Positions 1 through 64,000 of a stretch of 64,000 nt of DNA are shown piece by piece; the first letter of the stretch is position 1, and the number at the start of each line of letters is the position of its first letter. A program made the position numbers and the translations under genes. The notes under the pieces are model-generated. The model worked only from the letters and a program-made list of their open reading frames with translations. It was not told the DNA's origin and searched no databases. Source of the stretch: Octopus vulgaris (lineage: Eukaryota). The stretch covers positions 40,982,001 to 41,046,000 of the forward strand of contig OX597817.1 in assembly GCA_951406725.2 (NCBI GenBank). Direction: 5' to 3'.

Positions 1-157
1 TTTTTGGCAACACCCAGCTCATTGTAATATCATGAAGAATATTTCTCATCTTAATTTCCACAACAACCCGTTGCTAGTTTCATATTTATGGACAAGACAT
101 ATTGCCTGAACTCAAAGCCACATCGCAAATCATGCAAATTAATAGTGTAGTGTATTA

Positions 158-372
158 GGGAGGTGAGCTGGCAGAATTATTAATATCCTAGGGAAAATGC
201 TTAGTAACATTTTGTCTGTCTTTTTGTTCTGAGTTCAAATCCCACTGAGGTTGACTTTGCCTTTCATCCTTTTGGGGTTGATAAAATAAGTACCAGTTGA
301 GCACAGAGGTCGAGGTAACTGACTTACTGCCTTCCCAAAATTGCTGGCCTTGTGTTAAAAATTGAAACCAAT
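158..372 (+). mobile_element. tRNA-derived SINE family B (Nin-like central domain)
   Basis: GAGCTGGCAGAAT..GAGTTCAAAT..GACTTTGCCTTTCATCCTTTTGGGGTTGATAAAATAAGTACCAG. Other copies at 5990-6410(-), 17648-17780, 44840-45238(-), 53765-53992(-) and 62715-62912(-). Confidence 0.8.
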
Positions 373-659
373 ATTGCAATGTCATTTGCAATTAAACTTT
401 GACTAAGGTAAACCTATAATAGTTGAATTCATTTCATCATTTCATATTTGCTATAAATGTTCTCAGAGATATATTACAGAAAACTAAGTATTAATGCTTT
501 ATTAATTAAAAGAAACATGGCTAATGAATTACTGTTCAGTAACAGATCAGCATTTATTGTAGAGACCTATGATAAAAAGGGTTCTGCAAGATACATTTAA
601 GACTGCTCTTAATATTTGAATTAATTTCCATCTAGTTTGGATTCCAGTTTTTTGGTAAA

Positions 660-990
660 TGTCCAGGTTGTTGCTTCATATAAAAGGACTGACTATTGTT
701 GCATGGAAAAACTTCTTAAGATTGTCTGATGGTTGAGTTCCAGACAACATCCAGCTGTATGGAGATCTGCCTGTTTCAACCATTATAAGGGAAAGACACT
801 TGTGGGACAGAGCTGCTGAGTCACACAAGGGCTGGCAAGTGACCTACTGTTATGGATAATAAAGTATTGTCATACTTGAGCAGGTTGTCCAAACACAATG
901 TATGCAGATCAACTTGCTGGAGGCCCTGGATGCCACCCTGAAGACTTCCTTCAACTAATGCAGGATTGAGATGGATGATGTGTGCAGGTT
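660..990 (+). mobile_element. RTE-type LINE 3' fragment, decayed
   Basis: Residual peptides NIQLYGDLPVST, LLLWI and GCPNTMYADQL resemble the RTE C-terminus. Confidence 0.55.
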
Positions 991-3089
991 AAAAATGTCT
1001 GAGCAAGCTCAACCAGATGATGAAGGTGATAAAAGAAAACTTTCCAGCCTTGTTCATCCTGCCTTTTTGAATATCCAGCATAATGTCCAATGTATCTTTT
1101 CTTCCTTTAAAACATTGTAAGGTGTATTTTGAGGGAGCTTTGGCTATTTCAAGTAGGTAGAGTGTCCACACAGAGGTAACAGAAACAGCGAGCGACAGTA
1201 AATTTAGGACTAAACGTATTATTTCCATCTTTCAAGATTTTTTGAGTTCAGATCATGATTGGATAAATTTTGCTATATAGATCCCACGACCGTCCATACA
1301 ATTCAATCAACAATCCCCTCCTGTAAAAAGTAACCTTGTGCCTACCCCAAAAAATCCCGTATTAATACATTTGACACACAAGCATGTGACAATTTCTCAT
1401 GAACTTGCTTATGTGCCAAGTCATTGTTGCTCCAGAGTTATCTTGACAGATGTGACTACAAAGACCAGCTAGGTTGTTTTCCAGTAGAAACAGACAGGAA
1501 TGACCTTACTGTTTATAACTATTTTCATAAATATTTATAGATTCCTGTCTCAGTCAGTGGGAAACATTAGCTGGGTTGAAAATAGGCTGTTGTTTGGATG
1601 GTCATTTCTGGGTTTATAGCCATCGTTGGCTGTCATTTTAACTGGTTGGTTATATTAGAAATGGCAAACATAATGGAAGCTGTTTTTTTTTTTATTGTAA
1701 AGGTGAACGAAGCAACTTGAAGATAATGATAATTATAAGATTAGAATACTTGGATAATAATTAATAAGGATGTAATTTCATTTGACTGTAATAATGGTTG
1801 CTTTCGTTAACTACTCGTATAATAACGAAAAAACAATAATAATACTGATAATGATAATGATGATGGTAGTGCTGGTGATGATGTCAATGACTGAATGTAA
1901 AAATAACTGAACATAACTAGAATGTCTATGTAATAACTCATGGCAAACTATTTTTTTCTTCCTTTCTTTCTTTACATCGTTGCAGTTCAAGTCGAACAGA
2001 ATGTGTGTAAACAACTAGTGTAACAGACAAGTGATAGTATGAGTGGGAGGAGGAACAACGGAGAGGTTGAAAACGTGGCTGTAGAAGAAGTAAAAAAAAC
2101 AACCAGTTATTACACACATAAATATACAATCACGCACACACATAGAACCTTCATCTAGCCTTAATTTTAAGAAAGGCATGAATGATACACCATCTCGTTA
2201 CCTTGCCCTATAATTTGGTGGCCTTGTGCTAAGGCAATCAACTCACCCTCCCCGTTCTCTCTCTATATATATATAGAGAGAGAGAAGAGAAAGAGACATG
2301 TGAATATTAAAGGAAAGAGAAATATTAGTGCCTTAGAGAGAGAAACTAAAAATTGAAGACATAAAGGAAGGTTAGAAAGAATGGCGAAGGTAGTGAGAAA
2401 TAGACAGTCACGGCAAGTGAAGAAAAGGGATAGCGAGAGAGAGAGTGAGAGAAAGACAGAGTGAGATGGAAAAAGGCAGAGAAGGAGGAAGTGCAAAAAG
2501 AAAGAGTCGGAGAAAAGAGTAAGGCGGAGGAGAAATAGATAGAGTAAAATGGAACAGGGGAGGAAGATGTTGTTTACAGTGAAGAAAATGATTAAGGGCA
2601 AAAAAAAAAAAGTGAATAGAAAATAAGGATATATGGAACGAAAACATATTCTTTCTATTGAAAGGAATAGGGAGAAAGGAAAACAATGCATAAAGCTAAA
2701 CTATATATATATATATATTTATATGTGTGTGTGTGTGTGTACATATGAGATAGATAGGTAGATAGATAGAGAAACTAGGTGTAGAATTAGCGTGAAAATG
2801 AAAGGAAGGGAGGGATTTTAAGAAAACAATAATAGGAATAAAGGTCTAAACAAATTAGAGGAGAAAAATTGTTATGAAAAGGTAATAAAAGTGAAAGAAT
2901 AATAAAATTAAAACAATAGTAATAAAAAATGTAAAAACGTTTTACGAAGCAGATAAACGGAACAGAGTTGGATGGGGAGAACTGAGAGAAAAACAAAAGC
3001 AAGGGGAAATGAAGAAATGATTGAAAGAATGAGTAAGTCTTGGAGATTTGAGACAAACAACTTGTGTGTGTGTATGTGTGTGTGTGTAG

Positions 3090-3490
3090 CAGCAGCTGAG
3101 TATCACTGCGCATGTCACAAGTCCGCCATTGATAAAATTTCGTAAAACGCACACATAACATAAATACACACGCATATACACACTGACATAAAAACATACG
3201 CGTACACATATATACATAAATATACATGCTTATACACACACACACAAATACGCACGCATATACACACATTTTATACTATAAGTTCGACGTCAATAACACT
3301 ACAGTTGCCAGCCCCGTCCCGTTTATTCGTTCTACTACCGTCCGTTATGGACCTTAAATAATCTTGTTAACTGCTAGAATCATTATGGATCTACGAATTC
3401 TCAATGCTCGTCATTCGAACTGTGTTTTTTAGTCCAGTTTGTTTTGAACAAGGCTGCAGAAACATAGAACGAAGCATTTTGTCTTCGTAA
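3090..3490. promoter_or_regulatory. Putative (possibly bidirectional) promoter and 5' UTR exon
   Basis: Locally CpG-rich. NRF1-like TGCGCATG at 3107-3114 and YY1-like CCGCCATT at 3123-3130. Donor-like TTC|GTAAGT at 3487; acceptor candidates at 3760 and 3778 upstream of the ATG. Confidence 0.45.
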
Positions 3491-3798
3491 GTAAGATTTA
3501 CAAACGCTTAATAGAAGAGAGGAAAGATCACAGCTACACAAAACCTCTGCATCACCCGTCCGTGTATTTCATTAATTTAATTTGATACATGTATATTATA
3601 TACATTATAAGTTGAACACCTGTGTTCACTAATGTTTACGTATTTTCCACCACTCCTTGTTGTTGCTGTTTATTGAAGTGAACAAGATTCTATTTGCTAC
3701 ACACATCCGTCTCGAGGGTGCCAGCGTGGCTGTCAAATGTTTTGTCACAACTTTGTGTAGCCTTGAAACGGTTTCCAGCCGAGTTACCCATCCCAAAA

Positions 3799-4114
3799 AT
3801 GTACCACAAAAACAACCACAATTACCAGGACAACAGCTTTGATGAAAACAGTCCAGCATATTCTTCTGAACTTATATTACCGGCTCTGCCTAACATGCGG
3901 CCAACAACGTATGGCTGTCCTTATATTGAGCTCCATGAAAGGACCACTGAGTACCAAACGAGTAAACACAGCCTCAGATTTTTTTGTCTGTCGGGCTTAC
4001 AACATTTCTCACATACTTCGTCCGTAACCTTCATTTTGTCCATACTTTTATTCTACGCTTACACATTAGTTAGCTTAACTGAAGCTGACAAATTACCATC
4101 GGATCGATATCATG
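3799..4114 (+). CDS. Coding exon 1 of an uncharacterised 242-aa signal-anchor (type II membrane or secreted) glycoprotein
   Basis: ATG at 3799 (AAAAATG), alternative in-frame ATG at 3895. Encodes MYHKNNHNYQ...SVTFILSILLFYAYTLVSLTEADKLPSDRYH and ends at a phase-1 donor CATG|GTGAGA that fits the phase-1 exon at 33441 (G+AT=Asp). The start codon, and the link across a 29-kb intron, are inferred. Confidence 0.7.
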
Positions 4115-7100
4115 GTGAGACTTTTATATATCTATCTGTATACACATTGACCATTGTTAATAACTTGTGTTGCATCATTGAAAGATTCACGATTAACTTG
4201 TTACTAATTTTATTATGGGTGTAGAATTAGTGGAGACAATTTAGAGGTACCTAAACATTTTACGGTGCTTTGTTCTGTAAATGACTTGTGGATTAAAATT
4301 CCCATGGGGACGGCTTTGCTTTTCATCTTGGGTGTTCGATGATATAGGTGCACATAACAATATTCCATCGACCTTACTCCTCTTCTCTCCCAAAAATGTC
4401 CTCGAATAATCAAAAGATATCGTTAACATTGTTGGACTTTTGAACTGTCCGACGATTGGTTATGACAGATATGGTAAAATGTATGTTTAAATTAATGATA
4501 GTATTTAATCTCTTTGGGTTTTGAGTTCAAATGTAACCCTTTGTCCACCAAAGCTAGATGAAATATGTACCAGTAATATCATAGGTCAAGCCAATCGACT
4601 ATATTCTTCATACACTATCAAAAGTTGGTATTTTGCCTAATCAAAAGAAATAATAATTTTTGGGTTCTTATTTCTGATGAAATATAAGAAATATTTATGA
4701 TGATAAGCGTAAATGATTTTGGTTCAGCCTCTTGAATGGCTACAGGCGATCACTGAACCAACCATCGTCCATCTCCGTTCTGCTTACGTAGGAATTATTG
4801 TCCGTTTTTCTTGCAAGACAGACATACACTAGACATGTCTATTGTAAAACTATAAAACCTCGTGTTATATAATCGGGTGTACTGATGATACTAGCCACGT
4901 GTGGCAGGGTGGCTGGCATCTGCTGTCGATAATTTAAGGTTGGAAGTTATTGGAAGAATTATTATGATAGACTTTAATACATTCATTCTTGCTTAGCTGG
5001 CTTGTTTTTGGCTCGGTTCGTTTTCAGCAGCTTTTCTTGTAAATCGCCTGCAGTCAAACATCACCGTACCAGCCAAGTTCTTCACTAGAATAGACTGTTA
5101 TTGTTATCTGATGTCGGATTTCATAACCAACTTGATATTCATATTATCGTTGTTATTTAATTAGTGTGTTGATGTCTTTTATAGAAATAAGGATTTCTGG
5201 TGTATATGGAGAACTTGGTAGATTCTGTGACGTTCATGGTTAACAGCTGTAATCGAGAATTGAACTCAGGCTCAGCTCAACGACATAGCACTTCTACAAC
5301 GCACCTTATTATTTTTTTTATTAGATAACAAAAGTTAATATTTATGGGGAAGGTATCTACAATACAGATCAAGATCTTCTTTCACTTACCAGAATTCGTG
5401 TTTATGAGACGTTCTTAAAAATCTGGGACATTATGCCTATATAAAAATAAAATGTTTCTGTTATTATTTTATAACATTGATCGAAAAACAGTTAGTTTGG
5501 TAAACTTAAACTTCTATTCACATTTGATGTTAGTCATCTATGTATTTCATGTAATGAAACTTCTGTGAGAAGTCTTGATGTATTTGTTTAGCTGAAACTT
5601 TGTACGTCGCAGTCATGTAGAAGACGAGTTTAATTTTAGACGAAGTTGGCAAGCGACAGGTATAAGTTGCTGAGTTTGCAAACACTCTTGTCAACTTAAG
5701 TATTTAATTGTGCATCATCTGTTTCCACCATAGAGTAAGCACGAATTTCATTGTTATACAAATTTTAGTTCTTATATACTGATCATATTGAATAAATTAA
5801 ATATATCCACTAATATTAATAATTTCTAAGTTAGGTAATTTTGAGGCGAAGCCTGAATTAACACTATTAATTCCTGTATTTGACTAATACCTTATTTTAT
5901 TGACTCTGATGGGATTTGAACCCAGATCGTAAAGAGCCAGGAGAAATATCGCAAAGCATTTTTTTCTGACGTTTCAAGCTGCCTTAATCCCTTCTACTAT
6001 AGGCACAAGGCCTGAAATATTGGGGAAGTGTTGCTAGTCGATTACCAGTGTTCAACTGGTACTTATTTCATCGACCGCAAAAGGATGAAAAGCAAAGTCG
6101 ACCTCAGCGGAATTTGAACTCAGAACGTAAAGATGGACGAAATGCCGTTAAGCATTTTGTCCGGCGTCCTAACGATTCTGCCAGCTCGTCGCCTTGATAA
6201 TAATTTCTAATTTAAGCACAGAGCTAGCAATTTTATAGGGGCAAGTCTTAGTCGATACCATCGACCCAGTATTTCATTGGTACTTTATTTTATCGATACC
6301 GAAGGAATGAAAGCAAAGTTGGCCTCGGTGGGATTTGAACGAGGAACGTAAAGAGCCCGGAAGCAATACCGCAAGACATTTTGTCCGACGTTCTGACGAT
6401 TCTGCCAATTCGATAAAAATAGTGACACGTAATGCATATGGAGTTATTTATTTTTTACTTCTTGTGATACCCTCCACCTTTTTTGTAACTAGTTTATTTC
6501 TTTTGCAGACGTCAACCCAACCAAATTGTCCGTTTTCTAAGGACTCTGCTCTAAACTACTGAAAACATGTTTTGATTTTATTTACACCTATTAACTCCAT
6601 TTTTATATATTTCTTAGTACCCTACATTTTAAATTTCTAAATTGCTCTTTATTTAGTTTAGAAACAAAATGTAAACTTGTTTATAGTTAGGTTAACGTTT
6701 TATTATTATTATTTTTAAGCCCAAGTAAACTGATCGATCAAAATATATGAGCAAATGCATTCCGTCCGTGACCATCCCATTTTTTTTTCGTAGGCACAAT
6801 ACACAGGCCTAACCAAATTATCTAATTTGCTTTTTTTTTTTTACGGTAGAATGTGATTTTGTATGAGATCTAGCTGCTAATATGTCAATGATTATACAAG
6901 ACCTTAACCATATCTTCCACCAAATACCTTTTTAAAATCATTGAGGAAAGGTATTTCATAATTCTGTGAAGGACCTCTTCTCGTTTGGTAATCTACCTAT
7001 CACTTTATTTTGCTTGTCCGGTTCACTCTTTAATTAGTTGGAAGTCCTACCTTTGTATTTACGTCTTCCTCGTTTGCAAAGCCCCCAACGCTTTCGTTCT

Positions 7101-8213
7101 TCTTCGAGCTGGACGAAGAAATGAAGAGTGAAAAATAAGGAGCGAAAGGAACATGCATTCGTGCCTATTATGTGTGCGTGTGTCAATAAGTGTAGTAAAC
7201 ATGCAGATATGGAGGTTGTTTTCATTAAGGTATCGATTGATGTGGATTGTCCTAAATCTGTGTTGTTTTGCCGCCGTTTTTAGGTCAATTATCGACTGCT
7301 TCTTACGCATATGTAAATGTTGTTTACGATAGATTCGCCTATTTGTGTGTGTGAGAGAGAGAGAGAGATATATACGTGAAAGGGGTTGGACGTGTATGCA
7401 TTTGGTTATCTAATAATATATATATATGTTTGTGTGTGTGTATATATATATATATATAAGCATGTGATTAAAATATAAAATTTTGCAATAAACATTGGTA
7501 AAAACACCCACCTGATTTCGTACGTATATTTAAATATAAACAGATGCGTATTAGGTGTTAAGACGCACAAACGTATACACGTTGGCATAGATTCTACACA
7601 CACACACACACACACAGAATCTATGCCACTATGCATACACCTACCTAAGTTATACATATATGTTTATAAATATGTGTGTGTATATATGTATATATCATCA
7701 TCATTTTATATCAGCTTTTCATGGTGGCATGCAGTGGACGGGTGGTCAAGATCTGAGTCTCCTGCCGCTGGGAATAACTGCTTTTAAATACAACGTTGGT
7801 TTCTACAGCTGGATGCCCTTCCTATTGCCAACCGCTTCAGAGTATGCTGGATGCTGTTTTCGTTGCTCCACTACTAGAAAGGTTAATCTCTGAATCAGTG
7901 CTAGAAGGACCTTACAAACCAACAATTTCTCTGCTTATTTAGTCAACCACATTTCATGCTTTACAGTGTAAACATTCCTCTCAGTCACCTGACCAAATGT
8001 ACCTATCCTTCTTTATTGAGTACTTACTACACCCCTATCCTCCCTCCCACACAGACACCTATTTCTTATCTTTCTGTTGTCGTAGTGCCTTCTTCCACAG
8101 GTTCCACTAACTTTGAGTGCCTGGCACTTCTTTATGCAGCGGTTATCCTCCATGCACCATCACATGCCCATATCAGTGCAGCCCTCTCGCTTGTACACAA
8201 CTGATTGTGTGTT

Positions 8214-8257
<44 letters not shown>

Positions 8258-8259
<2 letters not shown>

Positions 8260-8422
8260 TGCAGGAGTGGCTGTGTGGTAAGCAGCTTGTTTACCAGCCA
8301 CATTGTTCTGGGTTCAGTCCCACTGCGTGGCACCTTGGGCAAGTGTCTTCTACTATAGCTTCGGGCCGACCAAAGCCTTGTGAGTGGATTTGGTAGACAG
8401 AAACTGAAAGAAGCCCGTCGTA

Positions 8423-8465
<43 letters not shown>

Positions 8466-8669
8466 TTTTGTGTCTGTGTTTGTCCCCCTAGCATTGCTTC
8501 ACAACTGATGCTGGTGTGTTTACGTCCCCGTCATTTAGCGGTTTGGCAAAAGAGACTGATAGAATAAGTACTGGGCTTACAAAAGAACAAGTTCCGGGGT
8601 CGAGTTGGTCGATTAAAGGCGGTGCTCCAGCATGGCCGCAGTCAAATGACTGAAACAAGTAAAAGAGTA
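8258..8669 (+). mobile_element. tRNA-derived SINE family A, full length
   Basis: Head GGTGCAGGAGTGGCTGTGTGGTAAG..GGTTCAGTCCC (A/B boxes), internal (TA)n/(TG)n, tail ACTGAAACAAGTAAAAGAG. Confidence 0.85.
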
Positions 8670-9599
8670 TAGAAACACACACACTGTTCCTGTCAAATCG
8701 TCCAACCTATGCCAGCATGGAAGACAAGTGTTAAATGATGATGATGATATATTATAAAAAAGAAACTTCCACTTTTGCCATTGCTAATCTCTTTCTACCT
8801 GACACCAAAACCACCTCTACATACCTCCTATCAGATCATACTCTTGTTTTTCTAACTCATTCTGCTCTTTCTCTATCTCTCTCTCCTTTCAATTACCCAC
8901 TTCTAGCTTCCTTGATGCCATTGTTCCGTCTACTTTTTACACTATTAAGTGGTTTGCTATACGAGCTGGAAAAGTGTAGGGGTTATGAGGTTCTTCCAGT
9001 TGTCTCACTGAGGACAAGTCAACCTCTCAATGCTGGTGCTCTGAGAAAACACTAACTATACTCTGTAAAGTAGTTAGTGTTAGGGAGGGCATCCAGCCAT
9101 AGATGTCAAGTGACATATATGAGCATCTAGACTTTAGAGCAGAAGCTCCCAGTGGGGAGTGGCTCTGACCATGGTGACGTGGTTAGCCCATAACATCGAA
9201 AACACATGGAAATGATTTTATACTCACTCACATACATATGTGTGTGTTGAGCTGCATCTAATTCATATTTGAATTTTTTCCATGACATGAAATGTTGAGA
9301 CATTCCAGCAGATGGTGTTTAAACCATTTAGCATATAGTCATGGTTAACAATATGGCTTGCGACAAGCCTTGTTCAGTATGTAGCAATGATGTCAAATCA
9401 ATGACAAAACATCGATGTCTGTCACTCCAAGAAGGGGCCAATGTGTCTCGCTTGACTATGACTTACTTTTGGGTATTTTTAACACCGGGCACATAGAGAA
9501 TATATTCTCTTATGCCTAAAAACCACAGCTGACCCATGAACTAACAACACACATACCTTGTGTTTGTGTGTTTGATTTTGTACACACACACACACACGC

Positions 9600-10330
9600 A
9601 GAAATTGGAAAAGGAGAATAATATGGTACAATTTGCCATAAAGCCTATGAATTTAAGCCTTTATAGCTAAGATCTTTTTTCAGCTTTCACAAAAATGTGA
9701 CCACAATCACTTCAAGGTACTAAATGAAAGCACAAAAATTTGCTCTACCTTCAATAACTTCCCACCAGTTATAGCAAATTCCAACTATGCAAAACTGAAT
9801 CAAATACCTGTTGCTAATAATGCAAATAATTGCAATTTAAGGTGTAGAAACACATTCCCTCTATAGTGAAGACAATAAAATCTTGTTGAAGAAATAGTTT
9901 TTTGTGCTACTTATATTTCCCATCCCCCATTACCATATCTTGTCAATTGCTCCCTCTCACACTCTCATACTGTTTTTCTTTTATATATTAGATTAATTGC
10001 AAACTCATTCAAAAGTAGATTTAACCTTCACATCATCATCATTGTTTAACGTCCGTTTTCCATGCTAGCATGGAATAACTCTTTTTCCCCAAGACATGAC
10101 TTCCTCAGCTGAAGAATTTTGGAAATTGAAAGCCTGTAGCGCTATATCTCTTGAAAAATTTTCTCACATATCAAACTATATGAAACCATACCAAAACATG
10201 AATAAACCTTGTCAACTTTGCACTGATGAGTTATATGAGATTTTATTCTCTAAACTTATACATCCTGCAATAATTCCTTTTTGCCAACACTACACTTTTA
10301 AAACTCAAAAAGTATTATAAAGACTTCCAA
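9600..10330 (+). mobile_element. Highly decayed Penelope-like relic
   Basis: Fragments KRRIIWYNLP, YIRLIANSFKSRFNLH, EEFWKLK and KPCQLCTDELYEIL occur in the same order as in the 24-26 kb element. Confidence 0.65.
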
Positions 10331-10582
10331 ATTATGAGTAGATAACCATGTCTTGTAAAATACCCGCTTTCTTTTTCTTATTGATTCTAAATGTCAGTAT
10401 ATTTAATTGGTTAAGAAATTTTTGGTTTTAGAATGATAAAGGAATAATAGGCACTTGCATTGCCCTTCATTCTTTTATTACTGTATTCCTTATGTACAGG
10501 TCTTTAATGGTTTAACAGTTGAAACTATGATTTTAATCCCTAGTCCCCATATAATTAGAAACTGTTGCATGTGGTTTATATA

Positions 10583-11087
10583 TCTATATATATAAAACTC
10601 TAGTTGTGTGAGTGTCTGTCCCCTTCGATTTAGATTCCTAACTCCTCCCACATTTTGCGGTGCAGTTTAACCAAATTCGGGTATCTTATAGTCGTGATTC
10701 ATATCGAGCCCATCTGAGTATTAGCGCGCGTCAACGATGAGTCTACGATTTTAAAAATAATTTAACATAATTTTTTATTCCATTTTAATGCATAAAATGC
10801 ATCGTGTGTCGATGGCGGCGGAGTTGGCGTCCACGCTCACAGCTGCACCTGTTTGCTTCTCCCCCTTCCCTCCCTCGTGAAGCTGTGGGGAAGGGAGTGT
10901 AAAGAAATCAACGTCGTAATGCGTTGTGAAGGAAACCAGCGTTCTTTTAGAACAACGACTTCATGGCTTGAAGACACCAAAACAAAATGGCTAAGAAAGC
11001 CCGAATTTATAAGGGAAGTAACTCTCTAAAAATGCTTATATAGTTATTTCCCTTACAAACCCGAGCAACGCCGGGCGATACTGCTAG
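10583..11087 (+). mobile_element. Non-autonomous Helitron
   Basis: 5' TC, 3' CTAG, subterminal hairpin CCCG..CGGG (11060-11075), inserted between A and T with no TSD. CpG-rich interior suggests a young copy. Confidence 0.85.
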
Positions 11088-11092
11088 TTATA

Positions 11093-11124
<32 letters not shown>

Positions 11125-11667
11125 ATTAGGGAATATTATTCCAAACTTACAGGGAAAAATTCAATTTGGTATTACTAAATCAACTGAATAATTGTGAAAT
11201 ATATTATATATATATATATTTCAACATCACTATCAGTGTTTAACATGTGTTTTCCATGTTGCTAAGAGTTGGGCAGTTCGATAGGAGCTGATGAGCCAGA
11301 GGACTGTACTAAACCCTATCTTCTTTGGTATGATTTCTACAGATGGATATCCTTCCTCATGCCTACCATTTACAGCATGTACTGGTGCTCTTTTTTTTAC
11401 ATCACCAGCACTAGTAAGGTCACCAAGTAACTTGCAAGACAAGACTCCTCAACTGAGTGGGCTGTGGTGTAGAGGTAGGTGGCGTTATGCCGTGCGAGGT
11501 TAAAATATGATAGACAGAAAAGAATGTATTTTGCTGAAGAGGAGACACATGGCTTCCCCTGTTGGAGAGAAAGAAACAACAAGGGTGTGTATGAAAGAAT
11601 TGGGATAGAGGATCAGAAAGGATGGATGGGCAGATATGTTTACAAAAGTGTGAATGGCTTGTGACAA

Positions 11668-12135
11668 CAATTCTTCTTCTTAGGTCTCTTGATTCTGCAG
11701 AGAACATAGGGCCACAACAACATATTCTTGCAATGGATGTGGTTCTGGGGAATCCTCTTCAGCTCATCCCACATCATTCTGGCTGCCCTCACCCCTACGT
11801 CGACACTCCTGTGCCAAGACTGTTTTGGTTGGTCCACTTTTCGTTTCCTATGTGGGTTCCAGTCAAGAGCCTGCTTGGTGACATTTGGTGCAGACTTTCA
11901 TAGCAGGTGGCCTATCCATCCCCATTTTTGTTTCTTGATATCTGTCTCAATTGAGTCTTGTGTTCTCTGGGCACCTGATGTTAAGGATGTTTCTGAGCCA
12001 TAAAGTAGAACTGACTTAACATTTGTGTTGAAGATCCAGATCTTGTGGAGTAAGAGGGCTGTTGATCTCCAGATTGGTCACAAGGTGTTGAAGGAGTGTC
12101 GGGATTTGTTTATTCGGCATTTAATGTCCTCATCT
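11668..12135 (-). mobile_element. RTE LINE 3' fragment
   Basis: Peptides DIKCRINKSRHSFNTL..IWRS, IFNTNVKSVLLYGSET and WDELKR, followed by a (GAA)n tail. Confidence 0.8.
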
Positions 12136-12675
12136 GAATTACATATGGCAAATAATCAAAAATATTGTCAACTTCCATGTAAACCTGTATTTGTATATGA
12201 AAGTGTTGTATTTATGTTGTCAACTATTATATAATTACATATGCACAAATAAACTTGCATATCATCCTGTAACTTGATATTGGTCTTTGCATTTATCTGA
12301 ACATTCTATATGTAAATGTCAACCAGGCTTCGAATTAGCTTACCTGTCTCATGTTTTATATATTTTATTCTTTTCTCTGTATATACGTATCATTTCATGA
12401 GTTTTATTTTCACATATATATATACGATGAACTTATATCCATGTATTTGTAAAATAGTGATATGTATGTAAGTTTACATTTGTATGCATGCATCATTTTT
12501 TTAAATGTGAATATATACAAATGTAAAGCATAAAAAAAAGTCTTTTTTTTGTTAACATAAACTCACTTGCTCACATTTTCTATACTTGATGTGCAGGCAT
12601 CTTTGTAGATAAATGCATTTGTATGTGTATTTATGTTTGCATCACCACGTGTACATATGCTTGTATGCACCAGTG

Positions 12676-12727
<52 letters not shown>

Positions 12728-14138
12728 TATATTTTTGTATATATTTATATTTGTAAGCATATTTTATATTTTGTATATATGCTTATATGTGCATATCTGT
12801 TGGTATTGATTTATATTTTGAAGCTTAGAGGTACACACACACACACACACTCTCTCTCTCTTCCTCTCTCCCTCTCTTTCTCTCTCTCTCCCTCTCTCTC
12901 TCTCTCTCACTTTATACAATCAAATCCATATATACTTTTTATGTTTACAGAAACTTATATAGCACCCAGCTGAATTAACTTCTCAAAATATAGTTATATA
13001 AATAACATTTTTTTATATATAGATTTACACCATTCCTATTAGTTCTAATTCCTTCTGTCTGTGGTGATAGTTATGGTGATATTTTCCTTAATATCACTTT
13101 GCATCCAAAATATGATATGTTTAGATAAATTTCCTTTATAGCTTATTTTTTCTTAAAACTTATTTAGCAATGTAGCCTACTCTGAGTAATTTTAATAGTA
13201 TTTAGTTAGTCAATAGTTCTCTTACTTTAAATGTTACCCTAAAATACTATAGATTTTCAGATTGTCAGCTCTGATCTTATAATTAATATAAATGTTACTC
13301 TATGGAGAATAGTATAAATATAATTCTTTTATGGGTCTTCATTTCTTTTGACATGTTTACAGTATCTTTTCAGAAATTTGAACATGCTCACTTGTCTTTC
13401 TATTTATGAGCATGTGTGTGTGTGTGTGTGTGTGTGTATAATGTGCAAAACCATTTGTGTGTGATAGAAGTAGTATTAGTTTGGAATAGTAATCTGTGTA
13501 TCATACTTAAAGCAGACACACCATTGAAAGCCTAATAAACTGCAGTATTCATTTTAAAATAGCATCTCTTATAGACATACAATATTAAAATATGTATACA
13601 TACATACATACATACGTATGTGTGTGTGTGTGCATTGGTCACAGTGAAAGTGTGGTTCTCAAAGCACTATGCTTATGTTTACATTTTGTTTCACTGTTCT
13701 CTGCTCACTGCACCCAACCTCTCCCTGTTAAGCCTTCCTGACTTCTCATATTCCTAACATTCATCCCTCCATCACTCTTCTAACTACAGCACTATTCACC
13801 TACTGTAATCATATGGGAGCAGAATCTGCACCTATTCCATCCCTCTTTGTGCAACCAACTACTTAATCACCCTCTCTGGAACTACCTCCTTTTTAAATCC
13901 ATTCCTTATTCTCAGTATCATTCCTTCCCAATTATTTTCCATTGATCACCCCTTCTTGTGTTCCCAGTTATCTTTAACTCTCCTGAGTTACATCTTGAGG
14001 CTGCCATACTTCATCTTTAACACTCTCTCATATCTGCTATCTTCTCAAAATATTCTGTGAAACCATTCAACCCATGGTAGCATGGAAGATGGATGTTAAA
14101 TGATGTTATGTACATAAGTATACACATGTATGTGTATG

Positions 14139-14184
<46 letters not shown>

Positions 14185-14780
14185 CTTATATATTTTCAGT
14201 GGTATGCATTAATGCAGTACACTTAACCAGATATTTCAGACTTGGTGTTTAGATAACATTCCACTCCTATACCCATGTTGCATTATAACTGTATTATCCA
14301 AGCAGCAATAGTCGTGTGTGTTTGTGTGTATATATATATATATATATGTTTACTGATATAGAGTATGTACAAGAGGGAGAGAAATCAAAACATTTGTAAC
14401 AGATTTAAAGTCTAAATTGTATCTTGACTGCAATATAATGTATATTTTAACATCAGCTTAAAGATATCTCTGCTTATTCTTTCAGAAATTTGCACTTCAC
14501 TTTCTTAGTGATAGTTAAAAAAAAAAAAAATTTCAGTCTGAGGTGGTGGAAAACCTCATCGGTTTGTTTCAACACTACCTAAAGTGATTTCAAATATATT
14601 TCCACTCAGATATATATATATATATATATTAGAAATATTGGGGGGTGCTTGCAAATATAAGGACACAGGAAGTGTGTCAAAGCCAACAGGAAGCATCGAT
14701 GCTTCCTAGGGCTATATAGTGGTGGTGTAATTCCCTCTATGGGACTGTCATGTTATATTGACTTTATACAACCACTCTAA

Positions 14781-14822
<42 letters not shown>

Positions 14823-15556
14823 CACTTAGAGTATTAAAATTATGAAGTCAGAAACAATGAAAAGACATTTAGTAATAAATAATAAAATAGGTGTAGGCAT
14901 TGCTGTATGGTAAGAAACTTGCTTTCAGACCACATGGTTCTGGGTTCAGTCCCACAGTGTAGCATTTTTGACAAGTGTCTTCTTCTATAGCCTCGGGCCG
15001 ACCAAAGTTTTGTGAGTGGATTTGGTAGATGTGAATTGAAAGAAACCTGTTAAGTTGTGTGAGTGTGTGTACAATAGAGAGGGAGAGTAAACAGATGAGA
15101 TCCAGACACTCTCGATATAGAAAATACTTTATCAAATAATTTGAACTTTCATCCCAAAGAGATTCATTGGATAATGTAGTCTTGTGTTCTTAATAATCGT
15201 AGGTTTGACCTGGAGTTAAATAGCATCAACAAGTCATTGACCTGAGTCAATGAAACTCTTGATAAACAACAATTACCAATTGAAAAATTCATAAAGACTA
15301 CCAAATCTCAACCCTGATTAAGCTTATCTGATCAACTTAATAATTTCATATGTAACACTAAGACAGGTTTTGTTTTAATTATTTATTGGGATTATCCTAC
15401 TTTATGCTACTTTCTGTTAGTTTTTTTTAATGACCACATTTAAAGCTTTATTGCAGTTGGTAACACTTATTGCCAGCTAATTAGAATAGCTCTCTCTATT
15501 GGTAACTCATGGTAAATCAAATAGTTCAGAACTTCAACTTTATCTACTCATAGTTA

Positions 15557-15727
15557 GGCATAGGAGTGGCTGTGTGGTAAGTAGCTTGCTTACGAACCAC
15601 ATGGTTCTGGGTTCAGTCCCACTGAGTGGCACCTTGGGCAAGTGTCTTCTACTATAGCCTCAGGCTGACCAAAGCCTTGTGAGTGGATTTGGTGGACGGA
15701 AACTGAAAGAAGCCTGTCGTGTATGTG

Positions 15728-15776
<49 letters not shown>

Positions 15777-16000
15777 ATGTGTGTGTGTATGTATGTGTGT
15801 GTGTGTGTTTGTCCCCACAACATTGCTTGATAACTGATGCTGGTGTGTTTACATCCCTGCAACTTAGTGGTTCAGCAAGAGACTGATAGAATAAGTACTA
15901 GGCTTACAAAGAATAAGTCCTGGGGTCGATTTGCTTGACTAAAGGTGGTGCTCCAGCATGGCCACAATCAAATGACTGGAGCAAGTAAAAGAGTAAAGAG
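15557..16000 (+). mobile_element. SINE family A, interrupting the left arm of the large inverted repeat
   Basis: Same head, body and tail as the 8258 copy. Confidence 0.85.
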
Positions 16001-18018
16001 TTACTTTAATACTCTTGATAAAGACACTTGTTGCTGTTAAGAAGTCAATGAGGGAACATCCACATAGTCATCCAACCTGCTAGAAAGAGTAACCAATATT
16101 TTCCCGAAATCATAGCTGGAAAGTGACATAATTAGTGATAAGTGCCTGCACATCTGGTAAAGTCTGATGAGCTGTTCACAAGGCTTTGCTTTGTGGGCAT
16201 GAAACCTTGGTAACTCTATATAAAATTTTGTTGTAATAATTACTGCTCTATTTGTTAGTGTGCTTCTTTCTGAAATATGTTTTTTTATTAACTATCATCA
16301 TCATCATTTAACATCTGTTGTCCATGCTGGCATGGGTTGGATGGTTTGATTGGGGCAGGTAAGCTGGAAGGCTGCACCAGACTCCAGTCTGATTTAGGAT
16401 GGTTTTCTGTGGCTTGATGGCCTTCCTAACGCCAACCACTCTGAGAGTGTAATGGGTGCTTTTACATGTCACCGGTATGAGTGCCATTTGCATAACACCA
16501 GTATGTCCCATGACTGCAATTTTGCTTGGCTTGATGGGTCTTCTCAAGCACAACATAATGCCAAAAGTTTTGATCATTACCTCCGTGAGGCCCATCACTC
16601 GAAAGGAACTATGCCACTTTGCCTCTGTGAGGCTCAATGCTCATATATATATATATGCAGAGAGAGACAGAGAGGAATATATATATATGTATTATCCCCA
16701 GCCAATGTATCAGCAATCCTACTACCCTATATGTGTCTATGTATCTGGGTTTTTTTTGTATTGAGAACATGGCATGGATTTCTCATCCCTCTTCTTGCAT
16801 AGTGTGCACTTTAAATTTTGATATTGCTGAGTGTTTGTGGCTTCTATTGCCTAGTTCTAATAGGTATACCATGATTTTGGCCATAATAATGTTCAACTTT
16901 CTAGATTTGAATCTCCTATTGTGAGTTTCAAACTAATGCAGCTTACAGTCTTCCAGTAAATTTCACAATGGCAATTAGCTTATTACAACATAGATATTTT
17001 CATAGACCACACTCGGGATGTGGATATGCACTTCTTTCATCAGTTATCCAAAAATCGTAACAATTTTGTCCCTTTAATAAGATTTTTCATTTTGGTAGCG
17101 TCAGCAGTGACATTTTATCTCACAGAACCCCTTTGAGAAACCCTAGATTAAATGACTGTTTAAAGAGACAGAATTTAACTTTTACACTTATAGTGTAAAC
17201 CAACCAAGTAGCTCCTGTGTTCTTGCTCAACCTGCTAGAAATAGCTGGCAAATTTCCTTCAACATTGGATTATGTAACCTAGGTCAGTGCTCAACAAACT
17301 ATCTGATGTGGTGTACCAGCAAATTTTTTTTCCAATGTGCCAGGGACCAGTAATATTTCTTAATTATTATTCAGCTAGTGTTAGGAACATAAATTGTGAC
17401 TAAGATTTGGTGGAAGATTTTGATTCAAAACTTATGAAAACAAGACATTTGTACCACAAAGCCAGAGGCAGTTTCAGCCGGGTTGGTAACGAAGGGGTTA
17501 AGGGCATGTGTGTCTGTGGAATGCCCAGCCACTTCCACATTAATTTTACAAGCAGGCAGTTCTGTTGATTGGATCAACTGGAACCCTCGTCATAACTGAT
17601 GGAGTGTCAGTTATCTAGCAGCCCATTCACAAGGCTTTGGTTAGCCTGCTGAAATCGACTTTGCCTTTCTTCCTTTTGGGGTTAATAAAATAAGTACCAG
17701 TTGTGCACAGGGGGTCAATGTAATTGACCAGCCTCCTCTCACAAAATTCCAGGCCTTGTGCATATAGTAGAAAGGATTATTATTTATTTGGTATGGAGGA
17801 AGGGGCTATGTGCATGGCATTCATAAGGCCTCAATTCTGGTGAGACTGATACAGCTCTACAAATAAACGATTTAATGTTTTCCTGTCTTCAAGTTAGCAA
17901 CTTGCGATCTGAGAGGGTATTGGTTGCTCTTTCTAGCAGGTTGTGGATGTTCCCTCATTGGCTTGTTAATAAAGATGGTTATCACTTTATCAAGAGTATT
18001 ACTAATGAGTTGATAAAG

Positions 18019-18233
18019 GTAAGGTGGCAAGCTGGCAGAATGGTTAGCATGCTGGGCAAAATGTTTAGTGGCATTTTGTCTACCTTTATGTTCTGAGTTC
18101 AAATTCTGCCAAGATCAGTTTTGTCTTTCATCCTCTTGGGGTCAATAAAATGAATACCTGTTGAGCACTGAGGTCATCAGCTTACCTCCTTCTCTGGAAT
18201 TGCTGGCCTTGTGCCAAAATTTGAAACTAATTA
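18019..18233 (+). mobile_element. SINE family B, interrupting the right arm of the large inverted repeat
   Basis: Family head and core, flanked by direct repeat AGTTGATAAAG. Confidence 0.8.
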
Positions 18234-19810
18234 GTTGATAAAGTTAAAAAAGTTATGAACTATTTGATTTACCATGAGTTACCAATAGAGAGAGCTATTC
18301 TAATTAGCTGGCAGTAAGTGTCACCAACTGCAATAAAGCTTTAAATGTGGTCATTAAAAAAAAACTAACAGAAAATAGCATAAAGTAGGATAATCCCAAT
18401 AAATAATTAAAACAAAACCTGTCTTAGTATTACATATGAAGTTATTAAGTTGATCAGATAAGCTTAATCAGGGTTGAGATTTGGTAGTCTTAATGAATTT
18501 TTCAATTGGTAATTGTTGTTTATCAAGAGTTTCATTGACTCAGGTCAATGACTTGTTGATGCTATTTAACTCCAGGTCAAACCTACGACTATAAGGAACA
18601 CAAGACTACATTATCCAATGAATCTCTTTGGGATGAAAGTTAAAATTATTTGACCACTACAAAGGGTTTTCTATATTGAGTTCAGCAACGTCAAGGACTT
18701 TGTTGTTGTCACTCTTTAACTCCAGTTTAAACCAGATTGAACAGACCCATGGTCACAGGCATTCCATCAGTAACCATCTCATTTTTTCCTTCATAGGCTT
18801 GTCCTTTCAGCTGCTGGTGCCCCTTAAAAAGCACCCATGTTGGTGCTGGATTGACGCACCTGTACTGGTGGCACATAAAAAACATCCAGCACACTGTTAA
18901 GTGGTTGGTGTTAGGAAGGGAATCTAGCTGTGGAAACCATGTCACATCAGACAGTTGGAGTCTAGACAGCTTCATGTCAAACCGTCCAACCCATGCCAAC
19001 ATGGAAAGTGGACATTAAATGACGATAATGTACAAGCACTGTATGACCCCATTATCCAACTTGTATCTTATATTTTTAAATGCTAGGCTGTGATTTGAGA
19101 GATTTGGTTGTTATTTGAAGAAAGGTCAAACAACCATGTAATTAGTTTATCTTGTTTCGTTGATGAAGTTTTTGATATTAGCAATCATAATAAATTCACA
19201 AAATTGTTGGGAATGATTAAATCTCAAAACTTTGTAGTGGTAAATGTTTTTAAACATTTTACTGACTTCAACAAATTTTCACTTTCCCTGTTGATATGGC
19301 CTTGTAAATTTTCATTGTGGCCAGTGTCAGCAGCCACTACACTCTTGGAGTGGTTGGCATTAGGAAGGGCATCCAGCTGTAGAAGTCAAGCCAAATCAAA
19401 CTGGAGCCTAGTGCAGCTCTCTGGCTTACCAGCTCTGCTCAAATTGTCTAACCCATGCCAGCATGGAAAATGGATGCTAAATGATGATGATGATGTTGTT
19501 GTTAAGGTGCTGAGCTGTCAGAATCATTAGCAAGTTGGAGAGAATGTTCAGCAGCACTTCATCCATCTTTACATTTTGGGCTCAGGTTCAGCTGTAGCTG
19601 ACTTTGCCTTTTTCCTCTCAGACTGTTTTATTTTGTTTAATCAAACCTTGACCTTCGTTAAGAGAGCAAGTTGGCTGTTTCTTTAGTACTGAACAAAAAT
19701 ATCATTGAGCTGGTGTTAACAAAATACATAATAATATACAGGTAATATTGCTGACAGGATGTAGTCTGGTGTTTAAATCTGTTACAAATGTTTTGCTTTC
19801 TCCCTCTCCA

Positions 19811-19844
<34 letters not shown>

Positions 19845-20930
19845 TACACACACACAGAGGCAGTGAATTCACTATCAGTTCCTCTTACTGTTACATGTCA
19901 TTACCAGATCTTTAGCCTATGTAATCCACAATGCACTGATTTCTTATCACAGATTACTTTTTTTTATTTTTAGATGTTTTATTTACATAAACATTGAATT
20001 TTGATTTAATTACAAGCAAAAAAAAAAAAACCCTCAAAAAGCAGAGATTAAGCAGCAATAGATTGTGGAGAGTACACCCCAGAACAAATGGCCTATTCAC
20101 CTGTGCTTTATAGACACAACTGCAATGGTAGTGTTGCAGAGAATGGCCAGTGACATTTACTGTAGCAGCCACCCCACCTCATGAGGTTCATCCCTCAGAT
20201 GGGCTGCAGTTATCCTGATTTTTACAGAGGAAATCAGCAGTGCAGGGTCAGGTCCAATAACACATGAGGACTTGATGGTAACCAGCACTGTTTTTTCATT
20301 TCATAAATGCTTAATTCCACAAACCATATTGAGCAACAATTGCACCTGCCTAATTATAATTATGTTGACATTAGATATAGCTTATATTAAGTTTAATTTG
20401 CCCCTATATGGTTTCAGGTTCAATCTCATTGCATGGTACCATGGTGAAGTGTTATTTTATTTTTTTTAGTGTCTTTATTTTTACCATAATACCAGATTGC
20501 TAAAAGCCTTTTTAGTAAAATTTCATTAATAGAATCTTGTTAAAGAGGATTGTTTCTCTTGATAGTTGGTGTATTAATGCATCACCCAGTTTAACATTGC
20601 CACATGTCCCATGGGTGCTTTTTGTAGAGTTCACTCTGTCTTTTGGATTAACGAGGACCATCTAGTTATCCTTAACCCTTTAACATTTAAACCAGTCATA
20701 TCAGGTCCAAATACTCTACCTGTTTTATCTTCAAATTGACCAAATCCCAGTTCTCTCATCTACCTTATGATGTCATTCTAAAAATATACAATCACATTGT
20801 CAAAAACTCAAAGTTATGAGATAATGCATGATTAATTCAAAACAATGCAAATAAACAAGCATTACATTTGATGGGGTACTCTGAATACTAAAGGTTTAAG
20901 ATGACTGATGACTTGTGCAGTGATATTTGT

Positions 20931-21157
20931 TTAACCCTTTAGTGTTCAGATTATTCTATCAAACATAAAGCCTATTGATTCACATTGATTTGAATTAATC
21001 ATGCATTATCTCATATCTTCAAGATCTTGATGGTGCAATTACTTAATGTAGAATAACATTGTAGGGTAGGTGTGAGAGCCTGGATCTGGTCAGTTTGAAC
21101 ATAAAACAGATTAAATATTTTGGCCGGATATGGCCGGTTTAAATACTAAAGGGTTAA
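20931..21157. mobile_element. piggyBac-like MITE (TTAA|CCCTTTAG...CTAAAGGG|TTAA)
   Basis: TTAA flanks and terminal inverted repeats. An oppositely oriented copy lies at 20672-20899; related copies at about 32333-32554 and 42951-43746. Confidence 0.7.
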
Positions 21158-21361
21158 GGTGAAGAAGACTGATGCGCACTGTCAGTCCTGTTCTCTCATC
21201 CATGGCCATTTTTAATCCAGTGATAAAACCAGGTTAAGACAAAAAGAACGAAAACAAAAGCCATTAAAATGTTTATACTTTTAGTTACTAATTTTTGTTC
21301 TCCCTTAGGCAGCTGGCATAATTTTTCTGGAGCAGTTTTGGTTTTCTGTAGACCATCTATA

Positions 21362-22602
21362 GGTTTAAGTGTGGCTGTGTAGTTAAGAAGCTTGCTTTCT
21401 AACCATATGATCTTAAGTTCAGTTCCACTACGCGAGACTTTGGGCAAATGTCTTTTGTTATAGCCCTGGGTGGGCCAAAGCCTTGTGGGCAGATTTGTTT
21501 AACAGACACTGAAAGAAGCCTGTTTGTGTGGGTGTGTTCTATGATGGTTGTAAAAGAGCATCACCACCATACAAGCAACACTGTTCATTTCCAGTGTTCT
21601 GTGAAAAGAACATGTCCTGGCCATGAAGAAATATTACCTTGCTTGGAAACAAGTGAGGGTTGGTGACAGGAAGGGCATTTGGACATAAAAGTTGGCTCAA
21701 ATTTCATCTGACCCATGAAAGCGTGGAAAAGTGGATGTTAAATGATCACACACGCACAGGTACAGACGTGACTGTGTTGTAAGAAGCTTACTTCCCAACC
21801 ACATGGTTTTTGGTTCAGTCCCACTGTACGACACTTTGGGCAAGTGTCTTCTACTATAGCTTTGGGCTGACCAAAGTTTTGAGTGAATCTGGTAGGTGGA
21901 AACTGAAAGAAACCTGTCGTGTATGTTTTTGTCCCCTACAACCACTTGACAACCAGTGTTGGTGTGTTTATGCTTCTGTAACCTAGCAGTTTGGTAAAAG
22001 AGACTGATAGCATAATTAACAGGCTTAAAAAAGAAAATAAGTACTAGGGTCAATTAGTTCAACTAAAATTCCTCAAAGCAGTGCCCCAGCATGACTGCAG
22101 CCTAATGACTAAAACAAATAAGGTATCTGTCTGTATAACGGACTCTACCATCATTAGACGACGTATGAGGGTTTGGCAATTTCTTACTGAACATAGGTGC
22201 AGGAGTAGCTGTGTAGTAAGTAGCTTACTTACCAACCTCATGGTTCCGGGTTCAGCCCCACTACATGGCACTTTGGGCAAGTGTCTTCTACTATAACCTC
22301 GGGCCAATCAAAGCCTTGTGAGTTGATTTGGTAGATGGAAACTGAAAGAAGCCCATTGCATGTGTGTATGTATGTATATATATATATATCTACGTGTGTG
22401 TATATGTTTGTTTGTTTGTTCCTCCAACATTGCTTGACAACCGATGCTGGTGTGTTTATGTCCCTGTAACTTAGTGGTTCGGCAAAAGAGAACAATAGAT
22501 TAAGTAATAAACTCACAAAGGATAAGTCCTGGGGTCGATTTGCTTGACTAAAGGCGGTGCTCCAGCATGGCTGCAGTCAAATGACCAAAACAAGTAAAAG
22601 AA
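21362..22602 (+). mobile_element. Cluster of three family-A SINE copies
   Basis: Heads at about 21362, 21759 and 22196. Confidence 0.75.
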
Positions 22603-22851
22603 TGTTTGTATAGACATAAACTCCCTCCCTCCCTCCATCATCACCTGCACTCCCTCGGCATTACCTGTACAGGTGCAACAAGTGCCACATGTCAGATGTT
22701 GAAATGATCGCAGAGCAACATGAAATGAAGTGCTTTGCTCAAGAACACAATGCAACACCTGGTCTGGGAATCGAACCCACAATCTCGCAATCGTGAGTGC
22801 AACACCCTACCCACTAAGCCATATATTTTCTATACACACACACACACCACA

Positions 22852-22883
<32 letters not shown>

Positions 22884-23691
22884 TTCTTTCTTATGTAGAA
22901 ACACTCAGACACTTGCATGCCTTTTCCACTCCAGTGGTTTGCGAATTTAGATACTTTGTCTCATTTCCACTATGTGTTGCTAAACCCCCTTTGCTAGATA
23001 TATCTTACATTTGATACTTGGCACAGTGGTTGTTTGTGTGCTCCAGAATGTAAAATTTCAAGACATATTTTTAAATATGGGTGTGTGTGCATGCATGTGT
23101 GTATGTGTATGTATGTATCTAATATACATATATATGTCTACATGGGTGTTATTTGTGTATATGTATATTTATGTTTTGTTATGCTTCGTATTTAAGAATC
23201 TCTAAAATATGTATTGCTATTGGTAAGGAATTTACAATTTATACTACTTTATTGTTAGCTGAATTGAAATCCCAGTGGAAAGCTGAAAATGTCAAAAATA
23301 TATATATATAAAATGAAAAAAAAAAAGAAATATAAGAGAAAAAAAAATTTTGAATGTTATCTCTGGCTGGATTTCGTTTACACTGAATTTAATTTTGATT
23401 TCATTTGCTTGAGGCCAAATTTGAATTTGTTTACATAAACATGTCGATAAAACATGCCAGCAGTATTGTTGTACACTGTCAGTGATTTTAATGTAACAGT
23501 CAAACTGCTTCAGGAAATGACTGAGCTAAGCGTCATAGTATTTATTGAAAATAATAGTATATACAATGCGTAGGAATGTAGGGAGAAAGTGTTTTTAGTA
23601 TTTTAAAACTGTACTAGTAAGGCTGAACTTATATATATATTATGTCCATCCAACCCATGCCAACATAGACAACAGATGTTAAACAATGATA

Positions 23692-23748
<57 letters not shown>

Positions 23749-23812
23749 AAAAATGGTAAGACAACAAAAGAATGAAAGAGACCTCGATATTATGTAAATA
23801 GAGGAATTTATC

Positions 23813-24008
23813 TGCAAAAGTAATGTGACAATTATTTGGTAGCCATGATAAAACTCCGAGTTTCGGATGCCGAGGTGGAAATCCATGCCGCCATCTCTTC
23901 AGTCCGATGGCCAGGTAACTGAAGAGATGGCGGTGTGGACTTCCACCTCGGTATTCGAAACTCGGAGTTTTATCATGGCTACTGAATAATTGTCACATAT
24001 TACTTTTA

Positions 24009-24010
<2 letters not shown>
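23813..24010. repeat. Long palindrome (~90-bp arms, 14-nt loop)
   Basis: Direct reverse-complement match; sits between (TA)n runs. Confidence 0.92.
23908..23981 (+). ncRNA. Type I hammerhead-ribozyme-like motif
   Basis: Stem I TGGCCA-GGTAA / TTATC-A-TGGCTA, core CTGAAGA (23919-23925), imperfect stem II, GAAA (23957-23960), short stem III and NUH triplet GTT (23967-23969). Confidence 0.55.
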
Positions 24011-24054
<44 letters not shown>

Positions 24055-24059
24055 ATAGA

Positions 24060-25940
24060 TCATCTGTAAAAACATAAATCCGAAAAAAGAAGCACACTCT
24101 GAGTTATAGAGCAGTATATATTAAAGTTAGATAAGGCAGGTTTATGAGATTACTTTAGGTTTTGCATCCATAAAGGGCTTAGCTTTATGGCATATCATCA
24201 AATCCCCAAACCTGTTGGCTTAAAGCCTCACTAGCGAGTGGCCTCTCTAGAAAATGGAGGAGGAAAGACCTTGTTATTCAATGTCAACAAAGGGGATTGT
24301 CTCCCTTTGGCTATCGATTGCCGGTGACCCTGCCATCCTGTGGGTTCCAATAGGCCAGCAGGAATTTCCTGAAATGGTAAGCATGGTGCAAAGACCTGTT
24401 CTGGAGTTTAGGATGTTCCCTGGGTTGAGAGAGCTATTTAGGATCTTCGCCTGTTCTGCTATGCATAATTTACAGCCCTTGGTCCCGTTTATGTAGGGGT
24501 CTGGATTTTCTAGGATTCTCTATGATATTGTGTATGGTATCCCATTGTCTATCAGCTGCCATACATAGCTGGTTAATGATGTGACGTATCGCCTTTCTGG
24601 TATCCTGAAGGAGGATGTGTGGTTGGAGAGGCATTGTTTGAATGAGTTCCCAGAACAGCCAAAGTATCTCCTTGGTCGGGTGTTGGCAGTGCTGTCTCTG
24701 TTGGTGTTGACATTGGTGCCACCGTTGTCGCTGGAACTGGTGCTGTTGGTGCTGGAATCATTGTAGGTGGCGATGGTGTTGGTGCCAATACTGCTGGTGT
24801 TATAAAGGTGCTGTTGTTATTATTATGGCCCTCATCATTGATAGAGGCACTCTCATTGCTGTTATGGATGTCATTGGTGATGGCTCTGCTGCTATTTCTG
24901 TTAGGGTCACTGCCATTGCAGTTGTTGCTGCTATTGTTGTTATCGCTGCTGATGGTACTGCCACCGCTACTTTTAGAACTGTTGTGCCTGCTACTGTAGC
25001 CATTAAGGAAGCTGCTGCTGATGATGTTGTTGCTGCTGTCGTTGATTTTACTGTTTCTGTTATCGCGAGTGATGGTGCTGTCGGCTCTGTTTGTGCTTCT
25101 GCTGCTGCTGTTGTTGTTGTTAAGCAACAAGATGGGTAAGGGTGATTAGGTGATGGTCTAGGGCTTAGGGGGCGGGAGACCCCAGACCTTGGAAAAAAAA
25201 AAATTTGGTCGACTTGTTGTACCCAAGTGCTCTTCGTTGATGCCTGACACCGCTGAGAGGTGGCCCTCAAAGTTACTGGAAATGGAGATCTCCAGGTCCA
25301 AATTCTTGAACTGCTGCTGCTACTGGTACTGACATCCATGTTACTGTGGTAGCCATTAGGGGAGCTGCTGTTAGGGTCAGCCAGTATCTCAGCTTCATAA
25401 ACAACTCTCTTGGTTTCGCAGTGGCCCCTCACTGGGCATCTGTTGTGGTCCCTGCATATAACATCCTGCCTCTGCTTGTCGTCAGGATGTGCTAACTAGA
25501 ATGCTCTTAATATTGGGGGCATAACTAAATGAGACTCTAAGGTTGTGCCTGTTGAAAATGCGTCTGTACTTATGTGAACATGTGAAATGTTTATCTGTTA
25601 ACTTAAGGAATTTCCTACCTATAGACATTTTTATGTTAAAGGAGAAGGGGGTGCAAACCAAATGCAATTTCTGTGGTACTTCCTTTTATGGATGTTGGGG
25701 TCTGGCATGTATGAGATGCAGTCCCTAAATCTGCTAGCAGCTAGGGCCTTGTTATAGTAGGGGGCTGCAGCATCAAAAATCTCATGGCTGGAGGAAAGGT
25801 TAGGGATTCTCTTACTAACACGCTTCACCAGGTTTTTGAACACAGTTGGTGGGTGACTGGAGGCTGTGTTGATGTATGTTAGCCTCTCATTTGGTTGCAG
25901 TAGGGCCTGTATGTACCAGAGCCCAAGTCGAGCATGATGT
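24060..25940 (-). mobile_element. Penelope-like retroelement relic (RT thumb/linker plus GIY-YIG endonuclease), frameshifted
   Basis: Peptides RIPNLSSSHEIFDAAAPYYNKAL, RNCIWFAPP, IGRKFLKLTDKHF..IFNRHNLRVSFSY, CPVRGHC..VVYEAEI, RYFGCSGNSFKQ, SYVWQLID and CKLCIAEQAKIL are typical of Penelope elements. Bordered by (TA)n. Confidence 0.85.
24138..24213 (-). ncRNA. Degenerate hammerhead motif at the 3' end of the Penelope relic
   Basis: The - strand reads AGGTTTGGGGAT-TTGATGA-[CCATAAAG/CTTTATGG stem]-CAAAAC-CTAAA-GTA-ATCTCATAAACCT. The core is mutated (C>T, G>A). Confidence 0.45.
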
Positions 25941-26819
25941 CTGAAGATGGCTTAACTCACTGAAAGTCACTGTCAGTAATATTCTTGTTTAAGTATAATA
26001 AATTTGTACTCTACAAAAGTATAGAGTAACCCATCAGATTAATGTAGAATTGTTTTTATTATAACAATTACAGCGTGGAAGGTGTTTATAAGCCATTTAA
26101 AAAAAAACACACACAAAAACCGTTGGATTCACTTCAACATTTAAATTTAATTTTATTATAAATGAACATAAAAACAAACGTGTGTGTGTGTGTGTATACA
26201 TGCATATATACATATGTATTCTTTGTTGATTTACTATGCATGAATCGTCATCATCGTTTAACGTCCGTTTTCCATGCTAGCATGGGTTGGACGGTTCGAC
26301 TGGGGTCTGGGAAGCCAGGAGGCTGCACCAGGCCCAGTCTGATCTGGCAGTGTTTCTACAGCTGGATGCCCTTCCTAATGCCTTCCTAATCAACAAGTAA
26401 ATTATTTATTTACCAAATGCAGTGTTGAGAACTCAGTTGCACTATTCAACACCATTTGTGTGTGGGTGTTTGTGTTCCTGTCTCCTTGCCCTGGCATCAA
26501 ATGTTGTGTGTAGCAAGTGCCACTATCATGCAAGCTGTGTGCTTTGTTTCCAATTTTCTTGAAAACCTGGCTGGTCAAGGGGAAATATTACCTTACTCAA
26601 TAACAGGCGAAGGTTAATGTAAAGAAGGGCATCCAATTATAGAAAATCTGCCTCTATAAATTCCATCCATCTCATGTAAGTATGGAAAAGTCGACATCAA
26701 AATGACGATGATGAATTAATATGAACTATCAGGATAAAAATGAGATGTAGCCATGCCTGCTCCCATTTTTTAAAATTTACAAGCAGGTGGCAAATTAATA
26801 GTCATTAGAACAATAAGAT

Positions 26820-27901
26820 AGTATATTGTGTATACTTGTGTAAAAGTTGAATTTTTTAGACCATTTTTTAAGGTAAAATTTATGGGATTGACTATAGCAT
26901 GAGTATTACTTTTGTGGCGTTAGGAAGGGCATCCAGCCATAGAAACATTGCCAGATCAGACTGGGCCTGGTGCAGCCTTCTGGCTTCCCAGACCCCAGTT
27001 GAACCGTCCAACCCATGCTAGCATGGAAAGCGGATGCTAAACGATGATGTTGAGAACAGATATTCAAGCTAGAATCAGAAGTATTGTATCAGCAACACAA
27101 GCCCAACTGATCTCTATGCGAATAGAAACAAAAATAATGAATTATGGTAACATTACAAATTCCTAGTAAATAACAAAACCCATAAACAAGACCGCATAGC
27201 TCTTATAAATATTTACACTTTCTCTTTTAAAAAGAAGTTGCAGGATGCCATGTGCAGTGGTGTTTGCTGTTGTTTGCCGATAGTGCTGTCTGTAAAACAC
27301 TTTTCTCACCATGTAAAAAGATGGGCATATGATGTATGTGTTTATTGTATTTGGAGATGAGGAAAATGCAATGGTCGCATGGGAACCACTGATTTAGTGA
27401 TTAATTGAATGTTTTTAGGTTTACCAAAGTCATGCCTTTGTACGAATTCAGACAGTGGTGTTTGCCAACATTCACCAATAGTGCTGCCTGTGAAACACGT
27501 TTCTCACCACGTAAACAAGTGTATGACACGTGTGTTTATTCTGTTTGAAGATGTATGTAGTCTTGAACTATTTTCTCTACATGCATTTTAGTAATGGTGA
27601 TGTTGCACCCATCAACAGATGGCTATTAAATGGTGTTTTACTATAAGCACCGAGCATTCCATTATAAGCATCAAGTATTCCCCCATCAAGTACAGTAAGG
27701 CAGCCACACAATTTTGTAACAGTATTATTTCTACATACAGGTTTATATGGTACCATGACCCACAAATTAAGGTTAGGGTCCTGTTGTTCTTGAAATATTA
27801 GGGTCAACCTTTATACGGGGTCTATGGAAAATTCTCAATTTTTGGCCTAAAATAGGGTGTTGACTTTTATGAGATCGACTATTACTTGAATATATACAGT
27901 A
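26820..27901. mobile_element. pogo/Tigger-like non-autonomous element with a nested family-D retroposon (26915-27050)
   Basis: Right end reads TACTGTATATATTCAAGTAATAGTCGA on the - strand; left end is a degenerate match; there is an internal ~100-bp direct repeat. Confidence 0.5.
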
Positions 27902-28853
27902 CTTAACAGTATTTATTCCAACCTCTATACTCTGAGTTCAAATTCCTCAAAGATTAACCTCTTCCTTTTATCCTTATTGGAGGGGTGGAGAATTGATAAA
28001 CTATGGGAGCAGTGACACAATGGATTAGTGGAATTGTTAATATTCGTGTTTTTGGGTAGTCGACTTAATCCAGCACTTGATCCTAGGGTGCCTTTAGCAG
28101 AGTTAACTCTGCGGGCACTCAGGTCAAGTCCCAGTTGGAAGATAATTTTCTTGTCTCACTTTTGGGTGGGGCCTGAAAAAAATATAAAGGGTTATGGGCA
28201 TGACCCTTCCCTTCAGGCATAGCTGTGTAGTTAAGAAGCTCACTTTGCAGCCATGTGGTTTCAGGTTCAGTCCTACTGCATGGCACTTTGGGCAAATGTC
28301 ATCTGCTATAGCCTCAGTTTGATCAATGCATTGTTAGTCAATTTTGGTAGCCAGAAACTGGGGAGCCCATCATATGTAAATGTGTTTGTGTTTTTCATCC
28401 ACACTTTGGTCTGTTCATGTTCCTGTAACTTAGCGGTTTAGTATGAAAGACAGATAGAATTAGTTTCAGACTTCAGAAAAAAGAAAGTATTGGGGTAGAT
28501 TTGTTCAGCTAAACCCTTCAAGGCATGGTCACGGTTAAATTCCTAAAACGAGTTAAAAGATTACTAAGGTTAACATTGCTGCTCACTGTTTTGAGGGTTG
28601 AGGAAGTCCAAACTTTCAACCTTCTCTAATAACACCAATGTTTTCAAACCAATAAACAAGCACTACATTGTTTGACCTGTTAGAAATATGAACCATATCT
28701 CTCATAAATTGTATTATCTTAAAAAAAGGAAGGTATATTGGATAATATAGTTTTTAGAGAAAAATGGAATAGTTAAGGCTGGAACACTTTTGATCAAAGG
28801 TCTGTTTGAGCAGGGTTGACCTGGGGTTCAACAATACCAATGTGTTTCAATGA

Positions 28854-28983
28854 GTCTAGGACATTTGCCCCCCATGGACAGTAACCCTCCAAGGACAATT
28901 ACAGGTAGTTGTTGTCGGAGGGGAATTGTCCTATTGGGGTGGGGTTGGCGTAATTGTCCTCTGGGGATAATTGTCCCGATATG
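28854..28983. mobile_element. MULE-like MITE
   Basis: Inverted subterminal GGACA(A/T)T repeats, flanked by direct repeat GTTTCAATGA (28844-28853 and 28984-28993). Confidence 0.6.
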
Positions 28984-30848
28984 GTTTCAATGAACTAAAT
29001 GATTTATTGATCCTATTTTTTTCTCTCTTTCTTTTCTGTTCATACCCCTTGATTGCTAAAGGTTGCAGATTAATAACAGACGAAGAACTTTTAAGACCAA
29101 TAACTAATGTATATTACTGTGTGACTAATAGACTATAATAAGAATTTAGTTTTGAGTTTTGCCTTAAGTTGTCAATCCTTGGAAAATGTCACTTTATTGA
29201 AGTATAAAGCCTTGCATTTATGGAAAAAGGGATAGTGAAGGTTAACGATCACTGTGTCTTTCATAAAGGGGATTACTGACATATTTTCAGCTGGATATTG
29301 GAATCTGATCTTGTATTGGACTGTCAGTAATATAATTTTCTCCCCAGCAATTATGATAATATAAGAAATATTTACTTCATCACTGTCTCTCCTCTTCTCC
29401 TTCTCCCATATCTCCTACATGCTCTGGTTGCCATCAGAAGCTCTGAGTATTCAGTTGTACAGTTACCATAGTGACATGGGCAAATGGTGGTAAACAGAGA
29501 CACTTAATGAGATAATGATTGATGAGGATGATTATTTAAGAAATGGTTACACTTTACTGTCACTATGACAATGACGAATACCATCATCATCATCATTATC
29601 ATTGGTAACAACATCAACAACTGAATTATTTACTGCTGTGTGTGGATTTTTTTTTTCCACTAAGATACTGAACAGCGTAACCTTTTCTCCTTTTTAGTCT
29701 GAGATGAAGGGCAATGACCTTTTGCAATCTTCTTCAGACTGGTGAGATCGGTGCTGTTTGGGTCATGCTTGTATTGAAAACATTAGCTAATAAAAGAAGT
29801 GAGAAGAGAAAAAAGAAAAAGGACCAACTGCATGGTTGCTCAACCTACTAGAAATAGCAGCTAAGTTTTAAAAAAAATATGGACTCATTGGACAATGTCC
29901 TAGATGTACAAAAAAGATGGGATGGTCATAACAGGACTGCTTTCGATTATCAGTCTGCTCAATCAAGGCTAAGATGAAACTAAAGAATAATATGATAATA
30001 TGGACCAGAAGGGATTTCTTAAGGTTGCAAATTTGGGAAGAAAGGATTGAGCCAAATCTTCAGTGCATTTAGATGATGGATGGGAAAACAGTATGACTAT
30101 CAGGCAAGCTTCGACTCGGGTTGTTTTCAGCCTGCTAGTGGAACAGAAACACTGGGAAAACATTTTGCTCAAGAACACAGTACACTGTCATCATCATCAT
30201 CATCATTTAATGTCCGTTTTCCATGCTGGCATGATTTTGACGGTTTGACCAAAAGGTGCTAAGTTGGTGAGCTGCATCAGGTTCCAATCTCATTTGGCCT
30301 GGTTTTTACGGTTTGATGCCCTTCCTAATGCCAACCACTCCAAAAGTGTAGTGAGTGACATTTACATGACACCAGCATTGGCCACAGCTATAATCTCACT
30401 TGGCTTGACTGCCAAAGGTCTTGGTCACGTGTCACTGCCCAGGAATTGAAACCATAATCTTACAGCCATGAGTACAATACCCTAACCACAAGGCCACACA
30501 TCTTCACTAAATATGTAACAGTATGACATATTGGCTCTCCATGTTCTCAGTTTCAATCCTCTCATGCTGGCATTGACTCTCATCGTTCCATCTGGGAGGT
30601 GTTGAGGAAGTAGCAATTATTCAGTTCAGTTAACTATCCCCTTTCTACCTGATTCAACTAACTATCCCCTCCTCATTATTGGTAGCTTTGTACCAAATTA
30701 AAAATTCTTTATTCATGCTTTTGTGTTGTTGAGGTTGGATCTTCAGATTTCACCAATCATATTCCTTGTATTAACATCCATTAATTCTTTGATTTCCTGA
30801 GTTTCTGCCATTGCTTGATGAATAAGTGTCACTACCTTTAATTTAGAT

Positions 30849-31148
30849 CAATGGTTCTCAACCATTTCTTATTAGTGGACCCCTTTGATTACTATTTTAA
30901 TTCTGATGGGCCCCCATGGTCAGTCAGTGTTTAAAAACTAGTTTTGTAGACACTTCTTTCAAAATTCCTCTTTTGTTATTCACACATAGCCTTGTGTAGG
31001 CCAAACTATGTAAAACATCAGAGAAAGGAATATAGCTGTTTCTTGCAATAACTACATCTAAAACAAAATTTTATCATGGACCCAGTCTTCTATTTTGCTT
31101 ATGTGGACCCCTAAAATCTTATAAGGACCCCAAATGAAAACCACTAGT
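30849..31148. mobile_element. hAT/Charlie-like MITE
   Basis: Ends CAATGGTTCTCAACC ... GAAAACCACTA with internal GGACCCC repeats. A similar relic lies at about 37093-37275. Confidence 0.45.
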
Positions 31149-31494
31149 TTAGAAGTAAAGGTTCTTAGTTTGAATCCCATCCAGTATTGTGTGTACATCA
31201 AGGAATAAAACATCTGATGATGATTGTAGGTAAAAAATGTAGTGGAGATGTAAATAGTAAATGTTTCACCTGTCAAGCTGAGGTTAATAGTCCAAAAAAT
31301 TATAATCTTATTAACAATAAACAAGCATTTAGTTAATCTTCCTGTTAGGTTTGGTCATGCATATTGACAAGGTAACAAGATTTCTGTGCCTGTTTGAATA
31401 TAATAATATTGCTGGTGAGGTGCATCAATTGTTTCAATGAATTAACAGTTAAAGTATAAAAGAGTACTGCAATTTGTTTGAAGCATTGCAATGT

Positions 31495-31765
31495 CATCAT
31501 CATCATCATCATCATTTAACGTCCGTTTTCCATGCTAGCATGGGTTGGACGGTTCGACCGGGGATCTGGGAAGTCAGAAGGCTGCTCCAGGCTCCAGTCT
31601 GATCTGGCACTGTTTCTACAGCTAGATGCCCTTCCTAATGCCAACCACTCCAAGAGTGTAGTGGGTGCTTTTTGTGTGCCACCGGAACAGGGGCCAGGGG
31701 AGGCTGGCAACGGCCACGATTGGTTGGTGCTTTTTATGTGCCACCGGCACGGAAGCCAGTCAAGG
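31495..31765 (-). mobile_element. 3' end of the abundant (GAT)n-tailed retroposon (family D), fused to U6
   Basis: Ends ...CCAACCCATGCTAGCATGGAAAACGGACGTTAAATGATGATGAT; closely matches copies at 49316 and 46346. Confidence 0.85.
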
Positions 31766-31870
31766 AAAAATGTGGAACGCTTCACGAATTAGCATGTCAT
31801 CCTTGCACAGGGGCCATGCTAATCTTCTCTATCGTTCCAATTTTAGAATATGTACTGCCGTAGATAGTAC
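31766..31870 (-). pseudogene. U6: U6 snRNA processed pseudogene, near full length
   Basis: Reverse complement reads GTACTATCTACGGCAGTACATATTCTAAAATTGGAACGATAGAGAAGATTAGCATGGCCCCTGTGCAAGGATGACATGCTAATTCGTGAAGCGTTCCACATTTTT. The ACAGAGA box has a 2-nt deletion, and the copy is fused to a retroposon 3' end. Confidence 0.95.
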
Positions 31871-33440
31871 GATGTGTAAATATATTTTGAAGAAGATCTT
31901 TAGACAATAAATGAGAATAAAGACAAGACATTGTATTACCATATATAGGTTGCTTAATGTGTCTCAGGCACATGGTTCAGTGATTAGAGCATTTGGCTCT
32001 CAATCATGAGGTAGTGAGTTCAATTCCCAGATTGGGCTGTGTGTTGTATTCTTGAGCAAGACATTCTGTTTCAGTCCACTCAGCTGCAGGAAATGAGTTG
32101 CAGTGTCACTGGTGCCAAGCTGTGTCAGCCTTTGCCTTTCCCTTGGGTAACATTGGTGGTGTGGAGAGGGGAGGCTGGTATGCAAGGGAGACTGCTGGTC
32201 TTCCATAAACAACCTTGCCTGGACTTGTTCCTCGGAGGGTAACCTTCTAGGTGCAATCCCATGGTCATTCATAACTGAAGGGGCTCTTTTTAATGCTTCT
32301 TTTATATTGTGGGAAAGCATCATTATCATAATTTAATCCTTTAGCCATGAGATTATTCTTTCAAATGTAATGCTTATTTATTCACATTGTTTTGATTTAA
32401 TTGTGCATTATCTTGTAGCTTCAAGATTTTGACAATATTTATTTTTTAAATGTCATTGTAGGGTATGTGAAAGATGCCAAATTTGGCCATTTTGAGTATA
32501 AAACAGGTAGAATATTTGGGCCAGAGATTGCCAGTTTACATACTAAAGGGTTAATGTCCATGTTTCTTGCTAGCATGGGTTGGATGGTTTGACAAGGATC
32601 CAGTGTGTCCAAGGACTGCATCGTGTTCCAATGTCTGTTTTGGTATGGATGTTACCCTAGATGTCCTACCTCACACTAACCATTTTACAGCATGGACTGA
32701 ATGCGTTTTTGCATACCATCTGCACTATTGAGGTTGCTATGCAGCTTGCAGAACTACAAACCCTGGGGTAGGGGAATGAGGGAAAAAATGAACAGTAGGA
32801 GCTATAAGAGATAGATAATGGTGATAAGGTGCTTGGGTGGCCCCTCAAGGGGAGTTGAAGAATCAGTTTGTAAGATTGTTTAGGAAGGAGAATGAGGTGG
32901 TGGAGGTAGACTGCCAAAATTGGTAGGGTTGAAGGGTGCCAAGCAAGGAACCTTGAGTTGGTGAAGATAGAGGGATGCAAAGGAGTTGGGGTCAGGATGC
33001 AGCAAAAGCAGTAACAATGATATTGCAGTGAGTGGAAGGACAAGAAAGAGATGACCTGGTTAGGTCATCTGCAGGAGCTGGGGCTGGGGTGTTTAAATCA
33101 AATGTAAAATAGAAAAATCACCCAAGAGTTTGGAGAAAAAAGTATTATTATTATTTGCAGGCTGAAATATAATAGAAGTATTAAACAATCTATGTAGGAT
33201 GACACACTATCTTGTCTGTGCTTTTATTTATTGGCATCACCTTACATATTGTGTCTAACTTCTAACCTGCGTTACTTAAAGGTCAGCTTAGAAATATTTA
33301 TATCTGTTAAAATGTAACTACATTTGTATTCATCCACCACCAAGTCAGCATGAATATTCTTTTTAAAAATGTGCTATCAAATTAGTATTTCTGATTTTCG
33401 TTGTTATTGACTGTTTCCCTATTTTTTTACTCATTTTTAG

Positions 33441-33546
33441 ATAAATCATTCCTGCCAACAAGTTTAATCTACAACAGAAAAGTATCTTGTGGTAACATAA
33501 CTCCAGGTATATATACTTCCAGAACATGGACATGTTCAAACATTAG
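33441..33546 (+). CDS. Coding exon 2 (DKSFLPTSLIYNRKVSCGNITPGIYTSRTWTCSNIR)
   Basis: Pyrimidine tract plus TTTTTAG acceptor and donor AG|GTAAGT. Only one frame is open, phase 1 to phase 2, and it fits the next exon. Confidence 0.85.
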
Positions 33547-33591
33547 GTAAGTTGGTGTTCAGTCATTTGTTTTTAAAAAAAATTATTTTCT

Positions 33592-33752
33592 GGTGCAGTA
33601 GTGGCTGTGTGGTAAGAAGTTTGATTCCCAACCACAAGGTTCCAGGTTCAGTCCCACTCCGTGGCATCTTGGGCGAGCGTCTTCTACTATAGCCTTGTGC
33701 CGACCAAAGCCTTGTTAGTGAATTTGGTAGATGGAAACTGAAAGAAGCTCAT

Positions 33753-33793
<41 letters not shown>

Positions 33794-34020
33794 GTATATA
33801 TATACACACACACACATATATACATGTGTGTATGTATATATTTGTGTGTCTGTATTTATCCCCACCACCATCACTTGATAACCAATGTCAGTGTGTTTAC
33901 ATCCCCGTAACTTAGTGGTTTGGCAATAGAAACTGATAGAATAAGTCCTGGAGTCGATTTGTTTGACTAAAGGCGATGCTCCAGCATGGCCACAGTCAAA
34001 TGACTGAAAGAAGTAAAAGA
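33592..34020 (+). mobile_element. SINE family A, 45 nt downstream of exon 2
   Basis: Family head and tail. Confidence 0.8.
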
Positions 34021-34253
34021 AAAAGGAGTAGCTGCTGAATGAAGGATACAATTCAACAAACTGCATAAGCATCTTGGAAGTTCCTTATTCCTATGTCTCC
34101 TCTCTCTTTCTCTCTCTCTTTCTTTCATGATCATCATTAGTTAACGTCTGTTTTCCATGCTGGTATGGATTGGATGGTTTGACAGGAGTTGACCAGCTGG
34201 AGAGCAGCATCAGGTTCCAATTGTCTTATTTGTCATGGTTTCTATAGCTGGAT

Positions 34254-34517
34254 GTGGAGGCGCGTGGCTTAGTGGTTAGGGTGTCAGCACCATGATCGTA
34301 AGATTGTGGTTTTGATTCCTGGACCGGGCGATGCGTTGTGTTCTTGAGCAAAACACTTCATTTCATGTTGCTCCGGTCCACTCAGCTGGCAAAAATGAGT
34401 AACGCTGCGATGGACTGGCGTCCTGTCCAGCTGCGGAAAACATACGCCATAGAAACAGGGGAAACTAGGCCCATGAGCCTGGCTAGGCTTTAAAAGGGTG
34501 CATTTATTTATTTATTA
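34254..34517 (+). mobile_element. tRNA-derived SINE family C, young, inserted in a family-D element
   Basis: GGAGGCGCGTGGCTTAGTGGTTAGG..TTCGATTCC-like head, TTGTGTTCTTGAGCAAAACAC core, (TTTA)n tail and 13-bp TSD TCTATAGCTGGAT (34241-34253 and 34518-34530). Related copies near 22660(-), 31966, 36160(-), 40981, 52200(-) and 55888. Confidence 0.8.
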
Positions 34518-35477
34518 TCTATAGCTGGATCCCTTCCTAATGCCAACCATTTTACAGAGTGTACTGGATGCTTTTTACGTGGCACCAACACCAGTGCCTT
34601 TTACATGGCACCAGCATGGGTGCTTTCTACATGGCACCAGCATAGGTGATTTCTACATGGATGCTTGGCTTTCCAGAAAAAATTCTACCATATATAAAGC
34701 ATCTGCTTCAAGCCCTCCTGTTATATTTCTATTGAAATACACTGCTTTTATTTCAAATAATTTTGAAAATAATGAAAAATTTCATAAGATGACTGTCATT
34801 ATTAAACTGGTGTTTGGCGCCTAAATTAGCATGAAGCTTTGATGGGAAATCATATTAAAACAGGAAGTTTGTATCATAAAACTAAGAGTGGTCTCAGGTG
34901 GGTTGGTATCAAGAGGATTAAACAATATAAATTTTCAGATTATTAACTACATCTTTAGAGAATGTTGCTTCCACTATCATTTTACTAACCCATTACTGTT
35001 ACACTTAAGTGAACATATACATACACACTGATAATTTCTAAGTAGTGATAATTTGTAGCATGTGTATAAATATTAAAATATTTCTGCAGCACTTTTCTCA
35101 TCTCTGAATGAAATATCCATAATGCCACAGTAGAAGTTCACATACAAAATATATATTTTCTACATATATTATACAGACATGTATTTCAGCCAATGTTGCT
35201 CTTAAAAATATGCTAATTTCCTACACATATCATCATCATCATCATCATTTAAAGTCCGTTGTCCATGCTGGCATGGATTGGACAGTTTGACCAGGGCTGG
35301 AAGGCTGCACCAGACTCTTGTTTGGTTTGACATGGTTTTCTACAGCTGGATGCTCTTCCAAATGCCAACCACTCCAAGTGTGTAATGGGTGCTTTTATTT
35401 GCCATTTGCATGACACCGGTCTCTGCCACAACTGTGATTTTGCTTGGCTTGATGACATAATAATGAAGATTTTAGTC

Positions 35478-35792
35478 ATTGCTTCTACGAAGCCCAACAC
35501 TTGAAAGGAACTCAGCCACTTAGCTTCCGTGAAGCCCCACATTCGAAAGGAACTCAGCCACTTAGCCTCCTTGAGGCCCAACACTCGAAAGGACCTCAGC
35601 CACTTAGCCTCTGTGAAGCCTAATGTTCGAAAGGAACTCAGCCACTTAGCCTCTGTGAAGCCTAATGTTCGAAAGGAACTCAGCCACTTAGCCTCTGTGA
35701 GGCCCAGTGCTCGAAAGGAACTCAGCCACTTAGCCTCCGTGAGGCCCAACGCTCAAAAGGATCTCAGCTACTTTGCCTTCGTGAGGTCCAAT
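35478..35792. repeat. 42-bp minisatellite, about 7.5 copies, inside a family-D element
   Basis: Unit GAAAGGAACTCAGCCACTTAGCCTCTGTGAAGCCTAATGTTC; GAAAGG recurs at 35629 and 35671. Confidence 0.9.
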
Positions 35793-38700
35793 ACAATATG
35801 TAAATATTTATAATTTCTAGTATACATTATAGTATATACATCTAAACTACATTTCAATCAGTTTCATTTGGTATCTTATTGTGTACATAGTTTTTCGCTG
35901 TATTTGAGCAAGGAATTTCAGCATATTTTAGACATTTTTTTAAGGCTCATTTTCTGGAGACAAATATAAATTATTTCAAAACTTGATTAGAGGTTTAATC
36001 TATCAATAATATATTATCATGAAATGAAAGTTATGGTTCATAGTATTAAAGCTTTGTATGTCACCAGAGAAATTTTAGCATTGAAGCATAGAAAGAACTG
36101 TAACCTAGATTTTAAAATTATTTAAACAATGATTCTTTTACTTTGAGTCTAAAGTAAAAAGACCCCTTTCGGTCAAGAATGACCATAGAATTGCACTTAG
36201 AAAGTTCCCCACCAAGGTACAAATCTGAGAAAGGTTGTTTATGGAAGACCAGCAGTTTCCTATGCATACCAGCTTCCCTTCTTCACGCCAGTTATCTAAG
36301 GGAATGGCTTGGCACTAGTGACATCGAAACTCGTTGCTACAGCTGAGTGAACTAGAGCAATGTGAAATAAAGTATCTTGCTTAAGAACACAACACACAGC
36401 CTGGTCTGGGAATCGAACTCATGATTGTGAGCTTGATGCTCTAACCACTGAGCCATGTGCCTTCACAAATTTTGAGTCTAATTCTCAAGGAATGGCTTTG
36501 CAGTTACATGGCTTTGAATTCAGTTGTGTTGCACGATACTTTAGTTGTGCAGCTTCTGTGATACCATTCAGTGGACCAAAACTTTGTGAGTGAAATTAGG
36601 TTATCATATGTGCAGGTGGCATGTAAAAAACACCATTTGAGCGTGGCCATTGCCAGTACCACCTAACTGGTCCTTGTGCCGGTGGCACGTAAAAAGCACC
36701 CACTACACTCTGGGAGTGGTTGGCATTTGGAAAGGCATCCAGCTGTAGAAACTCTGCCATATTAGATTAGAGCCTGGTGCAGCCATCTGGTTAGCCAATC
36801 CTCAGTCAAGTCGTCCAACCCATGTTAGCATGGAAAGCAGACGTTAAATGATGATGATGATATGGAAACCTGTTAGAGGAACCATTCTTATCCTTAGGTG
36901 ATAGACTTAATCTGTTAACTGGCCCTTGGATGCTTTTTGTTGGTGCCATTCTGCTGCAAGCATTTGGTCCAAACCTCTCTGGCTTGACAATAACTTCCTC
37001 TCTCTAGTTACAGAGGCTCTCAACAAGATCATTGGCATTGCTCTTCTTCCCATCTTAACCACTGCAAAAGTCTTACTTTGTATGTCTCTAGGACAGTGCT
37101 CCACAACCGGTATTCCACGGCACACTGGTGTGCCATGAGACAATGCTAGGCATGCCACAGTGTAACCTGAATATAATTTTTTTTCCCTATAGTTTTAGTT
37201 ATATTTTTAGTTCAGGGGTGCTGCAAGATTTTGAAAAGGATATAAGTGTACCACAAGTGAAAAAAGGCTGCTCCAGAAGAACTTTTCTTTGATGATATTG
37301 GTTTAATATATAATACTTGAGTCATTGAGGCCCAGAAACTTGTTTTAACTCTTTTGGTAAAAACCCATCTGACACCAATATTGGCTCTAAAATACAAAAT
37401 CTCATTTTTTTGTGAAAACCTTTTGATAGCCCACATGCCTAAGGCTATCCCTGATTCTATGATACAAACCTTCCTAAGTGATCTAAAAACCTTCTATTGA
37501 AATTTCATGTTGATTTATGTTCCAAATACTAGTTTAACAATGACAAAAATTATTTCACTAAATTTTTCGTTATTTCCAAAATTAATTGGAACAAAAGAAA
37601 TATGGTAATAAAGGGGTGAATAATGTTCAAAGCCAATTAAAACTTGATTATTTTATAAACCTCTCGGAATTCTTGGTTTATTAAAAAATTAATTGAAGTA
37701 TAATATAGTTCATTGAAATTATGGCTACTAAAGGATTAATAGGCATAATAACCCACCTCCACCCCCACCCTGCTTCTCTCTCTCTCTCTCTCTTCCCTCC
37801 CTCCCTGTTCGCCTTCTCAAGCATTAACAACTTTGATCTAGTAGAACTTCAACAACAGTCATTGTTTAAGCCCCAGGTCACCTGTGATCTAGCAAATCCA
37901 GAGTGGCAGTTTAAGTTCGCCTTTTGTAGTTAGGTTTTTCATTGTTTGCAAATACGCATGTTGCTAAATCAGTATTCACAGCTTTGCAAAATGTGAATAC
38001 CTCCTTTGTCTCAAGAAACTTTCAAAGATCAAGGCTTACCTTTGGATTTATGACAATAAGTCAGATGAAAGACAAATCTTTATTTTGGACATTCACATAT
38101 TATCTTGGTGCTTGTTTTCAATAAGTAATTGGGGGCACATATGCAATAGTATTTAACTTATCATTCTTTACATCTATTTATTAAAGCTACCGTGAGTGTC
38201 ATGGTATTTATTTCGTTTTACAGTTAGGTGCCCTTGCTACCTGTTATAATTCAAGCTAATTATTAAGTTTTTACCTATTTCTTTGAACTGCTAGAAAACA
38301 CAACCAAATTTCCTAATAACCCCCTAATAATCTACCATCTACTCACATAGACACACATACACTCATTGCAAAGGAAGGTAGAGTTTCCAAAACAACTTAG
38401 GAATGGTTTTGTTGAAAAAGTTGCTACAATGAAGTGGTGAATGTAGAAGACTGCTTCAAGGATCCTAACTATGACTCTAGCTTCGCCATTCATTAGAATC
38501 TAAGTCGAAATTCAAAGTAATGGTGTACTAAGACAGTTAAGAGGCACTGATATAATACTTATCACTTTCACTGCATTTTTGTCTTACTTGATTTGGACTC
38601 TTCACTACAGCCTAATGAAATGCTTGTTAATTTTATAGTGTACTTACAAGGGTGATTTGTTTTCTATCCCATAGTACTATTTTCAGCAAGGTGAACCATA

Positions 38701-39655
38701 TTTAAAACTTCAAGGCCTTTAGCCAGGGAGAGGATGTGGTATCCTGGTGACTAACAGAACATGAACTACTGACCTATGGATAGTTGTCCAGTGTCTTTAA
38801 CTTGGACATTCACAAGTTGGAGCAAACAGAGTTATGTGCCTTGTTTAGTGATACAATGCAATGGCTTGATTTTAATTCTGACCATATGGACTAAACTTGC
38901 AATAATTTTTGTCTAAATATGCAACAAGATGTCTATTGTTTATTCAAACCCAAGTTCTTTGAGTTGATAATCCAGCATCATGGCTAGCTGTTCAGCCTTT
39001 TTTCTTTTTTTTTTTTTTTAATTTTCTACACATCCTGCTCTAGTTTATCAACAACTTTTCCTTCAGTTTTTGATTTGGTTATAAAATAAAATATATTTTA
39101 TTTAATATAGTTTCTTACTATCTGAATGTGGCTGATGCCAGTACTGTCTGACTGGCTCTCGTGCTGGTGGCACATAAAAAGCACCCACTACACTCTCGGA
39201 GTGCTTGGCTTTAGGAAGGGCATCCAGCTGTAGAAACATTGCCAGATCAGATTAGAGCCTGGTGCGGCCTCCTTGCTTGCCAGTCCCCACTCAAACTGTC
39301 CAGTCCATGCCAGCATGGAAAACGATAATGATGATAATAATGGTGATGATTTATTTATTTTGTGAGAGGAATATGGGATCTTTCTGCTTTGCAGTTCTGA
39401 GATGAAATTGAAATTTAAATGATTTATATTGCTGAAAACCTACCATATTTGATGGCATATAAGATGCACCTTTAAAAAAATAAAAGTTTAAAAAATCCCC
39501 CCTCCCCAGGTTCTATATGTGATGTTGGGCCTCCTATAAGATTGATTGTATATTTTTCCCAAGCATACAAACCACTGGTGCTACATAAAAAGAACCTGTG
39601 TCAATGCCACATTTAGAGTACCCATGCTGGTGCCATGTAAAGAGCACCTAGTACA

Positions 39656-40518
39656 CTGCACCATTCAGTTACATGGATGTAAACAAACTAACACAGGTTT
39701 TCAAGCAATGGGAAGGGGGACAAACCTAGACACAAAAACACCCTGATATATGATGGGCTTCCACAGTTTCTCTCAACTAAATTCACTTACAAGGCATTTG
39801 TTGCAATCCTGACCTGCTTCCAAGTCAAGTAACAGTTCCCCTTGATGAGGATGATGATGAAATGAGGAGTATCTAATATACCCATGTGTCTTTTATGCTA
39901 TCAACTACTTTAATTGCCATAATCCATAATAGGAATAATCTGTTAACATTAATTTGTGACAAATACTTGAATTTAACTCTGCAGTGGTTGTTTGAAAATC
40001 CTATAAAAACACTGATAATCCTGTGATTTAACAATCAGCTTAGTGAAGTTAAAAACTGAAGTGTGTGACAAACACTATTTGTCAGCCAGACACCATGTCT
40101 GTCTTTGATATAGGAATCCCTCTTCCTTTTGATGCTCACTTTTCCAGGCTTGCTTGGAGTTTACTGTGGCAAATTTTTTACAGGTGGATGCTTGTTTTGT
40201 TGGTGGGCCTTACCCGTTTCCAAGCAAAAATAATAGTTCCCCTTGGCCAGACATGTTTTTTTGCAGAATATTGGAAATGAAGGATACTCATCTACAACAA
40301 TCAGGCAATGTTAAGAGAAGACACATGTGCGCGCACACACACACACACACTTCTCTTGGAAGCAGGTCAGGATTGCCACAAAATGCCTTGTAAGTGAATT
40401 TAGTTGGCAGAAACTGTGGAAACCCATCACATATGCTTTTGTGTCTATGTTTGTCCCCCTTCCCATTGCTTGAAAACTTGTATTGGTTTGTTTACATCCA
40501 TTTAACTGAACGGTGCAG
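39656..40518. repeat. Inverted duplication (~165-bp arms, 39656-39824 and 40355-40518)
   Basis: Both arms share the same diverged SINE segment plus the non-SINE junction CCTGACCTGCTTCCAAG. Confidence 0.8.
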
Positions 40519-40947
40519 CAAAAGAGATCACCAGACAAAAAAGGAAAAAAAAATAATGGAGGACAATTCGTTCAACTAAAATCCTTCAAGGTGGTGCTCC
40601 AGTATTGCCACAGTTCAATGACTGCAACAAGTAAGCATCATGGAGGCAGGGAAATCATAGTGCATTGCTGGCTTTGAAAAGGAAGCTTTCGTTTGGTATC
40701 CTAATCACCTGGCACAGCAGTTCTTTCTTTATCATGGTGACAGAAATTTAAAACCATCTTAATTAATACACTATGTTAAACGTAGCAAGTGCAAGCACAG
40801 CTATGTGATAAGAAGTTTGCTTCCCAATGACATAGTTCCAGGTTCAGACCCTGTGTGCCACCTAGGGAAAATATCTTCTACTATAGCCTTGGGCCATCAA
40901 AAAGCCTTGTGAGTGGATTTGGTAGATAGAAACTAAAAGAAACCAAT

Positions 40948-40982
<35 letters not shown>

Positions 40983-41517
40983 GCGCAATGGCCCAGTGGT
41001 TAGGGCAGCAGACTCATAGTTGTAGGATCACAGTTTCAATTCCCAGACCAGGCATTGTGAGTGTTTATTGAGTAAAAACACCTAAAGCTCCACGAGGCTC
41101 CGGCAGGCGGGGGTGGGGGTGGGGTGGGGGGTGAACCCTGCTGTACTCTTTCACCACAACTTTCTCTCACTCTTTCTTCCTGTTTCTGTTGTACCTGTAT
41201 TTCAAAGGGCCAGCTTTGTCACACTCTGTGTCATGCTGAATCTCCTTGAGAACTATGTTAAGAGTACACGTGTCTGTGGAGTGCTCAGCCACTTGCAGGT
41301 TAATAAATGAGCTGCGACGTTACTGGTGCCAAGCTGTATCGGCCTTTGCCTTTCCCTTGGATAACATCGGTGGTGTGGAGAGGGGAGGCTGGTATGCATG
41401 GGCGACTTGCTGGTCTTCCATAAACAACCTTGCCCAGACTTGTACCTCGGAGGGTAACTTTCTAGGTGTAATTCCATGGTCATTCATGACCGAAATAGGT
41501 CACAATCAATCACTATA

Positions 41518-41548
<31 letters not shown>

Positions 41549-41578
41549 TTATATATATATATGTGTGTGTGTGTGTAA

Positions 41579-41969
41579 GGCGTAGGAGTGGCTGTGTGGT
41601 AAGTAGCTTGCTTACCAACCACATGGTAAGTCCCACTGCGTGGCACCTTGGGCAAGTGTCATCTACTATAGCCTTGGGCCGACCAAAGCCTTGTGAGTGG
41701 ATTTGGTAGATGGAAACTGAAAGAAGCCCATCATATATATGTATGTGTGTGTGTATATGTTTGTGTGCCTGTGTTTTTCCCCCCAGCATTGCTTGACAAC
41801 CGATGCTGGTGTGTTTACGTTCCCGTAACTTAGCAGTTCGGTAAAAGAGACTGATAGAATATGTACTAGGCTTACAGAGAATAAGTCTTGGGGTCAATTT
41901 GTTTGACTAAAGGCGGTGCTCCAGCATGGCTCCAGTCAAATGACTGAAACAAGTAAAAGAGTAAAAGAA
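41579..41969 (+). mobile_element. SINE family A
   Basis: GGCGTAGGAGTGGCTGTGTGG head and GTAAAAGAGTAAAAGA tail. Other copies near 14890, 28216, 40790, 53232 and 59235. Confidence 0.8.
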
Positions 41970-44900
41970 TATATATATCTATTGTGTGTGTGTGTGTTTG
42001 TCCCCACCACTGCTAGGCAATCATTGTTGGTGTGTTTACATACCCATAACTTAGTAGTTTAGCAAATGAAGCTGATAGAATAAGTACCAGGCTTAAAAAA
42101 AGAAAGAAGAAAAGTTACATAAGACAGTGATCTGATAGTCACGACTGGAATGCCTTGATCATAGACCCACTTGATCTTTGCTCACTGCCCAATCTCCTTG
42201 TGGCCTACTAATGATGCCCAAAGGAGTTTTCTGTATATTTATTTGGTTGTTACTTTCCTTCTCTTTTATTACTAATCAAAGGGTTGTCAATTATACTTTG
42301 TTCTTAACCTATCCCCCTCATATTCCTTTGCCTTAGAAAAAGTGAGGCTGGGTGATATAGAAAAAGCAGCAAATTATGAGAAAGTGTGAGAAAAAAAAAA
42401 AAAGACAGTGTGGGAGAATAAAGCAGAAAGAAAGGCAGAATGAGGGAGGAGATAAAACAACTGTGAATTATATTTTTTCACTTTCTCACAATGTCTTTAA
42501 TTCAGATCTGGGACATGTATATATAAGCATATAAATATTGCAGAAAGTGAAACAGTATACAGTAATGCCTTCATTATTGGCAAGCGTTTCTTTTCTTATT
42601 TTCATTTATGTACAATAGAGCCTTGTGCTCGTTATTGTTGTTTAGTATCTTTGGAACTACTAACTTTTTGTAGTGTGAAGCAGATTTTGCAGTCTGTAAT
42701 TGCTTGACTTTGTTTTATTAGTTCATGAATAGTATAGAAGGAATTAATGTCAACAGTTTTTTTTTTTTCTGAAAGATTTCAGGTCTTTGTTTTTGATTAT
42801 TTTGTTTTAAAATTACTTTGTTGGATAGAAAAACTTTTGAAAAATAATACATTTATCTCTATATTCACTTGAGTTTATTACTTTCATGTACATATCAAAT
42901 GAACTTGAAGAATTACTATTCAAGAGCTTATGATGTAGTTGTAGTCCTTGTTAATCTTTGGCATAGCCATATCTGGCACAAATGCTCTGCCTGTTTTACT
43001 TTAAAACTAACCTAACCTGGTCTCTTATATCTACCCTTCACTGTCATTCCACAAGTAAGCAATCATGTCACTGAAATTTTGAAGCTGTAAAATTTATGCT
43101 TTATTATTGAGTGAGAGAGCAGTGCATGCCATTAATGTGACACTGGGGTAAAATATATGAAGCCCAATATACCCATCATGACTACCCGCCTGAGAAGGGT
43201 ACACTAGGCACATGCATCACAACCATATGTGTGCGACATGGTGATCTCATATCAAGATAAACAGCACATGACCTTGCAAGTGGGGCCCAGTTAGAATTTT
43301 CTTCTGGTTGTGTAACCCATCCTGCTCAAATGGTCTCTGAATAAAGATTGTTTAAGGATGTTGAATGAAACACCCATGTTTCCAGAGGTGAATTATTCAA
43401 ACCTCAAAGGATCCCTCTCAACACTTGGCTGTGATGCTCCCCCACTACTTCTGCTCGTGATCAGAAATGCACATATCGTCAGCCACTAAGGGACATGCTC
43501 AACTGGTTAAGGTCAAACAATGATAAGCAAATCTGTGGTATTGAACAGAATATTTGCTGTAGCCCATCTTTTATAACAAGACCAAACAATGTACATGATA
43601 ACACTTCCAATCAGTTAAGATCAGAAGCCATGAGAGCCACTGCCTGGTACTGCTTATTATTATTGTTATTATTATTATTTATTTCAAAACTGTGTGAATA
43701 AGTAAGCATTGCATTTGATGGAGTAATCTGAATGCTAAAGGGTTAAATCATGAATGAATACTTACTTCAAGATTTAACTTTTATGTTAAACATTTGTAAA
43801 ACTGTTGTTGTATTTCGGGACGGTCATTTAAAAAATAAATTTTGCCAAATAAACACACACTATATATTCGTTCTTCACTTGTTTATTACTGTTCTTATTT
43901 TAACTGGTGTCCAAGGACGGAGTGAGCTAAGTAGAGCAGGAGGATACACAAGGATGGAAAGTGTCGCTGAAGAGGTCACAGATGTTTGACAAAAGATTTC
44001 CAGACAATGGACATCTGTTAAAATAAAAGCGGTAATAAATGAAGAACGAATATATTGTGTGTGTGTTTTTGGCAACAAAAACAATGACTATGCCGAAATA
44101 TAACAATATTTGTTTCAATAAGAATCTTGCAACACAACTTCGTAAATGTAAAATTCGTAAAGCTTATTTCTTAAAATGTAGACACCTAATGCTATATCAC
44201 TGCATATTATAAGAGAAAGTGCAAATTATTGGAGCTGTATGGATACCATAGCATTCAAATATGATTTCCATAAGAAAGCCGTAAAAAGCACCCACTACAC
44301 TCACGGAGTGGTTGGCGTTAGGAAGAGCATCCAGCTGTAGAAACATTGCCAGATAAGACTGGAGCCTGGTGCAGCCTTCTGGCTTTCCAGATCCCCGGTC
44401 GAACCGTCCAACCCATGCTAGCATGGGGAACGGACGTTAAACGATGATGATGATGATGATAAGAACATCTCCTCTTAACCATATGGCATAATAAAGTTAT
44501 GGCATGTAAGATGCACTTTTTTCTATGTAAAAAAAAAATCTTAAGAAGTCTCCCTGGATCCTATATGTGAAGTTGACAAGTTCATAGGATTTGATAAAGA
44601 TTTTTCTGGCTTAGAAGATGATTAAATTTTTTGTTAATATGTTTTGGTTTATGTTCAACTGTAGTGGAAGCTTGCTTTTTATATAAAGTGTATTCCTGCA
44701 TGTTACTGTAATCATGTTTCCTCTATCGTGATTTCTTACTTCATGATTAGCTGTACTGCTAACTTAGTTTTTCATATACACTAATGTTTTCTACTGTAGC
44801 TAAGGAACTTTTGTAATGTACTACTAGATTGCTTTAGATATTGGTTTCAAATTTTGGCTCAAGGCCAGCAGTTTTGGGGACTGGGTAAGTCAATTAAATT

Positions 44901-45384
44901 GACTCCAGTGCTTAACTTGTACTTAGTTTATCAACTCCAAAAGGATGAAAGGCAAAGCTGACCTTGGCAGAATTTGAACTTGGACGGTAAAGACAGATAA
45001 AATACCTATTTCTTTACTACCCACAAGGGGCTAAACACAGAAGGGACAAACAAGGACAGACAAATGGATTAAGTCGATTATATCAACCCCAGTGCATAAC
45101 TGGTACTTATTTAATCGACCCCAAAAGGATGAAAGGCAAAGTCGACCTCGGCGGAATTTGAACTCAGAATGTAGCGGCAGACGAAATACCGCTAAGCATT
45201 TCACCTGGTGTGCTAACGTTTCTGCCAGCTCAATGCCTTGATTGTTTTAAATATTACATGTTTTAATTCACTAAACATTTTTCCTCCCTAAATATGCACT
45301 GCTGAAATTGGGATGCATCTATTATGCCTATGTGTCTTTTATATTATCAAATATTGTTTCATAAAATATCCTATTTTATTTCAG

Positions 45385-45541
45385 AGTTGATGGTCGAAAA
45401 ATTGCATTTGGACATTATCCAGTAAAGTCACATCATGTGAAAAACCACTGTTTTGATACAAATGGTACTGATGACATTGGTGGAATCTGCTTGGGTCTCA
45501 TGAAGCATGTTAATGAAAGTGCAAAGTTATGGGCAGCTTCT
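45385..45541 (+). CDS. Coding exon 3 (RVDGRKIAFGHYPVKSHHVKNHCFDTNGTDDIGGICLGLMKHVNESAKLWAAS)
   Basis: TTTTATTTCAG acceptor and TCT|GTAAGT donor; 157 nt, phase 2 to phase 0, open frame. Confidence 0.88.
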
Positions 45542-45798
45542 GTAAGTACATTTGCTTTTTATGAATGATGTCTGACTGTTTGGTTTGTTTTTGTAAGAAA
45601 TCTATTTTCAACTTGATATTTTGAGAAAAAAATTGTATTGTCCACTTTTCTAATTACATAGATTAGAGTCTTTTGAATCAGGTTTTCTTTAGCCAGATGC
45701 CCCTCTTGTTGCCAGCTGTCACTTGTGTCCAAGCAAAGTATTACAGTAGTACCTCCGTTTTCGAACACTTGATTATGTATAAATTGTGCTTTATATAT

Positions 45799-45922
45799 AA
45801 GGTGCAATGAAGCCTGCTTTTCCAAAACAATCAACAAAGACAGGTCATTACAGTTTAACCAGCTTGTTTGTCTTTTTTGACTTTCTTTTATCTTTTGTCT
45901 CAGTCATTGAACTATGGCCATG

Positions 45923-45975
<53 letters not shown>

Positions 45976-46169
45976 CTTGGGTCTGATTTGACTAAAACCC
46001 TTCAGGGTGGTGCCCCAGCATGGCCATAGTTCAATGACTGAAACAAAAGATAAAAGAAAGTAAAAAAAGACAGTTGTTTTGTTGTATTGAAACAAGCTGG
46101 TTAAACTGTATGACCTGTCTTTGTTGATGAAATGGAATTGTTTTGGAAAAGTAGGCTTCATTGCACCTT
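45799..46169. repeat. Fold-back inverted duplication (~125-bp arms) downstream of exon 3
   Basis: 45799-45924 pairs with 46017-46169; the loop contains (TA)n. Confidence 0.85.
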
Positions 46170-46799
46170 CAGTCAGAAAACTAAGCAGTATAAGGCAGGC
46201 TGATTTGGCCTTTAAGGCGACATTGTTAATCGTAGTCTGAAATCTGTTGTGTGTATCCTATGAGAACTAACAAGTGCTTTACAGACCAAGTAAAGTAGCA
46301 CTTCTTTATCACTCCAGTTTATATTTGTCTGCTGTCTTCTCCCATGATCATCATCATCATCATCATCATCATTTAACGTCCGCTTTCCATGCTAGCATGG
46401 GTTGGACGGTTCAACTGGTGTCTGGGGAGCCCGAAGGCTGCACCAGGCCAGTCAGATCTGGCAGTGTTTCTACAGCTGGATGCCCTTCCTAACGCCAACC
46501 ACTCCGAGAGTGTAGTGGGTGATTTTATGTGCCACCGACACAGGTGCCAGACGAGGCTGGCGAACGGCCACGCTCGGATGGTGTTTTTATGTGCCACCGA
46601 CACAGGTGCCAGACAAGGCTCAGTCCTCTCACTCTTCTTGACCACTGTCTTTTGTTAAAAAATGTCTTTAGACCTTGCTACATTATTGCTAGAGAGTGAT
46701 AGTAATAGCAGCTAAATCTCATTGAAGCTGATTTTTTTTTTTCATTCCTCCACCTCCTTGTCAGGTCCTCATGTTAGATTTTAGTTCTCTTTCATCTCT

Positions 46800-47345
46800 C
46801 CTTCACTTTTATACATTTATATATTTTACCTCCTGGAAACTATTCAGAGACATGCAACCAAGCGAAGCGAATACCCTCCATCAGGCATCTACCATACTCT
46901 GAACACCTTGCTTCCCTGGGCATAGATACATTGAAGTTCCGTGTGGCAACTGACTTAGTAAACACCCACAAAATTATTAATCATCACACCAACAACTACC
47001 TTGCAAACCTCTTTGAGCTCCATGTGTCTAACATGTGGGTGTGCCTACAAAGTCAGAAAACAGCACAGCTCCCATGATTTTGGAACCATTTTTTCACACT
47101 CAGAGTTGCTGAAGCCAAACTAACTGCATCAATTGTTAGTTGCCGAGACATTGCATCCTTTAAAATCTCCATGCTTCCTGAAATTTGCCAACACTACACC
47201 TGATATATGCATGCACACATGTATATCATGACTCTTACACTGTTCACTTTCCTGACTTTTGTACATAATTCCATGCACTATACATGTACCTTTAATGAGT
47301 TGTAGTGCACCTGAGCACCATACACAATAATTTCATTATTATTAT
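46800..47345 (+). mobile_element. CR1/L2-clade LINE 3' end
   Basis: Peptides KRIPSIRHLPYSEHLASLGIDTL, DLVNTHKII and FFTLRV, followed by an (ATT)n tail. Confidence 0.75.
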
Positions 47346-48024
47346 ATTTGGTTAATAACTTATATCACCTACACCGTCCTGCACAAATTTTTGCTGAGTT
47401 TATTGCTCTCTTTTTCTCTCTCTCTCTTCCTTGTTTGATGATTCTCCAGCTGAAAATGAGTACCAGCCTAATGCTGGAGTAATCCTTTCTATCTCCAGCT
47501 GTCACCCCCTCAGTATTCTCCTATATCAAAATTTGGAAGGGCCAATGGTTCACTTAAAATGATCAGTGAAACATGGTACATGCTACCAGGTCATACACAC
47601 TTGTGACATTAATGCTTCTAATCAGTTTTGAAATGCAATACTTGTTTAATTTAGACACTGTTTGTTAGTGTTTTCTGCAAAGTTTGCTCCATGCTGATGG
47701 AAGACTTGTGAGTGGATTTGGTAGACAGAAACTGAAAGAAGCTCATTGTGTGTGTTTGTTTGTGTCTTCTTGTCTTGATGTGTGACTGTTGTAAATGCCA
47801 TTTATTTCTAATAAATCTGGCTATGGGGAAATATTACCTTGCTTGGAAACAAGTAGGAATTAGTGGCAGGTAGAGCATGGAGAAATAGGGAGCTGCTACT
47901 CTGGTGGGCCCTACCAGGTTAGCATGTCTGCCTTCTGTAGGCTGTAGAAAATCCACCTCAATATACTCCATGTGACCCTTGTAAGCAAGGAAAAATGAAT
48001 GTTAAAATGATGAGGTAGCATGGA

Positions 48025-48320
48025 TTTTTACAGATACCTATTTCATCAGAAATTTCATGGATAGTCAGATAAGGATTTTCATGAAACAGAACATATTTCT
48101 AGCCATGTGATTCTCTGATATCATGGGAGGTTGTCTGAATCTGGGATTCCCTTTGGACGTTCTTCCTTATTTAAAATAAATGGTACCACTTGTGTCAATG
48201 CATTGACTCCTCATTAGACCTGTTGCAACATTAGAATAATCTGTCAGTTTTCCTAAATTTGAAATGATATTTCACACAAACATGGTCTTCCAAATTCTAC
48301 ATTGTTCAAATTCTGTTAAA
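48025..48320 (-). mobile_element. Mariner/Tc1 transposase N-terminal relic
   Basis: KWYH..K*GRTSKGNPRFRQP and HENPYLTIHEISDEIGICK resemble the mariner linker and HTH. Confidence 0.55.
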
Positions 48321-49315
48321 ATACCAAGTGCACTAAACATGTGTTCACTCTAAAATTAGTGGCTGATGTAGTGTGACGTGCCTATTATTAGATTGAAGGT
48401 CATGTCACTCATAAACAAAACTGCGGTCGTGAGTAAACTGCAATGTCTGGTTGGCATGCTTTTTGAGTTTCTTTTTATGCAGACCTCATACATGAAGTAG
48501 ATGATTCTTCCTCAATAATTTACTTTAAAGCATTGCAATACCAACATTTCCAAACATGGATTTTGTTGCCATTTATCAAAAATGAATCTTTGCTACCATT
48601 AATATTTTCCTCAGGCCAGACGAAATAAATCATCTCAGATTTAGAACAATATTTCCTGTAATCGTTTGTAGCTTCAAAATGTAAGATGAGTAGAGCTTCA
48701 TAGGTTATAATACAACTGCGGCACTACAAGTAGCCATTCATCAGAATATGTTTGTTTGAAATGATATACATTTACTTCTGTTTGGCCAAGCTATCATTGT
48801 TATCATCTTACCACTGTTTACATTCTGAACACTATCAGCTTTCCACAATCAGCTTTAAAGTAACTGACTTTAACATATTTTAACCATGTTACCTCTCAGT
48901 ATTTCTTATATCCTTCTGTTTCTAGATTTCTTTTAAAATACAATTTGTTTTGATTAATTTCGTAAATAATGAAGTTAGTAAAATAACTTTGTCTTTATTA
49001 AGCTGCTGTTTGGAACCTAAGTTTGTATGAAATTTTGGTGGAAGGTTTTCATTTAAATCCCCTGAAGGTTGCATTGTAGAATCAAGGCTGGTTTCTGGTG
49101 GTTTGCTTTCAAAAGGGTTAAACTGAATCATTGTTTCATGTCTTAAATTTCCATATTGAGATTAGGAGTGTTACTAAATGTATTGGGTTTCTTTTTAAAC
49201 TTCCTAAATATCTTTCTCTTGGAATTTCCTATTTTTCTATCTGACGGCACCTTGTGTCCTTGCACAAGACACTTTTTTCACGTTGTTTCAGTTCACTGAG
49301 CTGGCAAAAATGAAT

Positions 49316-49795
49316 TCATCATCATTTAATGTCCGTTTTCCATGCTAGCATGGGTTGGACGGTTTGACCGGGGTCTGGGAAGCCAGGAGACTGCACCAGG
49401 TTCCAGTCTGATCTGGCAGTGTTTCTACAGCTGGATGCCCTTCCTAACACCAACCATAGTGAGTGTAGTGGGTGCTTTTTACATGCCACCAGCACAAGTG
49501 CCAGGGGAGGCTGGCAACGGCCACAATTGGTTGGTGCTTTTTATGTGCCACCGGCATGGAAGCCAGTCAAGGTGGTGCTGGCATCGGCCATGTTCAGATG
49601 GTACTTTTTACGTGCCACTGGCACAGGTACCACAACTACAATTTCCATTTTATTTTTATTTAGGTCTCCTCAAGCACAGCAGGTCGCCCTCTGATCCAAG
49701 GTACTTTGGATGGTCTGGGGCTGCTATGTGAAGCTGGTGCAGGTAATAGCCATGAACTCACGTTATATGTCGGGTCTTTACAGTCACAGCATATT
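49316..49795 (-). mobile_element. Family-D (GAT)n-tailed retroposon, longer copy
   Basis: Shared 3' end. Other copies at about 7693(-), 16295(-), 18830, 19330, 26246(-), 30187(-), 35230(-), 36608, 39130, 44281, 46346(-) and 55620. Confidence 0.8.
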
Positions 49796-49894
49796 GTACT
49801 TGTAATTCAAAGGGGCCAGCCTTATCACACTCTGTGTCATGTTGAACCTCCCTGAGAACTACACTAAGGGTACATGTGCCTGTGGAATACTCAG

Positions 49895-50540
49895 CCGTTT
49901 ACTCTTTTTACTCTTTTATTTGTTTAAGTCATTTGACTGCAGCCATGCTGTAGCACCATCTTTAGTTGAACAAATCAACTCCAGGACTTATTCTTTGTAA
50001 GCCTAGTACTTATTGTATCGATCTCTATTGCCGAACCACTAAATTATGGGGGATGTAAACACACCAGTATCGGTTGTCAAGTGATGGTAGTGGGGAGGGA
50101 CAGACACAAAGACATAAAGACACACCCACACACATATGATAGGCTTCTTTCAGTTTCCTATTTCTTTATTGCCTACAAGGAGCTAAATATAGAGGGGACA
50201 AACAAAGACAGACAAAGGGATTAAGTCGATTACATTGATCCTAGTGGGTAACTGGTACTTAATTTATCGACCGCGAAAAGATGAAAGGCAAAGTCAACCT
50301 TGGCAGAATTTGAACTCAGAATGTAATGGCAGACAAAATACCACTAAGCATTTCACCCAGCTTGCTAATATTTCTGCCAGCTCACTGCCTTTCAGTTTCC
50401 ATGTACCAAATCTACTCACAAAGCTTTGATCGGCCTGAGGCTATAGTAGAAGACACTTGCCCAAAGTGTCATGCAGTGGGACTGAACCTAGACCATGTGG
50501 TTGGTAAGCAAGCTATTTACCATACAGCCACTCCTGTGCC
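49895..50540 (-). mobile_element. SINE family A with a nested family-B SINE (50159-50388)
   Basis: The nested copy is flanked by TSD CTTTCAGTTTCC (50147-50158 and 50389-50400). Confidence 0.8.
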
Positions 50541-51505
50541 TATTCCACAAGCAAGCTGTTCTGTCAGTTGGGTCATTTGGAACCCTTGTTGTAATCGATG
50601 GAGTACCAGTGTGTGCAATAAACATTCATGGCCCATGCCATCTCTGTGAATGATGATGATGGGAAAGGTTTACAGCTGTAAAACTCAGGTGAAATCATTG
50701 GCATAATAGTGAAAGCTGAAGCCAATGGCATTGGATGGAGCCACTGAACTGTGCACTGGTACTGTGAACCATAGTTATTTATTGGTAATCTACTTGCTTT
50801 CTTTTACTGTGCACCGAATAACAATATGGTAGAATGATGTAGAATATTTTGTGGGCTGGAAAGGTTAAACTCTTTTGTTACCATATTTTTTATGAACTAC
50901 AGTCCTTATGTATTTTGACTGATTTTCAAAATCAATCAAAATACATGAGATTCATAATCATTATTTCATGATCATGCTGATATGAGCTGGACAGGCTGTT
51001 ACAGTTGAAGTCAGTGGTTATTCAGAGTTTCTATCCGAGATAAGGCAGCAGGACCAAATTTCACTCATACATTCCATTTTTAGCATGGGTTGTACATTTG
51101 GATGTCCCTCCTAATAGCAACCAATTTGCAGAGTATACTAGGTGCATTAGATATCTTGTTTTGCTCTTGGCAAGAATAAAGAGCCTTCTCTCCCTTGATT
51201 GTCTCTGTTCAAGGCAAGATGACCAAGAGGGTGAATAGATGAGAGTGATGACAAAGATAGCAAGGTCAGGTGAAAATATAAAAGAACAAGTATGATGATA
51301 GAAACAGTGACAGAATTCATAAAATAATTTTTTTCATTAAGTTAGGTTTGGAACATAACAGGTTCTTACATAAAATTAGGTTCTAACTTAAATGTTAATA
51401 CTTTAAAATTTGATATTTTCAGCTCATTAAAAGTAGTAGATATCCCTCTATTTCGTTTTTGGATTTGGTTTGCAAGATTCTTTATATGAGTTCATGTGTT
51501 GAAGC

Positions 51506-51678
51506 ATATTCTGTTGTGTCTGGGGAGAGTCATTTTCTTTTTGTGCCTTATAATTTAACACACTCACCGGTAAAATTTCCACTTATTTCTTATTTTTATA
51601 AGTGGAAATTTTACTGGTGAGTGTGTTAAATTATAAGGCACAAAAAGAAAATGACTCTCCCCAGACACAACAGAATAT
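51506..51678. repeat. Near-perfect palindrome (~80-bp arms) within a TSD-flanked insertion
   Basis: One mismatch in the arms; direct repeat ATATCCCTCT at 51440-51449 and 51675-51684. Confidence 0.9.
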
Positions 51679-54600
51679 CCCTCTGAGTTACCTCATAACT
51701 CTGTCCTCAACCCAGGATGAATTTTGTAGTCTTTAGTGTACATTAATTAAAAACACTTTGCCCAAAACATTGAAAATATTGTAATTAGATTGGAACAAAA
51801 TGTAAATCCATCTAAGTGAGATAGTTCATGTCATTCCCTTTCTCTCAATTTCTAATAGAATTCTGAAATTTCTATAAAATATAGTAAGTAAGTCCAAGTG
51901 TGGTTAATAAATGCAGGCATTGCTGTGTAGTTTAGAAGCTTGTTCCCCAAGCATGTAGTTTTTGGTTGTGAGAAAACCCACTTGAGAAAAAGACCCATCA
52001 AGCCAAGTGAAATTGTAGTTGTGGCAAATACTGGTGCCATGCAACTGGCATATAAAAGCACCCATTACACTCTCAGAGTGGTTCGTGTTGGAAAGGCATC
52101 CAGCTGTAGAAACCATGGTAAATCAGACTGGAGTCTGGTGCAGCCCCCTCAGCTTACCAGTCCTGGCCAAACCATTCAACCCATGCCAGCATGGATAAAA
52201 GGAGCACTCCATCGGTTGCGACGACGAGGGTCCCAGCTGATACGATCAATGGAACAGCTTGCTCGTGAAATTAACGTGTAAGTGGTTGAGCACTCCACAA
52301 ACACGTGTACCCTTAACGTAGTTCTCGGGGAGATTAAGCGTGACACAGTATGTGACAAGGCCGGCCCTTTGAAATACAGGTACTACTCATTTTTGCCAGC
52401 TGAGTGGACTGGAGCAACATGAAATAAAGTGTCTTGCTCAAGGACACACTGTGCCACCGGGAATTGAACTCCCGACCTTACGATCATGAGCCGAATGCCC
52501 CTAACCACTAAGCCACACGCATGAATAATGGATATTAAAAATGATGATGTGATGGCTGTGAATGAGCACATCACTGGCATACAAGTGGTGTTCTAGTCTT
52601 CTAAGAAAAAACATGTCTGGCCACAGAGAAATATGACCTTGGTTGGAAACAGATAAGAGTAGGTGACAAGAAGGGCATCCAGCAATAGAAAATCTGTCTC
52701 TACAACAAGTTCTGTCTAACCCATGCAAGTATGGAAAAATGGACATTAAAATGATGATGAATGTCTGCTCATGAATATTAATTACACATTTTGTTGGCTA
52801 TTAAATAACTGAAATTTGTTGGTTAGAATTTGATCTTGCTAATATTCAAAGTCTCGTTTAACTCTTTTGAAACCAAATTGTCTGAGGCCATTGTTGGTTG
52901 TATAAATCTCAGCTTCCTGTTTTAAAGTGAACTAAAGTGGAATTTCCCATCAAAACTTCATGTCAGTTATGTTCCAAACACCAGCTTAATAACAACTATG
53001 TTATTTTACTAAATTCATTATTTTCAAAAATCAGTTGAAATGAAGGCTGTGTATTTCAACAGAGATACGGTAACAAAAGTGTGGAAGCATTTGAAAGGCA
53101 GTAATCTGACAGAATTGTTAGAGCAGTGGACAAAATGATTCACAGTATTTGTTCTCTCTTTGCTCGGAGTTCAAATCCTGCTGAGTTTTACCCTCCATCC
53201 TTTTGTTGGGTTGATTTTTAAAAAAAACATATCAGGTACTGCTGTGAGGTAAGAAGCTTGCTTCCCAACCACATGGTTTTGGGTTCAGTCCCCACTGTGG
53301 GGCACCTTAGGCAAGTATCTTCTATTATAGCCTTGCGCTGACCAAATTTTTGTGAGTGGATTTGGTATATGGAAACTGAAAGAAGCCTGTCATCTAAATA
53401 TATATCCATGCGTATGCGTGTCTTTATGTCCGTGTTTGTCGCCCACCACTTCTTGGTAATTGCTGTTGGTGTGTTTACATCCCCATGACTATTGGTTTGG
53501 CAAAAGAGAATGAAAGATTAAGTGCCAGGCTTAGAAAAAAAAAAAATGAGTACTTGGAATGATTCATTCAACTAAAATTTCCTCAAGGTGGTGCTCCCAT
53601 TGCTCTTCCCTGCCTTGCACACTGTATTGCTGCTTTCGCCCACCCCATCTTTATACCTCTGGCTTGGTAGCCATGTATCTCCTCCACAGCAGTACATTTG
53701 TTTCTGCCCTCTTTTTCCCTCTGGCTAGGTAACCAAGTATCTCCTTTACATCAGCACACCTGTTTCTTATTTCTTTATTGCCCACAAGGGGCTAAACATA
53801 GAGAGGACAAACAAGGACAGACAAACGGATTAAGTCGATTACATCGATCCCATGTAAATGGTACTTAATTTATCGACCCCGACAGGATGAAAGGCAAAGT
53901 CAACCTCGGCGGAATTTGAACTCAGAACGTAAAGACAGATGAAATACTGCTAAGCATTTCATCTGGCGCACTAACATTTCTGCCAGCTCACCTATTTCTG
54001 TTCCCTTTCTTGTATCTCTCTCTCTCTCTTCCTTTCCCTATCTTTCTCGCCAGGTTATCGTGTACCTTCTCTATCGCAAGACACCTGTTTCTGCCTCTCT
54101 GTTGTACTCTAACCTTATATCTGACACCAGATCACCTTCTCCTATCTTCCAACCCCTCTCAAAATTCCTTGTTTTGCAAGTTACTTGGCGACCCTGCCAG
54201 TGCTGGTGCATGTAAAAGGGATTCAGCCCATACTGTAAAACAGTTGGCATTTGGAAGGGCATCCAACTGTAAAAATCATGCCAAAACTGACCCCACCATG
54301 TGAAAAGCACTGAGTCCACTCTGCAGAGTGGTTGGTATAAGGAAGAGCTTCCAACCATAAAACCCCTGCCAAAACAGACACAGTAACCTGGGGTAGTCTT
54401 CTACCTGGTTGGCTCCTATCAACCATCCTACCTATGCATGCATTGAAGATGGACATTAAACAATGATGATGATGATAGCTATATAAGTTGCAGCCCTTGG
54501 TTTAGTGAAATCTTGGCATAAAATTCTTTCCTTTATAGTTTTACCTTTGCCCCAGATATGTCACACTCCACTTTGTTTGTCATTTAAAATTATTTTATAC

Positions 54601-54909
54601 AATAGTAAATACAATAATTTGAATTTAGATAATTTTAAAACAAAGTTTGTTTCATAGAATCAGGTGCAATCTTAGGTGGATTGATATCAAAACGGTTAAT
54701 GTGGCAGCCTTTTCCATGGCCAAAATTGGTGTGGAGAGGGAAATAGCTGTTTGTCCACAGATAGCATTGACCCAGTCTGCATATTGGTCTACAAATGCAG
54801 ACCAATGATCAACAGTGGCTCCTATAAAGTATTTGAATTCATGGTTGTGAAACCTTGTTATTTGTATTACTTTAACATATTTTTGTATTAACATTTTTAT
54901 ATAACAACT

Positions 54910-55128
54910 TTAACCTTTTCGTTATTGCATTTATTTCAAGATGCTCTGTGTTTCTTTCAATTAATTTTAAGTATAAAAAAGAATTTAGTAAAATAACTTA
55001 GTTATCATTCAGCTAGTGTTAGGAACATAAATCGTGACTAAGATTTGGTGGAAGATTTTAATTCAAAACTTATGAAAACAAGACATTTGTACTCAAAGCC
55101 AGAGCCGGGTTTGTAATGAAAGGGTTAA
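54910..55128. mobile_element. Second piggyBac-like MITE family
   Basis: TTAA|CCTTTTCGTTA...TAATGAAAGGG|TTAA; related fragments near 17350-17500, 34700-34920, 37340-37620, 48900-49120 and 52860-53080. Confidence 0.55.
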
Positions 55129-56959
55129 ACGTTTCATTTTGAAAGTTTTTGTTGATATACTCATTTTGTAACTATTGGTTTCCTTAAGTTCAGATGGAGC
55201 AAAAACTAGTTTGTATTCTGTTCATGTATCTTTAGGACATTTTTACAACTAAGTTATTCAGCACATGTCTGTCTGTCTGTCTGTCTGTTTATCTAATAGC
55301 CATCTATATAGGATATGTAATGTATACACACTGTCGATAGGCCAGTTCCTGTGGTATTTTGTCTTGCTATAACAAAAATGCAGTCAATATCAGAGAAACA
55401 GAAATTCAAGTGTGTGCCATTGAAAAGACCTAAAAGGGTCAAAATTCTCTCACTGGCTGCTGTGGACTTACACACAAGTAAATATAGTAAATTACAACCT
55501 TCCGTCTTCCTGATATTTGTGTTTTTAACACAGCATGTCCATAAGAGATGATATCTGAGGACAAATACTGAAGTATGACTGGATTATTGACTGTGTGTAT
55601 ATATATTAAGTGGTGCGGTTGAGGCCAGTGCTGCCTGACTGGCACATAAAAAGCATCATTCAAGCACGGCTGAAACCAGTGCCACTTGACTGGCTCCTGT
55701 GTAGGGGGCATGTAAAAAGAACCCACTACACTCTCAGAGTGGTTGGCATTAGGAAGGGCATTCAGCTGTAGAAACCTTGCGAGATCAGAATGGAACCTGG
55801 TGTAGTCTCCTGGCCTGCCAGTTTGCAGTCAAGCCGTCCAATCCATGTTGGCACGGAAAGCAGATGTTAAACAACAATGATGATGAAAGTGCATGGCTCG
55901 GTGGTTAGAACTTTGGGCTCATAATCATGAGGTAGTGAGTTCGATTCCCAGACTGGGCTGTGTGTTGTGTTCTTGAGCAAGACACTTTATTTCTTGTTGT
56001 TCCAGTTCACTCAGCAGTAGAAATGAGTTGCAACATCACTAGTGCCAAGTTGTATTGGCTTTTGCCTTTCCCTTGGATAACATCAGTGGCATGGAGGTCT
56101 TCCATAAACCTTGTCTGGACTTGTGCCTTGGAGGGTAACTTTCTAGGTGCAATCCCATGGTCATTCATGACCAAAGGGTGTCTTAACCCTTTATATATTA
56201 ATTATGATAGGCAGATGGCTACTTTAATTAAATACTGCTTGAATTGCATAAAATACATGTAACATAAAATGTATTAAATTCCACCCCCACCCCCACTAAA
56301 TGTGCAGTGTGATGTAAATGATTACATTACAAGATCTTGTGGCTAATGAGGTTCTTGTGTATCTGAAAACAAGTTTTGTTGCTGTTACTCATTCAGAAAG
56401 CTTGTTGGATATCCAGTCAAGAGTAATTCCTCTTTACTAAGGCCAATGCAACACTGATAAAGTTAGTTCATTTTTATTGTGCAGCTTCATTGTCATATAT
56501 TTTCTTGTTTTTCTTAGTATATATTTTCTTAGTAAATGATGGCAGGATAAGCATGATTGTAAGAAGGGAGTTGTAAGTATGGGTGGGGATGGACATCTTA
56601 TTTTTCTCTTTCTTTCACTCTTGGTTAGTTTGGAGGAAAGGTGGAAGATATCTGAAGATCTGGCGTGGAAGCTTGCAATGGCAGGATTCCGCTGCTTTAA
56701 GGGTACACAAGGGCCAGATGGTTGTGGTGCTCCTCCTTAGTTGGCCATGGTATGATTTTGCACTTCAAAAAAGAAAAGAAAACAAAACTTAACACCACAT
56801 CTGATGCTTTAATTCCATTGCCTTGGATTAGTACTTTATACTTTTGACCCCCAGAAAGATGCAAGGTGAAATTGGCCTTGAATTTAGAATATATATGCTG
56901 CAAGTCCAGCACCCTAACCACTCAACCAATTTGCTACCTATCAGGATACAACTACTTCT

Positions 56960-57440
56960 GGGTTAAAAAAAAAAGCTGCACCCCTCTGCCAAGCTATGTT
57001 GAGCCAGTGTGGCAGAGTAGGTTCATCAAGCCAGTATGATCTCAAGCTCAAATTCACAGCCTCCACATCAGACTGTGATTGGTTTAGAGAACATGCTGAA
57101 GCCTTTGTCCTGCAGTGGACTGAACATAGGCAATCCGATCCGCTCACAAAGATACAATATCAAATATGGTGAGATTTATTGTAATGGAACAAAAGGGTTG
57201 GCGAAAGCGATTTGGTGGACAATGAAAAACCTGGCTGATGACAGTCAAGGCTGATCTGGAACCCAACCTAGGCACCCTTATCTATGGCGTTCACCACTGG
57301 AATAAGAAATGGTTGGAGATCACTCGGTCGTTAGCCTCAAATCGCCAGGTCTGGTCGGTGTTTGTGAGAGATGCAGAATTGAGGATGAATGAAGCCAGCT
57401 CAACCCACCCAGGGTGAATGCTGTCTCTCAGGAGGAGGAG
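56960..57440 (+). mobile_element. RTE LINE 3' fragment
   Basis: Peptide WRKRFGGQ*KTWLMTVKADLEP..YGVHHWNKKWLEITRSLASNRQVWSVFVRD, followed by a (GGA)n tail. Confidence 0.7.
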
Positions 57441-57524
57441 ATTTATTGTAATGCGTATCTTCAATGTTTTGGCTTTCAAGTTATTTCTCAATTATGATGT
57501 TAGCTTTTTTTTCTTATTTTCCAG

Positions 57525-57674
57525 GTGACGAATGCTACATGTGATTATACTGAGGAAGAACGAGTACTCCTCACTTTTAATACTTCAGACAGTGAAAATC
57601 ATAGGTACATTTGGAAGGACCTGCCTGGAGGTTCTGGTTGGATTGAGACACTGCACTGCCTTACCTTGGTTTAA
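57525..57674 (+). CDS. Terminal coding exon (VTNATCDYTEEERVLLTFNTSDSENHRYIWKDLPGGSGWIETLHCLTLV*)
   Basis: Strong acceptor TTTTTTTCTTATTTTCCAG, phase 0, TAA at 57672-57674, followed by UTR-like A/T-rich sequence. Confidence 0.88.
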   Translation: MTNATCDYTEEERVLLTFNTSDSENHRYIWKDLPGGSGWIETLHCLTLV

Positions 57675-58825
57675 AAAAAGAAAATAAATAAATAAAATTA
57701 AAAAAATCCCCCAAAACTCATCTACTCAGAAGTCTGCTTCATGCATTATTATCTCTGCATTGCTGCTGTAGCTTGTAAATGATACATCAAAACAAAATGG
57801 AACAACTGTTATGTCACATTAACTTTCCACCATTTACCCTCCATACAAACATTACTGGATTTATACATACTCTCATATATATGTATCATTTGGCTGCCCT
57901 TAAGCAGGTTCATTTAATATGAACTCCAAGGTTTTCTTATTTTCTGCTGACCATTGCCATCTCACTCACATGAGATACCATTCGCAGCAGTATTATTGTA
58001 AACCTATTTCTGCTTTGCTTTCTCACCTTATTGGAATATTCCAGATAAGATCAGTTTTTTTTTTTTTTTTTGAAACCCATTTTTCCTTGTGGAGATGAGT
58101 CTGGCTGCCTTCTATAATTGTTGGTTAACCAGTGATTGTTTTTTTTTTTTGTTTTTTTTTAAATTTTGGAAGTCGGTCGGTGTGGAATAAATATATATAT
58201 ATATTGAACACTTATTTTTTAAAAGTACTAATTTGCCACCGATTTGTGTTTCCTATATGTTAAATTGTGAATATTTTTTTTTTCTGTGTGAGTGTGTGTG
58301 TGGGGTGGGTGGGGTGAGTTTATTAACATATAAATATGGAAAATAAAAAAAAATGTCAGAAAAGATATTATAAAGCCTTAAGATAAAAATATAAAAAAAA
58401 GAAAACAGAGAAAGAAAACAAAAGAAAACTTACAAGATGTTTCTGATCTGATCAACTTTGGTATTTTGTTGGGAAAGCTTTCTTTTCAATTCTGCTGCAA
58501 ACCAAATTGACTTTATAATTAAGCATGCCTGTCCTGATTACTCTTTTTTTTTTTTTTTCTCCCTTTCCCCTATTTCATTCGGATATGTTGTCTATCCATG
58601 TAGTATTTGTAAGCTTGCTTACATCTTTTGTAAGATGTTGGCAGCAATGTTGTGTTGACTTTTTCTCATGTGTTACAGAAACAAGGATAAAAAAAAAAAA
58701 AAAAAATAAAGGATAAAATGTATTTTAAATTATATTGCAAAAAGAAAAAAAAAGTCTCAATTTTGTAAATTTTTTTTATTTGTTCTTGTTTCTTTAAATA
58801 AAATTGAAGAAAAGCTGAAATTAAC
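57675..58825 (+). other. Probable 3' UTR with polyadenylation signal
   Basis: Transposon-free sequence. AATAAA at 58797-58802, with TGTA upstream and a GT-rich tract (GTGTTTTTGCTTTGTG) about 25 nt downstream. Confidence 0.55.
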
Positions 58826-58943
58826 AAGTGTTTTTGCTTTGTGAATGCTTGGGCTAAATTTATTAAATGACATTGTTTCTTTTCAATCTAATAAATAGTT
58901 ACAAGTTAATCAATAAGCAGGGGTGAGATCGATGTGTGTGTAT

Positions 58944-59715
58944 GTGTATATAAACACAAGCACATAGAGAGGGTATGTGGCCTAGTGGTTAGAGGTTTTA
59001 CACTCTAGATTGTGGGTTCAACTCCCAGACTGGGTGGTGAATTGTGTTCTTGAGCAAAACACTTCATCTCGTGTTGATCTACAACTATTTTGGCATGTTA
59101 CACACCTGTACAGTTATAATGATCAAATAATGCAAACATTTGATCACTATAAACAAATCATCTGTGGAGGTTGCTCAGCAAGACATTGCAGAACTGTCTT
59201 TCTCAAATTCAAGAGACTATAACACACACACACACACATATATATATAAATAATAGCATAGCTGTTGCTTCCCAACCACACTTTGGGTGCAGTCCTGCTG
59301 TGTGACACCTTGGACAAGTATCTTCTGTAGCCCTGTGCTGACCAAAACCTTGTGAATGGATTTGGTAAATCGAAACTGAAAGAAGCCTGTCGTGTATGCC
59401 TTTGTCTGTTACTCAACCACTTGACAATTGGTGTTGGTTTATGTCCTCCATAACTTAGCAGTTCAGCAAAAGAGACTGATAGAATAAGCACCAGGGTCGA
59501 TTTGTGTATATATAAACACAAGCACATAAAGAGGGTATGTGGCCCAGTGGTTAGGTGTTACACTCTAGATTGTGGGTTCAATCCTCAGACTGGGTGGTGT
59601 GTGTTCTTGAGCAAAACACTTCATCTCGTGTTGATCTGCAACTACTTTGACATGTTGCCCACTGCACACTTGTACAGTTATAATGATCAAATGTTTGCAT
59701 TTGATCACTATAAAC
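58944..59715 (+). repeat. Local direct duplication (~210 bp) containing a SINE head
   Basis: 58944-59153 is repeated at about 59503-59714. Confidence 0.75.
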
Positions 59716-62700
59716 CCTCAAGTTGGTGCCCAGGTTTGGCCACAGTCCAATGATTGAAAATAAGTGAAAGAAGATACCTGAACCAGGGAAAACAAGAAAG
59801 AAAAAAAATGAAAAACAAGTCAATGAATACAACAATCTCTAAGTGAGCAATTTATTCACATTTTTGAACAACTTTGTTTTTTAAACCAGATTTAATAAAG
59901 GGATACAAGGAAACTGAACAATCAAAGATGAAGGGTTTTGTTAAAGGTTAAAGTCAAATATGAAGTAGAGCCTAGACTTTTTATTTAATTTTGTTGTTTT
60001 TTTTTTTGAGATGTTGAGATCTGTGGCCTGGGTTTGGAACCAAATTTGTCTATTCTCATTAATTATTAGATAAACAAAAGGTGCAAAACAAAGTCCTTTG
60101 AAGTAGCATCAGTTTTTGTTGAGTTTCTTCTCTATCAGTGTTGCATTGGCCTTAAGTTGTACTATGTCATGAAGGTCTTGCGAGGGGGTCAGGGGGTGGA
60201 GAAACGATCACAATTACAGAATCTGCCTGGAAATTTAGACTGTCTAAAGGTAAAAAAAAAATTAAAAAATTAATATTTTAACTAAGCAATTTTAATTAGA
60301 ACAAAGACTTCTTTGATGCAGAAAAGTCTCAGGAAAGTTTTTTTTCTTTTTTTTTTCTTTAAACTGACAGAAGCTGCAAGAGAAAGGAGCCATTCTGAAA
60401 TGAAAGTTCTTACAATCTCCTACATGAACTAGTACAACCTTCGTAGAAGGCAGAGGATCACAGATCATATCACTTATATACAATGGCCACAAAAACAACA
60501 CTCACTGTTATATAAAATGAAGTGGAGTGGGGGTGGGGTGGGGGAGGAGAGTAAACTTGCCATGGAGATGAAAACTATGGCAGGTGTAGTCACAAGTAGA
60601 TCTCTGGGAACATCTAACTATTTATTGAATCACACAAATGTAAGTTTTACAACACAATTTTAATCTTAACACGTAAGCAAATGAAACAGCTGTCTGAATT
60701 TGATGCCAAACACATCATTTGCTGAGCAGAACATTTCTGCTTGAGAGTCAGCCAAATATTTTACTTACAAAAAACAAAAAAAAAAAAAAAAAAAAAAAAG
60801 GGAAAAAAAATCAAAAGGGTGGGGAGTGCTGGACATATATAATATATAACTGATGTGGGTGCGTTGCTAGAGAAAAACGGAAGCAGTTGGGAGAAAATAT
60901 TAAGCAAAATAAATAAATTGAAATAAATAAGTAAATAAATAAATAATGATCTCCCTTTCAAATAAATAAACAAATAAAACTGCTTCCCATCATTTCGACA
61001 GTGGAACTAATTTCTTGCTGAAGCTAAGATTAACTGCTTAAGAGCTGGTACCTTTAAAGAGCATGCATCTGATTCAGTTTTATACCTTAGGAAGATCACA
61101 ATTACACAGCAGGCTGCTTTTGGTCCTTGCTGCAGCATGATCACAGTCTCACAACCAATGTCTATGTACATGTGTAGGTTGCTCTGCTGTGGAAATTACA
61201 TTGAGAGAGAGAGAGAGAGAGAGAAGAGTAATATTGGCATCTGTCTTATCGGAACCAATATACTCACACATACACACACAGCCAAACAATTGATTTACTT
61301 GTATCAACTTTAATGCAAGATAGGACACCTTTCTTTAATACTGAAATTATCAAATTACTGATAAAGCTTCTTACCTTGATGCAATGGGCAGGTGAAAATT
61401 ATAGATTATTTTTAAAGCTAAAAAGCATTTTTAGTTTAAAGAGTTTATACAGTCTTAAACAATAATTTTAGAATTAAAAGCTATTGTATTCAGGTCTTAC
61501 CAGAAATGCTGCTTGATTGAATGCACAGAACCTAGTTTGCAAAGATAAATTTATATGTTCAAGATTAAAACAGGAACCAAATAACTTTATAAGAACTGAA
61601 ATTGCTAGAAGCTTCAATTGTATATGGCAGTCCATTCTTTGCTTTGCTTTCACTATCTTCGAACAAATAAAAAATATAATTTGGTTCCCAGTCCAAAGCA
61701 CATTATTAAATACTATGTAGCTGTTAGAGAAGAAATAAATATGCCAATTCTTGAAACACAAGAGAAAAAGGAAAGCCAACACAGACTTTTACAGATTTTT
61801 AGCTTACTGTATTTCATTGGTAAAATAAAAAATTTCAGTCTCATCAATTACCCTATTAGACTAAACCATTCTATGTTTTGTAAGGAGCTTACAGAGATGA
61901 TGATGGTTTGAAAGCAATTATATAATCTAATCAAATAAATAGATTTTCTATTATTAAAAATGTCTTATTTTCATTGAGTAAATTAGTTTCTGGTAAAGTG
62001 TAAGGTTTCTGCAGTCAAATGTTGAGTTGTTGATAAGCTAACTATACAGGTAATAGGAGAAGCCTTAGCTAAGCTTGTTTTGGTCCCATTAATAATCACT
62101 CAAATAAACAAGTCTTATTATCAAAAAGGAAAAACAAAATCATTGAGAATTTTAAATAGACAAAGAGTTGAGTGTTAGCGAAAGATGAAAGTTTTATAAT
62201 AAATAACTTCAAAAAACTAAACTTTAAATGTTACAACACTATTCATGTTTAATTGAGTTTATGATATGTGCTAAGAGAGATTTCGGTGTATCGTCTAAAA
62301 GTAAATTAAATACAGTTTTCTAACCGGAGAAAAGAATCAACAACAAATTCCACAATTTACATTTCTCTTTTCAAGAATTTTAAAAATAATAAATACAACA
62401 TCAAAAGATTATCCTTAAAGTTATCTTATTTTAAACCTGTTCATCTTTAATCCAAATTAAAATCACACCAACATTCAAACAGAATCTAGCAGAAATTGGA
62501 AGCTTGTAGAATCTAAATCTTGCTTATTTGTGTCACAAAACGAAATCCATGTGGTTTAGAGGAAATTAGCGGTGAATATATTGTCAAAAATTTCAGAATA
62601 CAGAAATATTTATTTAAATTTTTGTTCAATAAGATTATAAATTGCTCAATCACAATGATAATAAATTACTACCATTGTCAGCTTAATTATCATTAATAAT

Positions 62701-64000
62701 GATTTCTTACTTAGGTATTTGGGCCAATTTTGTAGGGGAGGAAAATATAGGCAATTGAAGAAACCAGTTTATAACTGGTACTTATTGATTCCCAAAGAGG
62801 GAATATACAGCAAAGTATATTCGTGGTGGGAATTGAACTCTGAATATAGAAAGGTGAGATGAGATTTTATCAGGCATTTAATCTGGCATGCTATTTCTGC
62901 CAGCTCACCACCTCCTTCTTATTATCATTAAAAATAATAACAAAAGCATAAAGTTAAAATTTGCCTATTTTTTTTAAAGGTAGTTTATAGAGTCAAGTAG
63001 TATGTTATTAACTTATTTGACCTCTCCTACAACTATGTAGTACACCCTACCCATCCTATCCATCCGTCCATACATACATATGTACATAGAAAAATTTAAC
63101 TTTCTGGTGAATTGTGCATGCTAAGTAGATTTTCTTTGAGATGAGCAAACAGTTGAACAGACATGGACAAAGCTCCAGTCAGCAGTGACTACGTACAGTT
63201 CCTGAGAAGGCTACTGTAATTTGGGGCTCAAAATAATAGCAAAATAAAATTAACATGAAGGGAATTCTCTCTGTTCTAGACAGTTTTTTTTATATCATTT
63301 GATAAATGAATTTTCTAATTGTTTGATTATTTTGTAATTAGTTCTCAACAGATGTGAATATTTTTGTATTAGAAAACTCATGGTTTTAATGAATGTATTT
63401 TTTTAAAGAATAACTCAATTCCAGGTATGTTTTATATTATATATATTATATTTATATATAACATATATATTTGATGAGCTGTTCCAATCTCAAATAAAAT
63501 AAGTATTTTTTTTCTTCATAATTAATAATTATTAATGCTCTTTTTTTTAAAAAAAAGGGGAAATTAACTTGGAATTGAAACAAAAATAACAATCGCAAGA
63601 TTATAATCATATAAAGTTTACTACTACCCTCAGGGCAGTTGAAACAATTTTAAATTGATGAGGGATTTTTTCAGAAGATAGATCTTATATTGGTTAGAGT
63701 CTAATCTAGTTGAAGAAATAAAGTTGAGAGATCCTCAGATAGTTAAGGGGTTAAAAGCTATATTGAGTGAGTGAGTGAGTGCAAAGGGAGATTGCCATTG
63801 AAGGTTGGTGTGCCGGCATGTAATATTCATATATACTAGCACACATGAAAAAAAAGGTGCAATTGGAATGTAGATACGTATTTACATATGTATTTACTAA
63901 AAACAAATTTGGTGGTGGTGGTAGTAGTAGTTGGGGGCAGGGGATTCTGTATGTAGTCATACATGTGTGTGTGTATGTGTATAATATATACATACATACA

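Follow-up and report, generated by a model that had tools for sequence, protein, structure and literature searches.

We analysed a window of 64 kb, the whole stretch of DNA considered here, from the 2.8-Gb genome of Octopus vulgaris. The only Rfam match in the window was a U6 snRNA at 31766-31870 on the minus strand, which covers model positions 1-105 of RF00026 (100 bits, E 9e-25). Behind its 3' end lies a 272-nt repeat that ends in (GAT)7. The features of the locus, and the copy of the repeat used for comparison, are as follows.

31491..31494, no strand: ATGT, possible 4-nt target duplication on the left, matching 31872-31875 at chance level
31494..31515, minus strand: (GAT)n tandem-repeat tail of the LINE (TRF period 3, 7.3 copies, (TCA)7.3)
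31516..31765, minus strand: 5'-truncated 3' UTR of a probable RTE-type LINE with internal repeats of about 62 nt (89% identity to longer copies contiguous with RT)
31766..31770, minus strand: 3' U-tract of U6, five T, directly adjoining the LINE piece (sequence and junction alignment)
31766..31870, minus strand: full-length U6 snRNA retrocopy, predicted to be inactivated (RF00026 1-105, 100 bits; alignment to gene copies)
31872..31875, no strand: ATGT, second half of the possible 4-nt target duplication, 1 nt away from the 5' end of U6 (sequence)
49313..49794, minus strand: copy of the same LINE that is longer but also 5'-truncated (ORF end and 3' UTR), reference for the truncation point

At the junction (31765/31766) five T on the U6 strand are followed by LINE-templated sequence, so that a U6 with an intact 3' end is joined directly and in sense to a 3' piece of the LINE with its tail. 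This agrees with the preliminary description, in which a U6 with its U-tract was said to be fused to a 5'-truncated (GAT)n element at this position. Longer natural copies of the LINE show CA or CG just upstream of the junction point; therefore the junction in the window has neither microhomology nor an extra base. The preliminary description had also pointed to a copy near 49316-49795 that continues past this point. We located it at about 49313-49794, where it is 89.6% identical to the LINE piece of the chimera and extends beyond the junction, which is therefore a truncation point. Folding gave no pairing between U6 and its partner across the junction in the window (z +1.3).

Compared with the nearest gene type, the U6 in the window differs by six substitutions and has lost 2 nt from the ACAGAGA box. 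The 80 nt upstream lack the motifs common to the U6 gene copies L002, L004, L009 and L057, which we take to be octamer-like and TATA elements. The copy is therefore a pseudogene, predicted to be non-functional; a functional gene, considered as a candidate, was ruled out by the box deletion and the missing promoter motif. The lack of a gene-type promoter upstream also suggests that the U6 part was derived from RNA. Decay was alike in both halves of the unit, with 6 substitutions per 105 nt in U6 and about 10% pairwise in the LINE piece. An unrelated tRNA-type SINE (class C) lies at 31967-32290 on the plus strand, about 95 nt past the 5' end of U6 and on the opposite strand, and a tandem array with a 42-bp unit (7.2 copies, 88% matches) occupies 35489-35791.

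The partner of U6 had been described as a retroposon. It is indeed a repeat, with about 20 fragments that include the tail region within the 64 kb, but it was found to be the 3' UTR of an autonomous LINE and not a SINE. In longer genomic copies (L036, L039 and L244) this 3' UTR is contiguous with RT-coding DNA, and the coding sequence matches PF00078 (E 4e-23), with L1 and R2 reverse transcriptases as the best PDB matches. A 679-aa ORF piece of the LINE aligned over 618 aa (E 4e-56) to a second ORF of the genome, presumably RTE/BovB-like from its motifs, and over 243 aa (RT core only, E 4e-24) to a CR1-like ORF. The LINE also has the short 3' UTR and the tandem-repeat tail of the RTE clade. 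Because of this longer alignment, together with the 3' UTR and the tail, the partner is assigned to the RTE type, as had been guessed from its tail; the assignment reflects pairwise ORF likeness rather than comparison with named references. No full-length copy of the LINE was found in three extended loci, the longest open piece being that of 679 aa. The RTE-type ORF at L244:4206-6242 (minus strand) has a Cys/His finger inserted after the RT core, and among the Atlas look-alikes of this ORF RVT_1 is paired with PHD in 38-52% of members.

Next we classified the 3' flanks of a sample of U6 loci, as the preliminary description had proposed for the genome. A 20-mer from the U6 3' end has 256 exact matches. 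We took the 30 loci that scored best with Rfam, 90 of the first 100 exact matches listed, and the window; removal of seven duplicates left 114 loci. Nine of these read as genes and five were set aside as segmental duplicates of one chimera, leaving 100 independent non-gene loci. A same-strand LINE or SINE partner was found directly behind U6 in 86 of the 100 (82 by BLAST and four by eye), in a sample that is biased to young, 3'-intact copies. The remainder were one antisense partner and 13 other structures. By chance, 2.1% of the strand positions of the window would have the start of a sense-strand partner within 24 nt, as computed with the same partner library, which was drawn from the chimeras themselves. 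As a mirror control, the region upstream of U6 gave a partner at 7 of 114 loci, mainly through dinucleotide-repeat matches. No partner stood behind any of the 47 gene-read loci (9 U6, 14 7SL, 23 U5 and 1 U6atac), a class that rested partly on having none. Judged by this sample, most of the at least 256 U6 3' ends would be chimeric.

The partners of the 86 chimeras were 8 RTE-type LINEs, 28 CR1-like tails and 50 SINEs. The SINEs comprised 37 of SINE A (24 with intact heads, 8 with the tail only and 5 with other truncations), 11 of SINE B and 2 of SINE C, and a SINE with an intact 5' head was the partner at 37 of the 100 loci. All eight U6-RTE junctions differ and therefore represent independent events, not a SINE family; besides the window, three of them (L022, L030, L093) are clean. 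The U6 parts of the chimeras derive from different gene variants, and the T-run at the junction varies from 0 to 9.

Several other arrangements of U6 were observed. A tandem cluster of seven U6 genes (L009-L013, L057, L063) lies at C1:139.42-139.43 Mb, with two dispersed genes, of different 5'-stem variants, at L002 and L004; the octamer-like and TATA motifs lie upstream of the genes. Through a segmental duplication of about 20 kb, one chimera of U6 and a SINE tail exists in six copies (L051-L056, C1:132.42-132.53 Mb). An inverted partial U6 copy lies upstream of U6 at L019, L095 and L129 (also at L103 and L111), and a related AT-rich 3' flank is common to the first three; these loci are possibly a separate U6-containing repeat or products of twin priming. 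At L070 and L078 two U6 copies follow each other head to tail and meet at the U-tract, which suggests repeated jumping onto a further U6. Three-part units of a SINE B piece, U6 and SINE B were seen at L074 and L025, and a duplication of about 24 nt seems, by eye, to surround all three parts at L074. At L068, L107, L112 and L117 U6 is joined to sequences outside the partner library, of which that at L117 resembles, on visual inspection, a further piece of CR1-type coding sequence.

The same kind of partner was also found behind other small RNAs. RTE, CR1 or SINE partners followed U6atac at 26 of 30 loci (one of them weak), dispersed 7SL at 10 of 11 and dispersed U5 at 2 of 3; an RTE tail was the partner in one U6atac and one 7SL case. 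The joints of U5 copies, and of 7SL copies with a retained U-tract, are the same as those of U6. Chimera formation in the O. vulgaris genome is thus neither U6-specific nor RTE-specific. The earlier proposal that a non-L1 machinery, possibly RTE-driven, makes U6 chimeras here held in its reading of the unit as a chimera and in its RTE guess, with the correction that other small RNAs and other partners take part too. Small-RNA retrocopies seem to exist mainly as chimeras in this genome.

The short tails were identified as the 3' end of a young CR1-like LINE, a link demonstrated for subfamily B alone, and SINE A terminates in a near-identical tail; an earlier assignment of the tails to an R4/Dong element was dropped, the parent being CR1-like, and a ribozyme reading was set aside. 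In all 24 U6 chimeras of the CR1-like and SINE A tail classes at most 5 nt are templated upstream of the GGCGG anchor, which places the junction at the base of a predicted stem (z -2.5). Within subfamily B the cut lies at the stem base in 16 of 16 U6-linked tails and in 7 of 28 ordinary copies (Fisher p 6e-7). Among ordinary copies of SINE A, the tail still adjoined the body in each of 32 listed out of 38, and the base counts for the whole set of 38 agree. At 19 of the 24 CR1-type tail junctions extra bases follow the T-run, and these could come from SINE 5' leaders, from U6 tailing or from later mutation. The CR1-like family (L149-L161, L247, L248) has copies up to 99.7% alike with long open frames, and a 27-mer of its tail occurs 7989 times. 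At L138:1390-1560 a T-run terminates the 5' half of a tRNA-type SINE, which is fused there to a CR1 tail at the stem-base junction, a candidate intermediate of a new SINE.

Flanking sequences were compared for target site duplications (TSDs). At the window locus the best matches were only 4-5 nt, which is chance level because 8 of 37 ordinary copies of the RTE-type LINE gave matches of at least 5 nt in the same test. A match of 4 nt encloses the whole unit of U6 and LINE, and one of 5 nt, placed 3 nt away from the junction, encloses only the LINE piece. No TSD of at least 8 nt was found around 37 ordinary copies or 8 U6 chimeras of this LINE, and a missing visible TSD in the window is normal for it. 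Automatic calling gave 9 TSDs among the 86 chimeras (null 3.3%), four of which (L025, L028, L089, L122) were discarded on visual inspection because of low complexity or a shared tail. At L008, L014, L102, L130 and L106, U6 together with its partner is enclosed by TSDs of 11-16 nt. The first four of these are SINE B chimeras, unlike those with RTE and CR1 partners in having such TSDs, pointing to a third mobilising LINE. A search with the left flank (4 of 24 runs) did not reveal the empty site. In it, contigs of organisms E and F align to 31483 and continue for 195 and 127 nt; a contig of organism D ends 35 nt on and one of organism C ends at 31412. The continuation in E and F is at most a hint that these two lack the LINE tail, and it is given no weight as evidence.

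We consider it highly probable that the full-length U6 and the last 270 nt or so of the RTE-type LINE became one chimera in a single event. A single event is favoured because partners lie behind U6 at 86 of 100 loci against the 2.1% background and 7 of 114 in the mirror control, because all 86 are in sense against one antisense, because gene loci have none (0 of 47), and because long TSDs enclose U6 with its partner at five relatives and the halves in the window decayed alike. Most of these observations weigh against two events, in which a LINE inserted at the 3' T-tract of an existing U6 pseudogene or the order was the reverse: the gene loci offer the same T-tract and were not hit. The LINE is very dense in the window, and the whole unit lacks a significant TSD while a 5-nt match flanks the LINE piece alone, as separate insertions would allow; however, matches of this length also flank 8 of 37 ordinary copies, and the relatives have TSDs around the entire chimera. 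We regard two events as improbable. More improbable still is that the unit belongs to a SINE family with a U6 head and an RTE tail that was amplified as a unit. Small, undescribed 'U' and 'U-L1' SINE classes exist in the O. vulgaris annotation (PMC13282606, Table 1), and small-RNA heads on RTE tails are known, for example in the hagfish 7SL SINE (PMC7245038). The diversity of the eight U6-RTE junctions largely refutes this reading, the U6 parts come from different gene variants, and U6 lacks an internal promoter that would by itself support transcription (PMC6789731).

For the single-event chimera, the route that we favour is a template jump. The LINE protein would bind the 3' end of its own RNA and, from the (GAT)n tail, start DNA synthesis at a nick in the target, and the reverse transcriptase would arrive at the 5' end of a truncated LINE RNA. 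It would then jump end-to-end onto the U-tract of a free U6, probably aided by a non-templated A on the cDNA, and copy U6 to +1; the piece would integrate with little or no target duplication and later decay. In vitro, R2 RT jumps only from the template 5' end and adds 1-5 non-templated nt (10.1101/2021.04.30.442027). That the window junction was made by a jump from a broken LINE RNA to the U6 3' end seems to us probable, if by no means certain, and the likelihood of a jump over prior ligation is higher for the SINE- and CR1-linked relatives than for the window locus. Jumping is favoured as the general route because of the intact SINE heads, the extra bases, the T-runs of 0 to 9 and the joints of 7SL and U5.

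In mammals, U6 and U6atac are the two RNAs with cyclic-phosphate ends; 7SL and U5 have no cyclic phosphate, and SINE RNAs carry a 5' triphosphate. These chemistries bear on a join made at the RNA level, in which a nuclease-cut LINE RNA with a 5'-OH would be ligated by RtcB to the 2',3'-cyclic phosphate of U6 and the hybrid then retrotransposed. RtcB and USB1 genes were both found in the genome (exon-wise matches, one locus each), U6 and U6atac form many chimeras, the three other clean RTE junctions resemble that of the window, and the constant position of the junction at the base of the CR1 stem might mark a site of nuclease cleavage. Intact SINE heads at 37 of 100 loci, extra bases at 19 of the 24 junctions with such tails, and the 7SL and U5 chimeras with joints like those of U6 are not easily explained by ligation; given the mammalian end chemistries, these heads and bases, the T-runs of 0 to 9 and the U-tailed 7SL fit it poorly. 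The window junction fits both a jump and a ligation: it has five T, shows no added base and leads into a truncated LINE, like U6/L1 of mammals (PMC6789731). Prior ligation is for this locus a possible, on the whole rather doubtful, origin. The same source gives a 2',3'-cyclic phosphate and a 5'-OH as the substrates of RtcB, with ligation strongly lowered by a 5' triphosphate.

Comparable chimeras have been described in vertebrates. Doucet et al. (2015, PMC4476161) reported U6 chimeras with L1, L2, RTEX-2 and AnolisSINE2 in Anolis, U6-L2 and U6-Mon-1 in platypus and tentatively U6-RTE in opossum, in a survey of 48 vertebrates only. The octopus chimeras are like these in that the U6 3' end is joined in sense to a 3' piece of a LINE or SINE, in the use of non-L1 'stringent' LINEs, in short or absent TSDs and, as in platypus (40 of 47), in that most U6 retrocopies are chimeric (PMC4476161). 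They differ in the invertebrate host, in a U6 that is mainly full length (5'-truncated in platypus), in the fixed stem-base junction at CR1-type tails, in the many full-length SINE partners and in 7SL, U6atac and U5 with the same joints (PMC4476161). In comparison to mammalian U6/L1 (Moldovan et al. 2019, PMC6789731), the full-length U6, the short T-tract and the variably 5'-truncated LINE are shared, whereas the octopus partner is RTE-type with (GAT)n, not L1 with poly(A), and has no long TSD; the extra bases of the relatives and intact Pol III SINE heads are not predicted by the RtcB ligation model of that work. Law and Burns (2025, PMC11838501) list fusions of human L1 with 7SL, Y, 7SK, tRNA and Alu; there too a range of small RNAs other than U6 was captured on the 5' side of a LINE piece, but for human L1 only and not for RTE-type, CR1-type and SINE partners. 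R2 RT jumps from a template 5' end to the 3' end of another RNA and adds non-templated bases, in keeping with the intact heads and the extra bases in octopus (10.1101/2021.04.30.442027). This was shown in vitro on the R2 enzyme; for the RTE and CR1 enzymes of octopus it is a proposed route.

Template switching in SINE assembly is discussed in PMC7245038 and PMC4758252, and PMC9115989, in its available part, describes an RTE LINE and not chimeras. The O. vulgaris repeat paper lists the 'U' and 'U-L1' classes, its main text, as far as available, being silent on snRNA and chimeras (PMC13282606). No report of U6-LINE chimeras in octopus or another invertebrate was found in the literature searched, which was mainly freely available main texts; the supplementary material of PMC13282606 and of PMC4476161 may also bear on this point. 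The preliminary description had proposed non-L1 chimeras by analogy with the U6-L1 chimeras of mammals. U6-RTE, L2 and SINE chimeras were already published for vertebrates, among them lizard and platypus (PMC4476161); what is new is the invertebrate host, the scale and the junction data that bear on the mechanism.

The window locus itself is ordinary, a dead copy, and its worth lies in giving access to a large natural data set. Chimeric retrogenes are reportedly known in a fungus (PMC2104539). To our knowledge, RT jumping versus RtcB ligation has been tested for human L1 only. The genome-wide pattern in octopus makes this question testable outside human L1, as the SINE heads, the extra bases, the 7SL partners and the fixed CR1 junction give separate predictions for each route.

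For the genome as a whole we put forward a broader proposal, which we hold to be as apt to prove wrong as right. The RTE-type, CR1-type and SINE-mobilising reverse transcriptases would routinely jump onto abundant RNAs with free 3' ends (U6, U6atac, U-tailed 7SL and U5) with no need of RtcB, and the CR1 jumps would start from a tail fragment of about 55 nt ending at the base of the 3' stem-loop, probably a protein footprint. The finding extends the phenomenon to an invertebrate and reveals raw material for new SINEs. If the proposal is true, hundreds of junctions would be an in vivo record of template jumping, and not ligation alone, making small-RNA chimeras, and the junction set would be a snapshot of new SINE heads being tried.
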